In this document: in pieces, positions 1-64,000 of the stretch
Layout: every line of letters starts with the position of its first letter
Position numbering within the stretch: the stretch's first letter is position 1
NCBI GenBank assembly: GCA_963803805.1
Contig: CAWDOD010000002.1
Coordinates: 608,001 to 672,000, forward strand
Direction of reading: 5' to 3'
DNA length: 64,000 bases
Source: an uncultured cyanobacterium
Lineage (GTDB): Bacteria > Cyanobacteriota > Cyanobacteriia > Cyanobacteriales > CAWCAG01
Program-made: the position numbers and the translations under genes
Notes under the pieces: model-generated
Database searches by the model: none
The model's input: the letters and a program-made list of their open reading frames with translations, nothing else
Told to the model about the DNA's origin: nothing

Positions 1-774
1 AGTGCGATTCAAAAAGCCATTGATTATGAAATTGAACGTCAAATCGAGGCTTTAGAAACAGGAGAAACAATTCTCCAAGAAACTCGCCTTTGGCAGGAAG
101 GGAATCAATGTACCGTAAGTATGCGCATTAAGGAAGGTTCCAGCGACTATCGCTATTTCCCGGAACCAGATTTACCTCCCATTGAAGTTTCTCAAGGACA
201 ATTAACACAGTGGCAAGCTGAGTTACCGGAACTTCCTGCCAAAAAGCGTCATCATTATGAAAACAATTTGGGTCTTTCCGCCTATGATGCTAGGGTTCTA
301 ACCGATGATCGCACTATAGCTGAATATTTTGAAACGGTGGTGAAAAATGGTGCGAATCCTAAACAAGCAGTTAATTGGGTGATGGGAGATGTTGCTGCTT
401 ACTTGAATAATAATAAGTTGAGTATTACCGAAATTGCTCTCACTCCTGAGATATTGGCTGAGTTGATTGGTTTAATTGATCAAGGTACGATTAGCGGTAA
501 AATTGCCAAAGAGATATTACCTGAATTATTAGTTGGTGGCGGTTCTGCCCAAGAGTTGGTTGAGAAGAAGGGACTAGTACAAATCTCCGATACAGGAGAA
601 ATTGAAAAAATTATTGACGAAATACTCGCAGCTAATGCAGATAAGGTAGAGCAGTTTCGTAATGGCAAGACAAAAATTCGTGGCTTTTTCGTTGGTCAAG
701 TAATGAAGAAAACCAGTGGTAGAGCCGATCCAAAGCTAACTAATCAGTTGCTGAGTAAAAAACTTCAAAGTTGA
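1..774 (+). CDS. gatB: Asp-tRNA(Asn)/Glu-tRNA(Gln) amidotransferase subunit B, 5'-truncated by the window edge
   Basis: Frame 1 is open from base 1 (SAIQKAIDYEIERQ...QETRLW). It contains KEGSSDYRYFPEPDLPP and the C-terminal GFFVGQVMKKTSGRADPK. Confidence 0.97.
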   Translation, partial: SAIQKAIDYEIERQIEALETGETILQETRLWQEGNQCTVSMRIKEGSSDYRYFPEPDLPPIEVSQGQLTQWQAELPELPAKKRHHYENNLGLSAYDARVLTDDRTIAEYFETVVKNGANPKQAVNWVMGDVAAYLNNNKLSITEIALTPEILAELIGLIDQGTISGKIAKEILPELLVGGGSAQELVEKKGLVQISDTGEIEKIIDEILAANADKVEQFRNGKTKIRGFFVGQVMKKTSGRADPKLTNQLLSKKLQS

Positions 775-784
775 CAAGAGAAAT

Positions 785-806
785 AGGGGGTTGCGCCCCC
801 TTTTTT
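785..806 (+). terminator. Intrinsic terminator of gatB
   Basis: AGGGGG-TTGCG-CCCCCT hairpin followed by a T-run, about 10 nt after the stop codon. Confidence 0.8.
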
Positions 807-825
807 ATATGATTATAATGTGATA

Positions 826-883
826 AGTAGATGCACCCTGATGATTTGGGAGAGCCACTTAACTTAATTACGGCTCTCTTTTT
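826..883 (+). ncRNA. Candidate small RNA, copy 1 of a tandem array (NsiR1-like 5' end)
   Basis: TATAAT at 814-819, then AGTAGATGCACCCTGA at 826, a GAGAGCC/GGCTCTC stem (850-856/872-878) and TTTTT. Confidence 0.6.
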
Positions 884-1000
884 CTTTGCCTAATAAAGCC
901 AAGGGCAACATGACCCATTTTTATTATCCCTAATGCTCTAAACCAATGTTTGGAAAGAGCTAAATGCCCTGATTTAAAATTGCCTTATCACAATTTAGTT

Positions 1001-1052
1001 AGTAGATTCACCTTAACAACTGAGAGATTTACTTTTACAGCTTTCCTTTTTT
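1001..1052 (+). ncRNA. Candidate small RNA, copy 2 (degenerate)
   Basis: CACAAT at 989-994 with the same spacing, then AGTAGATTCACCTTAA and GAGAG..TTACTT..TTACAGCTTTCC-TTTTTT. It aligns with copy 1 along its length. Confidence 0.5.
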
Positions 1053-1153
1053 CGCCTTGAGGCTAGGTTGACTTTAGTAAAGTAATCCATGTCGATTAGA
1101 AAATAAATTTTACAGGGGTAGACCGTTTTTGTTTAAGATGCTATATTTCTCTG

Positions 1154-1209
1154 GGTAGATGCAATCTGAATTTATAATCAAGAGTGTATTTTGTACTACT
1201 CTTGAATTT
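1154..1209 (+). ncRNA. Candidate small RNA, copy 3
   Basis: TATATT at 1142-1147 with the same spacing, then GGTAGATGCAATCTGAA and a TCAAGAGT/ACTCTTGA stem (1178-1185/1198-1205). Confidence 0.45.
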
Positions 1210-1502
1210 CTCTGAAATCACTAGATTAAATTGGAACATATTTGAGAAAGCAAAAGTCTACTAGGTATTAGTAAAAATTGGCTTTTATCAATGACCTCAC
1301 CAAGAGCTAATTGGTGATATCTAGCGTATTAGATATACTATCCCCTTAATCCTGTTTTAGCTAGGGGGTAAAACCCCTCACCCCAAAATTCTAGTGCTAT
1401 TTTGTTACCGATCAAGGGAGCTAGAAGGTGGGAAGGTTAGGTCAGGATCAGGGGCTTTACTAAGATGGTCAAAATAGGCTGTAACTCTTTATCTCTGAAA
1501 GC

Positions 1503-2102
1503 TTACAATTTCTCAGTAACAGATTTCTCTTCACTATCTACCGGGGCTTCATCCCAATAAAAACGGTAGAAATAATAATCGTCAGCAAAACTTTGCTTAT
1601 CTAATACGTGATGAATCCAATCTTCATCAATTAATCTTTGCCCTAGCTTAATCGCTTGCTCTGGGGAAATTTTTAGCTTTTTTCTAAACCAAGCTACTGC
1701 TTCACTACCGATAAAACAGCGATCATAAACATTAAGCTTATAACGGCGGTCTTGAATAGATATACCATCAATATCCCGCATTTTAGTTACTAGTTTTCTC
1801 AGATCAACTTTAGAGACAACATCAGTGGTTTTCGATTTTTTAACTACTTTGGCATGGTCATCTCGATACCAAAGAGTAAAACCTCTTTTTCCTTCTACTA
1901 CCAAACACTCTACTTTGCCTTTGTGTTGCAAAAAAAATTCTCTGCTGTGTTGAATCGCATCTCTACCACGATCGAGAGGATAGGATTCTCCTTTGACATA
2001 TAGCTTGTCTTGATAGGCTATACCCTTAACTATTTTCTTCTTACCTGCTGTCTTATGACTTAATAAACAACGTTTGACATTTTTGATGCTCAAAACCAGC
2101 AT
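1503..2102 (-). CDS. DEP-domain protein
   Basis: C-terminal IQDRRYKLNVYDRCFIGSEAVAW...AIKLGQRLIDEDWIHHV...FADDYYFYRF is a typical DEP signature. Confidence 0.85.
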   Translation of the reverse strand: MLVLSIKNVKRCLLSHKTAGKKKIVKGIAYQDKLYVKGESYPLDRGRDAIQHSREFFLQHKGKVECLVVEGKRGFTLWYRDDHAKVVKKSKTTDVVSKVDLRKLVTKMRDIDGISIQDRRYKLNVYDRCFIGSEAVAWFRKKLKISPEQAIKLGQRLIDEDWIHHVLDKQSFADDYYFYRFYWDEAPVDSEEKSVTEKL

Positions 2103-2172
2103 AGACTTTCCCCTGATAAACTAACGACTCATACCATTAATCATTTATCATTAAACATCGATTATTTTTCCA

Positions 2173-3198
2173 TTAATAACGAATACGTGGATCTATATAA
2201 GCATTGACAATATCAATCAGAATACTGACTACAACAACAATGCCGCCAAAAAAGACCATAATTCCCTGTACAGTAGGATAATCTCGCAAGGAGATGGCTT
2301 CGTAGAGACGATTACCTAAACCAGGCCAAGAAAAAGTAACTTCTGTTAAGACAGCCCCTCCCAACAAAGCAGCAAAAGTTAAGCCCAAAACCGTAATCAC
2401 GGGAATGAGGGCATTTTTTAGAGCATGGTTAAACAGGATTGTCTTTTCCGAAATGCCCCTTGCCCTAGCTGCTTCAACATAATCTGCTTGTAGAGTTTGC
2501 TTAAGGTTAACCCTAACAATGCGCTCGAATATGCCACTAAGAAGAATACCTAAACACAGACAAGGTAAAGCAAGGTAGTGGAGGGTAATTAATAATTGGC
2601 TGAAATTCCCGGACAAAATACTATCAATGGTATATAACCCGGTAATTGTTTCTGGTGGCATAGTACCCACTGGAAAGCGAGTTCCTAAAGGAAACCAGCC
2701 TAACTGCACAGAGAAAATTAACTGTACAATCATTCCTACCCAAAATAAAGGTAAAGAATAGGTGATGATGCCAAATAAACGGCCTCCCACATCAAAAATA
2801 GTACCCGGCCTTGAAGCAGAAAGCATCCCTACCCCCACACCTACGATCACGGCGATCACCATACCAAATAAGGATAATTCTACAGTAGCAGGAAAATACT
2901 GTTGGATGGTTTCCCATACCGATTGACCTCTACTCGTCAAAGAGGAACCTAAATCTAAACTAAGCAATTGCTTGAGGTAGTTAAGATATTGTAACCAAAG
3001 AGGATTAGCTAGTCCTAATTCTTCCCTCAACGCCACCTTAGCTGATTCCGGAGCGCGCGCACCTAAAATAGCATCAGCAGGATCTCCGGGAGTTGCCCTC
3101 AATAACAGAAAAACCAAGGTGGTAATGGTTAGTAGCATTAAAGGGGCAAGGAATAAACGGGTTAGGACATAGTATTGTAGGGCTTTGGAACGAGACAT
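2173..3198 (-). CDS. Peptide/nickel ABC transporter permease (DppB/OppB family)
   Basis: PGDPA motif, EAA loop (DYVEAARARG), HALKNALIP and the C-terminal DPRIRY. Confidence 0.92.
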   Translation of the reverse strand: MSRSKALQYYVLTRLFLAPLMLLTITTLVFLLLRATPGDPADAILGARAPESAKVALREELGLANPLWLQYLNYLKQLLSLDLGSSLTSRGQSVWETIQQYFPATVELSLFGMVIAVIVGVGVGMLSASRPGTIFDVGGRLFGIITYSLPLFWVGMIVQLIFSVQLGWFPLGTRFPVGTMPPETITGLYTIDSILSGNFSQLLITLHYLALPCLCLGILLSGIFERIVRVNLKQTLQADYVEAARARGISEKTILFNHALKNALIPVITVLGLTFAALLGGAVLTEVTFSWPGLGNRLYEAISLRDYPTVQGIMVFFGGIVVVVSILIDIVNAYIDPRIRY

Positions 3199-3395
3199 AT
3201 CAGTTATTCAGTTATCAAAATGATGTCTTTGACAAGGGTAAACCCTACAAGGTAAGGCTTGCCGTTGCCGTTAAGCATCAGACAGTTTTTTGTCATTATT
3301 AACTTAACCTGTAAAGTCTCTCTCTTGGCCAAATGAAACAACCTAACTGCTCTAATTAAGCTAGAATTGCTTTTCATTAGTTTACAGAGCAGAAG

Positions 3396-4991
3396 ATGAA
3401 TTTTCTCGATCGGGGTGAAAAAGCTTTTTTTACTCCTCTTCTGATGGATAAGCCAGTAATTAAACAAACTATCTTGCTTATAGAGGGCGGGATCGATAAC
3501 TTGCGAATTTTGTCAAGTATCTTAGAATCCCGTGGCTACCAAGTTAAGAAGGTGGTACGGGGCAAGTTTGCTTTAAAGGTTGTAGAGACAATCCAACCAG
3601 ACTTAATCTTACTAGGCATTCATTTACCTGATATCAACGGTTACGAGGTCTGCCGACAGCTTAAAACCATGGTATTAATTAAAGAGATTCCCATAATTTT
3701 TATTAGTGCTTCCAATCTAATTAAAGATAAAGTTAAAGCGTTCACTTTAGGAGGTATAGACTATATAGACAAGCCTTTTTATCAAGAAGAAATTATTGTC
3801 CGTGTTGAAAACCAATTATATTTGCGTTTTCTCCAAAATCAACTACAAAAAATTGCCCAGAAATTTCAAGAAAAAAGTAGCAGTCTCCGCAAAGAACTCC
3901 GGGAACGTCGCCACTCAGAAATGGAAGTGCGCTTATTATTAGCAGTTACTCAAACCTTAGAAAGAGTTCCAAACTTAAATGCTGCTTTTGAGGTAGTTTT
4001 ACGCTTAATTTGCCAAAGTATTCGTTGGGATTTAGCAGAAGCCTGGTTGCCAAAGGAAGTAGAGGTAAGGGACTCCTCGCCTCTACTAGAATGTAATTGT
4101 ATTTGGCATCTACCAGATGAGCAATTAGAAACCTTTCAACAAAAAAGTGAAAACCTAACCCTTCCAGCAACTGCTGGCTTACCGGGGCGAGTTTTTGCTT
4201 CCCAACAGCCAGAATGGATTGAAGAGGTAGTTAAAGAAGAATCTTGTCTATGGCGTGACTCTCAAGCAATTGCAGCCGCAGAATTTAAAACTTCTTTGGG
4301 AGTTCCTGTCATAGCAGAAGGAAAAGTTGTGGTGGTGTTAGTTTTCTTCACCAGAAATCCTAGTCCATTTAACCAACGTACCCTCGATTTAATCGAAGCT
4401 ATTAGTACTCAAATTGGTTCATTAATCCAGCGCCGTAAAACAGAAAATGCTTTAATAGAGGCTAATCAAAAACTAGAACGCCTTGTTAATATAGATGGCT
4501 TAACCGGAGTTGCTAACCGCAGGTGTTTTGATGAGTATTTGTTTAGGCAATGGCAGCAAGAATCTCCCGTTTCTTTAATTCTCTGTGATGTAGATTTCTT
4601 CAAACTTTATAATGATACCTATGGGCATCAAACCGGAGATGATTGCCTACAAAAAATTGCTCAGATGATTAATACAGTTGTTACCCAACCTCCTAATTTG
4701 GTAGCGCGTTATGGTGGTGAAGAATTTGTGGTTATTTTACCCAATACCAATATTGAAGAAGCAGTTCAAATGGCTGAAACCATCCGCCAAGAAGTAAAAG
4801 CCCTGGAAATTCCCCATAACCGTTCTCCTATTAGCAGAGTTGTTACCTTGAGTATTGGGGTAGCTAGTACTATCCCGCAACCAGAAAACCATCCCCACCA
4901 TCTGATCGAAAACAGCGATCGCGCCCTTTATGCCGCCAAAGCAGGAGGGAGAAATTGCGTTTTAGCAGCAAAACAATTACTTTATCCGTAA
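3396..4991 (+). CDS. Diguanylate cyclase, REC(degenerate)-GAF-GGDEF; start may be the ATG at 3444
   Basis: DGLTGVANRR, DVDFFKLYNDTYGH, ARYGGEEF and ALYAAKAGGRN. A central GAF (GLPGRV) follows an N-terminal receiver fold. Confidence 0.92.
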   Translation: MNFLDRGEKAFFTPLLMDKPVIKQTILLIEGGIDNLRILSSILESRGYQVKKVVRGKFALKVVETIQPDLILLGIHLPDINGYEVCRQLKTMVLIKEIPIIFISASNLIKDKVKAFTLGGIDYIDKPFYQEEIIVRVENQLYLRFLQNQLQKIAQKFQEKSSSLRKELRERRHSEMEVRLLLAVTQTLERVPNLNAAFEVVLRLICQSIRWDLAEAWLPKEVEVRDSSPLLECNCIWHLPDEQLETFQQKSENLTLPATAGLPGRVFASQQPEWIEEVVKEESCLWRDSQAIAAAEFKTSLGVPVIAEGKVVVVLVFFTRNPSPFNQRTLDLIEAISTQIGSLIQRRKTENALIEANQKLERLVNIDGLTGVANRRCFDEYLFRQWQQESPVSLILCDVDFFKLYNDTYGHQTGDDCLQKIAQMINTVVTQPPNLVARYGGEEFVVILPNTNIEEAVQMAETIRQEVKALEIPHNRSPISRVVTLSIGVASTIPQPENHPHHLIENSDRALYAAKAGGRNCVLAAKQLLYP

Positions 4992-5046
4992 GAAGAAGGA
5001 AGAAGGGAGAAGGGGGTAGTAAATAAGGAAATAAACTTGTTACTTA

Positions 5047-8000
5047 TTACCATTCTCTAATATCAACGGTAAAAGCTAAAACTGTCTCATCAATTCCTTT
5101 GAGGGTAAGGGGGCGACATTTGGTGATTTCATCATCTTGCAAATAGTCTGCCACCGTCGCAGAAACAATGATTTTGTTGGGTTCGGCAGCTTCTTGTAGC
5201 CGGGCTGCAATATTAACTGCGGGTCCAATAGCAGTATAATCAGCCCTCTGTCCCCCACCAAACATTCCTACCACAGCCGTCCCTTGATGAATACCACAAC
5301 GAAACTTCACTAAGGGCAAAGCGTGTTTGCTGAGGAAGCCTTGTTCTTCCCATTTTTGATTCAATGCTTTCAGAGAATGGTGCATTTGCCGAGAAGCGGC
5401 GATCGCTCTTCTCACTTGTTCATTGGGGGTAAGTTCTTCCGGCGCTCCAAATAAAGCGACAATAGCATCACCAATAAATTTATCCACTGTTCCGCCATTA
5501 GCAAATACCGCTTCTGTCATCGCCTCAAGATACTCGTTAAGCAGTTGGGCAACTCGGCGCGATCGCAGGGTGTTAGATAGTTGGGTAAAGCCAACTATAT
5601 CACTAAATAAAATTGTCACTAAATGAGGTTCAGGGCGCAAATCCAAAGCTAATTCTCCCCTCGCTGCCTTTTTTACCATTGCCGGGGGTAAGAAGCGTTT
5701 GAGAACTGATTCGGTAAGATAGCTGTTGAGTTGCTTAACCCTCTTTTCATTAGCCTTCAGTGCCAACAAGTTGCGTACCTCGGCCAACAATTCCCGATTA
5801 TTAAAAGGCTTCGATAAATAAGCATCTGCCCCTCTTTCTGTTCCCTCAATGCGACTCGCTTCGTCGGCTTTGGCCGTTAAAAGGATGATTGGCGTACCTT
5901 GTAATTCCTTGTGATCACGAATTTGACGCATCATTTCTGTACCAGAAAGTACCGGCATCATCAAATCGGTGATAATCAAGTGAGGAGGATTGGCCAAAGC
6001 GAGGTTAAATCCTGCCTCACCATTATGGGCGCTACGAACTCGATAACCGGCTTCCCGTAAAATCTGTGAGACATAAACCCGTAAGTCGGCGTTGTCATCT
6101 ACTACCATAATTAAGGAGTGGGAAGCATCCTCTAACCTATCTTCATAACGCTCTACTTCCAATATCTTCCCTTCTAAATCTGCCAATTCTATTGTGCCGC
6201 GACTTAGCTGTAATCCTTCAGAAACTTCTGATACTTGTTTGGCTGGTAAATGGGCAGTTCCTGTTTGTAGCCAAACGGTAAAAGTTGTGCCTTGATCGAG
6301 GACAGACTCTACTTTAACCTGCCCTTTGTGTAACTCTACCAACTCTTTGACTAAAGCTAATCCTAAGCCGCTACCTTCATGGGAACGATCTACGGAGCCC
6401 TCTACTTGGTGGAAACGATCAAAGAGAAATTGCAGATGGGAAGGTGCGATACCGATACCTGTATCTTTCACTTGAAATTGAATAAGGTTGCCTACAGGAG
6501 CAATGCTTACTTGGATACTTCCCCCCGGTTTGGTGAATTTCATGGCATTAGAGAGAAGATTATAAATCACCTTATCAAACTTCTCTAAATCCACATAAAC
6601 TTGCGGACAATGTTGCAAGTCAGTTTTAATAACTAGGCCCTTTTTGTGGCAGTGGGGACGGAAGGTTTCCACAATTTGTTCGATAACTTCCCCCAAGTTA
6701 CAAGGATGAAACTTCGGTTGCATTCTCCTGGCATCTAAGCGTTGCAAATCTAGTAATTGGTTCACTAACCTCAATAAGCGCCTAGAGTTGCGTAGAGCAA
6801 TTTTAGCCTGTTCTGGAGAAATACCCTTGCCTTGACTAACAGCAGCCTCTAAAGGCCCAATAGTTAAGGTTAAAGGAGTACGAAACTCATGGGAAACGTT
6901 TTGGAAAAATTCTGTTTTTTGTCGATTTAACTCTAAAAGACTTTCTGCTTGCTGTCTAGTTTGTTGATAAAGACGAGAATGTTTTACGGCGATCGCTGCC
7001 TGGGAGGCTACAGCTTCGGCTAATTCGGCTTCGGCATTTGTCCAGTTACGAGGCAAATTTTCTTGGCGTAGGGAAATGCTGCCAATAATCTTCTCATCAA
7101 CAATTAAAGGAACTAATAATAAAGCACGGGCAGGAGAGCGAAAGGGTAAATTAGGACTCACCTCTAAAGGTTTAGTCTTCAAATCATCTACCACTACAGG
7201 CTTTTTTGTTTCCAGTAGCTCCTGTAACAGAGAATTGCCTGTAATTGGTACAAAAGATTGGGGAATAAGTTGAGCAGAACTTGGGGCTGCTAAATGATTA
7301 TTACCTTCTTCTTCAGCATATTCCCCAAAAGCTCTGGCTTCCCTGCCATCATATAAACCAACACACTGCACAAAATCGTCTTCTTCTTGCCATAAAGATA
7401 AAGCACAACCATCTACTTTGAGAGCCTGTCCCAACTCTTTGGTAATGGCCATAAAAATTTCTTGAGGTTCTAAAGAAGAGCGAATAACGGTGGTAATATT
7501 ATTAACTAAGGCTTCCCTTTGAGCCGAAGCTCTAACTTGTTCATAAGCACGAGCTTGGGAAATTGCTAAAGCTGCTTGATCCGCTACCATCTCCGTTAAT
7601 TTAACTTCCTCTTCTTCCCAGGTATGGGGTGTATGGCATTGATGTAAAGCGAGCATGGCCATCAGTTCCCCTTGAAAGATAAAAGGTACAATTAAAGTCG
7701 AACGAATATCAGCTTTTTCTAGGGCAATGCCCCTATGTTCATTGCCATTAAACCTCTCATCTTTCCTTGCATCGTTAATAATTTCAATTTGCTCAGTTTC
7801 CCAGACTAATTCCAAAGGACAAAGTATCTGGGACAATTCCTGATCTTCTTTTTGGTAAATAAACCATTCTCCGTCCCGTAACAAATGCTCGGCAGCTAGG
7901 GGACGTAAAATGCCAACATCTACCTCCAGCATCTTACCCACAGTATTAACAATAGTTTGCAGAACTTCTTTTAAAGGAGAGTCTCCCGGAGAACCATGTT

Positions 8001-8475
8001 CTGCATTCCTAATGGTACTAATTATGGAATTAAGCAAAGATTCTCGACGTAGCAACCGACGCAAACCTTCCGTCCTTACTTTAAGAACATTGTGGGTATC
8101 TAGCGCCTGTTTAACCACCACCATTAGCTCTTCTTCCTGCCAAGGTTTGGTAACGTACTTAAATACCTTACCTGTATTGATCGCTTCTACTAAATCGCCA
8201 ACATCAGTATAACCAGTTAAAATAATCCTAATTACGTCGGGATACTGCACTGCCGAAAGACTAAGTAACTCCGTTCCGCTCATTTTTGGCATTCGTTGAT
8301 CGGAGATAATAACTGCTATATTTTCTTCCCTAGCCAGAATCTCTAAAGCCATAGGACCATTTTGGGCAGTCAATACCTGATAGTCTCGATAAAAAGTACG
8401 ATACAAAAGGTCGAGATTATGCTGCTCGTCATCAACTACCAGAATTTTTGGTTTATTCCTATTTGGGGATATCAT
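5047..8475 (-). CDS. cyaC: Hybrid sensor kinase/adenylate cyclase CyaC (REC-GAF-GAF-HisKA-HATPase-REC-class III cyclase)
   Basis: IISDQRMP; SHEFRTPL; NLLSNAMKFT, DTGIGI, GSGLGL; ITDLMMP; FSDIVGFT, DKFIGDA, VNIAARLQ. Confidence 0.93.
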   Translation of the reverse strand: MISPNRNKPKILVVDDEQHNLDLLYRTFYRDYQVLTAQNGPMALEILAREENIAVIISDQRMPKMSGTELLSLSAVQYPDVIRIILTGYTDVGDLVEAINTGKVFKYVTKPWQEEELMVVVKQALDTHNVLKVRTEGLRRLLRRESLLNSIISTIRNAEHGSPGDSPLKEVLQTIVNTVGKMLEVDVGILRPLAAEHLLRDGEWFIYQKEDQELSQILCPLELVWETEQIEIINDARKDERFNGNEHRGIALEKADIRSTLIVPFIFQGELMAMLALHQCHTPHTWEEEEVKLTEMVADQAALAISQARAYEQVRASAQREALVNNITTVIRSSLEPQEIFMAITKELGQALKVDGCALSLWQEEDDFVQCVGLYDGREARAFGEYAEEEGNNHLAAPSSAQLIPQSFVPITGNSLLQELLETKKPVVVDDLKTKPLEVSPNLPFRSPARALLLVPLIVDEKIIGSISLRQENLPRNWTNAEAELAEAVASQAAIAVKHSRLYQQTRQQAESLLELNRQKTEFFQNVSHEFRTPLTLTIGPLEAAVSQGKGISPEQAKIALRNSRRLLRLVNQLLDLQRLDARRMQPKFHPCNLGEVIEQIVETFRPHCHKKGLVIKTDLQHCPQVYVDLEKFDKVIYNLLSNAMKFTKPGGSIQVSIAPVGNLIQFQVKDTGIGIAPSHLQFLFDRFHQVEGSVDRSHEGSGLGLALVKELVELHKGQVKVESVLDQGTTFTVWLQTGTAHLPAKQVSEVSEGLQLSRGTIELADLEGKILEVERYEDRLEDASHSLIMVVDDNADLRVYVSQILREAGYRVRSAHNGEAGFNLALANPPHLIITDLMMPVLSGTEMMRQIRDHKELQGTPIILLTAKADEASRIEGTERGADAYLSKPFNNRELLAEVRNLLALKANEKRVKQLNSYLTESVLKRFLPPAMVKKAARGELALDLRPEPHLVTILFSDIVGFTQLSNTLRSRRVAQLLNEYLEAMTEAVFANGGTVDKFIGDAIVALFGAPEELTPNEQVRRAIAASRQMHHSLKALNQKWEEQGFLSKHALPLVKFRCGIHQGTAVVGMFGGGQRADYTAIGPAVNIAARLQEAAEPNKIIVSATVADYLQDDEITKCRPLTLKGIDETVLAFTVDIREW

Positions 8476-9093
8476 GCCCCGTCTCCTGCTAAATTGAGCT
8501 AGTAGTTATTAAGAAAGGGAATTTTGCCTTTCAGCGATGCTTGAGTTGATGATTGATGAGTTTTGAGTACAAATACTTAAACACCTAGAATGGTTAAAGT
8601 ATTTGCAAACTAGATAGCCACTGCCATTAGCCGAACTCGATGTAACACCCCAATAAAAGCAAATGGCACTAACTACGGCACAGCACTACCCGGACTAAAT
8701 TAACCCGGTGAAATTTGAAAACTTTTAAGGTTAAAAATCAACTAAATTCAACCTTTATCAAGAAATATTGCTCTATCTAACAGTGCCATATTGGTTTAAG
8801 ATGCCTCAATCTAGACTAGCTTATGGTTGCTTAGGAAGGGAACAGCAATACCTCGTAGCATATCCTGTATAAGCACGTAAAGCTTTTATGTGATTTATTC
8901 TAAGATAGTTAAGTTAGTTGTCATGGCTAACTTCAGACCTGATAAACTTGTATAGAGATAAAATATCTAAATAACCAGCCTGCTCATTAACTATTTCCTT
9001 ATTTAACCATTAATACAAAGCCATTTTATGCTCAGAAAATCTCCTCTGGGTTCTTGCTAAATTCCTCACTTCTTTCTACACCCGAACTTAGTT

Positions 9094-9709
9094 GTGAATT
9101 CTTGCTTTTCTCCTCTAACACCATCTCTGCAAACTTCTGTTGGTTCTGTAGCTAATTACTCCCAATTGCGCATTCGTACTGCTCATGTTAGTGATTCTGA
9201 GCAATTTAGCGACAGTTCTTGCAGAAAGCTTTCATCCTCCTGAAGGATGGATGAGTTTGATTTACCCAGTTTTAAAATTAGGAATTTACGAAGATTTACG
9301 CTCTCGCCTCCATTTTAGTTCAAACAATTATCTTTGCTTAGTGGCAAGCATTCCTTTTTCCGGACTGAATAAGAATAATGAAGTTGCTATTGCTACAGTA
9401 GAAATGGCTTTACGTTCTCACTGTTTTCCCTTAGAAGAGCCACGTTATCCTTACATTTCTAATTTAGCAGTTAGAAAAGCTCACCGTAGAAAAGGTATTG
9501 CTTGTAAACTACTAGTAAATTGTGAGCAAAAAGCTCTTGAGTGGGGTTTTTCCGAGTTATATTTGCACGTCTTAGATAATAACGAACAGGCTAAGCAACT
9601 TTATTTTAATCACGGTTATCAAGTCTGTAGGGTAGAACCTAGTTGTAGTGCTTGGTTGTTTAAAAATCCCCGTCGCTTATTTCTTCGTAAGTACTTAGTC
9701 AATACTTAA
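9094..9709 (+). CDS. GNAT acetyltransferase with an apparent +1 frameshift at ~9195
   Basis: YISNLAVRKAHRRKGIA and LHVLDNNEQAKQLY. The upstream frame from GTG 9094 reads ...LRIRTAHVSD and joins LSNLATVLAESFH if one T of GATTC (9193-9197) is removed. Confidence 0.8.
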
Positions 9710-9961
9710 GTTACTCTGAAAAAACATTTTAAAATATACCTAAGCTAGGATGCTGACTATATTACAAAGACTTGCTCTAGAATTTCCCTCTGTTCTCTAC
9801 TTTCCGGACAAGTGTAATATATGAGAACCAAAGTTGAGCATTTTTACTAACCTCAATTTTAGGTTAATTACATCGATCATGCTAATTTCGTACCGATCTA
9901 AACAAATAACTTAAGAATAGTACTTCATATCTTCACTCCCCAGTCTCCTTTGTTATTCACC

Positions 9962-10432
9962 ATGAACGATCTTCAAGAGAACATATCCCAAGCCGAAGAA
10001 ATCTGTGAGCAGTTACGCAATAAAAAGCTACTTGTTGTTAATCCTCGCCGCAAGAATGGCTTAATCATTTATAAAAAATACCATGCAGAGTTTGCAGGCC
10101 CCGGTGCAGTAGCAGGTAGTTCATTTGATTTAGATGTCAAATTGGTTATACCAGTAGGCAATCTCTCTTTAATAACCCCTAAAAATTCTCAAGAAAGACA
10201 AAGAGCATATTTAATTCGTCGTCAGTGGGTTAGATTAACTAAACAAATTACCGATTCTCCTGAGCCAAAACAAAGGGCTAAAATGGTGATTAATCAATTT
10301 GAACATTACTTTGGTTCGGAGATTGTTTGTACAATTCCCGATGAAGCCTTTGCAAGATTGGTAGGAGTTTTGCCTCAAACCGTAGCCCAGATGCGTGATG
10401 ATGAGGAAAGGAAAGGTTTGGTTTTGAGTTAG
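9962..10432 (+). CDS. Conserved cyanobacterial protein with a Crp-like C-terminal HTH
   Basis: HAEFAGPGA motif and PDEAFARLVGVLPQTV helix-turn-helix. Confidence 0.6.
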   Translation: MNDLQENISQAEEICEQLRNKKLLVVNPRRKNGLIIYKKYHAEFAGPGAVAGSSFDLDVKLVIPVGNLSLITPKNSQERQRAYLIRRQWVRLTKQITDSPEPKQRAKMVINQFEHYFGSEIVCTIPDEAFARLVGVLPQTVAQMRDDEERKGLVLS

Positions 10433-10447
10433 GGATTGATAGTAATG

Positions 10448-11554
10448 CTAATGACTAGTAGCTAATTCTTCATTAAACCGAGCAATAGTGCGATCATTTT
10501 CTTGTCTGCTACCGACTGTCACCCTTAATCCTCCTCCTGTGTGACGAATTAAAGTGCCTTTTCCTTTTAAGGTTTCCGTTAGTTGTTGTAAATTAGTTTT
10601 TGAGCGTAGGTAAAGAAAATTGCCTGAACTAGGCCAAACTTTTAGAGCAGGATTTTGGTGTAAAGCCTTATATAGCCTTTGTCTTTCTTGCAAGGTTTCA
10701 GGAATGGAAGCAAGGAGGAGATGGCGAAAATCTAAAGCAACTTGTGCCGCAGCTTGGGAAAAACTGGGTAAGTTGTAAGGAAGACGGACTTTTTCTAAGG
10801 CAATAATCATTTCTGGGTGGGCGATCGCATAACCAATTCGATGGGCAGCTAGGCGAAAGGCTTTGGAGAAGGTTCGCAAAATAATCCAGTTGGGATGGCT
10901 GATTAATTCTTCTACTAATGAAGTTTGACTAAATTCAAAATAAGCTTCGTCAATAACTACTAAAATATTTTCGGGGAGGTTGCGTAGCCAAGTTATTTCT
11001 TCTGGGGTAAGGGGATTAGCCGTAGGAGAGTTAGGATGAACCATAAAAACCACTCGAATGGGAGGATTTTGGGTTTCTTTGATGGCTTCTTGCCCTTGGT
11101 TAAGATTTAGGGCAAAATCATTTACACATCGCTCTACACTAACTACAGGAATTCCCAAAGTTTTAGCTAAGATTCCGTACATAGAAAAAGTTGGGTTAGC
11201 AACTAAGATTGCTCCTTCTCCTCCTAAACAGGTTGCAATTAGGACTGAACGAATTAATTCATCTGAACCATTACCAACAGAAATATTTTGCGGTATAATC
11301 GCCTCTTCTAATGCTGAAGACTCATTAACATAGGCAGCAATTTTTTGTTTTAATAGCCAATGGCTGCCATCAGGGTAACGATTTGTTTTGATTACCTGTT
11401 GATAAACTGAAGTGAGTTTGTCTTTTAATTCTGAAGGCAAATCAAAGGGACTTTCGTTAGTATCTAGTTGGTCTAAGGGAAGATCAATTTTCCCTCCAGG
11501 ATGAGCTTTGTAAGCTTGAAGTTGATTAAGGTCGGAACGGATAAAAGGAAACAT
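10448..11554 (-). CDS. hisC: Histidinol-phosphate aminotransferase
   Basis: [28 protein letters not shown] and [16 protein letters not shown]. Confidence 0.93.
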
Positions 11555-11668
11555 CTAAAATATGCTAAAGGCTAATGGCTATTGGAACAAGTTGAGCAAA
11601 AGCACAATTTTTCAAGCCCTTGTACTGGGGGAGAAGAGAAAGGTGAAGGGGGCCGTTTTTACTGCTTC

Positions 11669-12547
11669 TTACGAAGGGTCGTTAGCACTACTAAAGTTAA
11701 CCAACTCCATATTACGACAAGTTCTTTTCAATAAGCCAGTTAACACTTTTCCTGGTCCAACTTCAACGGTTTTGGTAATACCTTGTTCTGGTAATTTAAG
11801 CATAATTTCTTGCCAACGTACAGAACCAGTCATTTGTTTAACTAAACGCTCTTTTAATTCTTTTCCTTTAACAGTAGGACTTGGTTCAACATTAGAAAGT
11901 ACAGGAACTTTTGCCTCGGCAAAATTAACGGTTTCTAATACTTCTTGAAACTCTTTTGCTGCTGTTGCCATTAATGGAGAGTGAAAAGCACCGGATACTT
12001 TCAAGGGTACTGCACGCTTACTCTTAACTTGGGATACTATTTCATCAACAACTTCCGGTACACCGGAAATCACTACTTGGGCGGCACTGTTATCATTCGC
12101 AATAACCACATCAGCATTTTCTGCTATCTTGGCTTCTAACTCTTGACGATCAAAGCCAATTAAAGCTACCATCTTACCCCCGGAAGCGTTATCCATCAAT
12201 TCAGCACGGCGTTTAACCAAGCTTAATCCTGAAGCAAAATCAAATACCTCAGCCGCATAAAGAGCAACATATTCTCCCAAGCTATGCCCCGCCACTAATT
12301 GAGGAATTTCTCCTGTTTCACGTCTCAAATCTACCAAAATAGATTCAATGGTATAAAGAGAAGGTTGAGTATAAAGAGTGCGAGAAAGTTTTTCTTCATC
12401 TCCTTGACACATTTGCAATACAGACCAACCCAAAATTTCCTCTGCTAAAGCAAACTTTTCTTTAGCTGCTGGCAAATCTTTTAAACTTGCCTCCATACCA
12501 ACACTTTGAGAACCTTGTCCTGGAAACACCCAAGCTATCTTACTCAT
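11669..12547 (-). CDS. fabD: Malonyl-CoA-ACP transacylase
   Basis: FPGQGSQ, GHSLGEY, VSGAFHS and EVGPGKVL. Confidence 0.97.
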   Translation of the reverse strand: MSKIAWVFPGQGSQSVGMEASLKDLPAAKEKFALAEEILGWSVLQMCQGDEEKLSRTLYTQPSLYTIESILVDLRRETGEIPQLVAGHSLGEYVALYAAEVFDFASGLSLVKRRAELMDNASGGKMVALIGFDRQELEAKIAENADVVIANDNSAAQVVISGVPEVVDEIVSQVKSKRAVPLKVSGAFHSPLMATAAKEFQEVLETVNFAEAKVPVLSNVEPSPTVKGKELKERLVKQMTGSVRWQEIMLKLPEQGITKTVEVGPGKVLTGLLKRTCRNMELVNFSSANDPS

Positions 12548-12980
12548 TTACCTATTACTTGCTAGATTGGCATATCTAAAAATCATATATTAGGGCCGGT
12601 TGATTTTATTTAATGATTGGTAGCACAATTCTAAATTAAGACCCACCCCTACAGACACATTCTCTCACAGCTTGATGAATTGCTCTTCATTCCTGCTGAA
12701 AGTTTTTCATTAATAATTTCGGTAGAACCGAACTTAGGATTTATAATCAACAATTAAAGGTTCTATCGAACTGAGAATGTAAACTCAATAATTAAAATGC
12801 TAATTCAAGAAGCTTTTCTTTGAGAAGCTTGCCACATTAATTACTAATTGTTGACCACAACTTAATTGTTTGCTAACTTAGTTAAACTAAAAAATACTAC
12901 CCTTTCCCCGTCAATTGAAAATTGACATACCCCTAGCTTATTAGCAAGAAAAAGGTGCATTTATACCTTGAGATAGAGAA

Positions 12981-14873
12981 ATGAGTCCTGATAATCTGCC
13001 ATTTGACGGTGCTACAGTTGAAGATAATTCTACTTTTAATCAAAATAAAGTCACTCCAGCAAAATTAGACCAAGCTCAAAAATATATTTATCAGTTTTTT
13101 CGTGATTCGGTCAACCATGATCTTCCTGAAAACACGCTGCAATATTTTGAGGATTTATTCTTTTGGGGAGACAGGGAAAAAACCACTGACTTAACCTTAA
13201 TAGCCTCCTTACGAGAGATTATTTTTAATGCTTATAACAAAGAAGAGTTTATCAACACACTCAAGCGTGTTTGCTACATCATTGTTAACAACTGGAATAT
13301 CAATCAGAAACATCAATGTTTGCAACAGCTAATTCAGCTTTTTGAAGAATTAAAATCTTTACCTGCACCCCGTTCTTCTAGTCAGAACTTATTGAGAGTT
13401 TGGTTAAGCGAGTTTGTCAAAACGGATAGTTATCAAGAACTAAAAATGTTCACTGCCAATCATAGCTCTCATTGGCTAAAACATTATACTGCTCATTTAT
13501 TAGCTCCTCAATACCTCGATATTAATAAGTCCCAAGAACAAAGAGAAGCTGCGAAGAATTTAGCTATTACTTTAAAAAATAAATTCAATTTAGAACTGTC
13601 TCGCTATGCAACTCGTTTTCATGATCATACTCAGACTGATTTAAGTGAAAAAGATGCTAGAAAAAATAGACTACTCAAAAAACTCTTCAAAACTAAAGCT
13701 AAATTTAGTTATGAAAATCATGCTCGTATTTTCTTAAAACAAACCCAAGATTTAACTTATTATAATTTTAAGCAAGCTCTGAAAAGATACCTCAAATTTT
13801 CCCTAAAGAAAGGAGAATCAGGGGGGATTTTAGAGGAAAAGATTGCAAATTGTTTAGACTGGCTTTATGAGGGACGCGATTCTGACCCTTTGAATTCTCA
13901 GTTATTGCTGCGTACTTGCAAAAAATTAGTTGCTCTTTTGATGACAGAAGATGGAGAACAACCTTCCTATCTTTTTGCCTTGCTAATGATTCAAAATGGC
14001 AGCATGGCTGTAACTGTTACTCTATTAAAAATTGTCCTAATCTGCCAACAAGTCCAAAATGCTATTGAGCTTAATATTGCTACTTTAATCAAATACCACG
14101 AATACCTCCCGGAAGAAGAATGTCAAAGTTTTATTTATTTCCTCGAAACCTTTGAGCTTATTTTTGCTATTTATGCTGAAAATATTGAATATAACTTAGT
14201 TAAAACTAACAACGAAAAGAATAGTTATCGTATCTTTCCCCAACTAAAAGGTAGGGATTATCGTAAAGCTGATTTAAGGGAAAAGAATTTTCGCAACGCT
14301 GATTTAAGATTAGGTAAACTAAGCGAAGCTAACTTAAGTTTTGCTCAACTTGATGGCGCTCAATTAACTATTGCCCGTTTGCACAAAACTGATTTAAGTT
14401 CTGCTAAACTTAACGGTGCAGATTTACGCCGCGCTGAACTTGACCAAGCTAATCTCAGCTATGCTCAACTAAACAATGCAAAACTGCGTCGTGCCACCCT
14501 CTTAAATACAAATTTGCACCATGCTGATTTGAACAATGCCAGCTTAGATACTGCGGATTTAAGTAAGGCAGATTTAAGCAATGCAGATTTGCGGGGTGCA
14601 GATTTAAGCCATGCTAATTTCAGCAATGCCAACCTTGAAGGTGCTAATTTAGAAAATGCTCTCCTATACAAAACCAAGCTACACTATGCCAATCTTAAGG
14701 GGGCGAACCTAGAAGGAGCAAAGTTCAAAAAAGCTAGTCTCATCGGTGCAAACTTAGCTGAAGCTAACCTGAAAAATGCGATTTTTGATGAAGTGAATTT
14801 AAGCGGTACAAATCTTTGCGATACGAATCTCAGTTTAGCTAAGGTTAAGAATTCCCATTTTCGAGAAAGCTAG
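12981..14873 (+). CDS. Pentapeptide-repeat protein with a large N-terminal helical domain of unknown function
   Basis: About 200 C-terminal residues of A(D/N)LxX repeats. Confidence 0.85.
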   Translation: MSPDNLPFDGATVEDNSTFNQNKVTPAKLDQAQKYIYQFFRDSVNHDLPENTLQYFEDLFFWGDREKTTDLTLIASLREIIFNAYNKEEFINTLKRVCYIIVNNWNINQKHQCLQQLIQLFEELKSLPAPRSSSQNLLRVWLSEFVKTDSYQELKMFTANHSSHWLKHYTAHLLAPQYLDINKSQEQREAAKNLAITLKNKFNLELSRYATRFHDHTQTDLSEKDARKNRLLKKLFKTKAKFSYENHARIFLKQTQDLTYYNFKQALKRYLKFSLKKGESGGILEEKIANCLDWLYEGRDSDPLNSQLLLRTCKKLVALLMTEDGEQPSYLFALLMIQNGSMAVTVTLLKIVLICQQVQNAIELNIATLIKYHEYLPEEECQSFIYFLETFELIFAIYAENIEYNLVKTNNEKNSYRIFPQLKGRDYRKADLREKNFRNADLRLGKLSEANLSFAQLDGAQLTIARLHKTDLSSAKLNGADLRRAELDQANLSYAQLNNAKLRRATLLNTNLHHADLNNASLDTADLSKADLSNADLRGADLSHANFSNANLEGANLENALLYKTKLHYANLKGANLEGAKFKKASLIGANLAEANLKNAIFDEVNLSGTNLCDTNLSLAKVKNSHFRES

Positions 14874-14979
14874 GAAATAATAGAAACTAAAAGTTGATTA
14901 GTCAGGTAAAGGGAAAAGGTAATACCAGTAACTTTTCCCTTTCAAGGGTATCTCTACTTATGATTAAAGAAAAACGGTA

Positions 14980-15852
14980 TTATTTGGTTAAAGCAGACTT
15001 ACGTAACTTACGACCACGAAGCCAAGGAAATGCTCCCACCATTAATATACTGAAAAGAGAAGATGGTTCGGGAACTCTTTCTAGTGCTTGGGGTTCGCTG
15101 AAAATAAAATCATCCAAAGCAACCAAGTCAACACCATTACCGTCAAAAGTATCTGCCCCTAAAGCAGCATTACCAGAAGTTATTCTGACCCGTGAAACAA
15201 GGGAATCATCAAAAGTTACACCTAAGAAAGAGAAACTTTCATTCCTGTCGGCAACAGCTTCGACAAAGTTAGTTTGAATTAAATCACCTTGAACGTCGAA
15301 AAATTCCATCTTGCTGGTTTGGGCTAGATCCACATCGCTAAAAACTGCACCGAAGCTACTAACAGTGGCAGCAGTATCTGTACCAGGGACAAAAAAGAGA
15401 ACATCAAGGATATTACTATCTTTGGCAATAAAGAGTTTTTCTGCACTAAAAGCTTCAAAAACTTCTGTATAAGTGGGGTTGATATTACCGAAGTCTTCAA
15501 TAGGATCGTTGTTGTTGGGGTCACCATCTGCACCGCTAATCTGGAAACCAGAACCAGGGGTTTCATAAACTGTACCACGGGGTACAACGGCGTTGAAAAA
15601 GTCCCCAGGCATATCAAAAGGGTTAGCAGGGGCTAACTGCCCATCCCAATCAATTTGACGACGGCCTCCCTCTACAAGACCGATTTGGTTGCCGTTATTT
15701 GGTTCCCCTGATGCTGTACGAAAAGCATCTACAGTCCCTTGAATAGAACCAGTATTTTCCCCTGAAGCAGAAAATACTGCTGCTTCAGCAATGTTTGGGG
15801 CAACAATTAAAGCTGTTAAGGCTAAGGTAATACTAGAATAAAGTTTATTCAT
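14980..15852 (-). CDS. PEP-CTERM sorting-domain exported protein
   Basis: Signal peptide MNKLYSSITLALTALIVAPNIAEA. C-terminal VPEPSS, hydrophobic stretch and basic tail. Confidence 0.88.
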   Translation of the reverse strand: MNKLYSSITLALTALIVAPNIAEAAVFSASGENTGSIQGTVDAFRTASGEPNNGNQIGLVEGGRRQIDWDGQLAPANPFDMPGDFFNAVVPRGTVYETPGSGFQISGADGDPNNNDPIEDFGNINPTYTEVFEAFSAEKLFIAKDSNILDVLFFVPGTDTAATVSSFGAVFSDVDLAQTSKMEFFDVQGDLIQTNFVEAVADRNESFSFLGVTFDDSLVSRVRITSGNAALGADTFDGNGVDLVALDDFIFSEPQALERVPEPSSLFSILMVGAFPWLRGRKLRKSALTK

Positions 15853-16047
15853 GATGATGCTTTCTCCTGAAAGTTTGGTTAGTTCTAGAGGATTTCTAAG
15901 TTGGTTTCGTGTTGTGCTGATATTCAACTTAGAAAGCAATCGGGAAGAACTAGAGAAGCAACTTTTCATTTATCATTGAACATTTATCAGGTTGGGTAAA
16001 TGGATGACAGCTTGTCATAATTACTGTATGTACGCAAGTTTAAGTTG

Positions 16048-16650
16048 ATGCAAAAAAGTTTAGTTTTGCCTGTTTTGGAGACGAAAAGAACAATTCTTCG
16101 TTTAGCTTGCCAGGATGATCTAGAGGAGATTATTAGTTATTATCAAAGAAATAAAAAGCATCTTGAACCCTTTGAGCCAATTAGGAATGATCATTTTTAT
16201 ACGATAAGTTATTGGTCATCTGAAGTAAGCGATCGCCTACAAGATTTTCGCGAAGATCGTTCTCTCAAACTCTTTCTTTTTTTTAAAAACAATCCTCAAG
16301 AAATTATTGGTTCAATTAACTTTGGTAACTTTATTCGTGGTGTTTTTCAATCTTGTACTTTGGGTTATAGTCTCGCCGAAAAGTTTCAAGGCCAAGGTTT
16401 AATGACTAAAGCTCTTGAAGTAGCGATAAAATATGTATTCAAGGAAGTAAACTTACACCGCATCATGGCAGTTTATCTTCCTCATAACCAAAGTAGTGGC
16501 AGGCTTTTAAAACGGCTAGGTTTTATGGTAGAAGGCTATATGTACGACTATTTAATGATTAATGGACAGTGGCAAGATCACATCTTTACGAGCTTGCTAA
16601 ATCCTCATTGGCAATCTAAAATAAACAATCTGCCACTGGAGAACAGATAA
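16048..16650 (+). CDS. RimJ-like N-acetyltransferase
   Basis: RGVFQSCTLGYSL, QGQGLMTKAL, LHRIMA and INGQWQDH. Confidence 0.85.
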   Translation: MQKSLVLPVLETKRTILRLACQDDLEEIISYYQRNKKHLEPFEPIRNDHFYTISYWSSEVSDRLQDFREDRSLKLFLFFKNNPQEIIGSINFGNFIRGVFQSCTLGYSLAEKFQGQGLMTKALEVAIKYVFKEVNLHRIMAVYLPHNQSSGRLLKRLGFMVEGYMYDYLMINGQWQDHIFTSLLNPHWQSKINNLPLENR

Positions 16651-16657
16651 TTTCTTT

Positions 16658-17242
16658 ATGGGTCGAACGCGCACTATTACTAATGAACAAATTTTAGAAG
16701 CTGCACGGGAAGTTTTTCTGCAAGAAGGTTTTGGTGGTTCTACCGTAGAAATTGCTAAACGCGCAGGTATATCAGAAGGCTCGATTTTTAAACGCTTTAC
16801 TACCAAAGAAACACTTTTTTTTGCAGCTTTAGGAATTTCAGAAGCCCCCGACTGGGTGAAAGATTTACAAAACCTGGTGGGGGAAGGAGATTTAAAAGAG
16901 AATTTGATTTGTGTTTCCCTACAAATTGTGGAATTTTTGCGTGATCTTGTACCGAGATTAACAATGCTGTGTTCTAAAGGGGATTTACACAAAATTCTCG
17001 GCTGTAATGAATCTCCGTTAGTTAGAGATATTCGCGTTTTAACTAAGTTTTTTGAGCAAGAAATAGCATTAGGCAGGCTTCATAGTTGTAACCCAGCGAT
17101 TGCAGCCCGTACTCTGTTAGGTTCCTTGATGAATTACGTTCACTTAGAATATATGGGACAGCCTCCAGAAATGTCTCTCCCTACAGCAGTTTATGTCAAA
17201 GGTTTGGTAGAGTTACTTTGGCAAGGAATGAGTAATAAGTAA
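16658..17242 (+). CDS. TetR/AcrR family regulator
   Basis: ILEAAREVF...EIAKRAGISEGSIFKRFTTKETLF helix-turn-helix. Confidence 0.92.
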   Translation: MGRTRTITNEQILEAAREVFLQEGFGGSTVEIAKRAGISEGSIFKRFTTKETLFFAALGISEAPDWVKDLQNLVGEGDLKENLICVSLQIVEFLRDLVPRLTMLCSKGDLHKILGCNESPLVRDIRVLTKFFEQEIALGRLHSCNPAIAARTLLGSLMNYVHLEYMGQPPEMSLPTAVYVKGLVELLWQGMSNK

Positions 17243-17257
17243 CAACTAAAAAAAACT

Positions 17258-17533
17258 ATGTCTAAATATGTCATGTGGGGTAGCTACTGCGATAACGTTT
17301 TAGAGTTGCGATCGCCCTATCGTCAAGAACATCTCGATGGTATAAAAGCCCAATATGAAACTGGTACATTGCTAACTCTGGGCCCCACGAAAGATACAAC
17401 TAAAGTTTTTGGTATTTACGAAGCAGAGGATGAAGCTACCGTACGCCAGTTAGTGGAAGGAGATCCTTACTGGAAAAATGGTATTTGGACAGATTATGAG
17501 GTTAAGGAGTGGATTCAAGTTTTTCCTGCTTAA
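17258..17533 (+). CDS. YciI family protein
   Basis: RSPYRQEHL, GPT and DPYWKNGIW. Confidence 0.85.
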   Translation: MSKYVMWGSYCDNVLELRSPYRQEHLDGIKAQYETGTLLTLGPTKDTTKVFGIYEAEDEATVRQLVEGDPYWKNGIWTDYEVKEWIQVFPA

Positions 17534-17570
17534 GAGAAAGAGTTTTCACTCTAGCTATCACTAACAGCCC

Positions 17571-18044
17571 ATGAAATCAAAACACCTACTCAAGAAGTTT
17601 CTGTACTCAAAAGTTTTGTTAGGTTTAGTAGTGCTTCTGGTTTTGTCTGGATATAGCTGGAATAGTAACGGCGCTGCTACACGTGAGGAGGTAATAGAGG
17701 AGTACCTTAATGCTTTAAAAGATAAGAACGAAGAGTCAATCCTTCAATTAGTACCAAAATCTTACACTGCTGAACAAGCAGCGAAGAAGAAAATTACTCA
17801 ACTAGGAGGATATAATCTTAATGTTAATCAAATCAGTTACTTAAAGCTTAAACCGCACCTCTTTGTTGCCACGATTCAAGGCTCTTATTTGACTCCGAAC
17901 AGAGAACAAAAAAGATTTACTGAAGAAGTCAATCTTGTTGACAAACCAGGTTCATTTTTAGTTTTTTATAAAGGCAACTGGCATTTAAGTATCGGCAAAG
18001 GGAATCTTCCCCCACCATCAGTCCAAGCAGCCCAGCCTTTCTAG
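17571..18044 (+). CDS. Hypothetical exported or membrane-anchored protein
   Basis: N-terminal hydrophobic segment, and the ORF fills the space between its neighbours. Confidence 0.6.
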   Translation: MKSKHLLKKFLYSKVLLGLVVLLVLSGYSWNSNGAATREEVIEEYLNALKDKNEESILQLVPKSYTAEQAAKKKITQLGGYNLNVNQISYLKLKPHLFVATIQGSYLTPNREQKRFTEEVNLVDKPGSFLVFYKGNWHLSIGKGNLPPPSVQAAQPF

Positions 18045-18064
18045 GATTGCTACAATAGCTCTTA

Positions 18065-18928
18065 TCAGCTTAGAAACTCTCTTACTTTATGAAGATAGGT
18101 TTCTTTATCTTCCAACATCGGAAAGTGGGCAGTAGCCGGAATTTCAAAATATTCGATGTTATCACTTAAAGCGGCAGCTTGCTTACCCATCACTGCCGGG
18201 ATAATAATGTCCTTTTCCCCCGCTACTAACAAAGTTGGTACTTGTAGCTTGGCAAATTCCTGCGGCATTACTTCTACCGCTTTCTTGCACACAGAAGTAT
18301 AAATTGTATTCAATGCCGCAGCATAATCTGCTAATAAAAAATCTTCTAAAAAAGCTTGGCTTATTTCTCTAGGCAAAGGACGATGCAAAAACCTTGCCAT
18401 AAAAAGTTTGTCAGCTAAAGGAAATTTCAAAAACCAGTTGTAGCGAAATTTCACCACATAACCGCCAAACTTATGAAAGGCAGCAAAAGCTCTTTTGTTA
18501 TATTCAAAAATACCACTACAAGTAAGAATCGCTTTTTCCACCAGATTAGGATAGCGGTTGAGAAATACTGTAGCTATGGATGCCCCCATAGAATGGGCAT
18601 TGAGATAAACTTTATTTAAACCCAAACCATCTAACAAAGCAGCTAAATCATCAGCATAGTCCTCCATGTCATAATGCAGTGGAATAGAATTTGGCTCTAA
18701 TTCCACTTGAGGAAGCCTGCTACGCCCAAAGCCTCGCAGATCATATAACAAACAGTCAAACTTATCTGCCAGGGCTTCAGCCGTATTCTGCCAATACCTT
18801 GATGAACCGCCCCAACCATGAATAAAGATCATTACTGGCTTCTGCTGGCCAGTTTCTGGTTGCTTAACCCATTCGTAGTAATGCTCTACACCCCGAACAT
18901 TGATAGTTTGCCCCTGGTCTATAATCAT
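18065..18928 (-). CDS. Alpha/beta hydrolase
   Basis: HGWGGS, DLRGFGRS, AHSMGA nucleophile elbow and AHFPMLE. Confidence 0.9.
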   Translation of the reverse strand: MIIDQGQTINVRGVEHYYEWVKQPETGQQKPVMIFIHGWGGSSRYWQNTAEALADKFDCLLYDLRGFGRSRLPQVELEPNSIPLHYDMEDYADDLAALLDGLGLNKVYLNAHSMGASIATVFLNRYPNLVEKAILTCSGIFEYNKRAFAAFHKFGGYVVKFRYNWFLKFPLADKLFMARFLHRPLPREISQAFLEDFLLADYAAALNTIYTSVCKKAVEVMPQEFAKLQVPTLLVAGEKDIIIPAVMGKQAAALSDNIEYFEIPATAHFPMLEDKETYLHKVREFLS

Positions 18929-18943
18929 TGTTCAGTTGAGTAA

Positions 18944-20284
18944 TTAAGCTGACTCCGGCCTTGCTAAGGAAGAGGGATGAATCAGCAATTCGGCTGTAGA
19001 ACGCTTTTCCACCATTTCTTTAGTAATCATACAACGACGTACATCCTTACGGGAAGGTAACTCATACATCACCTCAAGCATCAATTCTTCAACAATACCC
19101 CGTAAAGCCCTGGCCCCAGTTTTACGACGATAGGCTTCTTTGGCGATCGCTCTTACTGCATCTGGCTTAAATTCTAGCTGTACGTTGTCCATCTTCAGCA
19201 GCTTTTTATACTGTTTAACCAGAGCGTTGCGGGGTTCGGTTAAGATAGCCATTAAGGCTTCTTCATCAAGGGGTTCCAGGACTGCTGCTACGGGTATACG
19301 CCCCACAAATTCAGGAATCATACCAAACTTAACAAGATCGTCCGGCTCTAACTCCTTAACGAGATCCGCCACTCGTTTTTCCCTCGACTGACTGTCCCCT
19401 GGGTTAACAAAACCCATTGACTTTTTGCCTACCCTTTGCTCTACTACTTTATCTAAGCCAACAAAAGCCCCACCACAAATAAACATAATGTTACTTGTAT
19501 CGATTTGGATACAATCTTGGTAGGGGTGTTTTCTGCCACCTTGGGGAGGTACATTGGCGATAGTACCTTCAAGCATTTTTAAAAGGGCTTGTTGTACTCC
19601 TTCTCCAGAAACATCTCTGGTGATAGAAGTGTTTTCACTCTTGCGGGCAATTTTATCAATTTCGTCGATGTAAATAATACCCCTTTGAGCTTCTTCTACA
19701 TCTAAATCAGCTACTTGTAACAGGCGCAAGAGAATATTTTCGACATCTTCTCCTACATAACCTGCTTCTGTTAATGTTGTAGCATCAGCGACAGCAAAGG
19801 GAACATCTAGAAATTTAGCTAAGGTTTGAGCTAGTAGGGTTTTACCACTACCAGTCGGACCAATTAACAGAATATTTGACTTTTGTAATTCTACTGGTTC
19901 CTCAGATCCTGTATTGCTACTTTTAGATTGGGCAAAACTCAATCTTTTGTAATGGTTGTAAACAGCAACAGAAAGCACCTTCTTGGCTTCGATTTGTCCA
20001 ATAACGTGTTCGTCTAAATAATTTTTTAGTTCCCTTGGTTTAGGAATTTGATTAAGATTGAGACGTTCTGATTGAGCGCGGCGCTTGGGTTGAGGTTCTT
20101 CTGGTCGGTTTACAGGTTGAGGAGTAGAAGCGACAGAATCTAACAACTCCTCATCTAAAATTTCGTTACACAGCTCAACACATTCATCACAAATATAAAC
20201 CCCAGGCCCAGCAATCAACTTGCGTACTTGCTCCTGGGACTTGCCGCAGAAAGAACATTTTAGATGGGAGTCGTACTTAGACAT
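18944..20284 (-). CDS. clpX: ATP-dependent Clp protease ATP-binding subunit
   Basis: CSFCGK...CDEC zinc finger, [14 protein letters not shown] and TGARALR. Confidence 0.98.
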
Positions 20285-20294
20285 AAGATGCCTC

Positions 20295-20981
20295 TTACTT
20301 AATAGGAGTGAGGGTAGCTTCAGGTTTTGCTAGTTCTTGCCTGGAGATAACTTGGTCGATCAGACCGTATTCTTTCGCCTCTTGGGAGGACATAAAAAAG
20401 TCTCGCTCTGTATCAGTAGCAATTTTCTCTAAAGCTTGACCTGTGTGACTAGCAAGCAACTCATTTAGCTCTTGTTTAACAAAAAGAATTTCTTTAGCTT
20501 GGATTTCAATATCAACAGCCTGTCCCTGAGCGCCTCCGAGGGGCTGGTGGATCATGATCCTCGCGTTGGGTAGAGCCATACGTTTGCCTTTAGCTCCTCC
20601 AGAGAGTAAAAATGCTCCCATGCTAGCAGCTAAACCAAAGCATATGGTAGCAACATCAGGACGAATTTGCTGCATGGTGTCATAAATCGCCATACCAGCA
20701 TAGACGGAACCGCCGGGAGAGTTGACATAGATTTGAATATCTTTATCAGGATCTTCAGCATCAAGAAATAGCAACTGGGCAACAATTGAGTCTGCTACAG
20801 AGTCATCTATGGCGCTACCTAAGAAGATAATCCTTTCCCTGAGCAATCGTGAGTAAATATCAAAGGCCCGTTCTCCCATCCCTGATTGTTCTACAACCAT
20901 GGGGACAACACTACTGGTTGAGTATATTCCTGGGGAACGATGAGCGCTAATCTGCTGGTTAGTGAGGCATGATTGAATCAT
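20295..20981 (-). CDS. clpP: Clp protease proteolytic subunit
   Basis: [31 protein letters not shown] and MIHQP. Confidence 0.97.
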
Positions 20982-21198
20982 AGAAATAAAAATTTTTGGC
21001 AAAGCATAGATTTTCAGTGCAGTTAAGTTTTTTGGGAAAACTCTCAGCGCACTAGCTAAAATTCTCTCCTCTTGGGATCATTATGCCTTAATTTTTTACT
21101 AATGGGGTTGCTTAGATTGTTACTTAGGTAGAGGCAACCAACCTTTAAAGTTTCTAAATTAGCCATAGTCCCGATTAGATTACTCTTAACTTTTCTAG

Positions 21199-22616
21199 TT
21201 ATACTTCTTCACCCACAACCTCTACTGTAGCTGTAGCTGCGTCTACATCTTGCTGCTGTTCTGTTTGTTCCCCTTCTGCTTCCTCTTTTTCGAGGGAACC
21301 TTGAGGGACTAATTCAATTTCTGATTGTTCGGTTAACCACTCCAAAGTTTTTTCTTTGATTAAATCTTCTTCCACTGCTTCGCGCAGGCGCTTCTTGATT
21401 CGAAGTCGCGATCGCTCAATTCTTCGATTACTTCCTGTATCTTTTTTTCAACCTCTGCTGGTTCTGGTTGGAGAGATTCACGCTTGCCTACTTCTAATAG
21501 AGCTAAAGAGCGGGTAATATTTTCAATAGCTTCAGGACGGGTTCGCTCTTTGATTTGAGCAACATTTTCAGGGGTGAACATCGTTTTGATATCCATACCA
21601 TACTGCTGCATTTGCATAGCTGTTTGGGTCAGCATAGTTTCCACTTCTTTGTCGATCATGGTTTTTGGTAAGTTCGCTTTTGCTTGCTTGAGCAATTCTT
21701 TTACCAAAGCTGCTTCAATGCTAGACTTTGTAGCAACTTCTGCCTCCTCTTTGTAGCGAGTTTCTAAAGATTCCCTCAACTCCGCTATAGTTTCAAATTC
21801 GCTAATATCTTCAGCGAATTCGTCATCTATTTCTGGTAGTTCCTTTTCTTTGAGTTCTTTGAGGGTAAGCTTAAAGTTGGCTGAAGCTCCGGCTAAATCA
21901 TCTCTAGGATAGTCTTCAGGGAAAGTTACGGCAATTTCTTTGGTTTCCTCTGGATTCATACCCACGATTCCAGCCACAATATCTTGAATAAATTTGCCTT
22001 CTTCTAGCTCTAACTCAAAGTCTTGAGCCTCGGCCCCAGGAATTTCTTCCCCTTCTTCCCCTTCTTCAGTGGGTGCGAAGCGGCCTTTATAATCTACGAT
22101 AGCTACGTCCCCTGCTTGTGCTGCCCTCCCTTCTACAGGAATCAAGGTTGCTTGTTCAACACGACGTTCTTCTAAAAATTCATCTACCTTTTGAGGATCA
22201 TAGGTTGTTTCTTCTGCTTTAACTTGCCAGCCTTTATATTCCCCTAACTCTACTTCAGGAGATACATCTACAGACCCAGAGAAAACTAGAGGTTCTCCTG
22301 GCTGATACTTACTAATCAACTCCTCAAAGGAAGAACGAAGCTGATAATTGCCTAAAGCATCTATTGATTCACTTTCCACCGCTTCTTTAAAAGAATCCTG
22401 AATTAAATCTTCTAATGCAGCGGCTCTAATTCTCTGGGGGCCAAGTTGTTGGAGTAAAATCTTTCGAGGAACTTTCCCTTTGCGGAACCCAGGAATCCTC
22501 GCGGTGCGAGATAGCTGTTGTACTACCTTATCATAAGCTTTTTTAGTAGCTTCAGGGGGAATCTCTATTTCCAAGCCAATCTGACTATCGGGAAGCTTTT
22601 CCTGGGTTATTTTCAT
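21199..22616 (-). CDS. tig: Trigger factor with an apparent frameshift at ~21390-21401
   Basis: IPGFRKGKVP ribosome-binding motif and an FKBP domain. The natural C-terminus (RLREAVEEDLIKEKTLEWLTEQSEIELVP...EEV*) lies in another frame ending at 21199. Confidence 0.95.
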
Positions 22617-22936
22617 CGATGCTCTTAGTATCTTCAATCTTTAAATGGACAGTTAACTTGAGTTGGGCTTATGATGTTAACCTATTTGATAATAGTACAT
22701 CCCTGGTTTCCAACCACCTAAAATTAGCAACTAAATTTCTTACTTATTCTTGCTAAGCTAGATAAATAAATATAATAGCTCCTAAAAATCAATATAAATT
22801 ATTTACTCAAGTTACAATCTAAGGAACCACTACTTACAACTTAAAGGTAGAGCAAATTTATTTAACTTAATTATCATTAAACAAAACTCTATATAAAGTT
22901 AGAAAGAAAATCCCATGAAAAACGGAGGAGAACAAT

Positions 22937-23980
22937 TTGTCTGGTTCAATTAGCGTCGCTATCCTGGGAGCTACAGGAGCAGTTGGTGCTGAGTTAATTC
23001 AACTTTTAGAAAGTCGTAGCTTTCCTATAACTAATTTAAAGCTGCTAGCCTCTCCCCGTTCTGCTGGTCGTAGTCTCACTTTTAAAGGTGAAAACTTGTT
23101 AGTGGAGGCAGTAGGAGAAGACTCCTTTAATGATGTAGATTTAGTGCTGGCCTCAGCAGGAGGTTCCATATCCAAAACTTGGGCCCGCAAAGCGGTAGTT
23201 GCTGGAGCAGTAGTAATTGATAACTCCAGCGCTTTTCGATTAGATGATCATGTTCCTTTGGTGGTTCCAGAAGTCAACCCTGAAGCAGCAGCGAAGCATC
23301 AAGGTATTATTGCCAATCCTAACTGCACTACCATTTTAATGGCGGTAGCAACTTGGCCTCTCCACAAAGTTCAACCCATAAAAAGAATTATTGCAGCCAC
23401 CTATCAATCAGCTAGTGGTGCTGGGGCTAGGGCAATGGAGGAAGTCAAAAAGCAAGCCCAGGCTATTCTTAACGGTGAAACTCCTGAAACCAATGTGTTT
23501 CCCTATCCCTTGGCATTCAACCTTTTTCCCCATAATAGCCCCCTCAATGACCAGGGATACTGCACTGAAGAGATGAAAATGGTCAACGAAACCAGAAAAA
23601 TTTTCAATCAGCCAAATTTGCGGGTTAGTGCCACTTGCATTCGCGTTCCTGTACTACGGGCTCATTCCGAGGCTATTAATATAGAATTTGAGGAGTCTTT
23701 TCCTGTAGCTAGAGCCAGAGAAATAATTAGCGCTGCGCCAGGGGTAAAACTATTAGAAGATTGGCAAAAAAACTATTTTCCTATGCCCATTGATGCCACA
23801 GGGCAAGATGAAGTATTGGTAGGAAGAATCCGTCAAGATTTATCCCATCCTTGTAGCCTAGAGTTGTGGTTAAGTGGGGATCAAATTCGTAAAGGGGCTG
23901 CCTTGAATGCTATACAAATTGCTGAGTTATTAGTAGAGGAAAATTTGCTCAAGACCAAGGTTACTGCGACTGCTGTTTAA
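22937..23980 (+). CDS. asd: Aspartate-semialdehyde dehydrogenase
   Basis: GATGAVG, IANPNCTT, YQSASGAG and RKGAALNA. Confidence 0.97.
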   Translation: MSGSISVAILGATGAVGAELIQLLESRSFPITNLKLLASPRSAGRSLTFKGENLLVEAVGEDSFNDVDLVLASAGGSISKTWARKAVVAGAVVIDNSSAFRLDDHVPLVVPEVNPEAAAKHQGIIANPNCTTILMAVATWPLHKVQPIKRIIAATYQSASGAGARAMEEVKKQAQAILNGETPETNVFPYPLAFNLFPHNSPLNDQGYCTEEMKMVNETRKIFNQPNLRVSATCIRVPVLRAHSEAINIEFEESFPVARAREIISAAPGVKLLEDWQKNYFPMPIDATGQDEVLVGRIRQDLSHPCSLELWLSGDQIRKGAALNAIQIAELLVEENLLKTKVTATAV

Positions 23981-24025
23981 ATACCAAAAGAAGAATTAAA
24001 TAAACTGATTGGAGAAAATACAAGT

Positions 24026-24910
24026 GTGGTGAATTTTGGACGAGTTGTTACGGCAATGGCGACACCGTTTACTGAAGATGGCAGTGTCAACTATCCCGTT
24101 GCCGAAAAGTTAGCTGATTATTTAATTGCTAATGGAAGTGATGGTATTGTTGTTTGCGGAACTACTGGGGAATCACCAACCTTAACTAAAGAGGAAAAAT
24201 ATGAATTATTTCAAGTAATTAAAAACGTTGTGGCCAATAGAGGTAAAGTAATTGCTGGAACTGGATCTTATTCAACTCAAGAAGCGATCACTACTACCAA
24301 AAAAGCTGCTAAACTAGGAATAGATGGTTCACTGCAAGTAGTTCCTTACTATAGCAAGCCTCCCCAAGTAGGACTATATGAGCATTTTGTGGCTATTGCC
24401 CAGGCTTGTAGGGATATGCCCGTAATGCTTTATAATATACCAGGTCGCACTGGTAAAAATCTGCAAACAGAAACTGTAGCCAAACTTGCCGAAGTTGATA
24501 ATATCGTTGCTATCAAAGAAGCTAGTGGTAGCCTCGACCAAATTAGCGATATTAGGCGCTCTACACCTTCATCTTTTGACATCTATTCTGGAGAAGATAG
24601 TTTAACTTTACCGGCCCTTGCCGTAGGTGCTGTAGGAGTTGTCAGCGTAGCCTCTCACCTAGTAGCACTACAAATGCAAGAAATGATTCAAGCTTTTGAA
24701 GTTGGTAAAACAAATGTTGCCAGGGATATTCACTTTAAACTATCTCCTTTATTTAAAGCCCTATTTTTGACAACAAACCCAATTCCTGTCAAAGCGGCTT
24801 TGAATCTTAGAGGTTGGGATGTTGGCTCTTGTCGCTTGCCCCTGTGCGAAATTTCTCCAGAACTAAAAGTGAAATTAGAGATCGTCTTAAGGGAGCTTTC
24901 TTTAATTTGA
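24026..24910 (+). CDS. dapA: 4-hydroxy-tetrahydrodipicolinate synthase
   Basis: [20 protein letters not shown] and NPIPVK. Confidence 0.97.
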
Positions 24911-25190
24911 TTTTTCTTACAGGCGAGCTTGATCTCTAATCAAGATTGAAAATAATTGATAGAAAAAGCTCTGATCTAGTTATCAATGAGAAATTGTTAA
25001 AGATAAATAGGTTTGATAGCTATCTCAAAAAAACTTCACCCTCAAAAGATATTTTCCAACTAAAGTATTTGTTTTTTTTGTCAACTAGTTTCATTCCAAA
25101 CAAACTAGTTAGGCTTTAAATCAGGAAAATTACCAAAATTTTCTATTTGCTCTTTCAATGAAAACCAATCAATTAACTTAAAGTAAATAC

Positions 25191-26951
25191 ATGAGTAAAA
25201 ACGGATCAAAACCAAATCTAAAAATCATTCCCTTGGGTGGATTGCACGAAATTGGTAAGAACACCTGTGTTTTTGAGTATGAAGATGAAATAATTCTTTT
25301 GGATGCAGGTATCGGTTTTCCTAACGATGATATGCACGGGATCAATATTGTCTTACCTGACATTACTTATCTCAAAGAAAACCGACATAAAATTAAAGGT
25401 ATGATCGTCACCCATGGTCATGAAGATCATATTGGTGGCATTGCTTATCACCTCAAACAGTTTGATATTCCTATCATTCACGGCCCCCGTCTAGCAATGT
25501 CTTTATTGCAAGACAAATTAGAAGAAGCTGGAGTAGCAGACCGCACTAAATTACACAGCGTCATGCCGAGGGATAAGGTACGCATTGGCAAATCATTCTT
25601 AGTAGAGTACATTCGCAACACCCACTCCATTGCTGATAGTTTCAGTGTAGCAATCCACACTCCTATTGGAGTTGTCATTCACACCGGAGACTTTAAAATT
25701 GACTATACCCCAGTAGATGGAGAACACTTCGACCTCCAAAAACTAGCAGAATATGGCGAAAAAGGAGTTCTTTGCCTGTTAAGTGACTCTACTAACGCTG
25801 AAGTACCAGGACATACGCCTTCGGAACGCTCCGTTTATCCTAATTTGGATCGGGCCTTTTCTCAGGCTTCAGGACGGTTAATTGTCACCACTTTTGCTTC
25901 TTCTGTCCATCGGGTTAATATGATTTTAGAGTTGGCTCAGAAACATAACCGAGTTGTTTCTGTCTTAGGACGCTCAATGTTGAATGTAATTGCCCATGCC
26001 CGCAACCTGGGTTACATTAAATGTCCTGACAACCTCTTTGAACCAATCCATACCACCCGCAAGCTTCCTGATGACAAGGTAATGATTCTTACCACAGGTT
26101 CTCAAGGAGAGCCAATGGCAGCCTTGACAAGGATTTCTAAGCAAGAACATCGTCAACTCAAAGTGCGCGAAGGAGATACCATCGTCTTATCTGCTAACCC
26201 TATCCCTGGCAACACTATTGCTGTAGTTAATACCATTGATAGATTGATGATGCAGGGAGCAAAAGTTGTTTACGGGCGAAACCAAGGCATCCATGTTTCT
26301 GGTCACGGCGCTCAAGAAGATCATAAGCTCATGTTGGCCCTGACTAAACCAAAATTCTTTGTTCCTTTTCACGGTGAACATCGAATGTTGGTTAAGCATA
26401 GACAGTTAGCACAAAGTATGGGAGTTCCCGAAGAGAACAGCTTAATTATTAACAACGGCGATATCATCAAACTAACTGAAGATAGCATTGAAGTAGCAGG
26501 GAAAGTTCCTTCTGGCATTAAACCAGTAGATCGTTCTGGAGTTGTTCATGACGCAGTAGTCAAAGAGCGGCAACAGCTAGCAGAAGATGGAGTGATCACA
26601 GTAGCTGCGGCGATAAACTGGGAAGGCAAACTCATTGCTGATCCTGAATTGCATCTGCGGGGAGTCGCTACGGTTATTGAGAGATCGCTGTTAGAAAAAC
26701 TGGTGATTAGAACCATTGAAAAAACGATTGAAAATCGTTGGAGTGACTTTACTCAAGGTTCAAGTAGTAGTGAAGACATTGACGTTGACTGGAAAGGATT
26801 AAGCCGGGAAATTGAAAGTGGTATGCAACGGCTAGCCCGTCGGGAACTCAAAAGCCAACCTTTAGTAGTGTTCTTACTGCAAACTCCTGAAAAACCGAAG
26901 GTGAGAACCTATCGGCGCAGGCGGCGTTCAGCAGCGACGGTGGCTTCGTAA
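25191..26951 (+). CDS. rnj: Ribonuclease J
   Basis: LGGLHEIGKN, THGHEDHIG, HTGDFK and HVSGH. It sits in the conserved asd-dapA-rnj order. Confidence 0.96.
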   Translation: MSKNGSKPNLKIIPLGGLHEIGKNTCVFEYEDEIILLDAGIGFPNDDMHGINIVLPDITYLKENRHKIKGMIVTHGHEDHIGGIAYHLKQFDIPIIHGPRLAMSLLQDKLEEAGVADRTKLHSVMPRDKVRIGKSFLVEYIRNTHSIADSFSVAIHTPIGVVIHTGDFKIDYTPVDGEHFDLQKLAEYGEKGVLCLLSDSTNAEVPGHTPSERSVYPNLDRAFSQASGRLIVTTFASSVHRVNMILELAQKHNRVVSVLGRSMLNVIAHARNLGYIKCPDNLFEPIHTTRKLPDDKVMILTTGSQGEPMAALTRISKQEHRQLKVREGDTIVLSANPIPGNTIAVVNTIDRLMMQGAKVVYGRNQGIHVSGHGAQEDHKLMLALTKPKFFVPFHGEHRMLVKHRQLAQSMGVPEENSLIINNGDIIKLTEDSIEVAGKVPSGIKPVDRSGVVHDAVVKERQQLAEDGVITVAAAINWEGKLIADPELHLRGVATVIERSLLEKLVIRTIEKTIENRWSDFTQGSSSSEDIDVDWKGLSREIESGMQRLARRELKSQPLVVFLLQTPEKPKVRTYRRRRRSAATVAS

Positions 26952-27012
26952 TTTTAAGGGAGTAGGAGATAGGAAGAAGAAAAGCCAGCTTATTTGAGGA
27001 GAACGGATTCTT

Positions 27013-27035
27013 TAAGTAGGTAGACAGAATTAATT
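27013..27035. repeat. Dispersed MITE-type end sequence
   Basis: TAAGTAGGTAGACAGAATTAATT, with a near-identical copy TAAGTACCTAGACAAAATTAATT at 36364-36386. Confidence 0.55.
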
Positions 27036-27289
27036 AAAGAGAAAAGGGGATAATAATGCGGAGCGCAATCGCCAGCTTCCTTCTTCCTATAACCCTCTTC
27101 TGTTACTTTCCGAAAACAAAAGTCAATTCTGATTTCTGGGGCTTATATATAATTATGCGATCGCCAGCTTTTTTCTAACTAAAAATTCTTGTGGACAGCA
27201 AAATCACCAAAATCAGATGAGTAAATTCTGTCATAATAAGTTTGTACAGACTTTAACCAAATATTAAAAAAATCCGAACTAACTTAACA

Positions 27290-27841
27290 TCAGATTGGCC
27301 AGTTATTCTCTAAATATAGCTTGATCAAACCTGCATGGGATAAAGGACGTGATAGATTGTCTATGTCGCTGTTTGTTTCGTAATCTAATAAAACGACACT
27401 TTTCTTCAAACTAATATTTTTTAGCTCACTAAGTAAATCCTGAAGATGGTTCTCTAATATCCATTTGTATGAGGGTAGGTAGATTTGTCTCCGAGCGTCT
27501 GCATAAGAAAGAAGTTTGTCACTTTTAAGACCAGCACGATGACCTAATACTTTTCCATATTTTCGTTCAGACCTTTTTATTCCCTTCATATTAGAAACTA
27601 AGAACTTAGAAGGATCTATATCTGTTGTTTCAAAAACCTTTAACCCTTGCCAAATTCCTTCAACGGTCATACTAAATTCCCCTGGTGAAAAAGGAATAGG
27701 AATTTTTCCATGAGGATAAAAAGGACTAAAGCAAAGCCAAGGTTGGGGGCCACGGGAAGTAACATCAAAGATAACTGAATCGCCATAGCGTTTTTGCAGA
27801 CTCTCAGGGGGCATATGACGACTCTTGATAATCAATGGCAT
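27290..27841 (-). CDS. DUF6939-type / NADAR-superfamily-like protein
   Basis: DVTS, FSPFYPHG, TVEGIWQGLKVF (compare the NADAR sxEHyfQaxKF helix), ARRQIYLPSY, LLDYETN and PLSHA. AGGAG Shine-Dalgarno sequence. Confidence 0.7.
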   Translation of the reverse strand: MPLIIKSRHMPPESLQKRYGDSVIFDVTSRGPQPWLCFSPFYPHGKIPIPFSPGEFSMTVEGIWQGLKVFETTDIDPSKFLVSNMKGIKRSERKYGKVLGHRAGLKSDKLLSYADARRQIYLPSYKWILENHLQDLLSELKNISLKKSVVLLDYETNSDIDNLSRPLSHAGLIKLYLENNWPI

Positions 27842-27860
27842 TGTTGCTTGTCTCCTGTCT

Positions 27861-28649
27861 TCAGTTTACTGCTGATACCGGTAAAGAAAAGAGTTTTGGA
27901 AACATCGGGGGAGGCTCTGGTTGAGCAAGGCCAGCCTCTAAAAAACTATATTGAATTGAAGTCAAGGACATTGGTGCGAAATCCTGATGGCGAGCTAGTG
28001 CAGCTACAGCACAGATTGGCGTTTCAAAAACAGGATATCTTCCATAGTAGAAGTTATTCCAGTCACCTCCAGTTTCCTTCATCCAGAAATTCGCAATTAT
28101 TTTCAACGATTCCTCCGTAGTTTTGTGATCTTTGTTTGGAATACTTCGAGCTAACTTCAACCAAGCATCACTATACTCATCTCGCGATTCTGATAGATTA
28201 ATATTTGGTTTGTTACTAATTAACATCCAGGTTACAAGATCTGCTTGTTGCTGGCTGTCAACTGGTTTATCTGGAATAAATTTTAGAAACTCCCATTCAC
28301 TACCTAGAGTGGCATATTGGCTGGCTCGATAAAACTCCTCTGACAAAAACAGACCGAACGCTGTCAAAGAAGACCAATGTTTCCATACATCATGGCTTGC
28401 TCCTATAGCATATAGAAAAGAAGTCAATTCATTGACGATACTAGTAAGCATTTTATTCGCTTCACCTATTTCAATAATAGATGTTTCAAGCAACTGGTCT
28501 ATACTATCTAATCCACGGCTAGAGTCTAGCAAGATTTTGTTTTTATATTCTTCCGCACCTATCCTACGAACTGGAGCATCGGGAAGAGTGATTTGCGACA
28601 ACTCTATCTCAACATATTCACGTAACGTAAAGTAGCTTAAGCGTCCCAT
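27861..28649 (-). CDS. Putative immunity protein
   Basis: Start overlaps the toxin 3' end by 13 nt, with a GGAGG Shine-Dalgarno sequence. Helical, no signal peptide. The C-terminal ICAVAALAR is loosely like Imm49/PoNi-type immunity proteins. Confidence 0.6.
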   Translation of the reverse strand: MGRLSYFTLREYVEIELSQITLPDAPVRRIGAEEYKNKILLDSSRGLDSIDQLLETSIIEIGEANKMLTSIVNELTSFLYAIGASHDVWKHWSSLTAFGLFLSEEFYRASQYATLGSEWEFLKFIPDKPVDSQQQADLVTWMLISNKPNINLSESRDEYSDAWLKLARSIPNKDHKTTEESLKIIANFWMKETGGDWNNFYYGRYPVFETPICAVAALARHQDFAPMSLTSIQYSFLEAGLAQPEPPPMFPKLFSLPVSAVN

Positions 28650-31600
28650 TCACGTAGTCCTCCCATTGCTACCGCTTTATCCTTAGCAGTTTTTTGAGCT
28701 AACCCTCCTAATAATTGAGGAGTTTGATTATCTTTTGCATCATGATATCCAATAATATTTTTCCCAGGAATGCTACCTGTGAAAGCTACCTCAGCCTCAT
28801 TGATTAGCCGATCACTTCTAGATATTTTGTTTTCTTTATGCAAAAGTTCTATATTTAGTACACCTTGTTTTGCCTGTTCTTCTATACTGAAAAGATATAC
28901 GAAGATTCTACCGACAATTCCTTGTTCACGGATATTACTTTTATCTTGTGCTTTTCCAAAAGCATATTTAGCAGCCTCTACTGAGTCCTTGGAAGTAGAA
29001 ATAAATGGTATTTTGGTAAATTCTAGCCCTTCATATCTGCCCATATTGAGTTTACTCAACTCTAATATGAACTGTTTTTTATTATTTACGTATTGATGTA
29101 TTGCCACATAAAATTTGTTTTCAAAGCCTTTTTTTGTTCCTTTGCCTTCGCTACCACGAGTTATTGGTTTCATGTAATTTGAATCTGGAGAAGATAGCAT
29201 CTCTCGCTTAATAGTTTCTACTTCCTCTTGTAACTGTTCTTGAGTAGGATTGTTGATACCGCTTTTTATTAATCGTCTGAGAGCTTGCTTCTGAGCTTTT
29301 TGGTTAAGCTTATCTGGATGAGTGTTAAGTTCTAATGCCTCTCTAGTTTTTAGAGCTTCTAATTCGTGTTGGACAATGGCTGCGGCTGACTCAAGTTCGT
29401 CTATACTAGGATTCTCTTCATCTGATAAGGACTTGGCAACTTCTTGTGTCGCCTGACTAAATTCAGGTTGACCAACAATATCATTCGCTGCTTTGCTGAC
29501 TTCTTCTTTGTATTTCTCTTCATCCCAGCTAGCCTGAAAGTGAATACCACGATATGCAGCAAGAGCGCCTTTAAGAGGACTGTCCTGTTCATCAAAAATT
29601 TCGAATAGCTGCTGAAGTGTATCTGATAATGTTTGCTCTGCTGTTTCCGTCTGATTATCAGCAGCCTCAGCCTCATTGATTGCCGCTTCATTCGCCGAAT
29701 CCTGCTTTGCTTCCTGCATTTCTTGAGCAGTTTTGTTAGCACTTTGCTCAGTTGTGTCAAGCTGCTGACGAGCCGTTGCTAACAAACCTTGTGCTTTTAC
29801 TTTATCTTCTTCTGATAATGAATCTAGTCTGCCCTGCCAATCATTAAGTTTAGCCTCAACAGGTGTTGGAGTACTAGCTACCATTACTTCTGTAGCTGTA
29901 CCTTGAGTTTTAATCCACAAACGATGTCCTTCACCTGCTGCACTAAAGGTAACTGTCTTACCAACTTCGCTATCTTCTAACTGTTCACCCTCACCTTCAT
30001 CCGGACTTTCTGCACCTTCTTTATTCTTCTTATTTTTACCATCGCCTTTACCAAAGCCAAGCTTCTTACCAATCTTCTTAGCAAACTTAACTGCCTGGGC
30101 AATCAACCACTCAATCGCTTTATCTATCGGTGCTTTAAGCTTACCAATGATGTCCTTAATTTTGTCGCTAATGCCACCTAAACCTAACAAGCTGGCCATA
30201 AAGCTAATCACCACAGGTAGAGACTTAGATAAAGCATTTTCAATTAGACTTGCTGCTCCTCCAATAGCCCCGCTAGCAATAGCCGTTACTGAGTCCATTA
30301 CAGCGTGAACTAAATCAACAATCTGACTACCACGCTCTATGAAGAACATGATTACGTCGTAAATCATCTTACAGGCTTTGACAAAAGCTGAGGCTGGATT
30401 GAGGAGACTAATAACCCACAGCACACCTTGCTTAATTACCGTTTCAATGACGAAGTTTTGGATAGTGCCAAGCACCATCTCTTTGAGATCACCAATCTTA
30501 TCTTGGACGAATTGCCATAAACCAGCTAAACCTTCATTCTTGAAGATGATGAAGATGTCAAAAGTTTTCTCTAAGCCATCAAAAATTCTTTCTCCATTTT
30601 TGCCTAAAGCTTTGATTGTTCTGGATTTGATGGAATCATAGGCTAGCCCTAATACCTGCATAACCAAGGTGAAGATGCCTTTGAGGTCAAAGCTTTCTGG
30701 CATTTGTATACCTGATTTAGCCATCGTCCCGGTTAGCCAACCGATTAATCCCTTTTTCAGATGGGGTAAAATATTGCCGACAAAGTTGTTAAAACCTTGT
30801 TTCACTCCAGAAACTAAATTCCCCAAAAACCCAATGGGGTCTAAGATAATGTTTCCAATCGCTCCTGCTGCCTTACCTAACACACCCATCAGCATATCTT
30901 TCAGTTGCATGATAGTTTGGGCTGTACCAACTATGGCATCCTTCGCTTTATCAAAAAATCCCCGATTAGCTGCCTGCATCTCTTGAATGCGGCTGTTAAC
31001 TTCCTGGATACTATTGCTGTACTGTTGAGCCAAAGAATCAATTAATTCATCCTGCTTACTATCAACACTTTGCTCTAATTGTTCAAACTGACTTTGAATA
31101 TCCTGTGCTGCTTGTTCACCAACCTGTTGTAGAGATTGAGGCAACTTAGCTACATAATCTTTAATTTGTTGTTTACCTTCACTAATTCTTTGCTTAGCTT
31201 CGTTGAGCTTCTGCGCCACAAAGTTAGCGATATCAGTCAAAGCAATATCCATTTCGTCGATGTACAGTTGCTTACCTTCGACAAAATATTGATTTACTTC
31301 CGGTGGCAATCCTACTACCGCATCGCTAAGCCGCTCATCCCAACCAGTGACATCGTACCACTCTCCATACCTTTCTTTTTCCCAGACTGCCATTTTTTCT
31401 TTAACATGGCTTTCAAACTTACCCTTAGCAGCCCCAGCAGCAGTGTCAAACTTGCTCGTTACTTCTGTATCTATACCACTGAGGATAGTTTCAACATCAG
31501 TTTTTGTAGTTGTATAAATACTATTAATATGGGTAGCCACTTCAGAGCGTTTCTGCTCATCTTGACTTTTCGCTGTTTGTTGCTGTCCCATTACCTGCCC

Positions 31601-33247
31601 TAGAAGCTGTCCACGCTCCCCGTGCATCCCCGCCAACTGAGTTTGGCTAGTAGTTTGGGCTTCCGCTTGGGATTGGTTTAAGGTTTCGCTTTCCTGCTGG
31701 CGATATGCTGCTGGGGCTTCTTGTGTATTAGTCTTGAGTTCATTCTTTGCATCCAGTGCGGCTGTAAACTGAGGTTCATTGGCTTTGGCAAGCTGTTCAT
31801 CGGTGATGTTAGCATTAGCCATCTCCTGGTCTATTTCTTGAGAGTTGGCATTTAAAGGGGCAGCTACTTCTGCTTCAGACTTTGGTTTCGGTACTGCTTT
31901 GGTGGCATCAACACCTTGAGGCTGTGTACCGGCAGGGGGAGATTGTAAAGGTTGGGAGGTTTTTGGTTCGATGCCACTGGTATCAGGTGGGGCTGCTGTT
32001 GCCTCTTCAATTGGTTTTGCTGCTTTGGCTTCTTCTTCACCTACTTGGGAAGAGACATCTTGCCTTACAGAGTCTAATTCGTTGTTTTGACCAAAGTTTT
32101 CGGCATCTTGTTCGTTGTCAGGAATGATGGCATCAATTTTCGCTAAGAGTGCAGCTTTGAAAGCGTTTGCGCTGAAAGTCCCTGGCTGCTGTTGCTCCAT
32201 TTGCTCGACTTGGGAGTCTTGAGCTTTACTTTCCACTTCATTTGGAGGGGATTGAGCAGCACCTTGAGCTTCCTGGGCTTCCGAGGTTGCTGGTTCATGC
32301 TGTTTTTCTTGGGCTGCTACACCTTTAACATCACCCACCAAGCCTTGAAAACCGGCATCTTCCCCCGCAGAGGTAGGAGAATTTCCTCCAGAAGTACCTT
32401 GTTGCATAGAGCCTACATCAGAGGTTGCTGCACTCTTTAGATTTTCTGCTTGATTGCTGGCTTCTCCTTGAGATTTTGTTTGTTCTTGGACTCCAATTGT
32501 TTCTGAATTTAGTGCTTTTTGAGGCTGGCTTTCTAATTGATTAATTGCTTTGGGTTTAATCTCTTGTTCAGGAGTTTCAATAGCAACCTTATTTCCCTGT
32601 GCCGATGATTTGTTTTCTTTATGAGGCTCCTGAACTATTGATTTTGGCTGAAGTTCTCCTTTTGCTTCTGCTGGCTGCTCCTGATTTTCCGTACTATCCT
32701 GTTGCCGTTGAAGATTCTGCCCTAAAGGTTGCTCAAAGGAGTTAGGGGCAGTTTGCCACTCTTGCTTCATCTGCTGTTGATGACTAGCAATTAGGGAATT
32801 ACGAATTTGCTGCCCTACAGCACTGTTTTGTCTACGTTCTTCTGTTCCTGCTACAGTGTCAAGGTTGATGGCTTGGGCTTGAATTGAGGGTTTCTGCCCA
32901 AAATTTAGGGTATAGGAACTCTCCATCCCCATACTTTCCCCTTGCCCTACTAATATTGAACTCCGTACTCTATTAGTAAATGCGGCTCTATCTTCTGCTG
33001 ATAAAGTGGAATTTCTTTGTAAACGCTCTTCAGCTTCTACTATGGTTTCTACCTTAGAAGAAGGACTGGTTTGAACGAAAGAGTCGTCTAGGCTTATTGG
33101 AGGCGGCTCTGGGGGGACATTTTTAAGCTTTTGTATCTGTTCACTAGTTCTTTCTTTCGCTACTGGGGGTTTAGCAACAGGGGGCTGTGACTTCTTTTGA
33201 ACAGGAGCAGAAGAGGACTTTTTTGGGTGAGTGATGTGGGCTTTCAT
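28637..33247 (-). CDS. Large polymorphic-toxin-like protein with a C-terminal ADP-ribosyltransferase-fold domain
   Basis: Low-complexity Q/P/E/S N-terminus, coiled-coil stalk and hydrophobic helical block. The tip has Y1232-R-G, FIS1417TS and E1484-A-E1486VAFTGSIP. Confidence 0.78.
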   Translation of the reverse strand: MKAHITHPKKSSSAPVQKKSQPPVAKPPVAKERTSEQIQKLKNVPPEPPPISLDDSFVQTSPSSKVETIVEAEERLQRNSTLSAEDRAAFTNRVRSSILVGQGESMGMESSYTLNFGQKPSIQAQAINLDTVAGTEERRQNSAVGQQIRNSLIASHQQQMKQEWQTAPNSFEQPLGQNLQRQQDSTENQEQPAEAKGELQPKSIVQEPHKENKSSAQGNKVAIETPEQEIKPKAINQLESQPQKALNSETIGVQEQTKSQGEASNQAENLKSAATSDVGSMQQGTSGGNSPTSAGEDAGFQGLVGDVKGVAAQEKQHEPATSEAQEAQGAAQSPPNEVESKAQDSQVEQMEQQQPGTFSANAFKAALLAKIDAIIPDNEQDAENFGQNNELDSVRQDVSSQVGEEEAKAAKPIEEATAAPPDTSGIEPKTSQPLQSPPAGTQPQGVDATKAVPKPKSEAEVAAPLNANSQEIDQEMANANITDEQLAKANEPQFTAALDAKNELKTNTQEAPAAYRQQESETLNQSQAEAQTTSQTQLAGMHGERGQLLGQVMGQQQTAKSQDEQKRSEVATHINSIYTTTKTDVETILSGIDTEVTSKFDTAAGAAKGKFESHVKEKMAVWEKERYGEWYDVTGWDERLSDAVVGLPPEVNQYFVEGKQLYIDEMDIALTDIANFVAQKLNEAKQRISEGKQQIKDYVAKLPQSLQQVGEQAAQDIQSQFEQLEQSVDSKQDELIDSLAQQYSNSIQEVNSRIQEMQAANRGFFDKAKDAIVGTAQTIMQLKDMLMGVLGKAAGAIGNIILDPIGFLGNLVSGVKQGFNNFVGNILPHLKKGLIGWLTGTMAKSGIQMPESFDLKGIFTLVMQVLGLAYDSIKSRTIKALGKNGERIFDGLEKTFDIFIIFKNEGLAGLWQFVQDKIGDLKEMVLGTIQNFVIETVIKQGVLWVISLLNPASAFVKACKMIYDVIMFFIERGSQIVDLVHAVMDSVTAIASGAIGGAASLIENALSKSLPVVISFMASLLGLGGISDKIKDIIGKLKAPIDKAIEWLIAQAVKFAKKIGKKLGFGKGDGKNKKNKEGAESPDEGEGEQLEDSEVGKTVTFSAAGEGHRLWIKTQGTATEVMVASTPTPVEAKLNDWQGRLDSLSEEDKVKAQGLLATARQQLDTTEQSANKTAQEMQEAKQDSANEAAINEAEAADNQTETAEQTLSDTLQQLFEIFDEQDSPLKGALAAYRGIHFQASWDEEKYKEEVSKAANDIVGQPEFSQATQEVAKSLSDEENPSIDELESAAAIVQHELEALKTREALELNTHPDKLNQKAQKQALRRLIKSGINNPTQEQLQEEVETIKREMLSSPDSNYMKPITRGSEGKGTKKGFENKFYVAIHQYVNNKKQFILELSKLNMGRYEGLEFTKIPFISTSKDSVEAAKYAFGKAQDKSNIREQGIVGRIFVYLFSIEEQAKQGVLNIELLHKENKISRSDRLINEAEVAFTGSIPGKNIIGYHDAKDNQTPQLLGGLAQKTAKDKAVAMGGLREWDA

Positions 33248-33365
33248 ACTCAGTAGTCAAGCTAATTATCACTAATAATACCTGAATATTTTTTTCTAGT
33301 TACCGATTGACAAATTTCTTTAGATGTGGAGCCTCAAAATATAGAGATATAGCAATTATTAGTGC

Positions 33366-33416
33366 TAAGCTGTCAGGCATTTATATTGCTTGCTTAGGAT
33401 AGGGAATAGGGAATTG
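33366..33416. mobile_element. Truncated MITE-like element (one end only)
   Basis: TAAGCTGTCAGGCATTTA is identical to the left end of the element at 44675 and is followed by ATAGGGA repeats. Confidence 0.6.
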
Positions 33417-33422
33417 CTAATA

Positions 33423-34801
33423 TCAATACCAAGATAGCAACCACATACGGGCAGCAAATTCAGATTGAGAAAGAGGTAAACCAAGATAAATTGGCAACCA
33501 AAATAGCCAAGCACAAAAAATAATTGCGATTCGCAATTATTCCACAGTATTTGTATTGCACAATTGAACTATGTAAACATTGGTCAATTAACCAACTGAG
33601 GGCGAGAAAAGCGAAGATAGAAGCTCCCATATAATGGTAAATATAAGTACAGCGAGTTACTTTAATCCAAGGTAAAAAGTTGGCAGCGTAGTTGAAGATT
33701 AGAAAAATTGGGATACAAAAGTTTTCAGAGTGAATTTTTTGCCCCTTGTAATACTTACTTGATTGGGCAAATAAGCTCCCTAAGACAATTAATATTGCTA
33801 AACTGGAAAGCCACCAAAGTAGAGGATTGCCTAAAGCGTGAACATCATGTACCGTTAACTCACTCACCCCGTTACTAACTTGCTTATAATAGTAGCCAAC
33901 AGGACGAAGCATTAAGGGCCAAGTGTACCAGGCAGAACAATAGGGATGGGTTGCAGTTGTATTACCAATACTGTGGTGATAACCCAAAATTTGTTGGTGT
34001 ACTTGCCAGAAATTAAATTCTTGGTTTAAGGCTAAATGAGGAATCCATAATAGGCGGTAAATTAAGGCTGGAATTATAGCGAAGTTGAGCAGAAAATCCC
34101 AGGAATTAACTTTACTTAATTGTTGCCATAAAGGATGGTGTAAAGAGAATTTTAGCTTTTTTGTGACTTTGACGAAACCATAAAATAGATAAACTCCCAA
34201 CAAAAAGCCTAAACCATTCCACTTAACAGCAAGACAAAAACCAAAAAAGATTCCTGAAGCGAGGAAGTAAAATTGTTGTTTACTAGAATAATTAAGAGCG
34301 ATAAGAAATAATAACTGCCCCAATAAGCCGAAAGCAAGCAAATAAATATTAATTAACCCATAACGGGATTCTACTAATAATAAACCGTCTGTAGCTGCTA
34401 AAAAGCTAGCAATAAAGGCATAGCTATAACGGCGAGTTAATTGATAGGAGATCGCACTAATTATTAGGGGCAGAAAGCTACCCGGTTAAAGCATTTAACC
34501 AGCGATAGGCGTAGGCAAAGCCCGCCGTAGGCATCGCTGTATTACCTTGCTTGAAAAAATTGGTATGCAGCCAAATCCCCATACTAATTAAGTACTTGCC
34601 TAAAGGGGGATGAACATCAAAGAAAGGAACTTGTTGAAGATAGTTATAGCCGTATTTAGCAAAATAAACTTCATCAAAAACAAATTCATTAAAACGTCCC
34701 AAGCCCCAAAACCTCAAGCCAAAAGACAACAAAAATATTGCCAGGATACCGATAGCGAATAAACGATTAATGCCCTTACTAAGTACTTCGTCTTTCCCCA
34801 T
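33423..34801 (-). CDS. Dolichyl-phosphate-mannose-protein mannosyltransferase (PMT, GT-C) family, split by two apparent +1 frameshifts
   Basis: VFDEVYF, DVHPPLGK, ESRYGL (in the gap between the track ORFs), KWNG, HPYCSAW and YIYHY. Removing one base at 34481-34483 and one at 33526-33534 gives a single ORF ending WLPIYLGLPLS...WLLSWY*. Confidence 0.88.
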
Positions 34802-34870
34802 ACCTATTACTTATTACCTATTCCCTATTACCTCCAAACTTATTACTTATTATTTATTACTTATTACTTA
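34801..34870. repeat. Short tandem heptamer repeats (STRR-like, YTATTAC)
   Basis: Multiple TTATTAC/CTATTAC units. The same family occurs at about 5036, 35721, 49970, 53969 and 62872. Confidence 0.8.
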
Positions 34871-34871
34871 A

Positions 34872-35234
34872 TCACCTTCCCCTAACTCCCCCGTTCGGCC
34901 CAATCATCCTGGGCATCTCTACAGCTTCTCGGAACACTTCTACTGATTCGCTGTAATCGATAGGTAAAACTGAAACTACGTTTTCGTGGGGGCGAGGGAT
35001 AATTACCCAAGATTCTAGAGTAGCCCCAGCAACTTTTTCTACCGCATCAATACCGGCTTCCATTGATCTTTTAACTTCTGATACGTCTCCGCGGATATTG
35101 ATATTAAAACGGGCGCTACCAACTCGGATATAACCTACGAGAGTAACTCGCCCAGCTTTAACCATTGCATCTGCTGCTGCTAGTATTCCTGGAAAACCTT
35201 TTGTTTCAATTGAGCCAACTGCTTGTTGTGTCAC
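34872..35234 (-). CDS. ccmK4: Carboxysome shell protein CcmK4
   Basis: AVGSIETKGFPGILAAADAMVKAGRVT, GSARF and WVIIPRPHENV. Confidence 0.92.
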   Translation of the reverse strand: MTQQAVGSIETKGFPGILAAADAMVKAGRVTLVGYIRVGSARFNINIRGDVSEVKRSMEAGIDAVEKVAGATLESWVIIPRPHENVVSVLPIDYSESVEVFREAVEMPRMIGPNGGVRGR

Positions 35235-35345
35235 GAGTTCCCTCTCTTTATAATCTAATTATTAGATAGCAATAAAACCTAAACTTTAATTTTACGGGTC
35301 TTTACGCACCATTGGGCATTTATATCAAGAATCTCCGGCATTTGC

Positions 35346-35654
35346 TCATATTCGGAATACTTCTACTTCCTCTGTATAGGCTATGGGCAAAATAGCGACT
35401 ATATTTTCTGGTGGATTAGCAACAATATAGTGAGTTGTGACCTTAGAGCCAAAAGTTTCTGTAGCAGCTTCTAATCCTTCTTCCATAGCCATTTTAACCT
35501 CAGAAATGCTACCGCGAATAGCCACAAAAAAGTTGCCGCTTTCTGCTTTATCGCAATGAACTACGGTAACTCTTGCACCTTTAACCATCGCATCTGCTGC
35601 TGCTAAGATTCCAGGAAAGCCTAACGTTTGGATGACTCCGACTGCTTCTGGCAT
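35346..35654 (-). CDS. ccmK3: Carboxysome shell protein CcmK3
   Basis: AVGVIQTLGFPGILAAADAM, AESGNFFVAIRG and NPPEN. It lies upstream of ccmK4. Confidence 0.9.
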   Translation of the reverse strand: MPEAVGVIQTLGFPGILAAADAMVKGARVTVVHCDKAESGNFFVAIRGSISEVKMAMEEGLEAATETFGSKVTTHYIVANPPENIVAILPIAYTEEVEVFRI

Positions 35655-35843
35655 GGGTTATTTTCCTTTGGGTTTATATTCCCTTAATAACCAAAGATTA
35701 TATAGCAGGGAGTAGCCGCAAGTGATAAGTGATAAGTAATAAGTTTTGATGTCAATAGGATCGCTTTTGTTGGAGAGGGAAGAAATACTTCTTGACAATA
35801 TCTGACAATTTTATCGGGGGATACGATTGTGCTTTCTTAGTAG

Positions 35844-36329
35844 CTAATCTACCCGATTTAAGCGATAAACGAAGCAGTCATCATCACTAAATTGTCGCCG
35901 TTCAACAAATTGGAAGCCAAGACGTTCATAGAAACGGTGGGCGCGAGTATTACTAGCAAGTGGATCGACCAATACTGCTGTCACTAAAGGATTGGCAAAA
36001 CATCGGGCCAGGGCAAGCTGCATCATTGTTGTACCATAACCTTTACCTAAGTCCGTTTCTTCCCCAATCCAAATATCAATAGCCCGAAGATTTGCAGCAA
36101 TATCACCCCAGTAGTGGCTATCCTCACGGGCTGGATCTATGATCTGGATAAATCCAATCGGACGATGACCAATCTCAGCAATCAATTGCTCTCTCCAGTC
36201 GGGATTACGTTTAAGTTCTCTTTCCCAGTCCCAGTCATCATCAGGATCTGAGGCAATTATATGAGGCTGTTGATCCCAATGTTGTAATAGAGTCAAATCA
36301 TCGGGAGTAGCTGGGCGTAAATTGATCAT
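35844..36329 (-). CDS. GNAT acetyltransferase, AAC(6')-Ib/siderophore acetyltransferase-like fold
   Basis: RAIDIWIGE, LGKGYGT and VDPLASNTRAHRFYERLGF. Confidence 0.82.
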   Translation of the reverse strand: MINLRPATPDDLTLLQHWDQQPHIIASDPDDDWDWERELKRNPDWREQLIAEIGHRPIGFIQIIDPAREDSHYWGDIAANLRAIDIWIGEETDLGKGYGTTMMQLALARCFANPLVTAVLVDPLASNTRAHRFYERLGFQFVERRQFSDDDCFVYRLNRVD

Positions 36330-36502
36330 AACTTTTGGTAATTTAAAGCTATTGTTTGATAGTTAAGTACCTAGACAAAATTAATTGAATATTTTGTTGA
36401 TATTGGGTTGGCGCACTTCCTTACAAACCAATTTAAAATTATAGAAGCTTAGGAGAGTAAATAATACAATTTTGATTATCCCCTTTTCTCACAACTAAGC
36501 TA

Positions 36503-38212
36503 ATGAAAAATCACGAAAATCTTTACTCTAAATTATTACAACTTGATAATTGTAGCTACAAAGCTTATCGGGATATTGAAGGAAGTTACCAGTTTCCTAA
36601 CTTTAATTTAATTGTTGATCGCGTCCAAGGTGATCCCTTTGCTGCCCCCAGTAAGCTACGAATTAAAATACCTCAAAATGTGGCTGGTTTCCCTAGTCAA
36701 ATTTATCAATCTTTGAGTCGGAAAATAGCTTTAGAAGATTATTTAATTCGTCAGTTTGCTATAGTTGCTGAAGAGTTTAACTCTCACCGAGGTTCTGGTA
36801 AAAGTGGCTTAATTGCTATTACTCGTATTGGACAAGAAGTACTTTCTCGTAATGCCGCCACGGTGAATTCTCAAGGGATAGAAATACGCTTTCTAGTAGG
36901 ATTACCTGCTAGGGGAAGGAGAATTTTAGGCCATCAGGCAGCAGAAATGTTGTTAGAAAATGTACCAGAAATTGTTGATCGCGCCCTTAAATATCGTGCC
37001 TTAGATGCCCAAGCTATACAACAACAAGTAGAAACTATTGAGGATGCAGATTGGTTGCGGCAACAGTTAAGGGAAAAGGGTTTGGTGGCTTTTATTCCTG
37101 ATAAGGCAGTTTTACCTCGACGCAGTGGCGTTGATCAACGTCCTTTAGAAAGTGATCCTGTTCCCTGGCAGACTCCCCTCTCCCTCAAGATTGAATTTAA
37201 TCTTCCCAATCAGGGTTTAATAATTGGAACAGGAATTCCTCAAGGTATTACTTTAATTGTGGGGGGTGGTTATCATGGCAAATCTACTTTACTCCGTGCT
37301 TTGGAGTTGGGGATTTACGATACCATTCCTGGGGATGGTAGGGAGTTGGTAGTCACAGAAGCAACGGCGGTTAAAATACGCGCTGAGGATGGTAGAGGGA
37401 TTGCAGGGGTTGATATTTCCCCTTTTATTAATCACTTGCCCCAAAAACGTTCTACCACCAATTTTTCTACTACTAATGCTAGTGGCAGTACTTCTCAAGC
37501 GGCTAATATTGTGGAAGCTTTGGAAGTGGGGACAAAATTACTTTTAGTTGATGAAGATACCGCCGCGACGAATTTTATGATTCGCGATCGCCGGATGCAG
37601 CAATTAATTGCCAAAGAAAAGGAACCCATTACTCCTTTTATTGATAAAATTCAGCAACTTTATCAAGATTGCGGGGTATCAACAATTTTGGTGATGGGGG
37701 GAAGCGGAGATTATTTCGAGGTAGCAGATACGGTTATTGCTATGGAAAACTTTTCTCCCTATGATGTGACAGCAAAAGCGAAAGAAATCGCTCGCACCAA
37801 TTCTACTAAGCGTGTAGCAGAAGGAGGTCAAGGTTTCGGTAAAATTACTCCCAGGATACCTTTACCTGCCAGCATTGACCCTAGTTGTGGCAAAAAAGCG
37901 GTCAAGGTTAAAGTTAGGGATACCGATGAAGTTGCTTTTGGCACAGAAGATATTGATTTAGGATCTGTAGAACAAATTGTTGAATCTGGGCAATTAAAAG
38001 CGATCGCGGCTGCTATTGTTTATGCAAAAGAGAATTATTTGGATAGTAAAAGAACTCTAGCCGAAGTTTTAGATTTAGTGATGGCTGATATTGTTGCTCA
38101 AGGTTTGGATGTCATTACAGATTTTACTCAGGGAGATTTAGCTATATTCCGGGGTTTTGAATTAGCTGCAGTCATTAATCGCTTGCGTAGTTTGCAAGTT
38201 AAAGGAGAATAG
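36503..38212 (+). CDS. Predicted ATPase of the ABC class (ABC-ATPase domain protein)
   Basis: VQGDPFAAPS, GGGYHGKST, RAEDGR, ASGSTSQA and DEDTAATNFMIRD. Confidence 0.88.
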   Translation: MKNHENLYSKLLQLDNCSYKAYRDIEGSYQFPNFNLIVDRVQGDPFAAPSKLRIKIPQNVAGFPSQIYQSLSRKIALEDYLIRQFAIVAEEFNSHRGSGKSGLIAITRIGQEVLSRNAATVNSQGIEIRFLVGLPARGRRILGHQAAEMLLENVPEIVDRALKYRALDAQAIQQQVETIEDADWLRQQLREKGLVAFIPDKAVLPRRSGVDQRPLESDPVPWQTPLSLKIEFNLPNQGLIIGTGIPQGITLIVGGGYHGKSTLLRALELGIYDTIPGDGRELVVTEATAVKIRAEDGRGIAGVDISPFINHLPQKRSTTNFSTTNASGSTSQAANIVEALEVGTKLLLVDEDTAATNFMIRDRRMQQLIAKEKEPITPFIDKIQQLYQDCGVSTILVMGGSGDYFEVADTVIAMENFSPYDVTAKAKEIARTNSTKRVAEGGQGFGKITPRIPLPASIDPSCGKKAVKVKVRDTDEVAFGTEDIDLGSVEQIVESGQLKAIAAAIVYAKENYLDSKRTLAEVLDLVMADIVAQGLDVITDFTQGDLAIFRGFELAAVINRLRSLQVKGE

Positions 38213-38312
38213 CCTTAAGTTATTGGCACAGCTTTCTTAGGAGGGGAATAATAATACCTTTTGTTTAATTTTATACTTTGGCCTTTTGCCTTACGCGTAG
38301 CGCTATCGTAAT

Positions 38313-38687
38313 CTAAGCTAAACTCCAATCAGGTCTAAGATGCCTTGCTTGGCGTAAATAGGAGTGAATCATCGCCTTTTGAGGTTTTGGGGTATTAACT
38401 TGAATTAAAACCCTGATACAGCGTTCCAAACTATCTTCAACATCCATTTGCTGGAAATCTAATAAAGGTACATCATCCCATTTAGGGCGCTGCCGACATA
38501 CCGCCGCCGGGAATATAGCATCTAAATCTTTAGTAGCTGTGAAAAAGGCACAGACAATTTCTTCTGGATCTAATTCATTGCGAGTTTCAAGATCATCTAA
38601 TAATTCCTTAACAGCTTCAGTAATTGCTTCAACTGTATTCTGGGAGACGGTTATAGCCCCACGAATACCTCTTACTTTCCATTCCAC
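38313..38687 (-). CDS. aroH: AroH-type chorismate mutase
   Basis: VRGIRGA, DLDAIFPA, CIRVLI and LRPD. A GGAGGA Shine-Dalgarno sequence precedes the GTG at 38687. Confidence 0.92.
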   Translation of the reverse strand: MEWKVRGIRGAITVSQNTVEAITEAVKELLDDLETRNELDPEEIVCAFFTATKDLDAIFPAAVCRQRPKWDDVPLLDFQQMDVEDSLERCIRVLIQVNTPKPQKAMIHSYLRQARHLRPDWSLA

Positions 38688-38903
38688 AACGAAATCCTCC
38701 GCAAACTTTACCAAAGTAGGAAAAAGTAAAAAAGCACTCCGATCAAAAAGATGTTTGGCTTTGAAATACCCAGATCCAAACCGTTATTTTGCTGTCCCCT
38801 GATGTTTAACATAGAGTCTTTACTACTTAAACTTACTTAGTTGCTTCACTATACGCTATATTGATAACAAGTTTTTGGGGGCAGAAATGCCCTTAACCCT
38901 AAA

Positions 38904-39725
38904 TTAGGGGCGATAAAGCCATAAAGGTTGGCCGCTAGTAGCAAGTTCAAATTCTAACCAGTTTACGGCTTTGCCCAGGCTAGAGGAAGTTTGCTTGCTA
39001 CCAGATAACAGCCGTACTAAGCGAGATTTCTTCTCTTCAATATCTTGAGATTTGGCTTTATCTGGATCGAGTCCTGCTAATTCTGCTGCCCAACAACGGG
39101 CATCTTCTTCTGTACCTAAACGGTCTACTACTCCTAATTTTAAAGCTTGTTCCCCAGTAAAAATGCGACCATCAGCAAAGGTTCTGACTGTTTCTTCTTG
39201 TAAGTTACGTCCTTCGGCGACGGTTTGGACAAATTGTTTGTAACTCACATCAATTAGTTCTTGAAGAATAGTTTCTTCTTCTGGGGTTAATTCTCGATCA
39301 AAGGCTAAAATATCTTTGTAGGGGCCAGATTTAACTACTTTAAACGAAACACCAATTTTGTCCAATAGCCGTTCTAAATTATTACCCCGCAAAATAACAC
39401 CGATGCTACCTGTAATTGTGCCTGGGTTAGCAACAATATGTTCTGCCCCCATACCAATATAAACCCCCCCCGAAGCGGAAATATTACCGAAACTAGCGAC
39501 AATAACTAGCTTTTCTCGTAACTTCTTGAGGGCATAATAAATTTCTTGAGAATCTCCTACTGTGCCTCCAGGAGAATCAATACGCAACAACAAAGCCGGA
39601 AATTTCTTTTCTTCCACTGTTTTTAGCGCTTTAAGAACCCGCTTACGAGTTTCTGAGGCGATCGCGCCGGTAATTTCTATACGGGCAATTTGTCGAGAAG
39701 TTTTTGGTTTAAAAGGCCAAATCAT
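38904..39725 (-). CDS. sppA: Signal peptide peptidase SppA (36K type)
   Basis: IDSPGG, ASGGVY, TGSIGV, KSGPYKD and ADGRIFTGEQA. Confidence 0.93.
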   Translation of the reverse strand: MIWPFKPKTSRQIARIEITGAIASETRKRVLKALKTVEEKKFPALLLRIDSPGGTVGDSQEIYYALKKLREKLVIVASFGNISASGGVYIGMGAEHIVANPGTITGSIGVILRGNNLERLLDKIGVSFKVVKSGPYKDILAFDRELTPEEETILQELIDVSYKQFVQTVAEGRNLQEETVRTFADGRIFTGEQALKLGVVDRLGTEEDARCWAAELAGLDPDKAKSQDIEEKKSRLVRLLSGSKQTSSSLGKAVNWLEFELATSGQPLWLYRP

Positions 39726-39862
39726 AGGTTTTAAGGTTGAAAATTATCTGGTTTTGAGGACAGCGTTGCTTTTAAGGGAGGTAATAACTAACTTTTATTT
39801 GCAAAACTACACAATACGTTAACATTGGGTAAATAAAATCTGCCAATATTTACTTATTATCC

Positions 39863-40864
39863 ATGCAGTTAGTACTTACTAAGTTTAAACTTCCGATATC
39901 CTCTTTATTATTGATTTCTCCTTTCTTCCTTTGGGGAACCGCTATGGTAGCAATGAAAGGAGTTATGCCCCAAACCACCCCCCTATTTTTAGCAGGAGTG
40001 CGTTTGCTACCGGCGGGACTTTTGGTTATTGCCGTTAGTCTCATTTTAGGTCGTCCTCAACCCCGTGGTTGGCAAGCTTGGTTGTGGATTAGCTTTTTTG
40101 CTTTAGTAGATGGAACTTTATTTCAGGGTTTTCTCGCCGAAGGATTAGTTAAGACTAGTGCGGGTTTGGGTTCAGTGATGATTGATTCCCAACCTTTAGC
40201 AGTAGCTTTGCTATCTAGTTGGTTATTTGGAGAAGTAATTGGTATTTGGGGGTGGCTAGGTTTAACTTTTGGTATTTTGGGTATTAGTTTAATCGGTTTG
40301 CCTGACGAATGGATTTGGGGAATTTGGCAAGGAACTGGAGCTGAGATATCATGGAGTCTACAAAGTTTATTGCAAAGTGGTCAGTGGTTAATGCTCTTAG
40401 CAGCACTAGCGATGGCAGTAGGTACGGTAACAATTCGCTTTGTTAGTCGTTATGCTGATCCCATAGCTGCCACAGGCTGGCATCTGGTTTTGGGAGGATT
40501 TCCGTTATTTTTGGGTTCAGGGTTATGGGAATCTGGGCAGTGGATCAATATTGATTCTCAAGGTTGGTTATGCTTAGGTTATGCTACGGTTTTTGGTAGT
40601 GCGATCGCCTACGGTGGATTTTTCTATCTAGCCTCTCGTGGCAATCTTACGAGTATTAGTTCCCTGACTTTTTTAACGCCAGTTTTTGCTTTACTCTTTG
40701 GTAATCTCTTTTTAGCAGAAATCCTCACTCCGATTCAGTCAGTAGGAGTTTGCCTTACTCTTATTAGCATTTATTTGATTAATCAAAGGGAAGAAATTGG
40801 GGTAAAACTAAGTTCATACTTTTCCCAAAAGGAAACAATTAAACCTCCCAGGGCATCTACATAA
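39863..40864 (+). CDS. EamA/DMT family transporter
   Basis: About ten hydrophobic segments, with LWG, RLLPAG and LTPVFAL. Confidence 0.9.
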   Translation: MQLVLTKFKLPISSLLLISPFFLWGTAMVAMKGVMPQTTPLFLAGVRLLPAGLLVIAVSLILGRPQPRGWQAWLWISFFALVDGTLFQGFLAEGLVKTSAGLGSVMIDSQPLAVALLSSWLFGEVIGIWGWLGLTFGILGISLIGLPDEWIWGIWQGTGAEISWSLQSLLQSGQWLMLLAALAMAVGTVTIRFVSRYADPIAATGWHLVLGGFPLFLGSGLWESGQWINIDSQGWLCLGYATVFGSAIAYGGFFYLASRGNLTSISSLTFLTPVFALLFGNLFLAEILTPIQSVGVCLTLISIYLINQREEIGVKLSSYFSQKETIKPPRAST

Positions 40865-41053
40865 TAAGAGGGAGTGACTGCAAGAGGGGAGAAGTAATAA
40901 GCTTTGAATATACTGTTCCCTTTACCCAATGATAAATGATTACCCAAGCAATATGACTAAAGGTTACAGTAGTGGGTAATCTAGAATGGGTGCGCTGATA
41001 ATTGGTAGCACACATCACCAAAAAACTGGCTCAAAACTTCAGCCGGAGAGTTT

Positions 41054-42262
41054 ATGATTCGCTATCGTTTCCCTTTATTAATTGCTACTTGGGCTACTTG
41101 TTTAAGTTTCTCTTCTAGCAATGTTCATAGTCTAAGACCAAATTTGGTTTTGGCAAGTTCACAGCAACTAGAAGGGGAAGTATCTCACAATACCTTAATT
41201 CAAGCCCAAGCACCAAAGGAAGAAGAGAAAGAACAGCAAGAAGCAAAACCAAAACTTTTACAACTAGGGGATCAAGGAGAAGAGGTTAAAAAACTCCAAA
41301 ATCAACTACAAGAACTAGGTTATCTTGAAACAGAACCTGATGGAGAATACAACCTCAAAACCAAGAGTGCGATCGCGCTTTTTCAAGAGAAGGAAGGATT
41401 GAATAATGACGGTGTTGCTGGGGCAGTAACACAAGAGTTAATTATCAAAGCAGTTGCCCAAAAAAAGGCTGAGGAGAAGCAAGATTCTCAGTCGGAAGAA
41501 GCCCCAAGCAAAAGCAGATTTACGAAGAGATCTTTGCTGATAATTGTTGCAGGCTTATTACTTGCAGGAGGCTTGTTAGGGGGCGCTTTAATGCTGCTTC
41601 GCCTCAGAAAAGCTTCCCTTGAAGATTGGGAGGAAGAAACCGAACAAGAGGAGGAGGTAGAAGCATTTCTATCCCAAGAAAATCACAACTTACCTAGTAG
41701 CAATGGTAATGCCGAAAACCACTCTCTACCAAATCCAGTATCTCAAAAGATTTTACAAGTAAGAACACCATCTCCTCTAGCTAAGGTAGATCGGATTGAA
41801 GAATTAATCAAAGACTTACAAGAATCTGATAGAGTTAAACGTCGTCAAGCAATTTGGGAATTAGCACAAAAAGGTGATTCTAGGGCGGTTAAACCTTTAT
41901 CTAATTTGATTATTGACTCTGATTCTCAGCAATGCGGTTTGATTTTAGAAGCCCTTTCCCAGATTAGCACCCGTACTCTCAAACCAGTTAATCGAGCCTT
42001 AGCAATATCCTTGCAGGATGAAAATCCTGAAGTACGCAAAAATGCTATCCGAGATTTGACTAAAGTTTATGACATGGTTAACCAAGTCAATCGCCTTTTA
42101 CAAATGGCTTGCGATGATCCTGATCCTGAAGTACAAGAAACTGCGAGATGGGCGGCACAGAAGTTTGGTAAGTCGCCTATAATATCAGGAGATCAAGATT
42201 TACCTAAGTTTAATAGTTCTATTGATTCTATTGATGCTTTGGAGAGGCGGTTGGAGGAGTAG
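41054..42262 (+). CDS. Peptidoglycan-binding domain + transmembrane helix + HEAT-repeat protein
   Basis: LQLGDQGEEVKKLQ...FQ...DGVAG (PG_binding_1), one TM helix, and HEAT repeats (LQDENPEVRKNA, DDPDPEVQETARWA). Confidence 0.85.
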   Translation: MIRYRFPLLIATWATCLSFSSSNVHSLRPNLVLASSQQLEGEVSHNTLIQAQAPKEEEKEQQEAKPKLLQLGDQGEEVKKLQNQLQELGYLETEPDGEYNLKTKSAIALFQEKEGLNNDGVAGAVTQELIIKAVAQKKAEEKQDSQSEEAPSKSRFTKRSLLIIVAGLLLAGGLLGGALMLLRLRKASLEDWEEETEQEEEVEAFLSQENHNLPSSNGNAENHSLPNPVSQKILQVRTPSPLAKVDRIEELIKDLQESDRVKRRQAIWELAQKGDSRAVKPLSNLIIDSDSQQCGLILEALSQISTRTLKPVNRALAISLQDENPEVRKNAIRDLTKVYDMVNQVNRLLQMACDDPDPEVQETARWAAQKFGKSPIISGDQDLPKFNSSIDSIDALERRLEE

Positions 42263-42278
42263 GTAATTGATAATTAAC

Positions 42279-42842
42279 TTATAGTGTTTTGTTATTGGGT
42301 TGATAGTCTTTTGCTAATAAAGAGAATAACTTTAAATCATGGAACTTACCTTTCCAGAAACCTTTTTCTCTTAAAATACCTTCTAAACTAAAACCTAACT
42401 TCTCTAAAAGCTTACTTGAAGCTATATTTCCTATCATTACATGAGCTTCAAGGCGATTTAATTGTAGGGATTTAAAGCCAAAATCAACTACTTCTGTTAA
42501 AGCTTCAGTCATGATACCTTGTCGCCAATATTTACTAGCTAGTTCATAAACTAATCGACTTTGACAGTTTTGATTATCTATAGAAACATAAGCACAACAA
42601 CCAATAACTTTCTGCTCATCTTTTTTGATAATTACCCAAGGTATTCCCTGTCCCTGATACCAAACATCAAGTCTGGATTGAATAATAAAATCGATTTTTT
42701 CCAGTCCAGTAGTAGTTTCATAAACATGATATTTAGTAACTTGAGGATCGCTAAAGATTGTTTTTATAGCTAGTAGATCATCACGTTGCAGTTCTCTTAA
42801 TTGCAAATTTTCAGTTTCTAGTTGGGGAAAATCACTTATCAT
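42279..42842 (-). CDS. RimJ/RimL family acetyltransferase
   Basis: FPQLETENLQLRE, YWRQGIMTEAL and NIASSKLLEKLGFSLEGILR. Confidence 0.88.
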   Translation of the reverse strand: MISDFPQLETENLQLRELQRDDLLAIKTIFSDPQVTKYHVYETTTGLEKIDFIIQSRLDVWYQGQGIPWVIIKKDEQKVIGCCAYVSIDNQNCQSRLVYELASKYWRQGIMTEALTEVVDFGFKSLQLNRLEAHVMIGNIASSKLLEKLGFSLEGILREKGFWKGKFHDLKLFSLLAKDYQPNNKTL

Positions 42843-42917
42843 TTATCATTAAACGTTAAACACTTCAAGACTACTCCGCTTTATTCACAGCAATTAATCC
42901 CCAAGAAAATTAGGAAT

Positions 42918-43481
42918 ATGGAGACAGTTATCGCCTCAATTATACTATCTCTTTCTACTAACATAGATAATCTTGCTGTGGGTACAGCCTATGGTATCAA
43001 AAAACTAAAGATTGGTCTTTTTGCCAACTTCATAATTGCTGTCCTATCTGGTATTAGCACTTTTGTTTCTATGTCGTTAGGAGAAACAATTAATCATTTT
43101 TTATCTCCAAATTTAGCCCATGAATTTGGTAGTTTTCTTCTAATCTTAATCGGTTTAATTACCATTAGCAAGATTGTGCAAAAACGCTTTAATCAAGAAA
43201 GTCTTGTGGATAATCTTGCTGATAAAAATATAACTTGGCAAGAAGCCACTACATTAGGATTAGCTCTAACTGTTACTAACTTAGGAACAGGAATAGGAGC
43301 AGGAATTGCTCAATTAAGTTTAATTTTAACTAGTTGTTTGAGTTTTACTTCTAGTTTGTTAATGATAGGAGGAGGAGAATTTATCGGCCGAGCATTCGCT
43401 ACTTATTATTCTGGCAGAAAGTTAGAGCTAGTTTCTGGGGTTCTATTAATCTTCCTAGGTATTTATGAATACCTGATTTGA
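42918..43481 (+). CDS. MntP/YtaF family membrane protein (possible Mn efflux)
   Basis: LSTNIDNLAVGTAYG and LGLALTVTNLGTGIGAG. It reads on the + strand although the ORF track labels it '-'. Confidence 0.8.
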   Translation: METVIASIILSLSTNIDNLAVGTAYGIKKLKIGLFANFIIAVLSGISTFVSMSLGETINHFLSPNLAHEFGSFLLILIGLITISKIVQKRFNQESLVDNLADKNITWQEATTLGLALTVTNLGTGIGAGIAQLSLILTSCLSFTSSLLMIGGGEFIGRAFATYYSGRKLELVSGVLLIFLGIYEYLI

Positions 43482-43546
43482 CAAACTTATTTATCAGTTA
43501 AGCTATTAAGACATAACTGAGCATCAGTATGTTGATGATCTTAAGT

Positions 43547-44596
43547 TCATTTTTGACAAAGTAATAAACCAAACCAACGATGTTCATCTGTCCAAGCCTG
43601 TAAAGACTTTAAGCCTTGACAAGACAAATATTGCTGCATTTCTTCTAAACTAAACTTACGAGATATTTCTGTTAGAATAGTTTCTTCTTCCTCAAATTCT
43701 ACTTCTAAATTGAGACTTTCTAAGTAAACTTTTTGCCTGGCTTCACTAACCAAATAAAGTTCTATTTGTGATTCTTCCCTATTATAAATAGCGCGATGGG
43801 CAAACTTATTAACTTCAAAATTGCCGCGAAAACGCCAGTTCAAATGGCGCAGCATATTAAAATTAAATTCTGCTGTTATACCTTGACTATCATTGTAAGC
43901 AGCTTCAAGAACTTCTTGAGGTTTTTGTAAGTCGATACCTAAGAGAAAATAATCTCCTGGTTCTAAAGAATTATTCACTTTTTCTAAGAAAAGATTGCAC
44001 TCTTCAGGACTCAAATTACCTAAAGTACTGCCTAAGAAAAAAACCAAACGGCTAGGAAAAGAAGTGGCATTAAGTTTGCCTAAAGCTTGTTCGTAGGTAG
44101 CAACTAAGCCTTCTATTTGCAAGGAAGTATAATCTTGCAGTAATTGCCTAGCACTATGTTCTAATATCTCTGCACTAACATCAATGGGTATGTAGCGCAA
44201 ACTAGGGCTTAATTCTTGGTAAGCATCTAATAAGAAACGAGTTTTGGTAGAACTACCACTGCCTAATTCTACTAACTCACAAGCCCCCGTTATACGAGCA
44301 ATTTCTGGGGCATATTGCTTTAATAAAGAGGCTTCAGTACGGGTTAAATAGTATTCAGGTAATTCACAAATTTTCTCAAATAGTTGTGAGCCAACTTCAT
44401 CATAAAAATAGCGAGGAGAAAGTGATTTTGGAGTTTCACTTAACCCTGCTATAACATCTTTTCCGTCCTCTACCTTTAGTTCTAAATCAGGGGTAAGTAA
44501 ATATCTAACTTTGAGACGATCTTTTTGTTCAGCTAAGCTTGAACTAATGAACTCAGGGGGGTTGGTATTTTCTTTAGCACTCTGATAAGTTGACAT
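43547..44596 (-). CDS. egtD: L-histidine N(alpha)-methyltransferase (ergothioneine pathway)
   Basis: YFYDEVGSQLFEKICELPEYYLTRTE, ELGSGSSTKT, AYNDSQGITAEFN and TEISRKF. Confidence 0.93.
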   Translation of the reverse strand: MSTYQSAKENTNPPEFISSSLAEQKDRLKVRYLLTPDLELKVEDGKDVIAGLSETPKSLSPRYFYDEVGSQLFEKICELPEYYLTRTEASLLKQYAPEIARITGACELVELGSGSSTKTRFLLDAYQELSPSLRYIPIDVSAEILEHSARQLLQDYTSLQIEGLVATYEQALGKLNATSFPSRLVFFLGSTLGNLSPEECNLFLEKVNNSLEPGDYFLLGIDLQKPQEVLEAAYNDSQGITAEFNFNMLRHLNWRFRGNFEVNKFAHRAIYNREESQIELYLVSEARQKVYLESLNLEVEFEEEETILTEISRKFSLEEMQQYLSCQGLKSLQAWTDEHRWFGLLLCQK

Positions 44597-44674
44597 CTTT
44601 AATGTATTTTAAGTTGTTGGCTATTGGTCGTCGCTAAGTACAACTCTATTAACTGTACAACTTATTAACGCTCA

Positions 44675-44801
44675 TAAGCTGTCAGGCATTTAATTTACTT
44701 ATTAGGTTTGATGGGGAGATAGGGGGATAGGGAGATGGGGGAAGGGTTTTAGGGCTGATTTCCTAGTTGAGTAATACACAGTTTAAATGCACATCAGCTT
44801 A
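44675..44801. mobile_element. 127-bp MITE-like element with imperfect terminal inverted repeats
   Basis: Left end TAAGCTGtcagGCATTTAA. The right end reverse-complements to TAAGCTGatgtGCATTTAA. The interior carries purine-rich short repeats. Confidence 0.7.
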
Positions 44802-44866
44802 GGCTATTAAACATTCTAAAAGTAAGAAACTAAAGTATTATCCCTCATTACCTATTACAAGCTTAC

Positions 44867-45691
44867 CTATTGCTTATTCCCCAGCCATTCTTGAAGTTGT
44901 ACTAATTCTTCTTGAGGCATATTGCGGAGATTTTCCACAGCAGGAAAAGTGCTTTTTTCTACATCATGCTGGTAGCTTTTAATAGTTTCTAAAGTAAGAG
45001 TTTGATAGTCTTGGTACTTTTTGGCTAATCTTAGTTTCCGGGGAGTAATACCTAAAATATCGTTGACAATTAGAACTTGACCATCTGTAAATCGGCCAGA
45101 ACCAATGCCAATGGTAGGAATTTGTAACTTGTTGGTGATAACTTGCCCTAACTCTTCAGGAACTAACTCCAATACCAACATGAATATTCCTAGTTTTTCT
45201 AATTGAATTGCATTAGAGATTATTTCTTTTGCCTGGTCAAAATTTTTGCCTTGAACAGCTTTTTTCTGGTGAGTTTGAGGCATTAAACCAAGATGTCCAC
45301 AAACTTGAATATTTTCTTTAATTAAGCATTCAATAACATCCTTTCTTAGCCCTTCTAATTTAACACAATCAGCCCCATTTTCTACTAACCTCTGGGCATT
45401 TTCTAAAGCTTGCTGAGGAGTTTCATAGGATTTGTAGGGTAAGTCAGCGAGAAGGTAACTTTCTTTCACTCCTCGACGTACTGCCTTAAGATGATGAACA
45501 ATATCAGACATCGTTACCTGGGTTTCATCTTCGTAACCAAGAATATTGGTTCCTACACTATCCCCAACAAAGATGACATCTATTCCTGCATAGTCTTCTA
45601 AAATTGCGGTAGGGTAGTCATAACAGGTTAAGGCAGTGATTTTTTGCTGTTGTAGTTTTTTCTGTTGTAGAGACTCTGGAGTTTTCTTCAT
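44867..45691 (-). CDS. panB: 3-methyl-2-oxobutanoate hydroxymethyltransferase
   Basis: TCYDY, VGDSVG, VKLEG, GHLGLMPQ and PTIGIGSG. Confidence 0.93.
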   Translation of the reverse strand: MKKTPESLQQKKLQQQKITALTCYDYPTAILEDYAGIDVIFVGDSVGTNILGYEDETQVTMSDIVHHLKAVRRGVKESYLLADLPYKSYETPQQALENAQRLVENGADCVKLEGLRKDVIECLIKENIQVCGHLGLMPQTHQKKAVQGKNFDQAKEIISNAIQLEKLGIFMLVLELVPEELGQVITNKLQIPTIGIGSGRFTDGQVLIVNDILGITPRKLRLAKKYQDYQTLTLETIKSYQHDVEKSTFPAVENLRNMPQEELVQLQEWLGNKQ

Positions 45692-45725
45692 CTAAAGGTA
45701 TTCGAGCAAATTTTAGTTCGGTTGC

Positions 45726-46355
45726 CTATTGGTTATCTAAAGGAAACAGTTGGGGTAAAAGTAAGCCTGAATCAGCTTTGTATGTTTCAAATTCGGGGTA
45801 GCGCGATAGAGAAGTGTCTTTTTTCTGCATATTGGGGACAAAGACTGTGATGGCGAAAAAGCCGAGAATAACGAAAGGAAGCCAATGTTGCGCCAGTAAA
45901 GCAAAGCCCGTGTAAATAAAAATTTCTCCCAAGTAATTGGTATTGCGACAACGGGCAAAGAAACCTTCTGTGATTAAACCTTGTCTATATTTTAAGGTAA
46001 AGTATTTTTGAGCATCGCTGCCGTAATGGAGAAATACGCCGATTATATTAATTGCGATCGCGAAAGCAATTAAGGGTGGTGGGGGTTCTGAACCATTGCT
46101 AATAAGTAGGAACGGTGCTACCCAATATAAACCTAAAACCAAGAAAGCAATCGGACTTAGCCACAAGGGAATTTTCTGTTCCCATCGAGAATCAGGATAA
46201 ATTTTATCTTTCAATAACCACAGGAAACCATAAGTGCCGTGGAGGGCAAGATAAACCCAAGGGGCAATGGTGAAATTTTGGTAAAGGCACATCCAGCCTA
46301 AAACGATCAAGAAGGTAAGTCCTTTGTGCAAATTAATGATATGTTTGATTTTCAT
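45726..46355 (-). CDS. DUF1295 / steroid reductase / ICMT-like membrane protein
   Basis: SDAQK, GLITEGFFARCRNTNYLGE and several TM helices. Confidence 0.8.
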   Translation of the reverse strand: MKIKHIINLHKGLTFLIVLGWMCLYQNFTIAPWVYLALHGTYGFLWLLKDKIYPDSRWEQKIPLWLSPIAFLVLGLYWVAPFLLISNGSEPPPPLIAFAIAINIIGVFLHYGSDAQKYFTLKYRQGLITEGFFARCRNTNYLGEIFIYTGFALLAQHWLPFVILGFFAITVFVPNMQKKDTSLSRYPEFETYKADSGLLLPQLFPLDNQ

Positions 46356-46842
46356 AGATAGAGTGATTAGTCCGTTCTATTTAATTGATGTGCAAAGCAA
46401 TGCTAAAGGGAACCTAAAATTTCTAGCTCTCGTCAAATTCAACGATATTGTTCACTAAAGAAATGTAGCTTTGTTAAGTTGTTAAGACCAGGAAGGGACT
46501 TCAGGGATCAAAAACTCTTCTTATCAAAAATGTTTGGCGTACGACCTTTGACTCTAATTAAGACAATTGAAGAAATCAAACCGCCCTCTATTCTCAACAT
46601 TCCTTTGATTTCACCCGATTATTTCTCTAAATCCTTACTATCACTATCTTCTATTTCCTTCTCTAAAGGATAAATGAAAATTAGTTGAATTCACCTCACT
46701 TGGGTTAATATATTTAAGCTTTATCATCATAAGTAAAAAGGGCAGATACAACTTGTCATCAGAATAACTTCAGCGTAGACAAACTACTCACCGATTTTAT
46801 CTTTAAATTAGTCATTTTCCACTTTTTTTGCGAATTGCTAAC

Positions 46843-48414
46843 ATGAGAATTCCTCTTATCGCTAAGTTCCAAATCTTAAAAATTTACTGGTTCTTACTGA
46901 CCCTTGGTTCTATTTTATTTCTCTCCTCTCCTGCTGAAGCCGGAAGACTAGTGAGATGGAATTTTGACCGTACTCAAAACCGCTTAGAATTCAAAACTAA
47001 CGATCGGGTTCAACCTCAAGCACAATTGATTTTTAACCCTACTCGTTTAGTGATTGACTTACCGGGAACCACATTAGGACAGCAAACAGTTAACCAATCT
47101 GTAGGAGGTACAATTCGTCAAATTAGAGTTGGTCAATTTAATGATTCTACTGCCCGTATCGTAGTAGAACTTGCACCAGGATATACCATCGATCCACAAA
47201 AGGTTGAGTTTCGAGGTGCTGACCCTACTCAATGGTTTGTCACCTTACCTACTCCCCAAAGGATATCTCAACAACCAACGCCAACACCATCGCCATCGCC
47301 ATCGCCATCTCCTTCCCCCACCCCAACCCAAAGCCTTCCTGCTTCTGCTTTTCAAGTTACCAGTAATGGTTTAGTGGTTGCTTTAGGAGGGCAAAAATTA
47401 GATGAAGACGATATTAGAATTAAACCCAATCGCCGTCGCGGTTTAGTAGAAATTGACCTCAGAGGAATTACTTTACCTGATAGTTTAGTAGGCAAAGCTA
47501 CTTCCGTTACTAGCGATGTCGTTAATCAAATCCAATTTAGCCAAGAATCAGAAAACCTAGCCCGCCTCACCCTCCAAGTTCCTCAAGATAGTCCAGAATG
47601 GAATGCTTTTTTCAGCAATAGATTAGACAGTTTGCTGATCATACCAAGGGGAGGAGGAAACTTTGAACCAACAACCTTAGTAGTTCCTTCTGAAGATAAC
47701 TCTACTGAACCCGTAGTAAGCAACCCCGATGGCGATATTTCTGTTCCTCCCCCTGACTCTAACCAAGTACCAAGCCCACCCACACTACCTCCGACAACCC
47801 CGGTTCCACCAATCAGAAAGGACGGTAGAGTACTTGTAACCATCGATCCTGGTCATGGAGGAAAAGATCCTGGTGCTATTGGTATTGGCGGACTAAGGGA
47901 AGTAGATGTAGTTTTACCTATCTCCCTAGAGATGACTGAGATGTTGAACCAAAATGGTGTACAAGTACAATTAACTCGCAACGCAGATTACTTTGTTACC
48001 CTCGCAGGACGCACCCAACTAGCTAATCGCGTCGGTTCTGATCTTTTTGTCAGCATCCATGCTAATGCCGCCCCTGGGGGACGTGCAGGAGCAAATGGGG
48101 TAGAAACTTTTTATTATAGTAGTGGCCGCACCCTAGCAGCAGCGATTCAAAATTCCATTATGGAAAGGTTTGATATGAATAATCGGGGTGTTAAACAGGC
48201 CAGATTTTATGTGCTTAGGACTTCGAGGATGCCTTCTGCTTTAGTAGAGGTAGGTTTTGTGACAGGAGATGAAGACTCACGGGTACTCGCTAACACTGCT
48301 TGTCGCACAGAAATGGCTAAGGCGATCGCGGTAGGAATTTTACGTTACAGTCGTATTCAAGAACCCTATACCGGGGTTGAGGTGGATGATTCGAGTTGTC
48401 CTGCTATTAAGTGA
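46843..48414 (+). CDS. N-acetylmuramoyl-L-alanine amidase (AMIN domains + Amidase_3), AmiC-like
   Basis: PTRLVIDLPG, IRVGQF, IDPGHGGKDPGA, FVSIHAN and LVEVGF, with P/S/T-rich linkers. Confidence 0.93.
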   Translation: MRIPLIAKFQILKIYWFLLTLGSILFLSSPAEAGRLVRWNFDRTQNRLEFKTNDRVQPQAQLIFNPTRLVIDLPGTTLGQQTVNQSVGGTIRQIRVGQFNDSTARIVVELAPGYTIDPQKVEFRGADPTQWFVTLPTPQRISQQPTPTPSPSPSPSPSPTPTQSLPASAFQVTSNGLVVALGGQKLDEDDIRIKPNRRRGLVEIDLRGITLPDSLVGKATSVTSDVVNQIQFSQESENLARLTLQVPQDSPEWNAFFSNRLDSLLIIPRGGGNFEPTTLVVPSEDNSTEPVVSNPDGDISVPPPDSNQVPSPPTLPPTTPVPPIRKDGRVLVTIDPGHGGKDPGAIGIGGLREVDVVLPISLEMTEMLNQNGVQVQLTRNADYFVTLAGRTQLANRVGSDLFVSIHANAAPGGRAGANGVETFYYSSGRTLAAAIQNSIMERFDMNNRGVKQARFYVLRTSRMPSALVEVGFVTGDEDSRVLANTACRTEMAKAIAVGILRYSRIQEPYTGVEVDDSSCPAIK

Positions 48415-48472
48415 TTAAGAAGGGGGTAGGGACTGGGAGTGGGTAGCAGGGAATAGTACATTCTTTAACTTA

Positions 48473-49942
48473 TTACTTATTCCTGGAAATTCCGGTGTTG
48501 TAAATTTTCTCGTTAGCTTGGACTGATTTGGCTAAATCCACCACAGGGTGAGGATAATCAACGCCGATCATCACTCCACAGCGTTTTTGTTCTTCGGGTG
48601 AAAGTTGCCAGGGTTGATGCACTTGATTAACGGGTACTTCTTGTAACTCAGGTAGCCAATGCTTAACGTACTTACCTTGAGGATCGTAATCTTTGGACTG
48701 TTTGAGAATATTGAAGTAACGAAAACCACGGGCATCATTACCCACACCAGCAACGTAATTCCAGTTACCCCAGTTACTGCAAACATCGTAGTCGATGAGA
48801 ACAGATTCAAACCATTCTGCTCCCATTTGCCAATTTATACCCAGGTTTTTGGTGAGGAAACTAGCTACGTTTTGTCTGCCTCGGTTGGACATAAAACCTG
48901 TTGCTGCTAATTCTCGCATATTCGCATCTACTAAAGGAAAGCCTGTTTTTCCTTCCCGCCAGAGGTGGAAGCGTTGCCAATCTTCTTGCCAAGGAATATT
49001 GATGCCCTGTAAACCAAATTTATAAAAAATGCGATCGCCGTGTTTAGCACAAATGAAGCGAAAGTAGTCACGCCATAATAATTCAAAAATCAGCCAATAG
49101 GTAGAGTCGTTAGCAACCCTTTGTTCTTCATATTTTTTGACTTCTGCATAGATATAGCGAGGAGACAAGCTACCGCTAGCTAACCAAGGAGAGAATTTAG
49201 AAGAATAGTCTGCCCCTAACATACCGTTTCTGGTTTTTTTGTAAGAACGCAAAAGGTCTTTTTCCCAAAAGTACTCTGCCAATCTTGCTTTACCCGCAGT
49301 TTCTCCCCCTTGAAATGGCAATACGGCTTTGCTATCAATGGGGGTGGGCTGTAACCCTAGACTTTCTAGGTTGGGTATTTCTCCTATGGCAATATTAGGT
49401 AGAGGAGGTAACTTTTGGGGTATGGCTACGGGAGGACGAACAGAAGCTGATTTTTCAATTTTTTTGCGAAACTGAGTAAAGATTTCCGGAAGATAATTGA
49501 TGTGAAAAGGTAAATCTTTGGGGTGAAAAAGAGTAGCTATGGTATAGGTTTTAATTTCTACTTGTAGAGAGGTTAAAGCTTTTTTCAAGGCTTTTTCTAC
49601 AGCTATTTCTTCGGCAGTAACTTCTTGATGGAAATGAACCGTAGAGATAGAAAATTTCTTTACTAAAGCAGGAATAATTTCTTCTGGTAAACCGCGAAGT
49701 ATAACTAAATTGCTGTGGTGCGATCGCCATGATTTCCTTAAATCAGTTAAACTTTCTAAAAGAAATTGGGCGCGGAAAGAACCAGTTTTAGGGAAGCCAA
49801 AGGATGTTGTAGTAAATTGCCGAGGGTCGAAGCAATAAAGAGGGATTAATTGAGATGTTTCTGCTTCAGTCTCAATAGTTTTTAAAGGTGGATAATCCCC
49901 CATCCGTAAGTCGTTACGATACCAAATTAAGTGAGTTTTCAT
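48473..49942 (-). CDS. Cryptochrome DASH
   Basis: WYRNDLR, YKKTRNGMLGADYSSKFSPWLA, TGFMSNRGRQNVASFL and GVGNDAR. Confidence 0.93.
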   Translation of the reverse strand: MKTHLIWYRNDLRMGDYPPLKTIETEAETSQLIPLYCFDPRQFTTTSFGFPKTGSFRAQFLLESLTDLRKSWRSHHSNLVILRGLPEEIIPALVKKFSISTVHFHQEVTAEEIAVEKALKKALTSLQVEIKTYTIATLFHPKDLPFHINYLPEIFTQFRKKIEKSASVRPPVAIPQKLPPLPNIAIGEIPNLESLGLQPTPIDSKAVLPFQGGETAGKARLAEYFWEKDLLRSYKKTRNGMLGADYSSKFSPWLASGSLSPRYIYAEVKKYEEQRVANDSTYWLIFELLWRDYFRFICAKHGDRIFYKFGLQGINIPWQEDWQRFHLWREGKTGFPLVDANMRELAATGFMSNRGRQNVASFLTKNLGINWQMGAEWFESVLIDYDVCSNWGNWNYVAGVGNDARGFRYFNILKQSKDYDPQGKYVKHWLPELQEVPVNQVHQPWQLSPEEQKRCGVMIGVDYPHPVVDLAKSVQANEKIYNTGISRNK

Positions 49943-50048
49943 TAATGTAGAGCAGGAGACTGGGGGGAAGTAATAAGTAATAAGTTTTGAAAATACTGTT
50001 TCCTATTCCCTTTAATGCAACTAGCAACTAGCAACTAGCCATTAGCTA

Positions 50049-50753
50049 TTAGGAACCAAGATGTTTTTCAAAAAACTCCTTTGTCCGCTTATTAGCCATG
50101 GTGGCGGCTTGTTGAGAATAATGTTGCCCCCCAACCCGTGCAAAACCATGGTTCGCATCACCATAAGTATAGAGAGTCACACCGGGATGATAATTAAAAG
50201 CATCTGCAATTAAAGAACGAGCTTCTGCGGGAACGAATTCATCTTCTCCTGCTAAATGGAGAATAGTTGGAGTTTTAATGCTAGCAAGTTCATCAAGGCT
50301 ATTTTCAATCCCCACCCCATAATAACTAACATCACAATCGGTATTAGTGCGGGAGGCCATTAAGTAAGCAAGCTTACCTCCTAAACAATAACCAACGCTG
50401 CCAACTTTTCCGGTACAATTGGGCATACTTCTAATGGTATTGAGAGTGATCACCAAATCATCTATACCTTTGTCTTCACTAAAGCCCTCGTACAACTCCA
50501 AAGCCTGCTGCCATTCTGCTTCAGATTGATCACTAAGCTGGATTCCTGGCTCTTGTCGCCAAAATAAATCTGGTACTATGACCAGATAACCTGCCTCAGC
50601 GTAGGAGTCTGCCAAGTTGCGCATCACTTGGTTTATACCAAAAATTTCCTGGATCAAAATTAATCCTGGTGCAGGTTCGACGGTTGGTTTAGCCAAATAA
50701 GCGCTAAAACTACCGCCGTCAACAGCTTTAATCATGATTTCTTCACTGTTCAT
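50049..50753 (-). CDS. Dienelactone hydrolase family protein
   Basis: QEIFG, PDLFWR, GYCLGG and HGF. Confidence 0.92.
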   Translation of the reverse strand: MNSEEIMIKAVDGGSFSAYLAKPTVEPAPGLILIQEIFGINQVMRNLADSYAEAGYLVIVPDLFWRQEPGIQLSDQSEAEWQQALELYEGFSEDKGIDDLVITLNTIRSMPNCTGKVGSVGYCLGGKLAYLMASRTNTDCDVSYYGVGIENSLDELASIKTPTILHLAGEDEFVPAEARSLIADAFNYHPGVTLYTYGDANHGFARVGGQHYSQQAATMANKRTKEFFEKHLGS

Positions 50754-50841
50754 AACTAGTTCATCTCATTTGGTTCTTTGTAACACTCTCCAGGGTCTAG
50801 GTTATATCATTTACCATTAAATATTTATCATCTGTAGCTAT

Positions 50842-52362
50842 ATGCGTTATTTATCCTTTATTTTATTAAGTTATTTATTACTTCTTTTTCCTACTCCTGT
50901 CAAAGCTAACCAAGAAATAGAAAGAGAAACTTGGTTAGCCCAAAGTCGCAATCAAGCTGACTTTTGGTCAACTTCCCAAGAGTTGATTCAAAAACAACTA
51001 TCTATTCTTGCCTATGTAGAAACTGCCTTCGGGAGTCCAGAATATAATCAAGTTAATTCTGCTAAGGCTAGTTTGCTTTTACATTTAGGTAAGGTGGAAC
51101 GCTTCTTAAAAAGTCAGTATCCGCAACCGGAGTTTTTGTGCTTTAACCGCACTGATGGTTTAACATCTCCTTCTAGCTTGAATCCTCAGCAAACCCAGGT
51201 TTATTGTACTCTCTACAAGTCTCTGGTGCAGCTAGAACCCATTGTTAAATTACTCGATAGGCGCTTACCTTCCCTTTCTGCTTTGGCAACTACCGATCCC
51301 CTTCCTGCTAGTAATGAAGAGTTACCCAGGGATTTATTACGTAGTTTTCCCTTTGATTTTGATAGCCCTGTACCATCGAGATTTTATCGAGTTGAAAATT
51401 TCCCTCAACAAGAAACGATTGTTGTGGATGGGGCAAGAAAAAAGCCCATCGCCGACTACAATCCTCCTTTGCAACCTGCCTTACCAGGAATACCAGGACA
51501 AGCGGTGTTGGCTTTAGAAGCAACTCGCAAGCAGTTATTAGATACTCAGATCCTTTTTCCCTACGAGGTAAAGTTTCGGGAATTTGCTAACAACGAAGAA
51601 GTGATCAATGATCTTCGTTATGGACTTTTACCCCCAGAACCCAATCTTTATGCTAAGTTTCTCGGGCAACCTAATACCGGAATTATTCATATTCTCTCGG
51701 CAGAGGCACATAATCCTAATCCTAATCGTTTAAGGAACCGTCTCAAAGAACCTGTGGTTAACCGTTTTCCTTTAGCCGCTTTAGTACCACCGAAAAAGAG
51801 AGACTTTGTACCTCGCTTAAATCTTCAGATTCAAGGGGACAATTTTGAGGTGATGATGCCAGGGTTAAATTATGGTTTTATGGTGAATATGGGGGATGTA
51901 GCCATGGAAAATTTAGTCTCAGAAAAGGAAAAGGATCTCTTAGGCAATTTCTCTTCTTTAACTCAACCGCAAAAAGAACTATTCTTCAACTACCGTCCCC
52001 CGGAACAAATCAAAACCATCAATGAACATAAGCAACGCTTTATTATGGGGCAAAGGGCAGCAAATTTAGGGATTTTACCTATGCCGGCGGTAACTCAGTT
52101 ACCAATTCAACGCAACCATACTTATTTGCTACGTTTGGTACAGTACCAACTCCCAGAAGCTTTGATTACCGGAGAAGCCATATCAAGGAGCGATCGCCGC
52201 TATCTTAATGAAACTTTTGATGTTCCTAGCAGCGATTTATTAGTAGTATTTCGTCCTGTACATCGGCGTATTGATGGCACTTATACAGTTCTCTGGCAGG
52301 TAATTAAAGAGTTTGATGATCCGCAAATTGTGGACTTAGAAGATTATGTAGAGTTGGAGTAA
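50842..52362 (+). CDS. Hypothetical exported cyanobacterial protein
   Basis: Signal peptide and a long clean ORF. C-terminal HTYLLR...DLLVVF...DGTYTVLWQ. Confidence 0.7.
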   Translation: MRYLSFILLSYLLLLFPTPVKANQEIERETWLAQSRNQADFWSTSQELIQKQLSILAYVETAFGSPEYNQVNSAKASLLLHLGKVERFLKSQYPQPEFLCFNRTDGLTSPSSLNPQQTQVYCTLYKSLVQLEPIVKLLDRRLPSLSALATTDPLPASNEELPRDLLRSFPFDFDSPVPSRFYRVENFPQQETIVVDGARKKPIADYNPPLQPALPGIPGQAVLALEATRKQLLDTQILFPYEVKFREFANNEEVINDLRYGLLPPEPNLYAKFLGQPNTGIIHILSAEAHNPNPNRLRNRLKEPVVNRFPLAALVPPKKRDFVPRLNLQIQGDNFEVMMPGLNYGFMVNMGDVAMENLVSEKEKDLLGNFSSLTQPQKELFFNYRPPEQIKTINEHKQRFIMGQRAANLGILPMPAVTQLPIQRNHTYLLRLVQYQLPEALITGEAISRSDRRYLNETFDVPSSDLLVVFRPVHRRIDGTYTVLWQVIKEFDDPQIVDLEDYVELE

Positions 52363-52460
52363 TATCATTAAAGACTAGGCATTGCATAAATAAAAACGGA
52401 AATAAGTGAATATTAATTTCTAAAACTAACCTATTGAAAAATTCATATTTCAATTAACTT

Positions 52461-52492
52461 AAAAAGAGCGAGTTATTAAATAACTCGCTCTT
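52461..52492 (-). terminator. Intrinsic terminator, possibly bidirectional
   Basis: Perfect 13-bp stem AAGAGCGAGTTAT/ATAACTCGCTCTT between convergent genes, with a T-run on the minus strand. Confidence 0.8.
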
Positions 52493-52595
52493 AATAATTT
52501 TTTATTATTTTTTTCCTGGATGGTTGCTGGAAAAACCATCGCAACGAACCGTATTTGTGAGCTGGTTTATTCCTAAAGTTTAATACCTTAGACAT
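52491..52595 (-). CDS. Candidate 34-aa small protein
   Basis: AGGAG 10 nt before the ATG. Sequence MSKVLNFRNKPAHKYGSLRWFFQQPSRKKIIKNY*. The stop abuts the terminator. Confidence 0.3.
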   Translation of the reverse strand: MSKVLNFRNKPAHKYGSLRWFFQQPSRKKIIKNY

Positions 52596-52627
52596 TTATT
52601 ATTCGCTCCTGGATAGTTACTATAGCC

Positions 52628-52819
52628 TTAAGCAGTTTCCAGCCAGTCAAAAATTTGATCAAGTTGTTCGAGGGTGACTAAGCCATATTTCCAAAGAACC
52701 ATGGGTAAAGAACCAGGATGTTGATCCATATACCTCTGGGCGATCGCAATGGAATCTTGGGATATTGCTAGTTCGTTTTCTAGAAAACTCAAAAATCGGG
52801 AATAAGTTACCGGTGGCAT
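52628..52819 (-). CDS. DUF2949 family protein
   Basis: FLENELAIS...LPMVLWKYGLVTLEQLDQIFDWLE. Confidence 0.85.
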   Translation of the reverse strand: MPPVTYSRFLSFLENELAISQDSIAIAQRYMDQHPGSLPMVLWKYGLVTLEQLDQIFDWLETA

Positions 52820-53189
52820 AAGTTTTGTTTCACCTCCTTAAAGGGTAAATATATTTTCTAACGAGTACCTCGTTTAACTGAGCTAGAGGTTGCCAATCTT
52901 TAATTCGTCTACTATCTCTAGCCCTATCTTTTTGTATATTTTCAGCTTTTTTGAGTTTCTTGCTTGTGTTCTAAATCACAGGTTAGCAAGGATTTTAGTT
53001 ACTCAAACGACTCAAAATTCTCTTAAAGCTCAGTTGCTTTCAGTATCATCTTGATTTTCTCACAAATATGTAGAAAAATATTGTCCAAGCTGTAATCATC
53101 CTTGATAATCTCAGCATTGATTATCTTAGAACCAATTACTTCAACTTCACAAAGCTGTTTCCAAATTTGTAACGATAATTTTTCGATTT

Positions 53190-53885
53190 TTAAGCTTCCC
53201 TAAGAACATATCCTACTCCCCTAACTGTTTGTATCAAACGCTTTTCACCTTCATCTTCAATTTTCAGGCGTAGATAACGAATGTAAACTTCAATTACATT
53301 AGACTCCCCAACAAAGTCGTAACCCCAAACATTTTCCAAAATCTGTTCTCTTGCTAATACCTCACGGGGATGAGACATTAAATATTTCAGTAGTTCAAAT
53401 TCTTTCATGGTTAGTTCAATATTCCTACCCTTACGAAGTACCCTTCGTGTGCTGAGATCCAATACCAATTCTCCGAAGCGCAGTTGTTTGGTTTCTTCTT
53501 GATTAGGTTGTAGGTAAAAACTGATTAACTGTATAAAGGTATCTGTACGATAGGGTTTAACTAAATAATCATCCGCCCCTGCTTCTAAACAAGCTACTCT
53601 ATCTTCAACGCTATCCCGCGACATTAACATTAGTACAGGTACTCTACTACCTGTAAGTCTCAACTGACGACAAAACAATAGCCCAGATTCTTCTCCCAAA
53701 GCTCTATCTACAACTACCATAGATGGTTGTAGTTGTTTAAATCGCAGCATACCACTATTAGCATTTAGGGCTATAGAAGTTTGATAACCAGCTTCTCTCA
53801 AATCTAGATTTGCTTTTTGGGCAAAAGTCTCGTCAGTTTCAATTAAAAGAACGCAGGAGTTACTGTCTAAGTTAGCAGGAGACAT
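53190..53885 (-). CDS. nblR: OmpR-family response regulator NblR
   Basis: Atypical receiver (LLIETD, VVDRALGEESG, LMSRD) and a winged helix (SNVIEVYIRYLRLKIE). It lies next to DUF2949. Confidence 0.85.
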   Translation of the reverse strand: MSPANLDSNSCVLLIETDETFAQKANLDLREAGYQTSIALNANSGMLRFKQLQPSMVVVDRALGEESGLLFCRQLRLTGSRVPVLMLMSRDSVEDRVACLEAGADDYLVKPYRTDTFIQLISFYLQPNQEETKQLRFGELVLDLSTRRVLRKGRNIELTMKEFELLKYLMSHPREVLAREQILENVWGYDFVGESNVIEVYIRYLRLKIEDEGEKRLIQTVRGVGYVLREA

Positions 53886-53943
53886 AGGCTAGTTGAGCAA
53901 TAATACCTAAGCTTTCTCTACTGTTTTAGCATAAAGTTAGCAG

Positions 53944-53965
53944 TTGACATCCTCCCCGCCCTAAA
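53944..53965. mobile_element. Possible IS200/IS605-family end remnant
   Basis: TTGACATCCTCCCCGCCCTAAA resembles the first arm of the subterminal hairpin of cyanobacterial IS605-type elements. The second arm and transposase are absent. Confidence 0.4.
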
Positions 53966-53987
53966 ATTTATTACTTATTACTTGCCA

Positions 53988-55895
53988 TTAAGCTCTTTCC
54001 GCCAATTCCAACCACTTTTCCGTTGCTACATCTATTTTTTCGGTAAGATTTTGCAACTTTTCATACAACTCCTTAACCTCTTTCACTTTCCCCGGAGGAG
54101 CATTATAAAGAGCTTTTTCCAGTTCTTCTTTCTCTGATTCTAATTGAGAGATTTGCTCTTCTAATTCGCTAAAAGTTTTCCTTTCCCAATTAGATAGTCG
54201 CCGTTGCTTATTGCTAGTTCTGTTTTTTGATTTACTTGTTGTTATTTTTACACTTGTTTTTTTAACTTCAGAAGTTTCCTTCTCCTTCGCTTTTTGGTAA
54301 TCTAAATAAATAGAATAATTTCCTGGATATCTACGAATCATCCCCCCAGATTCTAAAGCAAAAATACTATTAACTGTCCTGTCTAAAAAGTAGCGATCGT
54401 GGGAAACAACAATAACACAACCATTAAATTCAGCTAAATATTCTTCCAAAACTGCCAGGGTTTGTACATCTAAATCATTAGTAGGTTCATCCAAAATTAA
54501 AACGTTAGGAGCGCCCATTAATACCCTTAAAAGAAATAAGCGTCGCTTTTCTCCTCCAGAGAGTTTGTAAATGGGAACATATTGTTGATTAGGAGGAAAA
54601 AGAAAGCGCTCCAACATTTGCGAAGCACTAATAATAGTACCATCAGTAGTTTGTACTAACTCTCCTACTTCTTTAAGATACTCAATTACCCTTTGCTCTT
54701 CATTTAATGCTGCCAGTAAATCTTCTGAGTGTTGGTCAAAATAGCCAAAATGAATTGTACTACCAACTTCTACTGTTCCTGCATCAGGTTGAATTCGTTG
54801 GGTAATAATATCCATTAAAGTAGACTTACCTGCCCCATTGCTACCAATAATACCAATGCGATCATCAGGATTAAAAAGGTAAGTAAAATCCTTAATTAAA
54901 GTGCGATCGCCATAGCTTTTGCTAATATTTTCTAACTCAATTACTTTCTTGCCAATACGACGATTAGGAGTAGTGATTTCTACTTTTCCTTGGGCTTCTT
55001 TGAACTCCTGCTCCTTCATTTCATCAATACGATCAATACGCGCTCTTTGTTTGGTACTCCGCGCTTTTGGCCCTTGCCTTAACCAAGCTAATTCCCTTCG
55101 CAATACTCCTTTATACTTACGCTGACTACTAGCAACAGATTCTTCTGCCAAAGCTTTTTTTTCTAAAAAATAAGCGTAATTTCCGGCATAATGATAAAAA
55201 TCCCCTCGATCTATTTCAATAATGCGATTAGTTACCCGATCTAAAAAATAACGGTCGTGGGTAATTAATAAAATCGCTCCACGATAACCACTTAAGTAAC
55301 CTTGTAACCACTCCACAGAAAGAGCATCTAAATGGTTAGTTGGCTCATCCATAAGTAATACTTCCGGTTGAGCAAGAAGAGCCGTTGCTAAGGCAATACG
55401 CTTACGATAACCGCCGGATAAAGTACCAACGATAGCCTCAAAATCAACAATTCCTAACTTAGTTAAAATAATTTTGGCATTAGTTTCTAAATCCCAAGCA
55501 TTGAGGGTTTCAATTTGTTGGTTAACCTGAGAAAATCTATTGAGAAGTTGCTTATTATCAGGTTCTTTTGCTAGTTTTCTCGAAAGTTCTTCATACTCCC
55601 GAACTAAATTCATTTGCTCACTACTATCAGTAAAAACCTGTTGTAGAACTGTAAGATTTTCATCTAAGTCCGGTTGCTGAGGTAAATAAGCAATTCTCGT
55701 TTCTGGATTAACAATTATTTTTCCCCCATCAATGGGTTCTAGCCCAGCAATCATCTTTAATAAAGTAGATTTACCGGAACCATTAGTACCAATTAAACCA
55801 ACTTTATCCCTTGCCTCAAGACTAAAGCTGGCATCTTTAAGAATTTCTTTTGTACCAAAGTCTTTTTGAACAGATTGGAGAGTGAAAATAGTCAT
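53988..55895 (-). CDS. ABC-F family ATPase (Uup-like)
   Basis: Two ABC cassettes (GTNGSGKST/LSGG/DEPTNHLD and GSNGAGKST/LSGGE/DEPTNDLD), no TM helices, C-terminal coiled coil. Confidence 0.92.
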   Translation of the reverse strand: MTIFTLQSVQKDFGTKEILKDASFSLEARDKVGLIGTNGSGKSTLLKMIAGLEPIDGGKIIVNPETRIAYLPQQPDLDENLTVLQQVFTDSSEQMNLVREYEELSRKLAKEPDNKQLLNRFSQVNQQIETLNAWDLETNAKIILTKLGIVDFEAIVGTLSGGYRKRIALATALLAQPEVLLMDEPTNHLDALSVEWLQGYLSGYRGAILLITHDRYFLDRVTNRIIEIDRGDFYHYAGNYAYFLEKKALAEESVASSQRKYKGVLRRELAWLRQGPKARSTKQRARIDRIDEMKEQEFKEAQGKVEITTPNRRIGKKVIELENISKSYGDRTLIKDFTYLFNPDDRIGIIGSNGAGKSTLMDIITQRIQPDAGTVEVGSTIHFGYFDQHSEDLLAALNEEQRVIEYLKEVGELVQTTDGTIISASQMLERFLFPPNQQYVPIYKLSGGEKRRLFLLRVLMGAPNVLILDEPTNDLDVQTLAVLEEYLAEFNGCVIVVSHDRYFLDRTVNSIFALESGGMIRRYPGNYSIYLDYQKAKEKETSEVKKTSVKITTSKSKNRTSNKQRRLSNWERKTFSELEEQISQLESEKEELEKALYNAPPGKVKEVKELYEKLQNLTEKIDVATEKWLELAERA

Positions 55896-56118
55896 GATTA
55901 TACTAGACCCTGTTTAGTTCCACAGGTTATTAGTGAGGGCAGAAGCCAGAGAGTAGGGAGTAGGCAGCATCAGAAAAAATAGTCTACCTCATGTGAATTG
56001 CTATAGCTATTAGCTTCTTGGCTATATAAGTCACAATTTCACAAAGCTATTCCCTATAGCCTTACGGCAACCATACACGCGAACCTTCCCCTTACTAACT
56101 AGCAATTATTCTCTTCTG

Positions 56119-57441
56119 TTAGCTGATAAACTCACGGGGATCGGTTACATAGCCTGTAATCGCAGAAGCTGCCGCCGTATAAGGGGAAGCGAGATAAATT
56201 TGGGCTTTTTTATCTCCCATGCGACCAGGGAAATTACGATTAGTAGTAGAAACGCAAACTTCTGGTTTATTCATTCTGCCGAAGGTATCTTTTCGACCCC
56301 CTAAACAAGCTGCACAGGAAGGTGCCGCAGGCTCAATGCAACCGGCTTCTAAAAAGATTTCCGAGAGGGTTTGCCCTTGGTATTTAATGCTGAATAGGTC
56401 TTCATAAACCTTTTGGGTGGCCGGGACAATATAAGTGGGTACACTGACTTTATTTCCTTTGAGAATCTTGGCAGCGTTATAAAAATCAGTGGTTTTGCCC
56501 CCGGTACAAGAACCAATATAAGCCCTGTCAATTTTGACATCACTACATTCTCTTGCTAAAGCCCGGTTGTCGGGGGAATGGGGTTTCGCAACTACTGGTT
56601 CTAGTTGGGCCACATTATAACGGCGATCACTATAAAATTGGGCATCTTCATCGCTATAAACTGGTGTAAAATCTTTGTTAGTGCGATCGCGCAAGTAAGC
56701 AAAGGTCGTTTCATCTGGGGCAATGACTCCATTTTTCCCCCCAGCTTCAATAACCATGTTGCAAAGGGTCATCCTTTCTTCCATAGTCATCTTTTCTACA
56801 ACTTCCCCAGCAAATTCCATGGTGCGGTAAGTTGCCCCAGCCACACCAATATCCCCAATAACTTGCAAAATCAAATCTTTGGCTAGCAAGTAATCTGGCA
56901 TTTCCCCATCAAATACAAAGCGCATGGTAGCCGGGACTTTAATTAAAAGTTTACCTGTTCCCATAATAAATCCTGCATCAGTGTTGCCAATTCCTGTGGC
57001 AAATTGACCAAACGCACCAGCATTACAAGTATGGGAATCTGTACCAAAAAGCACTTCCCCAGGGCGAGTATGACCTTCTTGAGCTAGGGCAATGTGGCAA
57101 ACTCCTTTATAATCGGGATTAGCTTTAAAGTCCCCTCTATCAGTAATATCATAGAAATATTTAATCTTTTGTTCTTGAGCGAAGTCTCGCAAAATATCCA
57201 CATTACGATTAGCTCTTTTGTCAGCCGTAAAAATGTAGTGGTCAGGAATAAGCACAATTTTATCTGCATCCCAAACCTTAGCCTCTGCCCCGAATTCCCG
57301 CTTAAATACCCCAATAGTACCAGGGCCACAAACATCATGGGTCATCAAAACATCTACATTAACCCAAACATTCTCCCCCGGTTCCACTTGAGAACGACCC
57401 GCAGCACGGGCGATAATTTTTTCGGTTAAGGTCATAGCCAT
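56119..57441 (-). CDS. leuC: 3-isopropylmalate dehydratase large subunit
   Basis: MTLTEKI, DSHTC, IGSCTGG, CAACLG and TTNRNFPGRMG. Confidence 0.92.
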   Translation of the reverse strand: MAMTLTEKIIARAAGRSQVEPGENVWVNVDVLMTHDVCGPGTIGVFKREFGAEAKVWDADKIVLIPDHYIFTADKRANRNVDILRDFAQEQKIKYFYDITDRGDFKANPDYKGVCHIALAQEGHTRPGEVLFGTDSHTCNAGAFGQFATGIGNTDAGFIMGTGKLLIKVPATMRFVFDGEMPDYLLAKDLILQVIGDIGVAGATYRTMEFAGEVVEKMTMEERMTLCNMVIEAGGKNGVIAPDETTFAYLRDRTNKDFTPVYSDEDAQFYSDRRYNVAQLEPVVAKPHSPDNRALARECSDVKIDRAYIGSCTGGKTTDFYNAAKILKGNKVSVPTYIVPATQKVYEDLFSIKYQGQTLSEIFLEAGCIEPAAPSCAACLGGRKDTFGRMNKPEVCVSTTNRNFPGRMGDKKAQIYLASPYTAAASAITGYVTDPREFIS

Positions 57442-57506
57442 AGTAGTTGATCTCCTAGATAATTAAAATATGATTTTTCCTCGCCAAACTTGAAGCCTGG
57501 TACATA

Positions 57507-57530
57507 GTAGGGAGGCATTACCCACCCTAC
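57507..57530. repeat. Degenerate REP-like palindrome
   Basis: GTAGGGAGGCATTACCCACCCTAC starts with GTAG and forms an imperfect stem. Confidence 0.5.
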
Positions 57531-57557
57531 AAAATATACAATCTAGTTCCTGACACT

Positions 57558-59363
57558 TCAAGCTGGATAAATCCTCAATCTGCGATTTGGTTCATCCCCA
57601 AAACTGTTAGATTTAAGGCGATAATGCTCTACTAATTCGTGTTGCATTTTCCGCACTTTGCCAGAACGAGGCAATAATTCCACCGGTTGTCCTTTGGGAA
57701 TAACTATTTGCTCTACTGCTAACCTAGCTTCTTCTAAGGCCTCAATTTCATCGTCATTGCCACTTTGGGTAAACAGGCGCATATCTATGGCTTCGGGAAC
57801 CTTGGGGTCATCCATATTCAAAAGACGACGTAGGGCGCGACTAATTTGAGGTACAGTACTAGATTTAACAGCGTGGATGGGTAACTGCCGTGCCTTAGCA
57901 ATTTGTCGTAACTTAGAATGATTTTTAATATGCGATCGCAACGCTAAAACCGCATCTGCACTATCCATATCTTTAGTTAAGACGATAGGCAGGTTCATAA
58001 TTTCAATTACTTGTTGTAATTGGTTACGGCTAACTCCGTAGGGATAAACATATAAAGGTAAATCCTCACCATTAGGCCCAGGCATTCTCAACTGATTTCT
58101 CTCGACATCCTGGTGTTGCCAAGATTGGTCAAGCATTTGGGCAAAGTCGTTTTGAGTGGCAGGGGTTGCCACCTGCTGTCTAGGTAAGGCTTTCATCCTT
58201 CCTGAAGCTCGCCATCCTCCTGTTTGCATGGTGGGTAGGGTAGAAGCATTTGTTCCCCAAGAGGGAGTTTTTGGAGGTTGTGGGACAATCTCTTCTACTT
58301 GAATCTGTCCTTCTTCATCAACTTTGCGGATCTGTACCTCTGGTTCTCTACCTCGCAACAAGCTATCTACAGTTATAGAAACATCTTCCCAAACCACCCA
58401 ACGTTGCCTTTCTAGCATTTCTACTGCAATGTCAAAGGTGGGAGGGGCTTTACGCTCTAATACCGTTTTCTGAGAACCTCTCCGTCTAGCCTCATCGTCT
58501 CCCAATGTAACAGCTTGGATGCCCCCAATTAAATCTGAGAGGGTCGGATTTTTAATCAGGTTTTCTAGTTGGTTGCCATGGGCTGTTCCCACCAACTGAA
58601 CTCCTCTTTCGGCTATAGTACGGGCTGCCATTGCCTCTAATTCTGTACCAATTTCATCAATAATAATTACCTCTGGCATATGATTTTCCACCGCTTCAAT
58701 CATTACCTGATGCTGCAATTCAGGCCGAGCAACTTGCATCCGCCGCGCCCTACCAATGGCTGGGTGAGGAATGTCTCCATCTCCAGCAATTTCGTTGGAG
58801 GTATCAATAATGACAACACGCTTTTCCAGTTCATCAGCCAACACTCTGCCTATTTCCCGCAAAGCTGTGGTTTTTCCTACTCCAGGACGGCCTAGCAACA
58901 GAATCGAGCGACCAGTCTCTACTAAATCACGAATCATGCCAATAGTGCCAAAAACAGCCCTACCAATGCGACAGGTTAAACCAATAATATCCCCGGTACG
59001 GTTACGAATGGCACTAATGCGGTGGAGAGTACGTTCGATTCCTGCTCGGTTATCCCCACTGAACATACCAACCCGTTCAATAGAATAGTCTAGGTCAGTT
59101 CTGGAGATCGGGGTTTCGCTGAGATATTCTGCTCCGTTAGGGAAGCGGGCTTCTGGTAATCTGCCCAAATCCATAACAACTTCTACTAACCGATCTTTAT
59201 GGGGATGGGATTCCAGTTTGGTCTGTATTTCAGCCGGCAAAATCTCTAATAATTTGTTGAGATTATCAGTAATTTGCATCCTTTGAGCATTAGTATTGTT
59301 CTCATTGATGGCTGATTCTTGAGTCGATGAAGCTGTTTTTTCTAGAGAGTTATTGGATTTCAC
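57558..59363 (-). CDS. Ycf45-like AAA ATPase with an R3H domain
   Basis: GRPGVGKTT, EAVENHMPEVIIIDEIG and C-terminal RKMQH. It lies next to ldpA. Confidence 0.9.
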   Translation of the reverse strand: MKSNNSLEKTASSTQESAINENNTNAQRMQITDNLNKLLEILPAEIQTKLESHPHKDRLVEVVMDLGRLPEARFPNGAEYLSETPISRTDLDYSIERVGMFSGDNRAGIERTLHRISAIRNRTGDIIGLTCRIGRAVFGTIGMIRDLVETGRSILLLGRPGVGKTTALREIGRVLADELEKRVVIIDTSNEIAGDGDIPHPAIGRARRMQVARPELQHQVMIEAVENHMPEVIIIDEIGTELEAMAARTIAERGVQLVGTAHGNQLENLIKNPTLSDLIGGIQAVTLGDDEARRRGSQKTVLERKAPPTFDIAVEMLERQRWVVWEDVSITVDSLLRGREPEVQIRKVDEEGQIQVEEIVPQPPKTPSWGTNASTLPTMQTGGWRASGRMKALPRQQVATPATQNDFAQMLDQSWQHQDVERNQLRMPGPNGEDLPLYVYPYGVSRNQLQQVIEIMNLPIVLTKDMDSADAVLALRSHIKNHSKLRQIAKARQLPIHAVKSSTVPQISRALRRLLNMDDPKVPEAIDMRLFTQSGNDDEIEALEEARLAVEQIVIPKGQPVELLPRSGKVRKMQHELVEHYRLKSNSFGDEPNRRLRIYPA

Positions 59364-59437
59364 GGGTAAAAATAAGCTTTATCTAGGTTTTGGTGTGGCG
59401 CTATAGATAGGGGGGATGCCCAAGAGAGATAACATCA

Positions 59438-60529
59438 CTAAGGAGCTATTTGCAGTGGGGCAAAACTCCGATTCGGAAATTTTAATGGCTCCACCAATTG
59501 GCGAGCTGCTGTAACTGCGGCGATAAGCAAATCAGGATGATTTTCTAGGCGATTGATGGGTAGAAGTTGGGACATGGGAGATGCTATTTCCTTGATGGTT
59601 GAGTAATTAACTGTTTCTAACTGATTGAGAATGGGTAAAAGAAGAGAACGGGCGTAACTACCATAGGCAACGCCAGCTAATTGTTTTTTTCTTAGCAATC
59701 CAAGGGCTTTTAGTTTGGTAACAGTATATTGATTTGTACCGCCAGCTAACTGGATGTAACCAGGTAAATCAGCCCCTAAAACTTTTTGGGCTAGTTTAAC
59801 AGCGGCGCTGGTTGTACCCATGCCAATATCGCCACTCATCGACCGGCCATCAGTTTGCCAAATTAAGGTACAGGGTAAAGGGGTTATTAGTTTGTAAAGA
59901 GTTTGTAAATAAGGGATTAAGTTGGGAGCATCTGGGCAACTAATGGCTAAAAGTTTGAGTTTATTTATTTTAGGGGCGATTACACTCCAAAGTCTTTGAA
60001 AGTCTTGGAAGTGTCCCACTTGGGTGTGAATTTCTACAGCATCAACAGGGTTATTTTGTATTAAAGGGGTTATGGTTTCTGGAGTAGAAACATAGGAACG
60101 AGTATAAATTAATTCACTAGGGCAAATTGGTAAACAACGACCGCAACCGTAACAAATTTGGTCATTTACACCTGAAAATGTGATCGCCTGTGCTGGACAA
60201 ATACTTTCGCAAGGGCGAGGACAGTTAGGAGGGCATTCCGTAGCTAAAAATTCTGCTTTACGGAAATGGGGGTCTTCTCCATCATTGAGACTAATCATTA
60301 ACCAAGGTTTACTTTGATTGGGAGCCAAACTTGCGGCAACCTCAAGCCCCTCTTGAGCTGCTGCTATTACAGCAGGGTCTGCTGCAATGTCGATACAATC
60401 TGCCCCTGCCAGGGTATATGCCAAGGCAAGGTTACGAATAGCAGGTAAGTGCTGAAAACTGGCTCCGCAAATAAGCTTGAACCAGCTACCTTTTCTGAGA
60501 GATTGTAAGGGATAGTACAGTTGACTCAC
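59438..60529 (-). CDS. ldpA: Circadian input Fe-S protein LdpA
   Basis: WFKLICGAS, DGEDPHFRKA, CPPNCPRPCESICP, CYGCGRCLPICP and QLAGGTN. Confidence 0.93.
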   Translation of the reverse strand: MSQLYYPLQSLRKGSWFKLICGASFQHLPAIRNLALAYTLAGADCIDIAADPAVIAAAQEGLEVAASLAPNQSKPWLMISLNDGEDPHFRKAEFLATECPPNCPRPCESICPAQAITFSGVNDQICYGCGRCLPICPSELIYTRSYVSTPETITPLIQNNPVDAVEIHTQVGHFQDFQRLWSVIAPKINKLKLLAISCPDAPNLIPYLQTLYKLITPLPCTLIWQTDGRSMSGDIGMGTTSAAVKLAQKVLGADLPGYIQLAGGTNQYTVTKLKALGLLRKKQLAGVAYGSYARSLLLPILNQLETVNYSTIKEIASPMSQLLPINRLENHPDLLIAAVTAARQLVEPLKFPNRSFAPLQIAP

Positions 60530-60663
60530 CCTTATATCCTATCTTTCTTAGAGCAAAATGGGCCGAGAAAGTTAACAAATTTCCTTAGTAGTATTTTATC
60601 TATTTAGAATCTAGGACTACACTACCTTTAAACGGCAAGGGGCAGTCTGCCCCTCACCCCTAA

Positions 60664-61284
60664 TTAATCAACAATAGCGTTGAGTAAAACCTCAGTTAAA
60701 GTCAAATCTTCCATATCATCGATGGTGATCGTATCAACGATATCAAATTCTGCTCCAGCCGTTTGGAGTTTATCATCCAAAGCTTTAAGATATTCTGTGG
60801 CACGGCGATCGCCCCCTACTTGGATTAAGGAAATGCCTAATTCCTCATCCCGGTCTATTTGACGAGATGCTTCAATAATTATGCGCATGACCATTTTGCG
60901 ATCATCGGGTTCTCCATCTGTAACCACTAGGATAGTTTCGCCGTTAGGCTTGGCTTCCCCTGCTGCTTTACGCTGAAAGTAGTTAGTTAAGGCATCTTCT
61001 AAGACTCCAGCTAAGTCGGTACGCCCCATGGGGTCATTTTCGCGATAAATTTGAGCGACTTTTTCTGAGGTGACATTATCGTAGCGTCTAAAACGACCAG
61101 AAAAAAGATAGACTGTAATCCCATCTGGGTCAATTTTTTCACAGGCTCTTGCTAAAGCAAGGGTTGATTCTTGGGCAACTTCCCAACGGCTTTTTCCCGC
61201 TGCTTTATCAGGAGCAGACATACTTCCACTTTTATCAATAATGAGAGTATAGTCTCTTTCTTCAACAATAGAACCTTCTGACAC
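60664..61284 (-). CDS. VWA domain protein
   Basis: MIDAS motif DKSGSM and VVTDGEP. Confidence 0.9.
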   Translation of the reverse strand: MSEGSIVEERDYTLIIDKSGSMSAPDKAAGKSRWEVAQESTLALARACEKIDPDGITVYLFSGRFRRYDNVTSEKVAQIYRENDPMGRTDLAGVLEDALTNYFQRKAAGEAKPNGETILVVTDGEPDDRKMVMRIIIEASRQIDRDEELGISLIQVGGDRRATEYLKALDDKLQTAGAEFDIVDTITIDDMEDLTLTEVLLNAIVD

Positions 61285-61377
61285 TTAGCTAAGACCTCCT
61301 AGAATGATAATTATGCTCTTTCTTTTAGCCTATAGCTAGGTTGAGGATTTGAGGCAAAATCTTAGATTTTCTCCCAA

Positions 61378-61965
61378 TTAATTTTTTGCCGCCGCATCAA
61401 TTTGTTGCCGTAGGTAGTCTTGATTAGCGGTGTTATTTAAGACAATATCAGCAACAGCAATTTTGTCTTTTAAGGGCAGTTGACTATTGATACGTTCTTG
61501 GGCATCTTGTGTAGAAAGGCGATCGCGCTGTATTAAACGCTGTAATTGTTCTTCTTCACTACAGGTAACTACCCAAATTTCCGTCACCAAGTCAGTCATC
61601 TTAGCTTCTAATAACAAAGGAATAACTAACACTACTGTTGGTTGATTCAAATCCTGAAGCTTCTTAACAAAGCATTCCTTGACATAGGGATGGATTTGTG
61701 ATTCTAACCAAAGGCGTTCCTTGAAATTCCTGAAGATGATTTCCCCTAGCTTGCTGCGATTGAGGCTACCATCATTTAACTGAATCTCGTCACCATAACG
61801 CTGAACAATTTTTTCTAATACTGGTGAACCAATTTGCACAGCGTCTCTGGCATAAACATCAGCATCTAAAATTGGTAATTGGTAAGCCTGGGTCAAATAG
61901 TTAGCTACAGTGGTTTTTCCCGTTGCAATACCCCCAGTTAAGCCGATAATCCTTCTTTTACTCAT
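61378..61965 (-). CDS. coaE: Dephospho-CoA kinase
   Basis: IGLTGGIATGKT, DAD, HPYV, PLLLE and RINSQ. Confidence 0.95.
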   Translation of the reverse strand: MSKRRIIGLTGGIATGKTTVANYLTQAYQLPILDADVYARDAVQIGSPVLEKIVQRYGDEIQLNDGSLNRSKLGEIIFRNFKERLWLESQIHPYVKECFVKKLQDLNQPTVVLVIPLLLEAKMTDLVTEIWVVTCSEEEQLQRLIQRDRLSTQDAQERINSQLPLKDKIAVADIVLNNTANQDYLRQQIDAAAKN

Positions 61966-62039
61966 TAAGCAATATGGGTAAAAATCAAGAACTAATAAAT
62001 AGGTTTTTCCCCATCTCTTCTGAGAAATGTTTAATAGTA

Positions 62040-62735
62040 TTAACTATTAAAACTGCGATCGCGCCATTTATTGAGTTGTGCTTCGCCGATAGTGGCTAGA
62101 CGCTGTAAATCTGCCATTTGGCTTTTTAACAGGGTGATTTGTCTGTCCTTAAGATTAATTTGCTTTTTGATTTCTCGATAGTTTTTTGCTTGTCTTGTTG
62201 CTTGAGTACGTTGTTGAAAGAGTCTTTTTTCTAGTTCAGAAATTTGCGCTTCTTTGTTTTGGGATTGTTGTTGACTTAATTGCTTCTCCAACTCAGCGAT
62301 ACGAGTTTCTTTAGCCTCAACTTCTTGTTTCTCTCGATTTAACTGTTTCTCCAACTCAGCAATACGAGTTTCTTGTGTTTGAATTTTGTCTTTTAGAGTT
62401 TCATAGGCCTCTAAAGGGATATTTATATGAGGAACAACTTCCTCATTTTCTTCCTCAATCCCTTTTGGAGAACTAACTACTTCAATAATAGTCTTGTTTT
62501 CTGCCTGTTGATTATCAGTTTCATCAGAGGAATCTAAGGTGATTGTCTTTTGTGCTGTAGTGCTAGCTAAAGCAACGTAACCTCTAGCCAATTGTTCTAC
62601 TAGCTGAGATTTTGACAATCCCACTTTTTCGGCCATTTCGTTAAGTAAATCAACCCCTGTTGAGGTCAGGGTAATTCCTACTTTAGACTTTCCTGAAGAA
62701 TGCTTGTTAGAAACTTTACGCCTTTTTCTTGCCAT
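62040..62735 (-). CDS. Ribbon-helix-helix (CopG-like) plus coiled-coil protein
   Basis: VGITLT...LNEMAEKVGLSKSQLVEQLARG followed by repeated ETRIAELEKQL. Confidence 0.7.
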   Translation of the reverse strand: MARKRRKVSNKHSSGKSKVGITLTSTGVDLLNEMAEKVGLSKSQLVEQLARGYVALASTTAQKTITLDSSDETDNQQAENKTIIEVVSSPKGIEEENEEVVPHINIPLEAYETLKDKIQTQETRIAELEKQLNREKQEVEAKETRIAELEKQLSQQQSQNKEAQISELEKRLFQQRTQATRQAKNYREIKKQINLKDRQITLLKSQMADLQRLATIGEAQLNKWRDRSFNS

Positions 62736-62900
62736 GAGCTTATGGGAACTTGCAATGGGTCAATCAAACCAAGTATATGGTACTCAAAGCAATGTTAAAA
62801 GCAAGCTTGAGCATTCAGCAATCTTTCTTATTTTTTTGGCATTTTGTATGACTTACCTAGAGAAAGTAAACTTATTACTTATTACTTGTTACTTGTTCCC

Positions 62901-63677
62901 CTAACGCTTCACTGTCATAATCTCTACCCCTTCTTTAGTCACAGCGATAGTATGTTCAAACTGGGCTGATAACTTACCATCTCTAGTCAGGGCTGTCCAA
63001 CCATCTTCTAGAATCTCTGCTTCCCAGGTTCCTTCATTAATCATTGGTTCAATGGTGAATACCATACCAGGGCGGAAGCGTTTGCCTTTACCCCGCTTGC
63101 CATAGTGTGGTATTTGGGGGGCAGTGTGGAAAATTCTGTTAACCCCATGTCCGACAAAATCTCGCACTACAGAAAAGCCTTCTCCTTCTGCATATTCTTG
63201 AATAGCTGCGCCAATGTCGCCAATCCTGCCCCCCGGTTTAACCGCAGCAATACCTCTTCTTAAGCATTCTTCAGTCACTTCTACTAGTTTTTTGGCCTTT
63301 GCAGAAGGAGTACCAACAAAAAAAGTTCGGGAAGTATCGCCGTGATAACCATCTAGAATCGGCGTAACATCAATGTTGATAATATCTCCATCTCTGAGAA
63401 TTTGTTTCTTGCTAGGGATGCCGTGGCAAATGACTTCATTAACGCTAGTACAAATAGATTTAGGGAAATCTATTGGCACTCCATGATAACCCAGGGGCGC
63501 ACTGATAGCTCCGTGTGCCTGAGTCCAGCGCTCTGCTTCGTCGTTAATTTCTAGGGTACTTACACCCGGTTTTACCATCGGTTCGAGATGGTCTAATAGT
63601 TCTGCGGCTAAGCTTCCCGCTTGACGCATTTTTTCAATCTCTCTTGCGGAGAGGAGAGTTATTCTTTCGCTTCCCAT
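62901..63677 (-). CDS. map: Type I methionine aminopeptidase
   Basis: SICTSVNEVICHGIP, DTSRTF, GHGV, FTIEPMIN and SAQFEHT. Confidence 0.96.
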   Translation of the reverse strand: MGSERITLLSAREIEKMRQAGSLAAELLDHLEPMVKPGVSTLEINDEAERWTQAHGAISAPLGYHGVPIDFPKSICTSVNEVICHGIPSKKQILRDGDIINIDVTPILDGYHGDTSRTFFVGTPSAKAKKLVEVTEECLRRGIAAVKPGGRIGDIGAAIQEYAEGEGFSVVRDFVGHGVNRIFHTAPQIPHYGKRGKGKRFRPGMVFTIEPMINEGTWEAEILEDGWTALTRDGKLSAQFEHTIAVTKEGVEIMTVKR

Positions 63678-63747
63678 CTTTGAAGATTGGCTCTCAGTAG
63701 TTAAAGTCTGGTAAAACATTAAATTATACCCTAATTAGATTTTAGGT

Positions 63748-64000
63748 TTAATGATGAATATCTAAATTCAAAATGTAATTTCCTAAAGGAACTTTATCTG
63801 ACCACAACTCGTATTCCAACCTCAAGCTTTCTGGTAAAGAATTACCTGTTAGTTGTAGGCTACGAGTAAAGTTACGCAGGCGGATCGCTCCGTTTTCTTG
63901 TACTACTTGGCTATGTAGCCAATAGCGACTGATACCATAAACCCCTTCTTCCCAGAAATGGCGATAACCTATTTGGCTATTACCTTGCATCGTCATAATT
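63748..64000 (-). CDS. Hypothetical protein, probably 5'-truncated by the window edge
   Basis: The frame is open to the edge, and the stop lies just upstream of map on the same strand. Confidence 0.55.
   Translation of the reverse strand, partial: IMTMQGNSQIGYRHFWEEGVYGISRYWLHSQVVQENGAIRLRNFTRSLQLTGNSLPESLRLEYELWSDKVPLGNYILNLDIHH

Follow-up and report, generated by a model that had tools for sequence, protein, structure and literature searches.

The window analysed here is a 64-kb stretch of DNA, and all positions are given in its own coordinates on the + strand. It opens with the 3′ part of gatB (1–774, + strand), which was recognized by the Pfam domains GatB_Yqey (E = 1.6e-60) and GatB_N (E = 2.1e-18). 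Past the 3′ end of the gene at 774, a terminator-like hairpin (785–801) and a T-run lead into an ORF-free gap. The 9-mer GTAGATKCA is found three times in the 64 kb, at 827–835, 1002–1010 and 1155–1163, each time on the + strand. With 0.93 matches expected per window and at least three given by 5 of 100 shuffles, the count alone is weak evidence; what matters is the clustering of the matches within 330 nt of one ORF-free gap. They mark three units that follow one another at intervals of 175 and 153 nt. Every unit has a −10-like hexamer (TATAAT at 814–819, CACAAT at 989–994 and TATATT at 1142–1147) in the same register, ending 7 nt before the R of RGTAGATKCA. The initial annotation had described three such units, each closed by a hairpin, and the motif scan, the register and the folds bear this description out in coordinates and features alike. 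A tandem array in which every copy has its own promoter is a feature of the sRNA NsiR1, and the locus appears to share it, judging promoter activity from the hexamers.

Unit 1 (825–886, + strand) lies downstream of the TATAAT hexamer, with a TG one base off the extended −10 register. It is predicted to encode a single-stranded 5′ seed (826–843), a 9-bp terminator stem (848–856 with 872–880) and a U-run (881–886). Its hairpin (−13.1 kcal/mol, z = −1.39) is unexceptional by itself, as 19 of 200 shuffles fold equally well. The conserved NsiR1 5′ sequence, GUAGAUGCACCCUGAU, is present in full only in unit 1, because the match extends over 16/16 positions there, compared with 13/16 in unit 3 and 12/16 in unit 2. 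Unit 2 (989–1053, + strand) combines its CACAAT hexamer with the motif GTAGATTCACCTTAAC (the 12/16 match), a weak stem and a T6 run. The folding of this unit is weak, at −5.7 kcal/mol, and in the fold of lowest energy it is the seed in the 5′ motif that is paired instead. Unit 3 (1115–1213, + strand) contains the left half of a palindrome, GGGGTAGACC, at 1115–1124, an extended −10 composed of TG at 1139–1140 and TATATT at 1142–1147, and the motif GTAGATGCAATCTGAA (the 13/16 match to the 16-mer). Its hairpin (1178–1205) has a good stem (−13.2 kcal/mol, z = −2.33) and a poor U tail.

Two RNA classes with a common 5′ motif

NsiR1 of Nostoc and Anabaena is a HetR-dependent, heterocyst-specific sRNA. 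A scan with the 16-mer across one genome per species gave at least 119 loci, almost all of them cyanobacterial. Among the matches listed, 201 units came with flanks: 114 carry TCC[GT]GA at −38 to −36, 54 carry GGG-N5-CCC (46 of these at −40), 33 carry neither motif and none carries both. Class A, with TCCGGA-like motifs at −37, is NsiR1 in the classical sense; non-heterocystous taxa carry it as well. In class B, a GGGG-N5-CCCC palindrome at about −40 is combined with an extended −10 and an GGGAGAGC terminator. The class B promoter consensus, among the matches listed, comprises the palindrome at −41 to −26, a TG at −16/−15 in 43 of 57 units and TATAnT at −13 to −8. The hexamers of the window stand in this last register, counted from the motif G, as do those of 57 class B units of other genomes among the matches listed, and the TATAAT of unit 1 fits the consensus directly.

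The covariance model R1 rests on 51 class B units after dereplication and includes no window sequence. Among the matches listed, class B elsewhere scored 54–80 bits on R1 (63 units at 39 loci), diverged second copies 41–49 bits and class A units 19–36 bits, and the other 69 loci gave no match at E ≤ 1e-9. In the class B terminator helix, 96.3% of cells are paired and compensatory changes are found in 5 of 8 pairs, a level that 0 of 500 shuffles reach. A gatB gene lies upstream on the same strand at 24 of 38 class B loci and at 0 of 78 other loci among the matches listed; the 14 class B loci among them that show no gatB consist of 6 that hold at most 1,330 nt and 8 with longer flanks. The gatB-linked arrangement is conserved and extends to heterocyst formers, which carry both classes. 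The best identity to the window among the matches listed is ~72% for gatB at the nucleotide level and 78% for the GatB protein. The initial annotation had proposed a multicopy, seed-sharing sRNA family in a new genomic and regulatory context. The sharing of the seed and the difference in promoter and neighbour from NsiR1 stand; the novelty of the context does not, as the position after gatB recurs in the class B loci counted above, those of heterocyst formers included.

The R1 model gave 61.3 bits for unit 1 (E = 2.9e-18), and a class B nhmmer profile that includes the promoter gave 62.1 bits over 780–884 (E = 1.6e-18). Unit 1 thus falls within the 54–80 bits of other class B members, a range that units 2 and 3 do not reach. 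For unit 2, R1 returned a full-length alignment with two non-standard pairs at 24.6 bits (E = 2.1e-06), and the nhmmer profile 13.2 bits (E = 0.0025). That copies 1 and 2 align throughout, as first noticed, is upheld by the full-length alignment of both to this one model. Unit 3 scored 7.4 bits on R1 (E = 0.75) and 8.0 bits with the nhmmer profile over 1115–1169, promoter included (E = 0.11). The picture of three units needs one correction: only unit 1 is canonical, and units 2 and 3 follow with 12/16 and 13/16 motif positions and these lower scores. Because the R1 scores run from 61.3 to 24.6 to 7.4 bits, the locus is best read as one canonical class B gene, predicted in unit 1, accompanied by two diverged siblings or relics and by an orphan palindrome.

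The orphan palindrome, GGGGG-TAAAA-CCCC followed by TCACCCC, lies at 1358–1393 on the + strand and resembles a class B promoter: it aligns to positions 5–40 of the nhmmer profile at 13.7 bits (E = 0.0017). It matches the 21-bp hetP HetR site (PMC4649674) at 14 of 21 positions. A TG-n-TATTTT at 1395–1403 stands 5 nt further from this palindrome than in the class consensus, and no recognizable sRNA was found behind 1358–1393. The element may derive from a lost fourth unit or be a protein-binding site in its own right.

Past tandem duplication may have left units 2 and 3, together with the orphan palindrome, behind as relics without function, with unit 1 as the sole source of a working RNA; the chances of this are about even. 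Their low class-model scores (24.6 and 7.4 bits for the two units) fit decay, as do the poor −10, missing palindrome and seed-sequestering fold of unit 2 and the lack of a proper U tail in unit 3. The hexamer-to-motif register, by contrast, is kept in all three units, and the TG-n-TATATT of unit 3 is well placed. Comparison with other genomes also cuts both ways: sibling copies in several of them keep the core AGATGCACCCTGATG, which units 2 and 3 do not, whereas loci of Nostoc, Trichormus and Dolichospermum repeatedly have a second copy whose core has diverged, and passages of PMC9045159 report that diverged NsiR1 copies act on different targets.

The upstream palindrome

The most distinctive feature of the class B promoter is the upstream palindrome, which is absent from the initial annotation. 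At unit 1 it reads GGGGG-TTGCG-CCCCC (786–800) and is followed by T6, so that the whole element (785–806, + strand) is a terminator-like site as well as one of only two GGGG-N5-CCCC sites in the 64 kb. It is probably the gatB terminator hairpin, and in the unit 1 promoter it stands where the −35 element would be. The GGGG-N5-CCCC site spans 787–799 (−40) and its GGG-N5-CCC core 788–798 (−39 from the motif G); a second such core is at 1366–1376, and the region upstream of unit 2 has no palindrome. The shorter pattern does not depart from chance, with 7 occurrences in the window and 7.8 expected. The longer one occurs twice, compared with 0.38 expected, and both sites, the one at unit 1 and the orphan palindrome, lie inside the gap after gatB. 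Among the matches listed, 457 kb of loci contain 55 GGGG-N5-CCCC sites, 48 of which are positioned at −44 to −38 of an AGATGCACC core; the remaining 7 lie elsewhere, compared with ~5 expected. On these counts, the palindrome is specific to the class B promoter. A few class B units do without it, namely, those of Hydrococcus (L109), Chroococcidiopsis (L116) and one further locus (L026), and it is degenerate in Nostoc units.

The palindrome resembles the published HetR box. A GGGnnnnnCCC sequence is required in HetR–DNA crystal structures, and this requirement and the hetP site are given in PMC4192349; the crystallized hetP 21-mer is printed in PMC4649674. The GGG-N5-CCC core is common to class B and to the HetR-box promoters of hetP and hetZ in Anabaena PCC 7120, and the class B consensus GGGGT....CCCCtCA is similar to two sites given in PMC4192349, the hetZ-type GGGTCTAgCCCagCA and the one of hetP. 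Class B units of Scytonema match the crystallized 21-mer (PMC4649674) at 18 of 21 positions, and the unit 1 palindrome does so at only 10 of 21. Unlike the hetP and hetZ boxes, the palindrome in the window matches only the core, overlaps the −35 region and probably doubles as the gatB terminator. No annotation naming HetR was found among the scanned ORFs of the 64-kb window, and the words searched brought up no gatB-adjacent peak in the HetR ChIP-seq tables of PMC4192349 (main text and two supplements). HetR control of class B is suggested by this resemblance. We regard a HetR-type operator as a serious candidate for the function of the palindrome, somewhat short of an even chance; if this is what it is, HetR, rather than the DIF1 system, would set expression.

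The palindrome could also have nothing to do with HetR. Unit 1 would then be a real sRNA gene with a constitutive promoter, and the palindrome an RNA hairpin or terminator inherited with each duplication, an account to which we give a lesser but substantial chance. In the window, the palindrome and its T6 have the form of a textbook terminator directly after gatB and could here simply be the terminator of that gene. Among the matches listed, however, a T-run follows the palindrome in 0 of 57 class B units from other genomes, and no unit of a tandem array lacks the palindrome itself, which argues that it is not just a terminator. In 27 of the 57 units among the matches listed, it stands behind an A-rich tract and could therefore act as a terminator for transcripts of the minus strand. 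Its spacing to the −10, by contrast, is fixed (46 of 54 at −40 among the matches listed), and the G and C runs, like an asymmetric CA located two bases past the C-run, show conservation of the sequence itself and not just of the base pairing. A perfect or extended −10 could suffice without a −35 box, and some class B units lack the palindrome, both of which favour a constitutive promoter. The near absence of the palindrome from the rest of the 457 kb of loci, among the matches listed, tells against it.

An NtcA-type site was also considered. The only GTA-N8-TAC in the gap is at 1186, off promoter position, and this reading was rejected because the site lies inside the hairpin of unit 3.

Relation to NsiR1

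The identity of the 5′ motif, which the initial annotation had given as that of NsiR1, is supported. Unit 1 matches the consensus of Rfam NsiR1 (RF02399) over ~17 nt, and classical NsiR1 copies begin invariably with the 16-mer. By contrast, the comparison with the Rfam NsiR1 covariance model, proposed at the outset as a check, speaks against family membership: unit 1 scored 26.7 bits (E = 0.0058) and unit 3 22.3 bits (E = 0.071), below the gathering threshold of 39 bits, and unit 2 gave no match at E up to 10. At gathering thresholds, Rfam gave no match in the whole 64-kb window. NsiR1 is nevertheless the best Rfam match for units 1 and 3. Other Rfam matches in the gap (Bp1_162, sraA and STnc50 among them; E = 1.4–8.3) were rejected as terminator look-alikes. 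Class A copies scored 45–78 bits on the same NsiR1 model, and those from non-heterocystous taxa (45–57 bits) were still above the threshold. The link to NsiR1 is real; membership by the Rfam threshold is not.

Class B also shares the plan of NsiR1. In both, the first 16 nt are identical (unit 1), an RNA of ~55–60 nt has an unpaired 5′ end and a terminator hairpin (predicted for class B), and slightly divergent copies stand in tandem, each with its own promoter; a tandem multi-copy layout is described for NsiR1 in passages of PMC9045159. The differences lie around this common plan. The −35 region of class B is the GGGG-N5-CCCC palindrome, not TCCGGA; its terminator stem is GGGAGAGC/GCUCUCC, not of the CCCCUGG type; it follows gatB and does not adjoin a divergent CHAT-domain (hetF-like) gene; and many non-heterocystous lineages carry it, with some genomes having both classes. 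The absence of hetF and of the TCCGGA (DIF1) motif, pointed out in the initial annotation, was borne out: no TCCGGA is found near the units, the nearest being at 3047, and no hetF-like CHAT-domain ORF was found among the 52 ORFs of the window that were examined, 24 of them with Pfam and 45 with NCBIfam. Class A arrays at four loci (L002, L015, L001 and L011) do adjoin a divergent CHAT-domain ORF of about 870–910 aa.

These comparisons bear on whether the units are divergent members of the NsiR1 family proper, acting in heterocyst differentiation in a heterocyst former with an unusual array. The 16-nt identity of unit 1, the first place of NsiR1 among Rfam matches for units 1 and 3 and the tandem layout are what one would expect of such an array, but the scores stay below 39 bits when class A passes even in non-heterocystous taxa, and both the DIF1 motif and a CHAT-domain ORF are missing. 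Moreover, class A and class B occupy separate loci in the same genomes (L014/L096, L005/L117, L060/L011 and L061/L053), and the GatB tree puts the window outside a well-supported clade (100/99) that holds the named heterocyst formers, with a weak placement near Symplocastrum, Symploca and Waterburya. We consider this account improbable and, as a claim of membership, largely refuted. That there is no RNA gene here at all, and that the units are chance similarities, copies of a mobile repeat or sites that regulate gatB or the downstream gene at the level of DNA, is very improbable: a 9-mer count only weakly above chance (5 of 100 shuffles) would allow it, but unit 1 reaches E = 2.9e-18 and 1.6e-18 against independent models, the terminator helix covaries, synteny is conserved across distant cyanobacteria, and the promoter-plus-terminator architecture is oriented on one strand.

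Proposed origin and meaning of class B

Sequence and structure family, synteny and promoter architecture come directly from the computation. On these grounds, we hold it likely that the gap after gatB is a locus of a conserved cyanobacterial sRNA class, class B, which is a sister of NsiR1 and not NsiR1 itself. Unit 1 (~825–886) would be an intact gene with its own σ70-type promoter (TATAAT, 814–819), in which the GGGG-N5-CCCC palindrome takes the place of the −35 box. Its predicted RNA of ~58 nt would have AGUAGAUGCACCCUGAUG as its unpaired 5′ seed and close with an intrinsic terminator. Tandem duplication of a unit of this type would have given rise to units 2 and 3, whose seeds are mutated and whose promoter or terminator parts are weakened, be they sibling sRNAs in the course of divergence or copies in decay. 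The palindrome at 1358–1393 would possibly be what is left of a fourth unit.

The class B RNA probably works in the same way as NsiR1, by base pairing at 5′ UTRs or start regions. Both this mechanism and the binding of NsiR1 by PatR are described in passages of PMC9045159 and PMC11797042. By this analogy, the 5′ end of class B would pair with its target mRNAs around translation initiation or in the 5′ UTR, and an RNA-binding protein of the PatR type may assist. A search of the 64-kb window for the seed or its complement, with up to three mismatches, gave only units 1 and 3 themselves and no candidate target site. The layout resembles that of multicopy sibling sRNAs of other bacteria, whose several copies, in tandem or dispersed, have seeds that are the same or differ by a slight shift, and for which redundant or diversified targeting is discussed in parts of PMC9045159; their sequences are unrelated, and the analogy is one of layout only.

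Class B is apparently undescribed. Literature searches for a conserved gatB-linked cyanobacterial sRNA and for the motif as letters returned nothing relevant, and searches for ‘NsiR1-like’ or ‘NsiR1 homolog(s)’ had no match. In Table S3 of PMC4734099, which holds 327 predictions for Nostoc 7120, the motif occurs only in the NsiR1 row, and no row corresponds to class B.

As a tentative reading, for which the chances are appreciable but below even, class B may be an old, HetR-box-driven sRNA whose invariant core of ~15 nt, AGAUGCACCCUGAUG, is common to NsiR1, and which has been kept next to gatB across a range that takes in filaments of the Leptolyngbya-like and Oscillatoria-like kinds, baeocyte formers and heterocyst formers. 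The module of HetR and sRNA seed would then predate heterocysts, and the DIF1-driven NsiR1 arrays would be a later or parallel branch. If so, the invariance of the seed across the phylum would point to one conserved target or one site for an RNA-binding protein, and such a shared site, if real, could be found by comparative target prediction.

The part of the review PMC6596454 that treats NsiR1 presents it as marking heterocyst development, with verification in heterocyst formers. The analysis places the same seed on a second class of RNA that is separately promoted, gatB-linked and present in many non-heterocystous cyanobacteria. This class is missed by the Rfam NsiR1 threshold, and its detection in routine genome annotation would require a covariance model of its own. 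If transcribed, class B would be a new conserved regulator in filamentous and baeocystous cyanobacteria. It would also be a candidate direct target of HetR outside heterocyst formers, where the role of hetR is described as an open question in passages of PMC8400943. Finally, if class B is transcribed, classes A and B would constitute a natural experiment in which sibling sRNAs gained different promoters and kept one seed.

The gap downstream of gatB

The window begins inside gatB (1–774, forward strand; Pfam GatB_Yqey, E = 1.6 × 10−60), which is followed on its 3′ side by a GC-rich palindrome with a T6 run (785–806, forward strand). A reverse-strand gene (1503–2102), whose 199-aa product contains a DEP domain (Pfam DEP, E = 1.7 × 10−22), closes the ORF-free stretch and faces the small RNA gap; the DEP domain is best known from signalling proteins of eukaryotes. 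The motif GTAGATKCA exhibits three matches in the 64 kb, all on the forward strand, at 827, 1002 and 1155, which mark the NsiR1-like units 1, 2 and 3; 0.93 matches are expected by chance, and three or more were reached in 5 of 100 shuffles. In each unit, a −10-like hexamer (TATAAT, 814–819; CACAAT, 989–994; TATATT, 1142–1147; all forward strand) ends 7 nt upstream of the purine preceding GTAG. The predicted fold of unit 1 contains an unpaired 5′ end, a 9-bp stem and a U-run (−13.1 kcal/mol, z = −1.39); that of unit 2 is weak, with the motif paired (−5.7 kcal/mol), and unit 3 has a good stem and a poor U tail (−13.2 kcal/mol, z = −2.33). The motif search, the hexamer positions and the folding confirm the three-copy array with hexamers in register described in the initial annotation. 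Its statements that TCCGGA and hetF are missing here also hold: the TCCGGA nearest to the units in the 64-kb window lies at 3047, and no CHAT-domain protein was found among the 52 window ORFs examined.

At Rfam gathering thresholds, nothing was found in the whole window. Under relaxed thresholds, NsiR1 (RF02399; threshold 39 bits) was the top match in the gap, with 26.7 bits for unit 1 (E = 0.0058), 22.3 bits for unit 3 (E = 0.071) and no match for unit 2. Unit 1 agrees with the RF02399 consensus for the first ~17 positions and then diverges. The initial annotation had correctly attributed the motif to NsiR1, but with all scores under the Rfam threshold the units are not members of that family by the Rfam criterion.

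The window, which contains 27 HIP1 octamers, is cyanobacterial. Its reverse strand also carries an ORF of 1,536 aa (28637–33247) without Pfam or NCBIfam matches at the thresholds used, and neighbouring ORFs at 33460–34341 and 34478–34801 that match protein O-mannosyltransferase-like proteins, the first in the C-terminal part (PMT_4TMC) and the second in the N-terminal part (PMT), and may be one split or frameshifted gene.

Two promoter classes with one seed

The 16-mer of window 827–842, the 5′ seed, was scanned exactly against one genome per species (GTDB set), yielding at least 119 loci. Because the scan used the exact 16-mer and these loci are an incomplete set, every count is a minimum and canonical seeds are favoured. 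Neither the source genome nor any close relative of it is among the matches listed, which are nearly all cyanobacterial by record title; single matches in other phyla (loci L028, L030 and L044) have no sRNA-like context. Among the 201 listed units with full flanks, 114 contain TCC[GT]GA starting at −38 to −36 from the motif G (class A, the classical DIF1-type NsiR1), and 54 contain GGG-N5-CCC, starting exactly at −40 in 46 of them (class B, a gatB-linked sister class). No unit has both motifs, and the 33 with neither are mostly one-base variants of either. Both classes occur within single assemblies on separate contigs (L014/L096, L005/L117, L060/L011 and L061/L053).

TCCGGA or TCCTGA is located at the DIF1 position (~−37) in L004, L022, L038, L053, L008, L010, L011, L012 and many more loci. 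Such copies were found in Microcoleus, Trichodesmium IMS101, Symploca (seven tandem copies), Waterburya, Leptolyngbyaceae, Nodosilinea, Crinalium and Roseofilum, none of which is known to form heterocysts; therefore, the promoter motif termed ‘heterocyst-specific’ also exists outside heterocyst formers. Class A copies exceed the Rfam NsiR1 threshold in Nostoc (65–78 bits), Microcoleus (L004, 45–57), Trichodesmium IMS101 (L022, 53.5), Symploca (L038, 47–52) and Waterburya (L053, 45.2). Class B lies under it, with 35.5–37.9 bits in Scytonema and the others outside the E 0.01 listing.

A class B covariance model (R1) was built from an alignment of 51 dereplicated class B RNAs, with the window sequence left out. 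In the consensus, an 8-bp helix lies 3′ of an unpaired 5′ part; 96.3% of the cells of this helix are paired and five of its eight pairs show compensatory changes, values reached in none of 500 shuffles. In a search of the window with filters off, for which E-values are rough, unit 1 scored 61.3 bits (E = 2.9 × 10−18), unit 2 scored 24.6 bits (E = 2.1 × 10−6) and unit 3 scored 7.4 bits (E = 0.75). Across 50 loci, R1 gave 54–80 bits for class B units (63 units in 39 loci, including the 51 used for the model), 41–49 bits for diverged second copies and 19–36 bits for class A copies; nothing was found at E ≤ 10−9 in the remaining 69. An nhmmer profile from 57 class B units, with the promoter included, gave 62.1 bits for window 780–884 (E = 1.6 × 10−18), 13.2 bits for unit 2 (E = 0.0025) and 8.0 bits for unit 3 with its promoter (E = 0.11).

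Two further stretches of the window match R1. A weak full-length match on the reverse strand at 14908–14959 (8.9 bits, E = 0.26), starting AAGUAGAGAUACCCU with stem GGGAAAAG/CUUUUCCC, is probably due to chance. The top non-unit match to the helix part (15.4/11.4 bits) is a bidirectional terminator-like hairpin at 52461–52492, AGCGAGUUAU...AUAACUCGCU.

Units 2 and 3 could be either diversifying siblings or relics. Both retain the hexamer-to-motif register. Unit 2 can be aligned with the class B model over its full length and has CACAAT, no palindrome and a seed matching at 12 of 16 positions (manual count). Unit 3 retains GGGGT (1115–1119), the left palindrome half, in the register of unit 1, a well-placed TG-n-TATATT and 13 of 16 seed positions, and its tail is poor. 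In extra copies elsewhere, the first four bases often vary and AGATGCACCCTGATG is kept; the core has diverged in the second copies of Nostoc, Trichormus and Dolichospermum, as it has in units 2 and 3.

BLASTN of window 1–2300 against the loci placed gatB directly 5′ of the motif in many. Among the matches listed, 24 of 38 class B loci and 0 of 78 others have a same-strand gatB by tblastn, located 74–1,892 nt upstream of the motif; 6 of the 14 class B loci lacking a gatB match span ≤1,330 nt. The gatB context, initially regarded as new, is therefore conserved.

The class B promoter palindrome

The class B promoter consensus, counted from the motif G, is aaataaGGGGTgtcaCCCCtCA.ccc.a.a.TG.TATA.T.TG.TAA. 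It contains a −10 element, TATAnT, at −13 to −8, which is extended by TG at −16/−15 in 43 of 57 units, and the palindrome occupies the position of the −35 box. We argue that this palindrome is more than a terminator, because a T-run follows it in 0 of 57 units elsewhere, its spacing to the −10 element is fixed, each copy in the class B tandem arrays (L046, L049, L059 with seven copies, L066, L081 and L104) has its own palindrome, and, in 457 kb of loci, 48 of 55 GGGG-N5-CCCC sites are at the promoter position, leaving 7 elsewhere versus ~5 expected. The palindrome is absent from the class B units of L109, L116 and L026 and degenerate in Nostoc.

In the window, GGGG-N5-CCCC occurs only at 787–799 and 1365–1377 (0.38 expected). 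The second site belongs to an orphan palindrome, GGGGG-TAAAA-CCCC followed by TCACCCC (1358–1393), which matches the promoter part only of the nhmmer profile (13.7 bits, E = 0.0017). A TG-n-TATTTT lies 3′ of it, at a spacing 5 nt above the class consensus, and no recognisable sRNA was found behind it.

Excerpts of PMC4192349 describe HetR binding to the hetP inverted repeat 5′-GAGGGGTCTAACCCCTC-3′, crystal structures defining a GGGnnnnnCCC requirement and a hetZ site related to GGGTCTAgCCCagCA. Class B units share the GGGnnnnnCCC core with HetR sites, and the asymmetric CA two bases past the C-run of the hetZ-type site is likewise conserved in class B. By manual count, the crystallized HetR 21-mer, as printed in an excerpt of PMC4649674, matches Scytonema class B units at 18 of 21 positions, the orphan palindrome of the window at 14 and that of unit 1 at 10, the core only. 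This resemblance makes the class B palindrome a candidate HetR box.

Carriers, host and proposed function

By record title, the genera with class B include the heterocyst formers Nostoc, Anabaena, Dolichospermum, Trichormus, Westiellopsis, Scytonema, Heteroscytonema and Rivularia, as well as many that are not known to form heterocysts, among them Microcoleus, Symploca, Symplocastrum, Lyngbya, Phormidesmis, Leptolyngbya, Crinalium, Limnothrix, Waterburya, Hydrococcus and Chroococcidiopsis. A divergent CHAT-domain ORF of ~870–910 aa adjoins the class A arrays of three Nostocales loci and of Crinalium, at the position expected for hetF; the remaining class A loci have other neighbours. In a GatB tree of 19 loci and the window, the window falls outside the 100/99-supported clade of named heterocyst formers and is nearest, with weak support, to Symplocastrum (78% identity), Symploca and Waterburya. 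Together with the lack of a CHAT-domain protein among the window ORFs examined, this placement makes a heterocyst-forming host unlikely.

The class B units of Westiellopsis have a CRISPR-DR5 repeat array ~2 kb to their 3′ side. L017 and L047 contain stretches that resemble precursors of plant microRNAs, with model matches on both strands far under threshold, which suggests long hairpin-forming repeats. The coordinates of these features are L047 5207–5532, L017 5316–5591 and L047 2535–2716.

In PMC6596454, NsiR1 is given as verified in heterocyst formers only. NsiR1 homologues are present in 38 of the 89 genomes in Table S3 of PMC4734099, 27 heterocystous and 11 not; by column count, the latter are Trichodesmium IMS101, Arthrospira PCC 8005, four Oscillatoria/Microcoleus strains, Spirulina, Crinalium, Geitlerinema and two Leptolyngbya. 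No entry of that table other than NsiR1 contains the motif. The Limnospira study PMC8400943 mentions an NsiR1-like RNA, and its supplement gives read counts for at least three NsiR1 loci predicted by Rfam; among those listed, none adjoins gatB at 653487–654971. NsiR1-like sequences outside heterocyst formers have thus been recorded, not analysed. In a literature search that covered the key NsiR1 papers incompletely, neither the gatB-linked class nor its palindrome was found described.

The computations show that class B is a structured unit that is conserved, carries a terminator and has a conserved promoter of its own. According to excerpts of PMC9045159, NsiR1 acts as an antisense RNA to inhibit hetF translation and also represses alr3234, where it pairs at the translation initiation region, and PatR, a widely conserved RNA-binding protein, binds NsiR1 (PMC11797042, in excerpt). 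By analogy, class B RNAs would use the shared 5′ seed on their targets as NsiR1 does.
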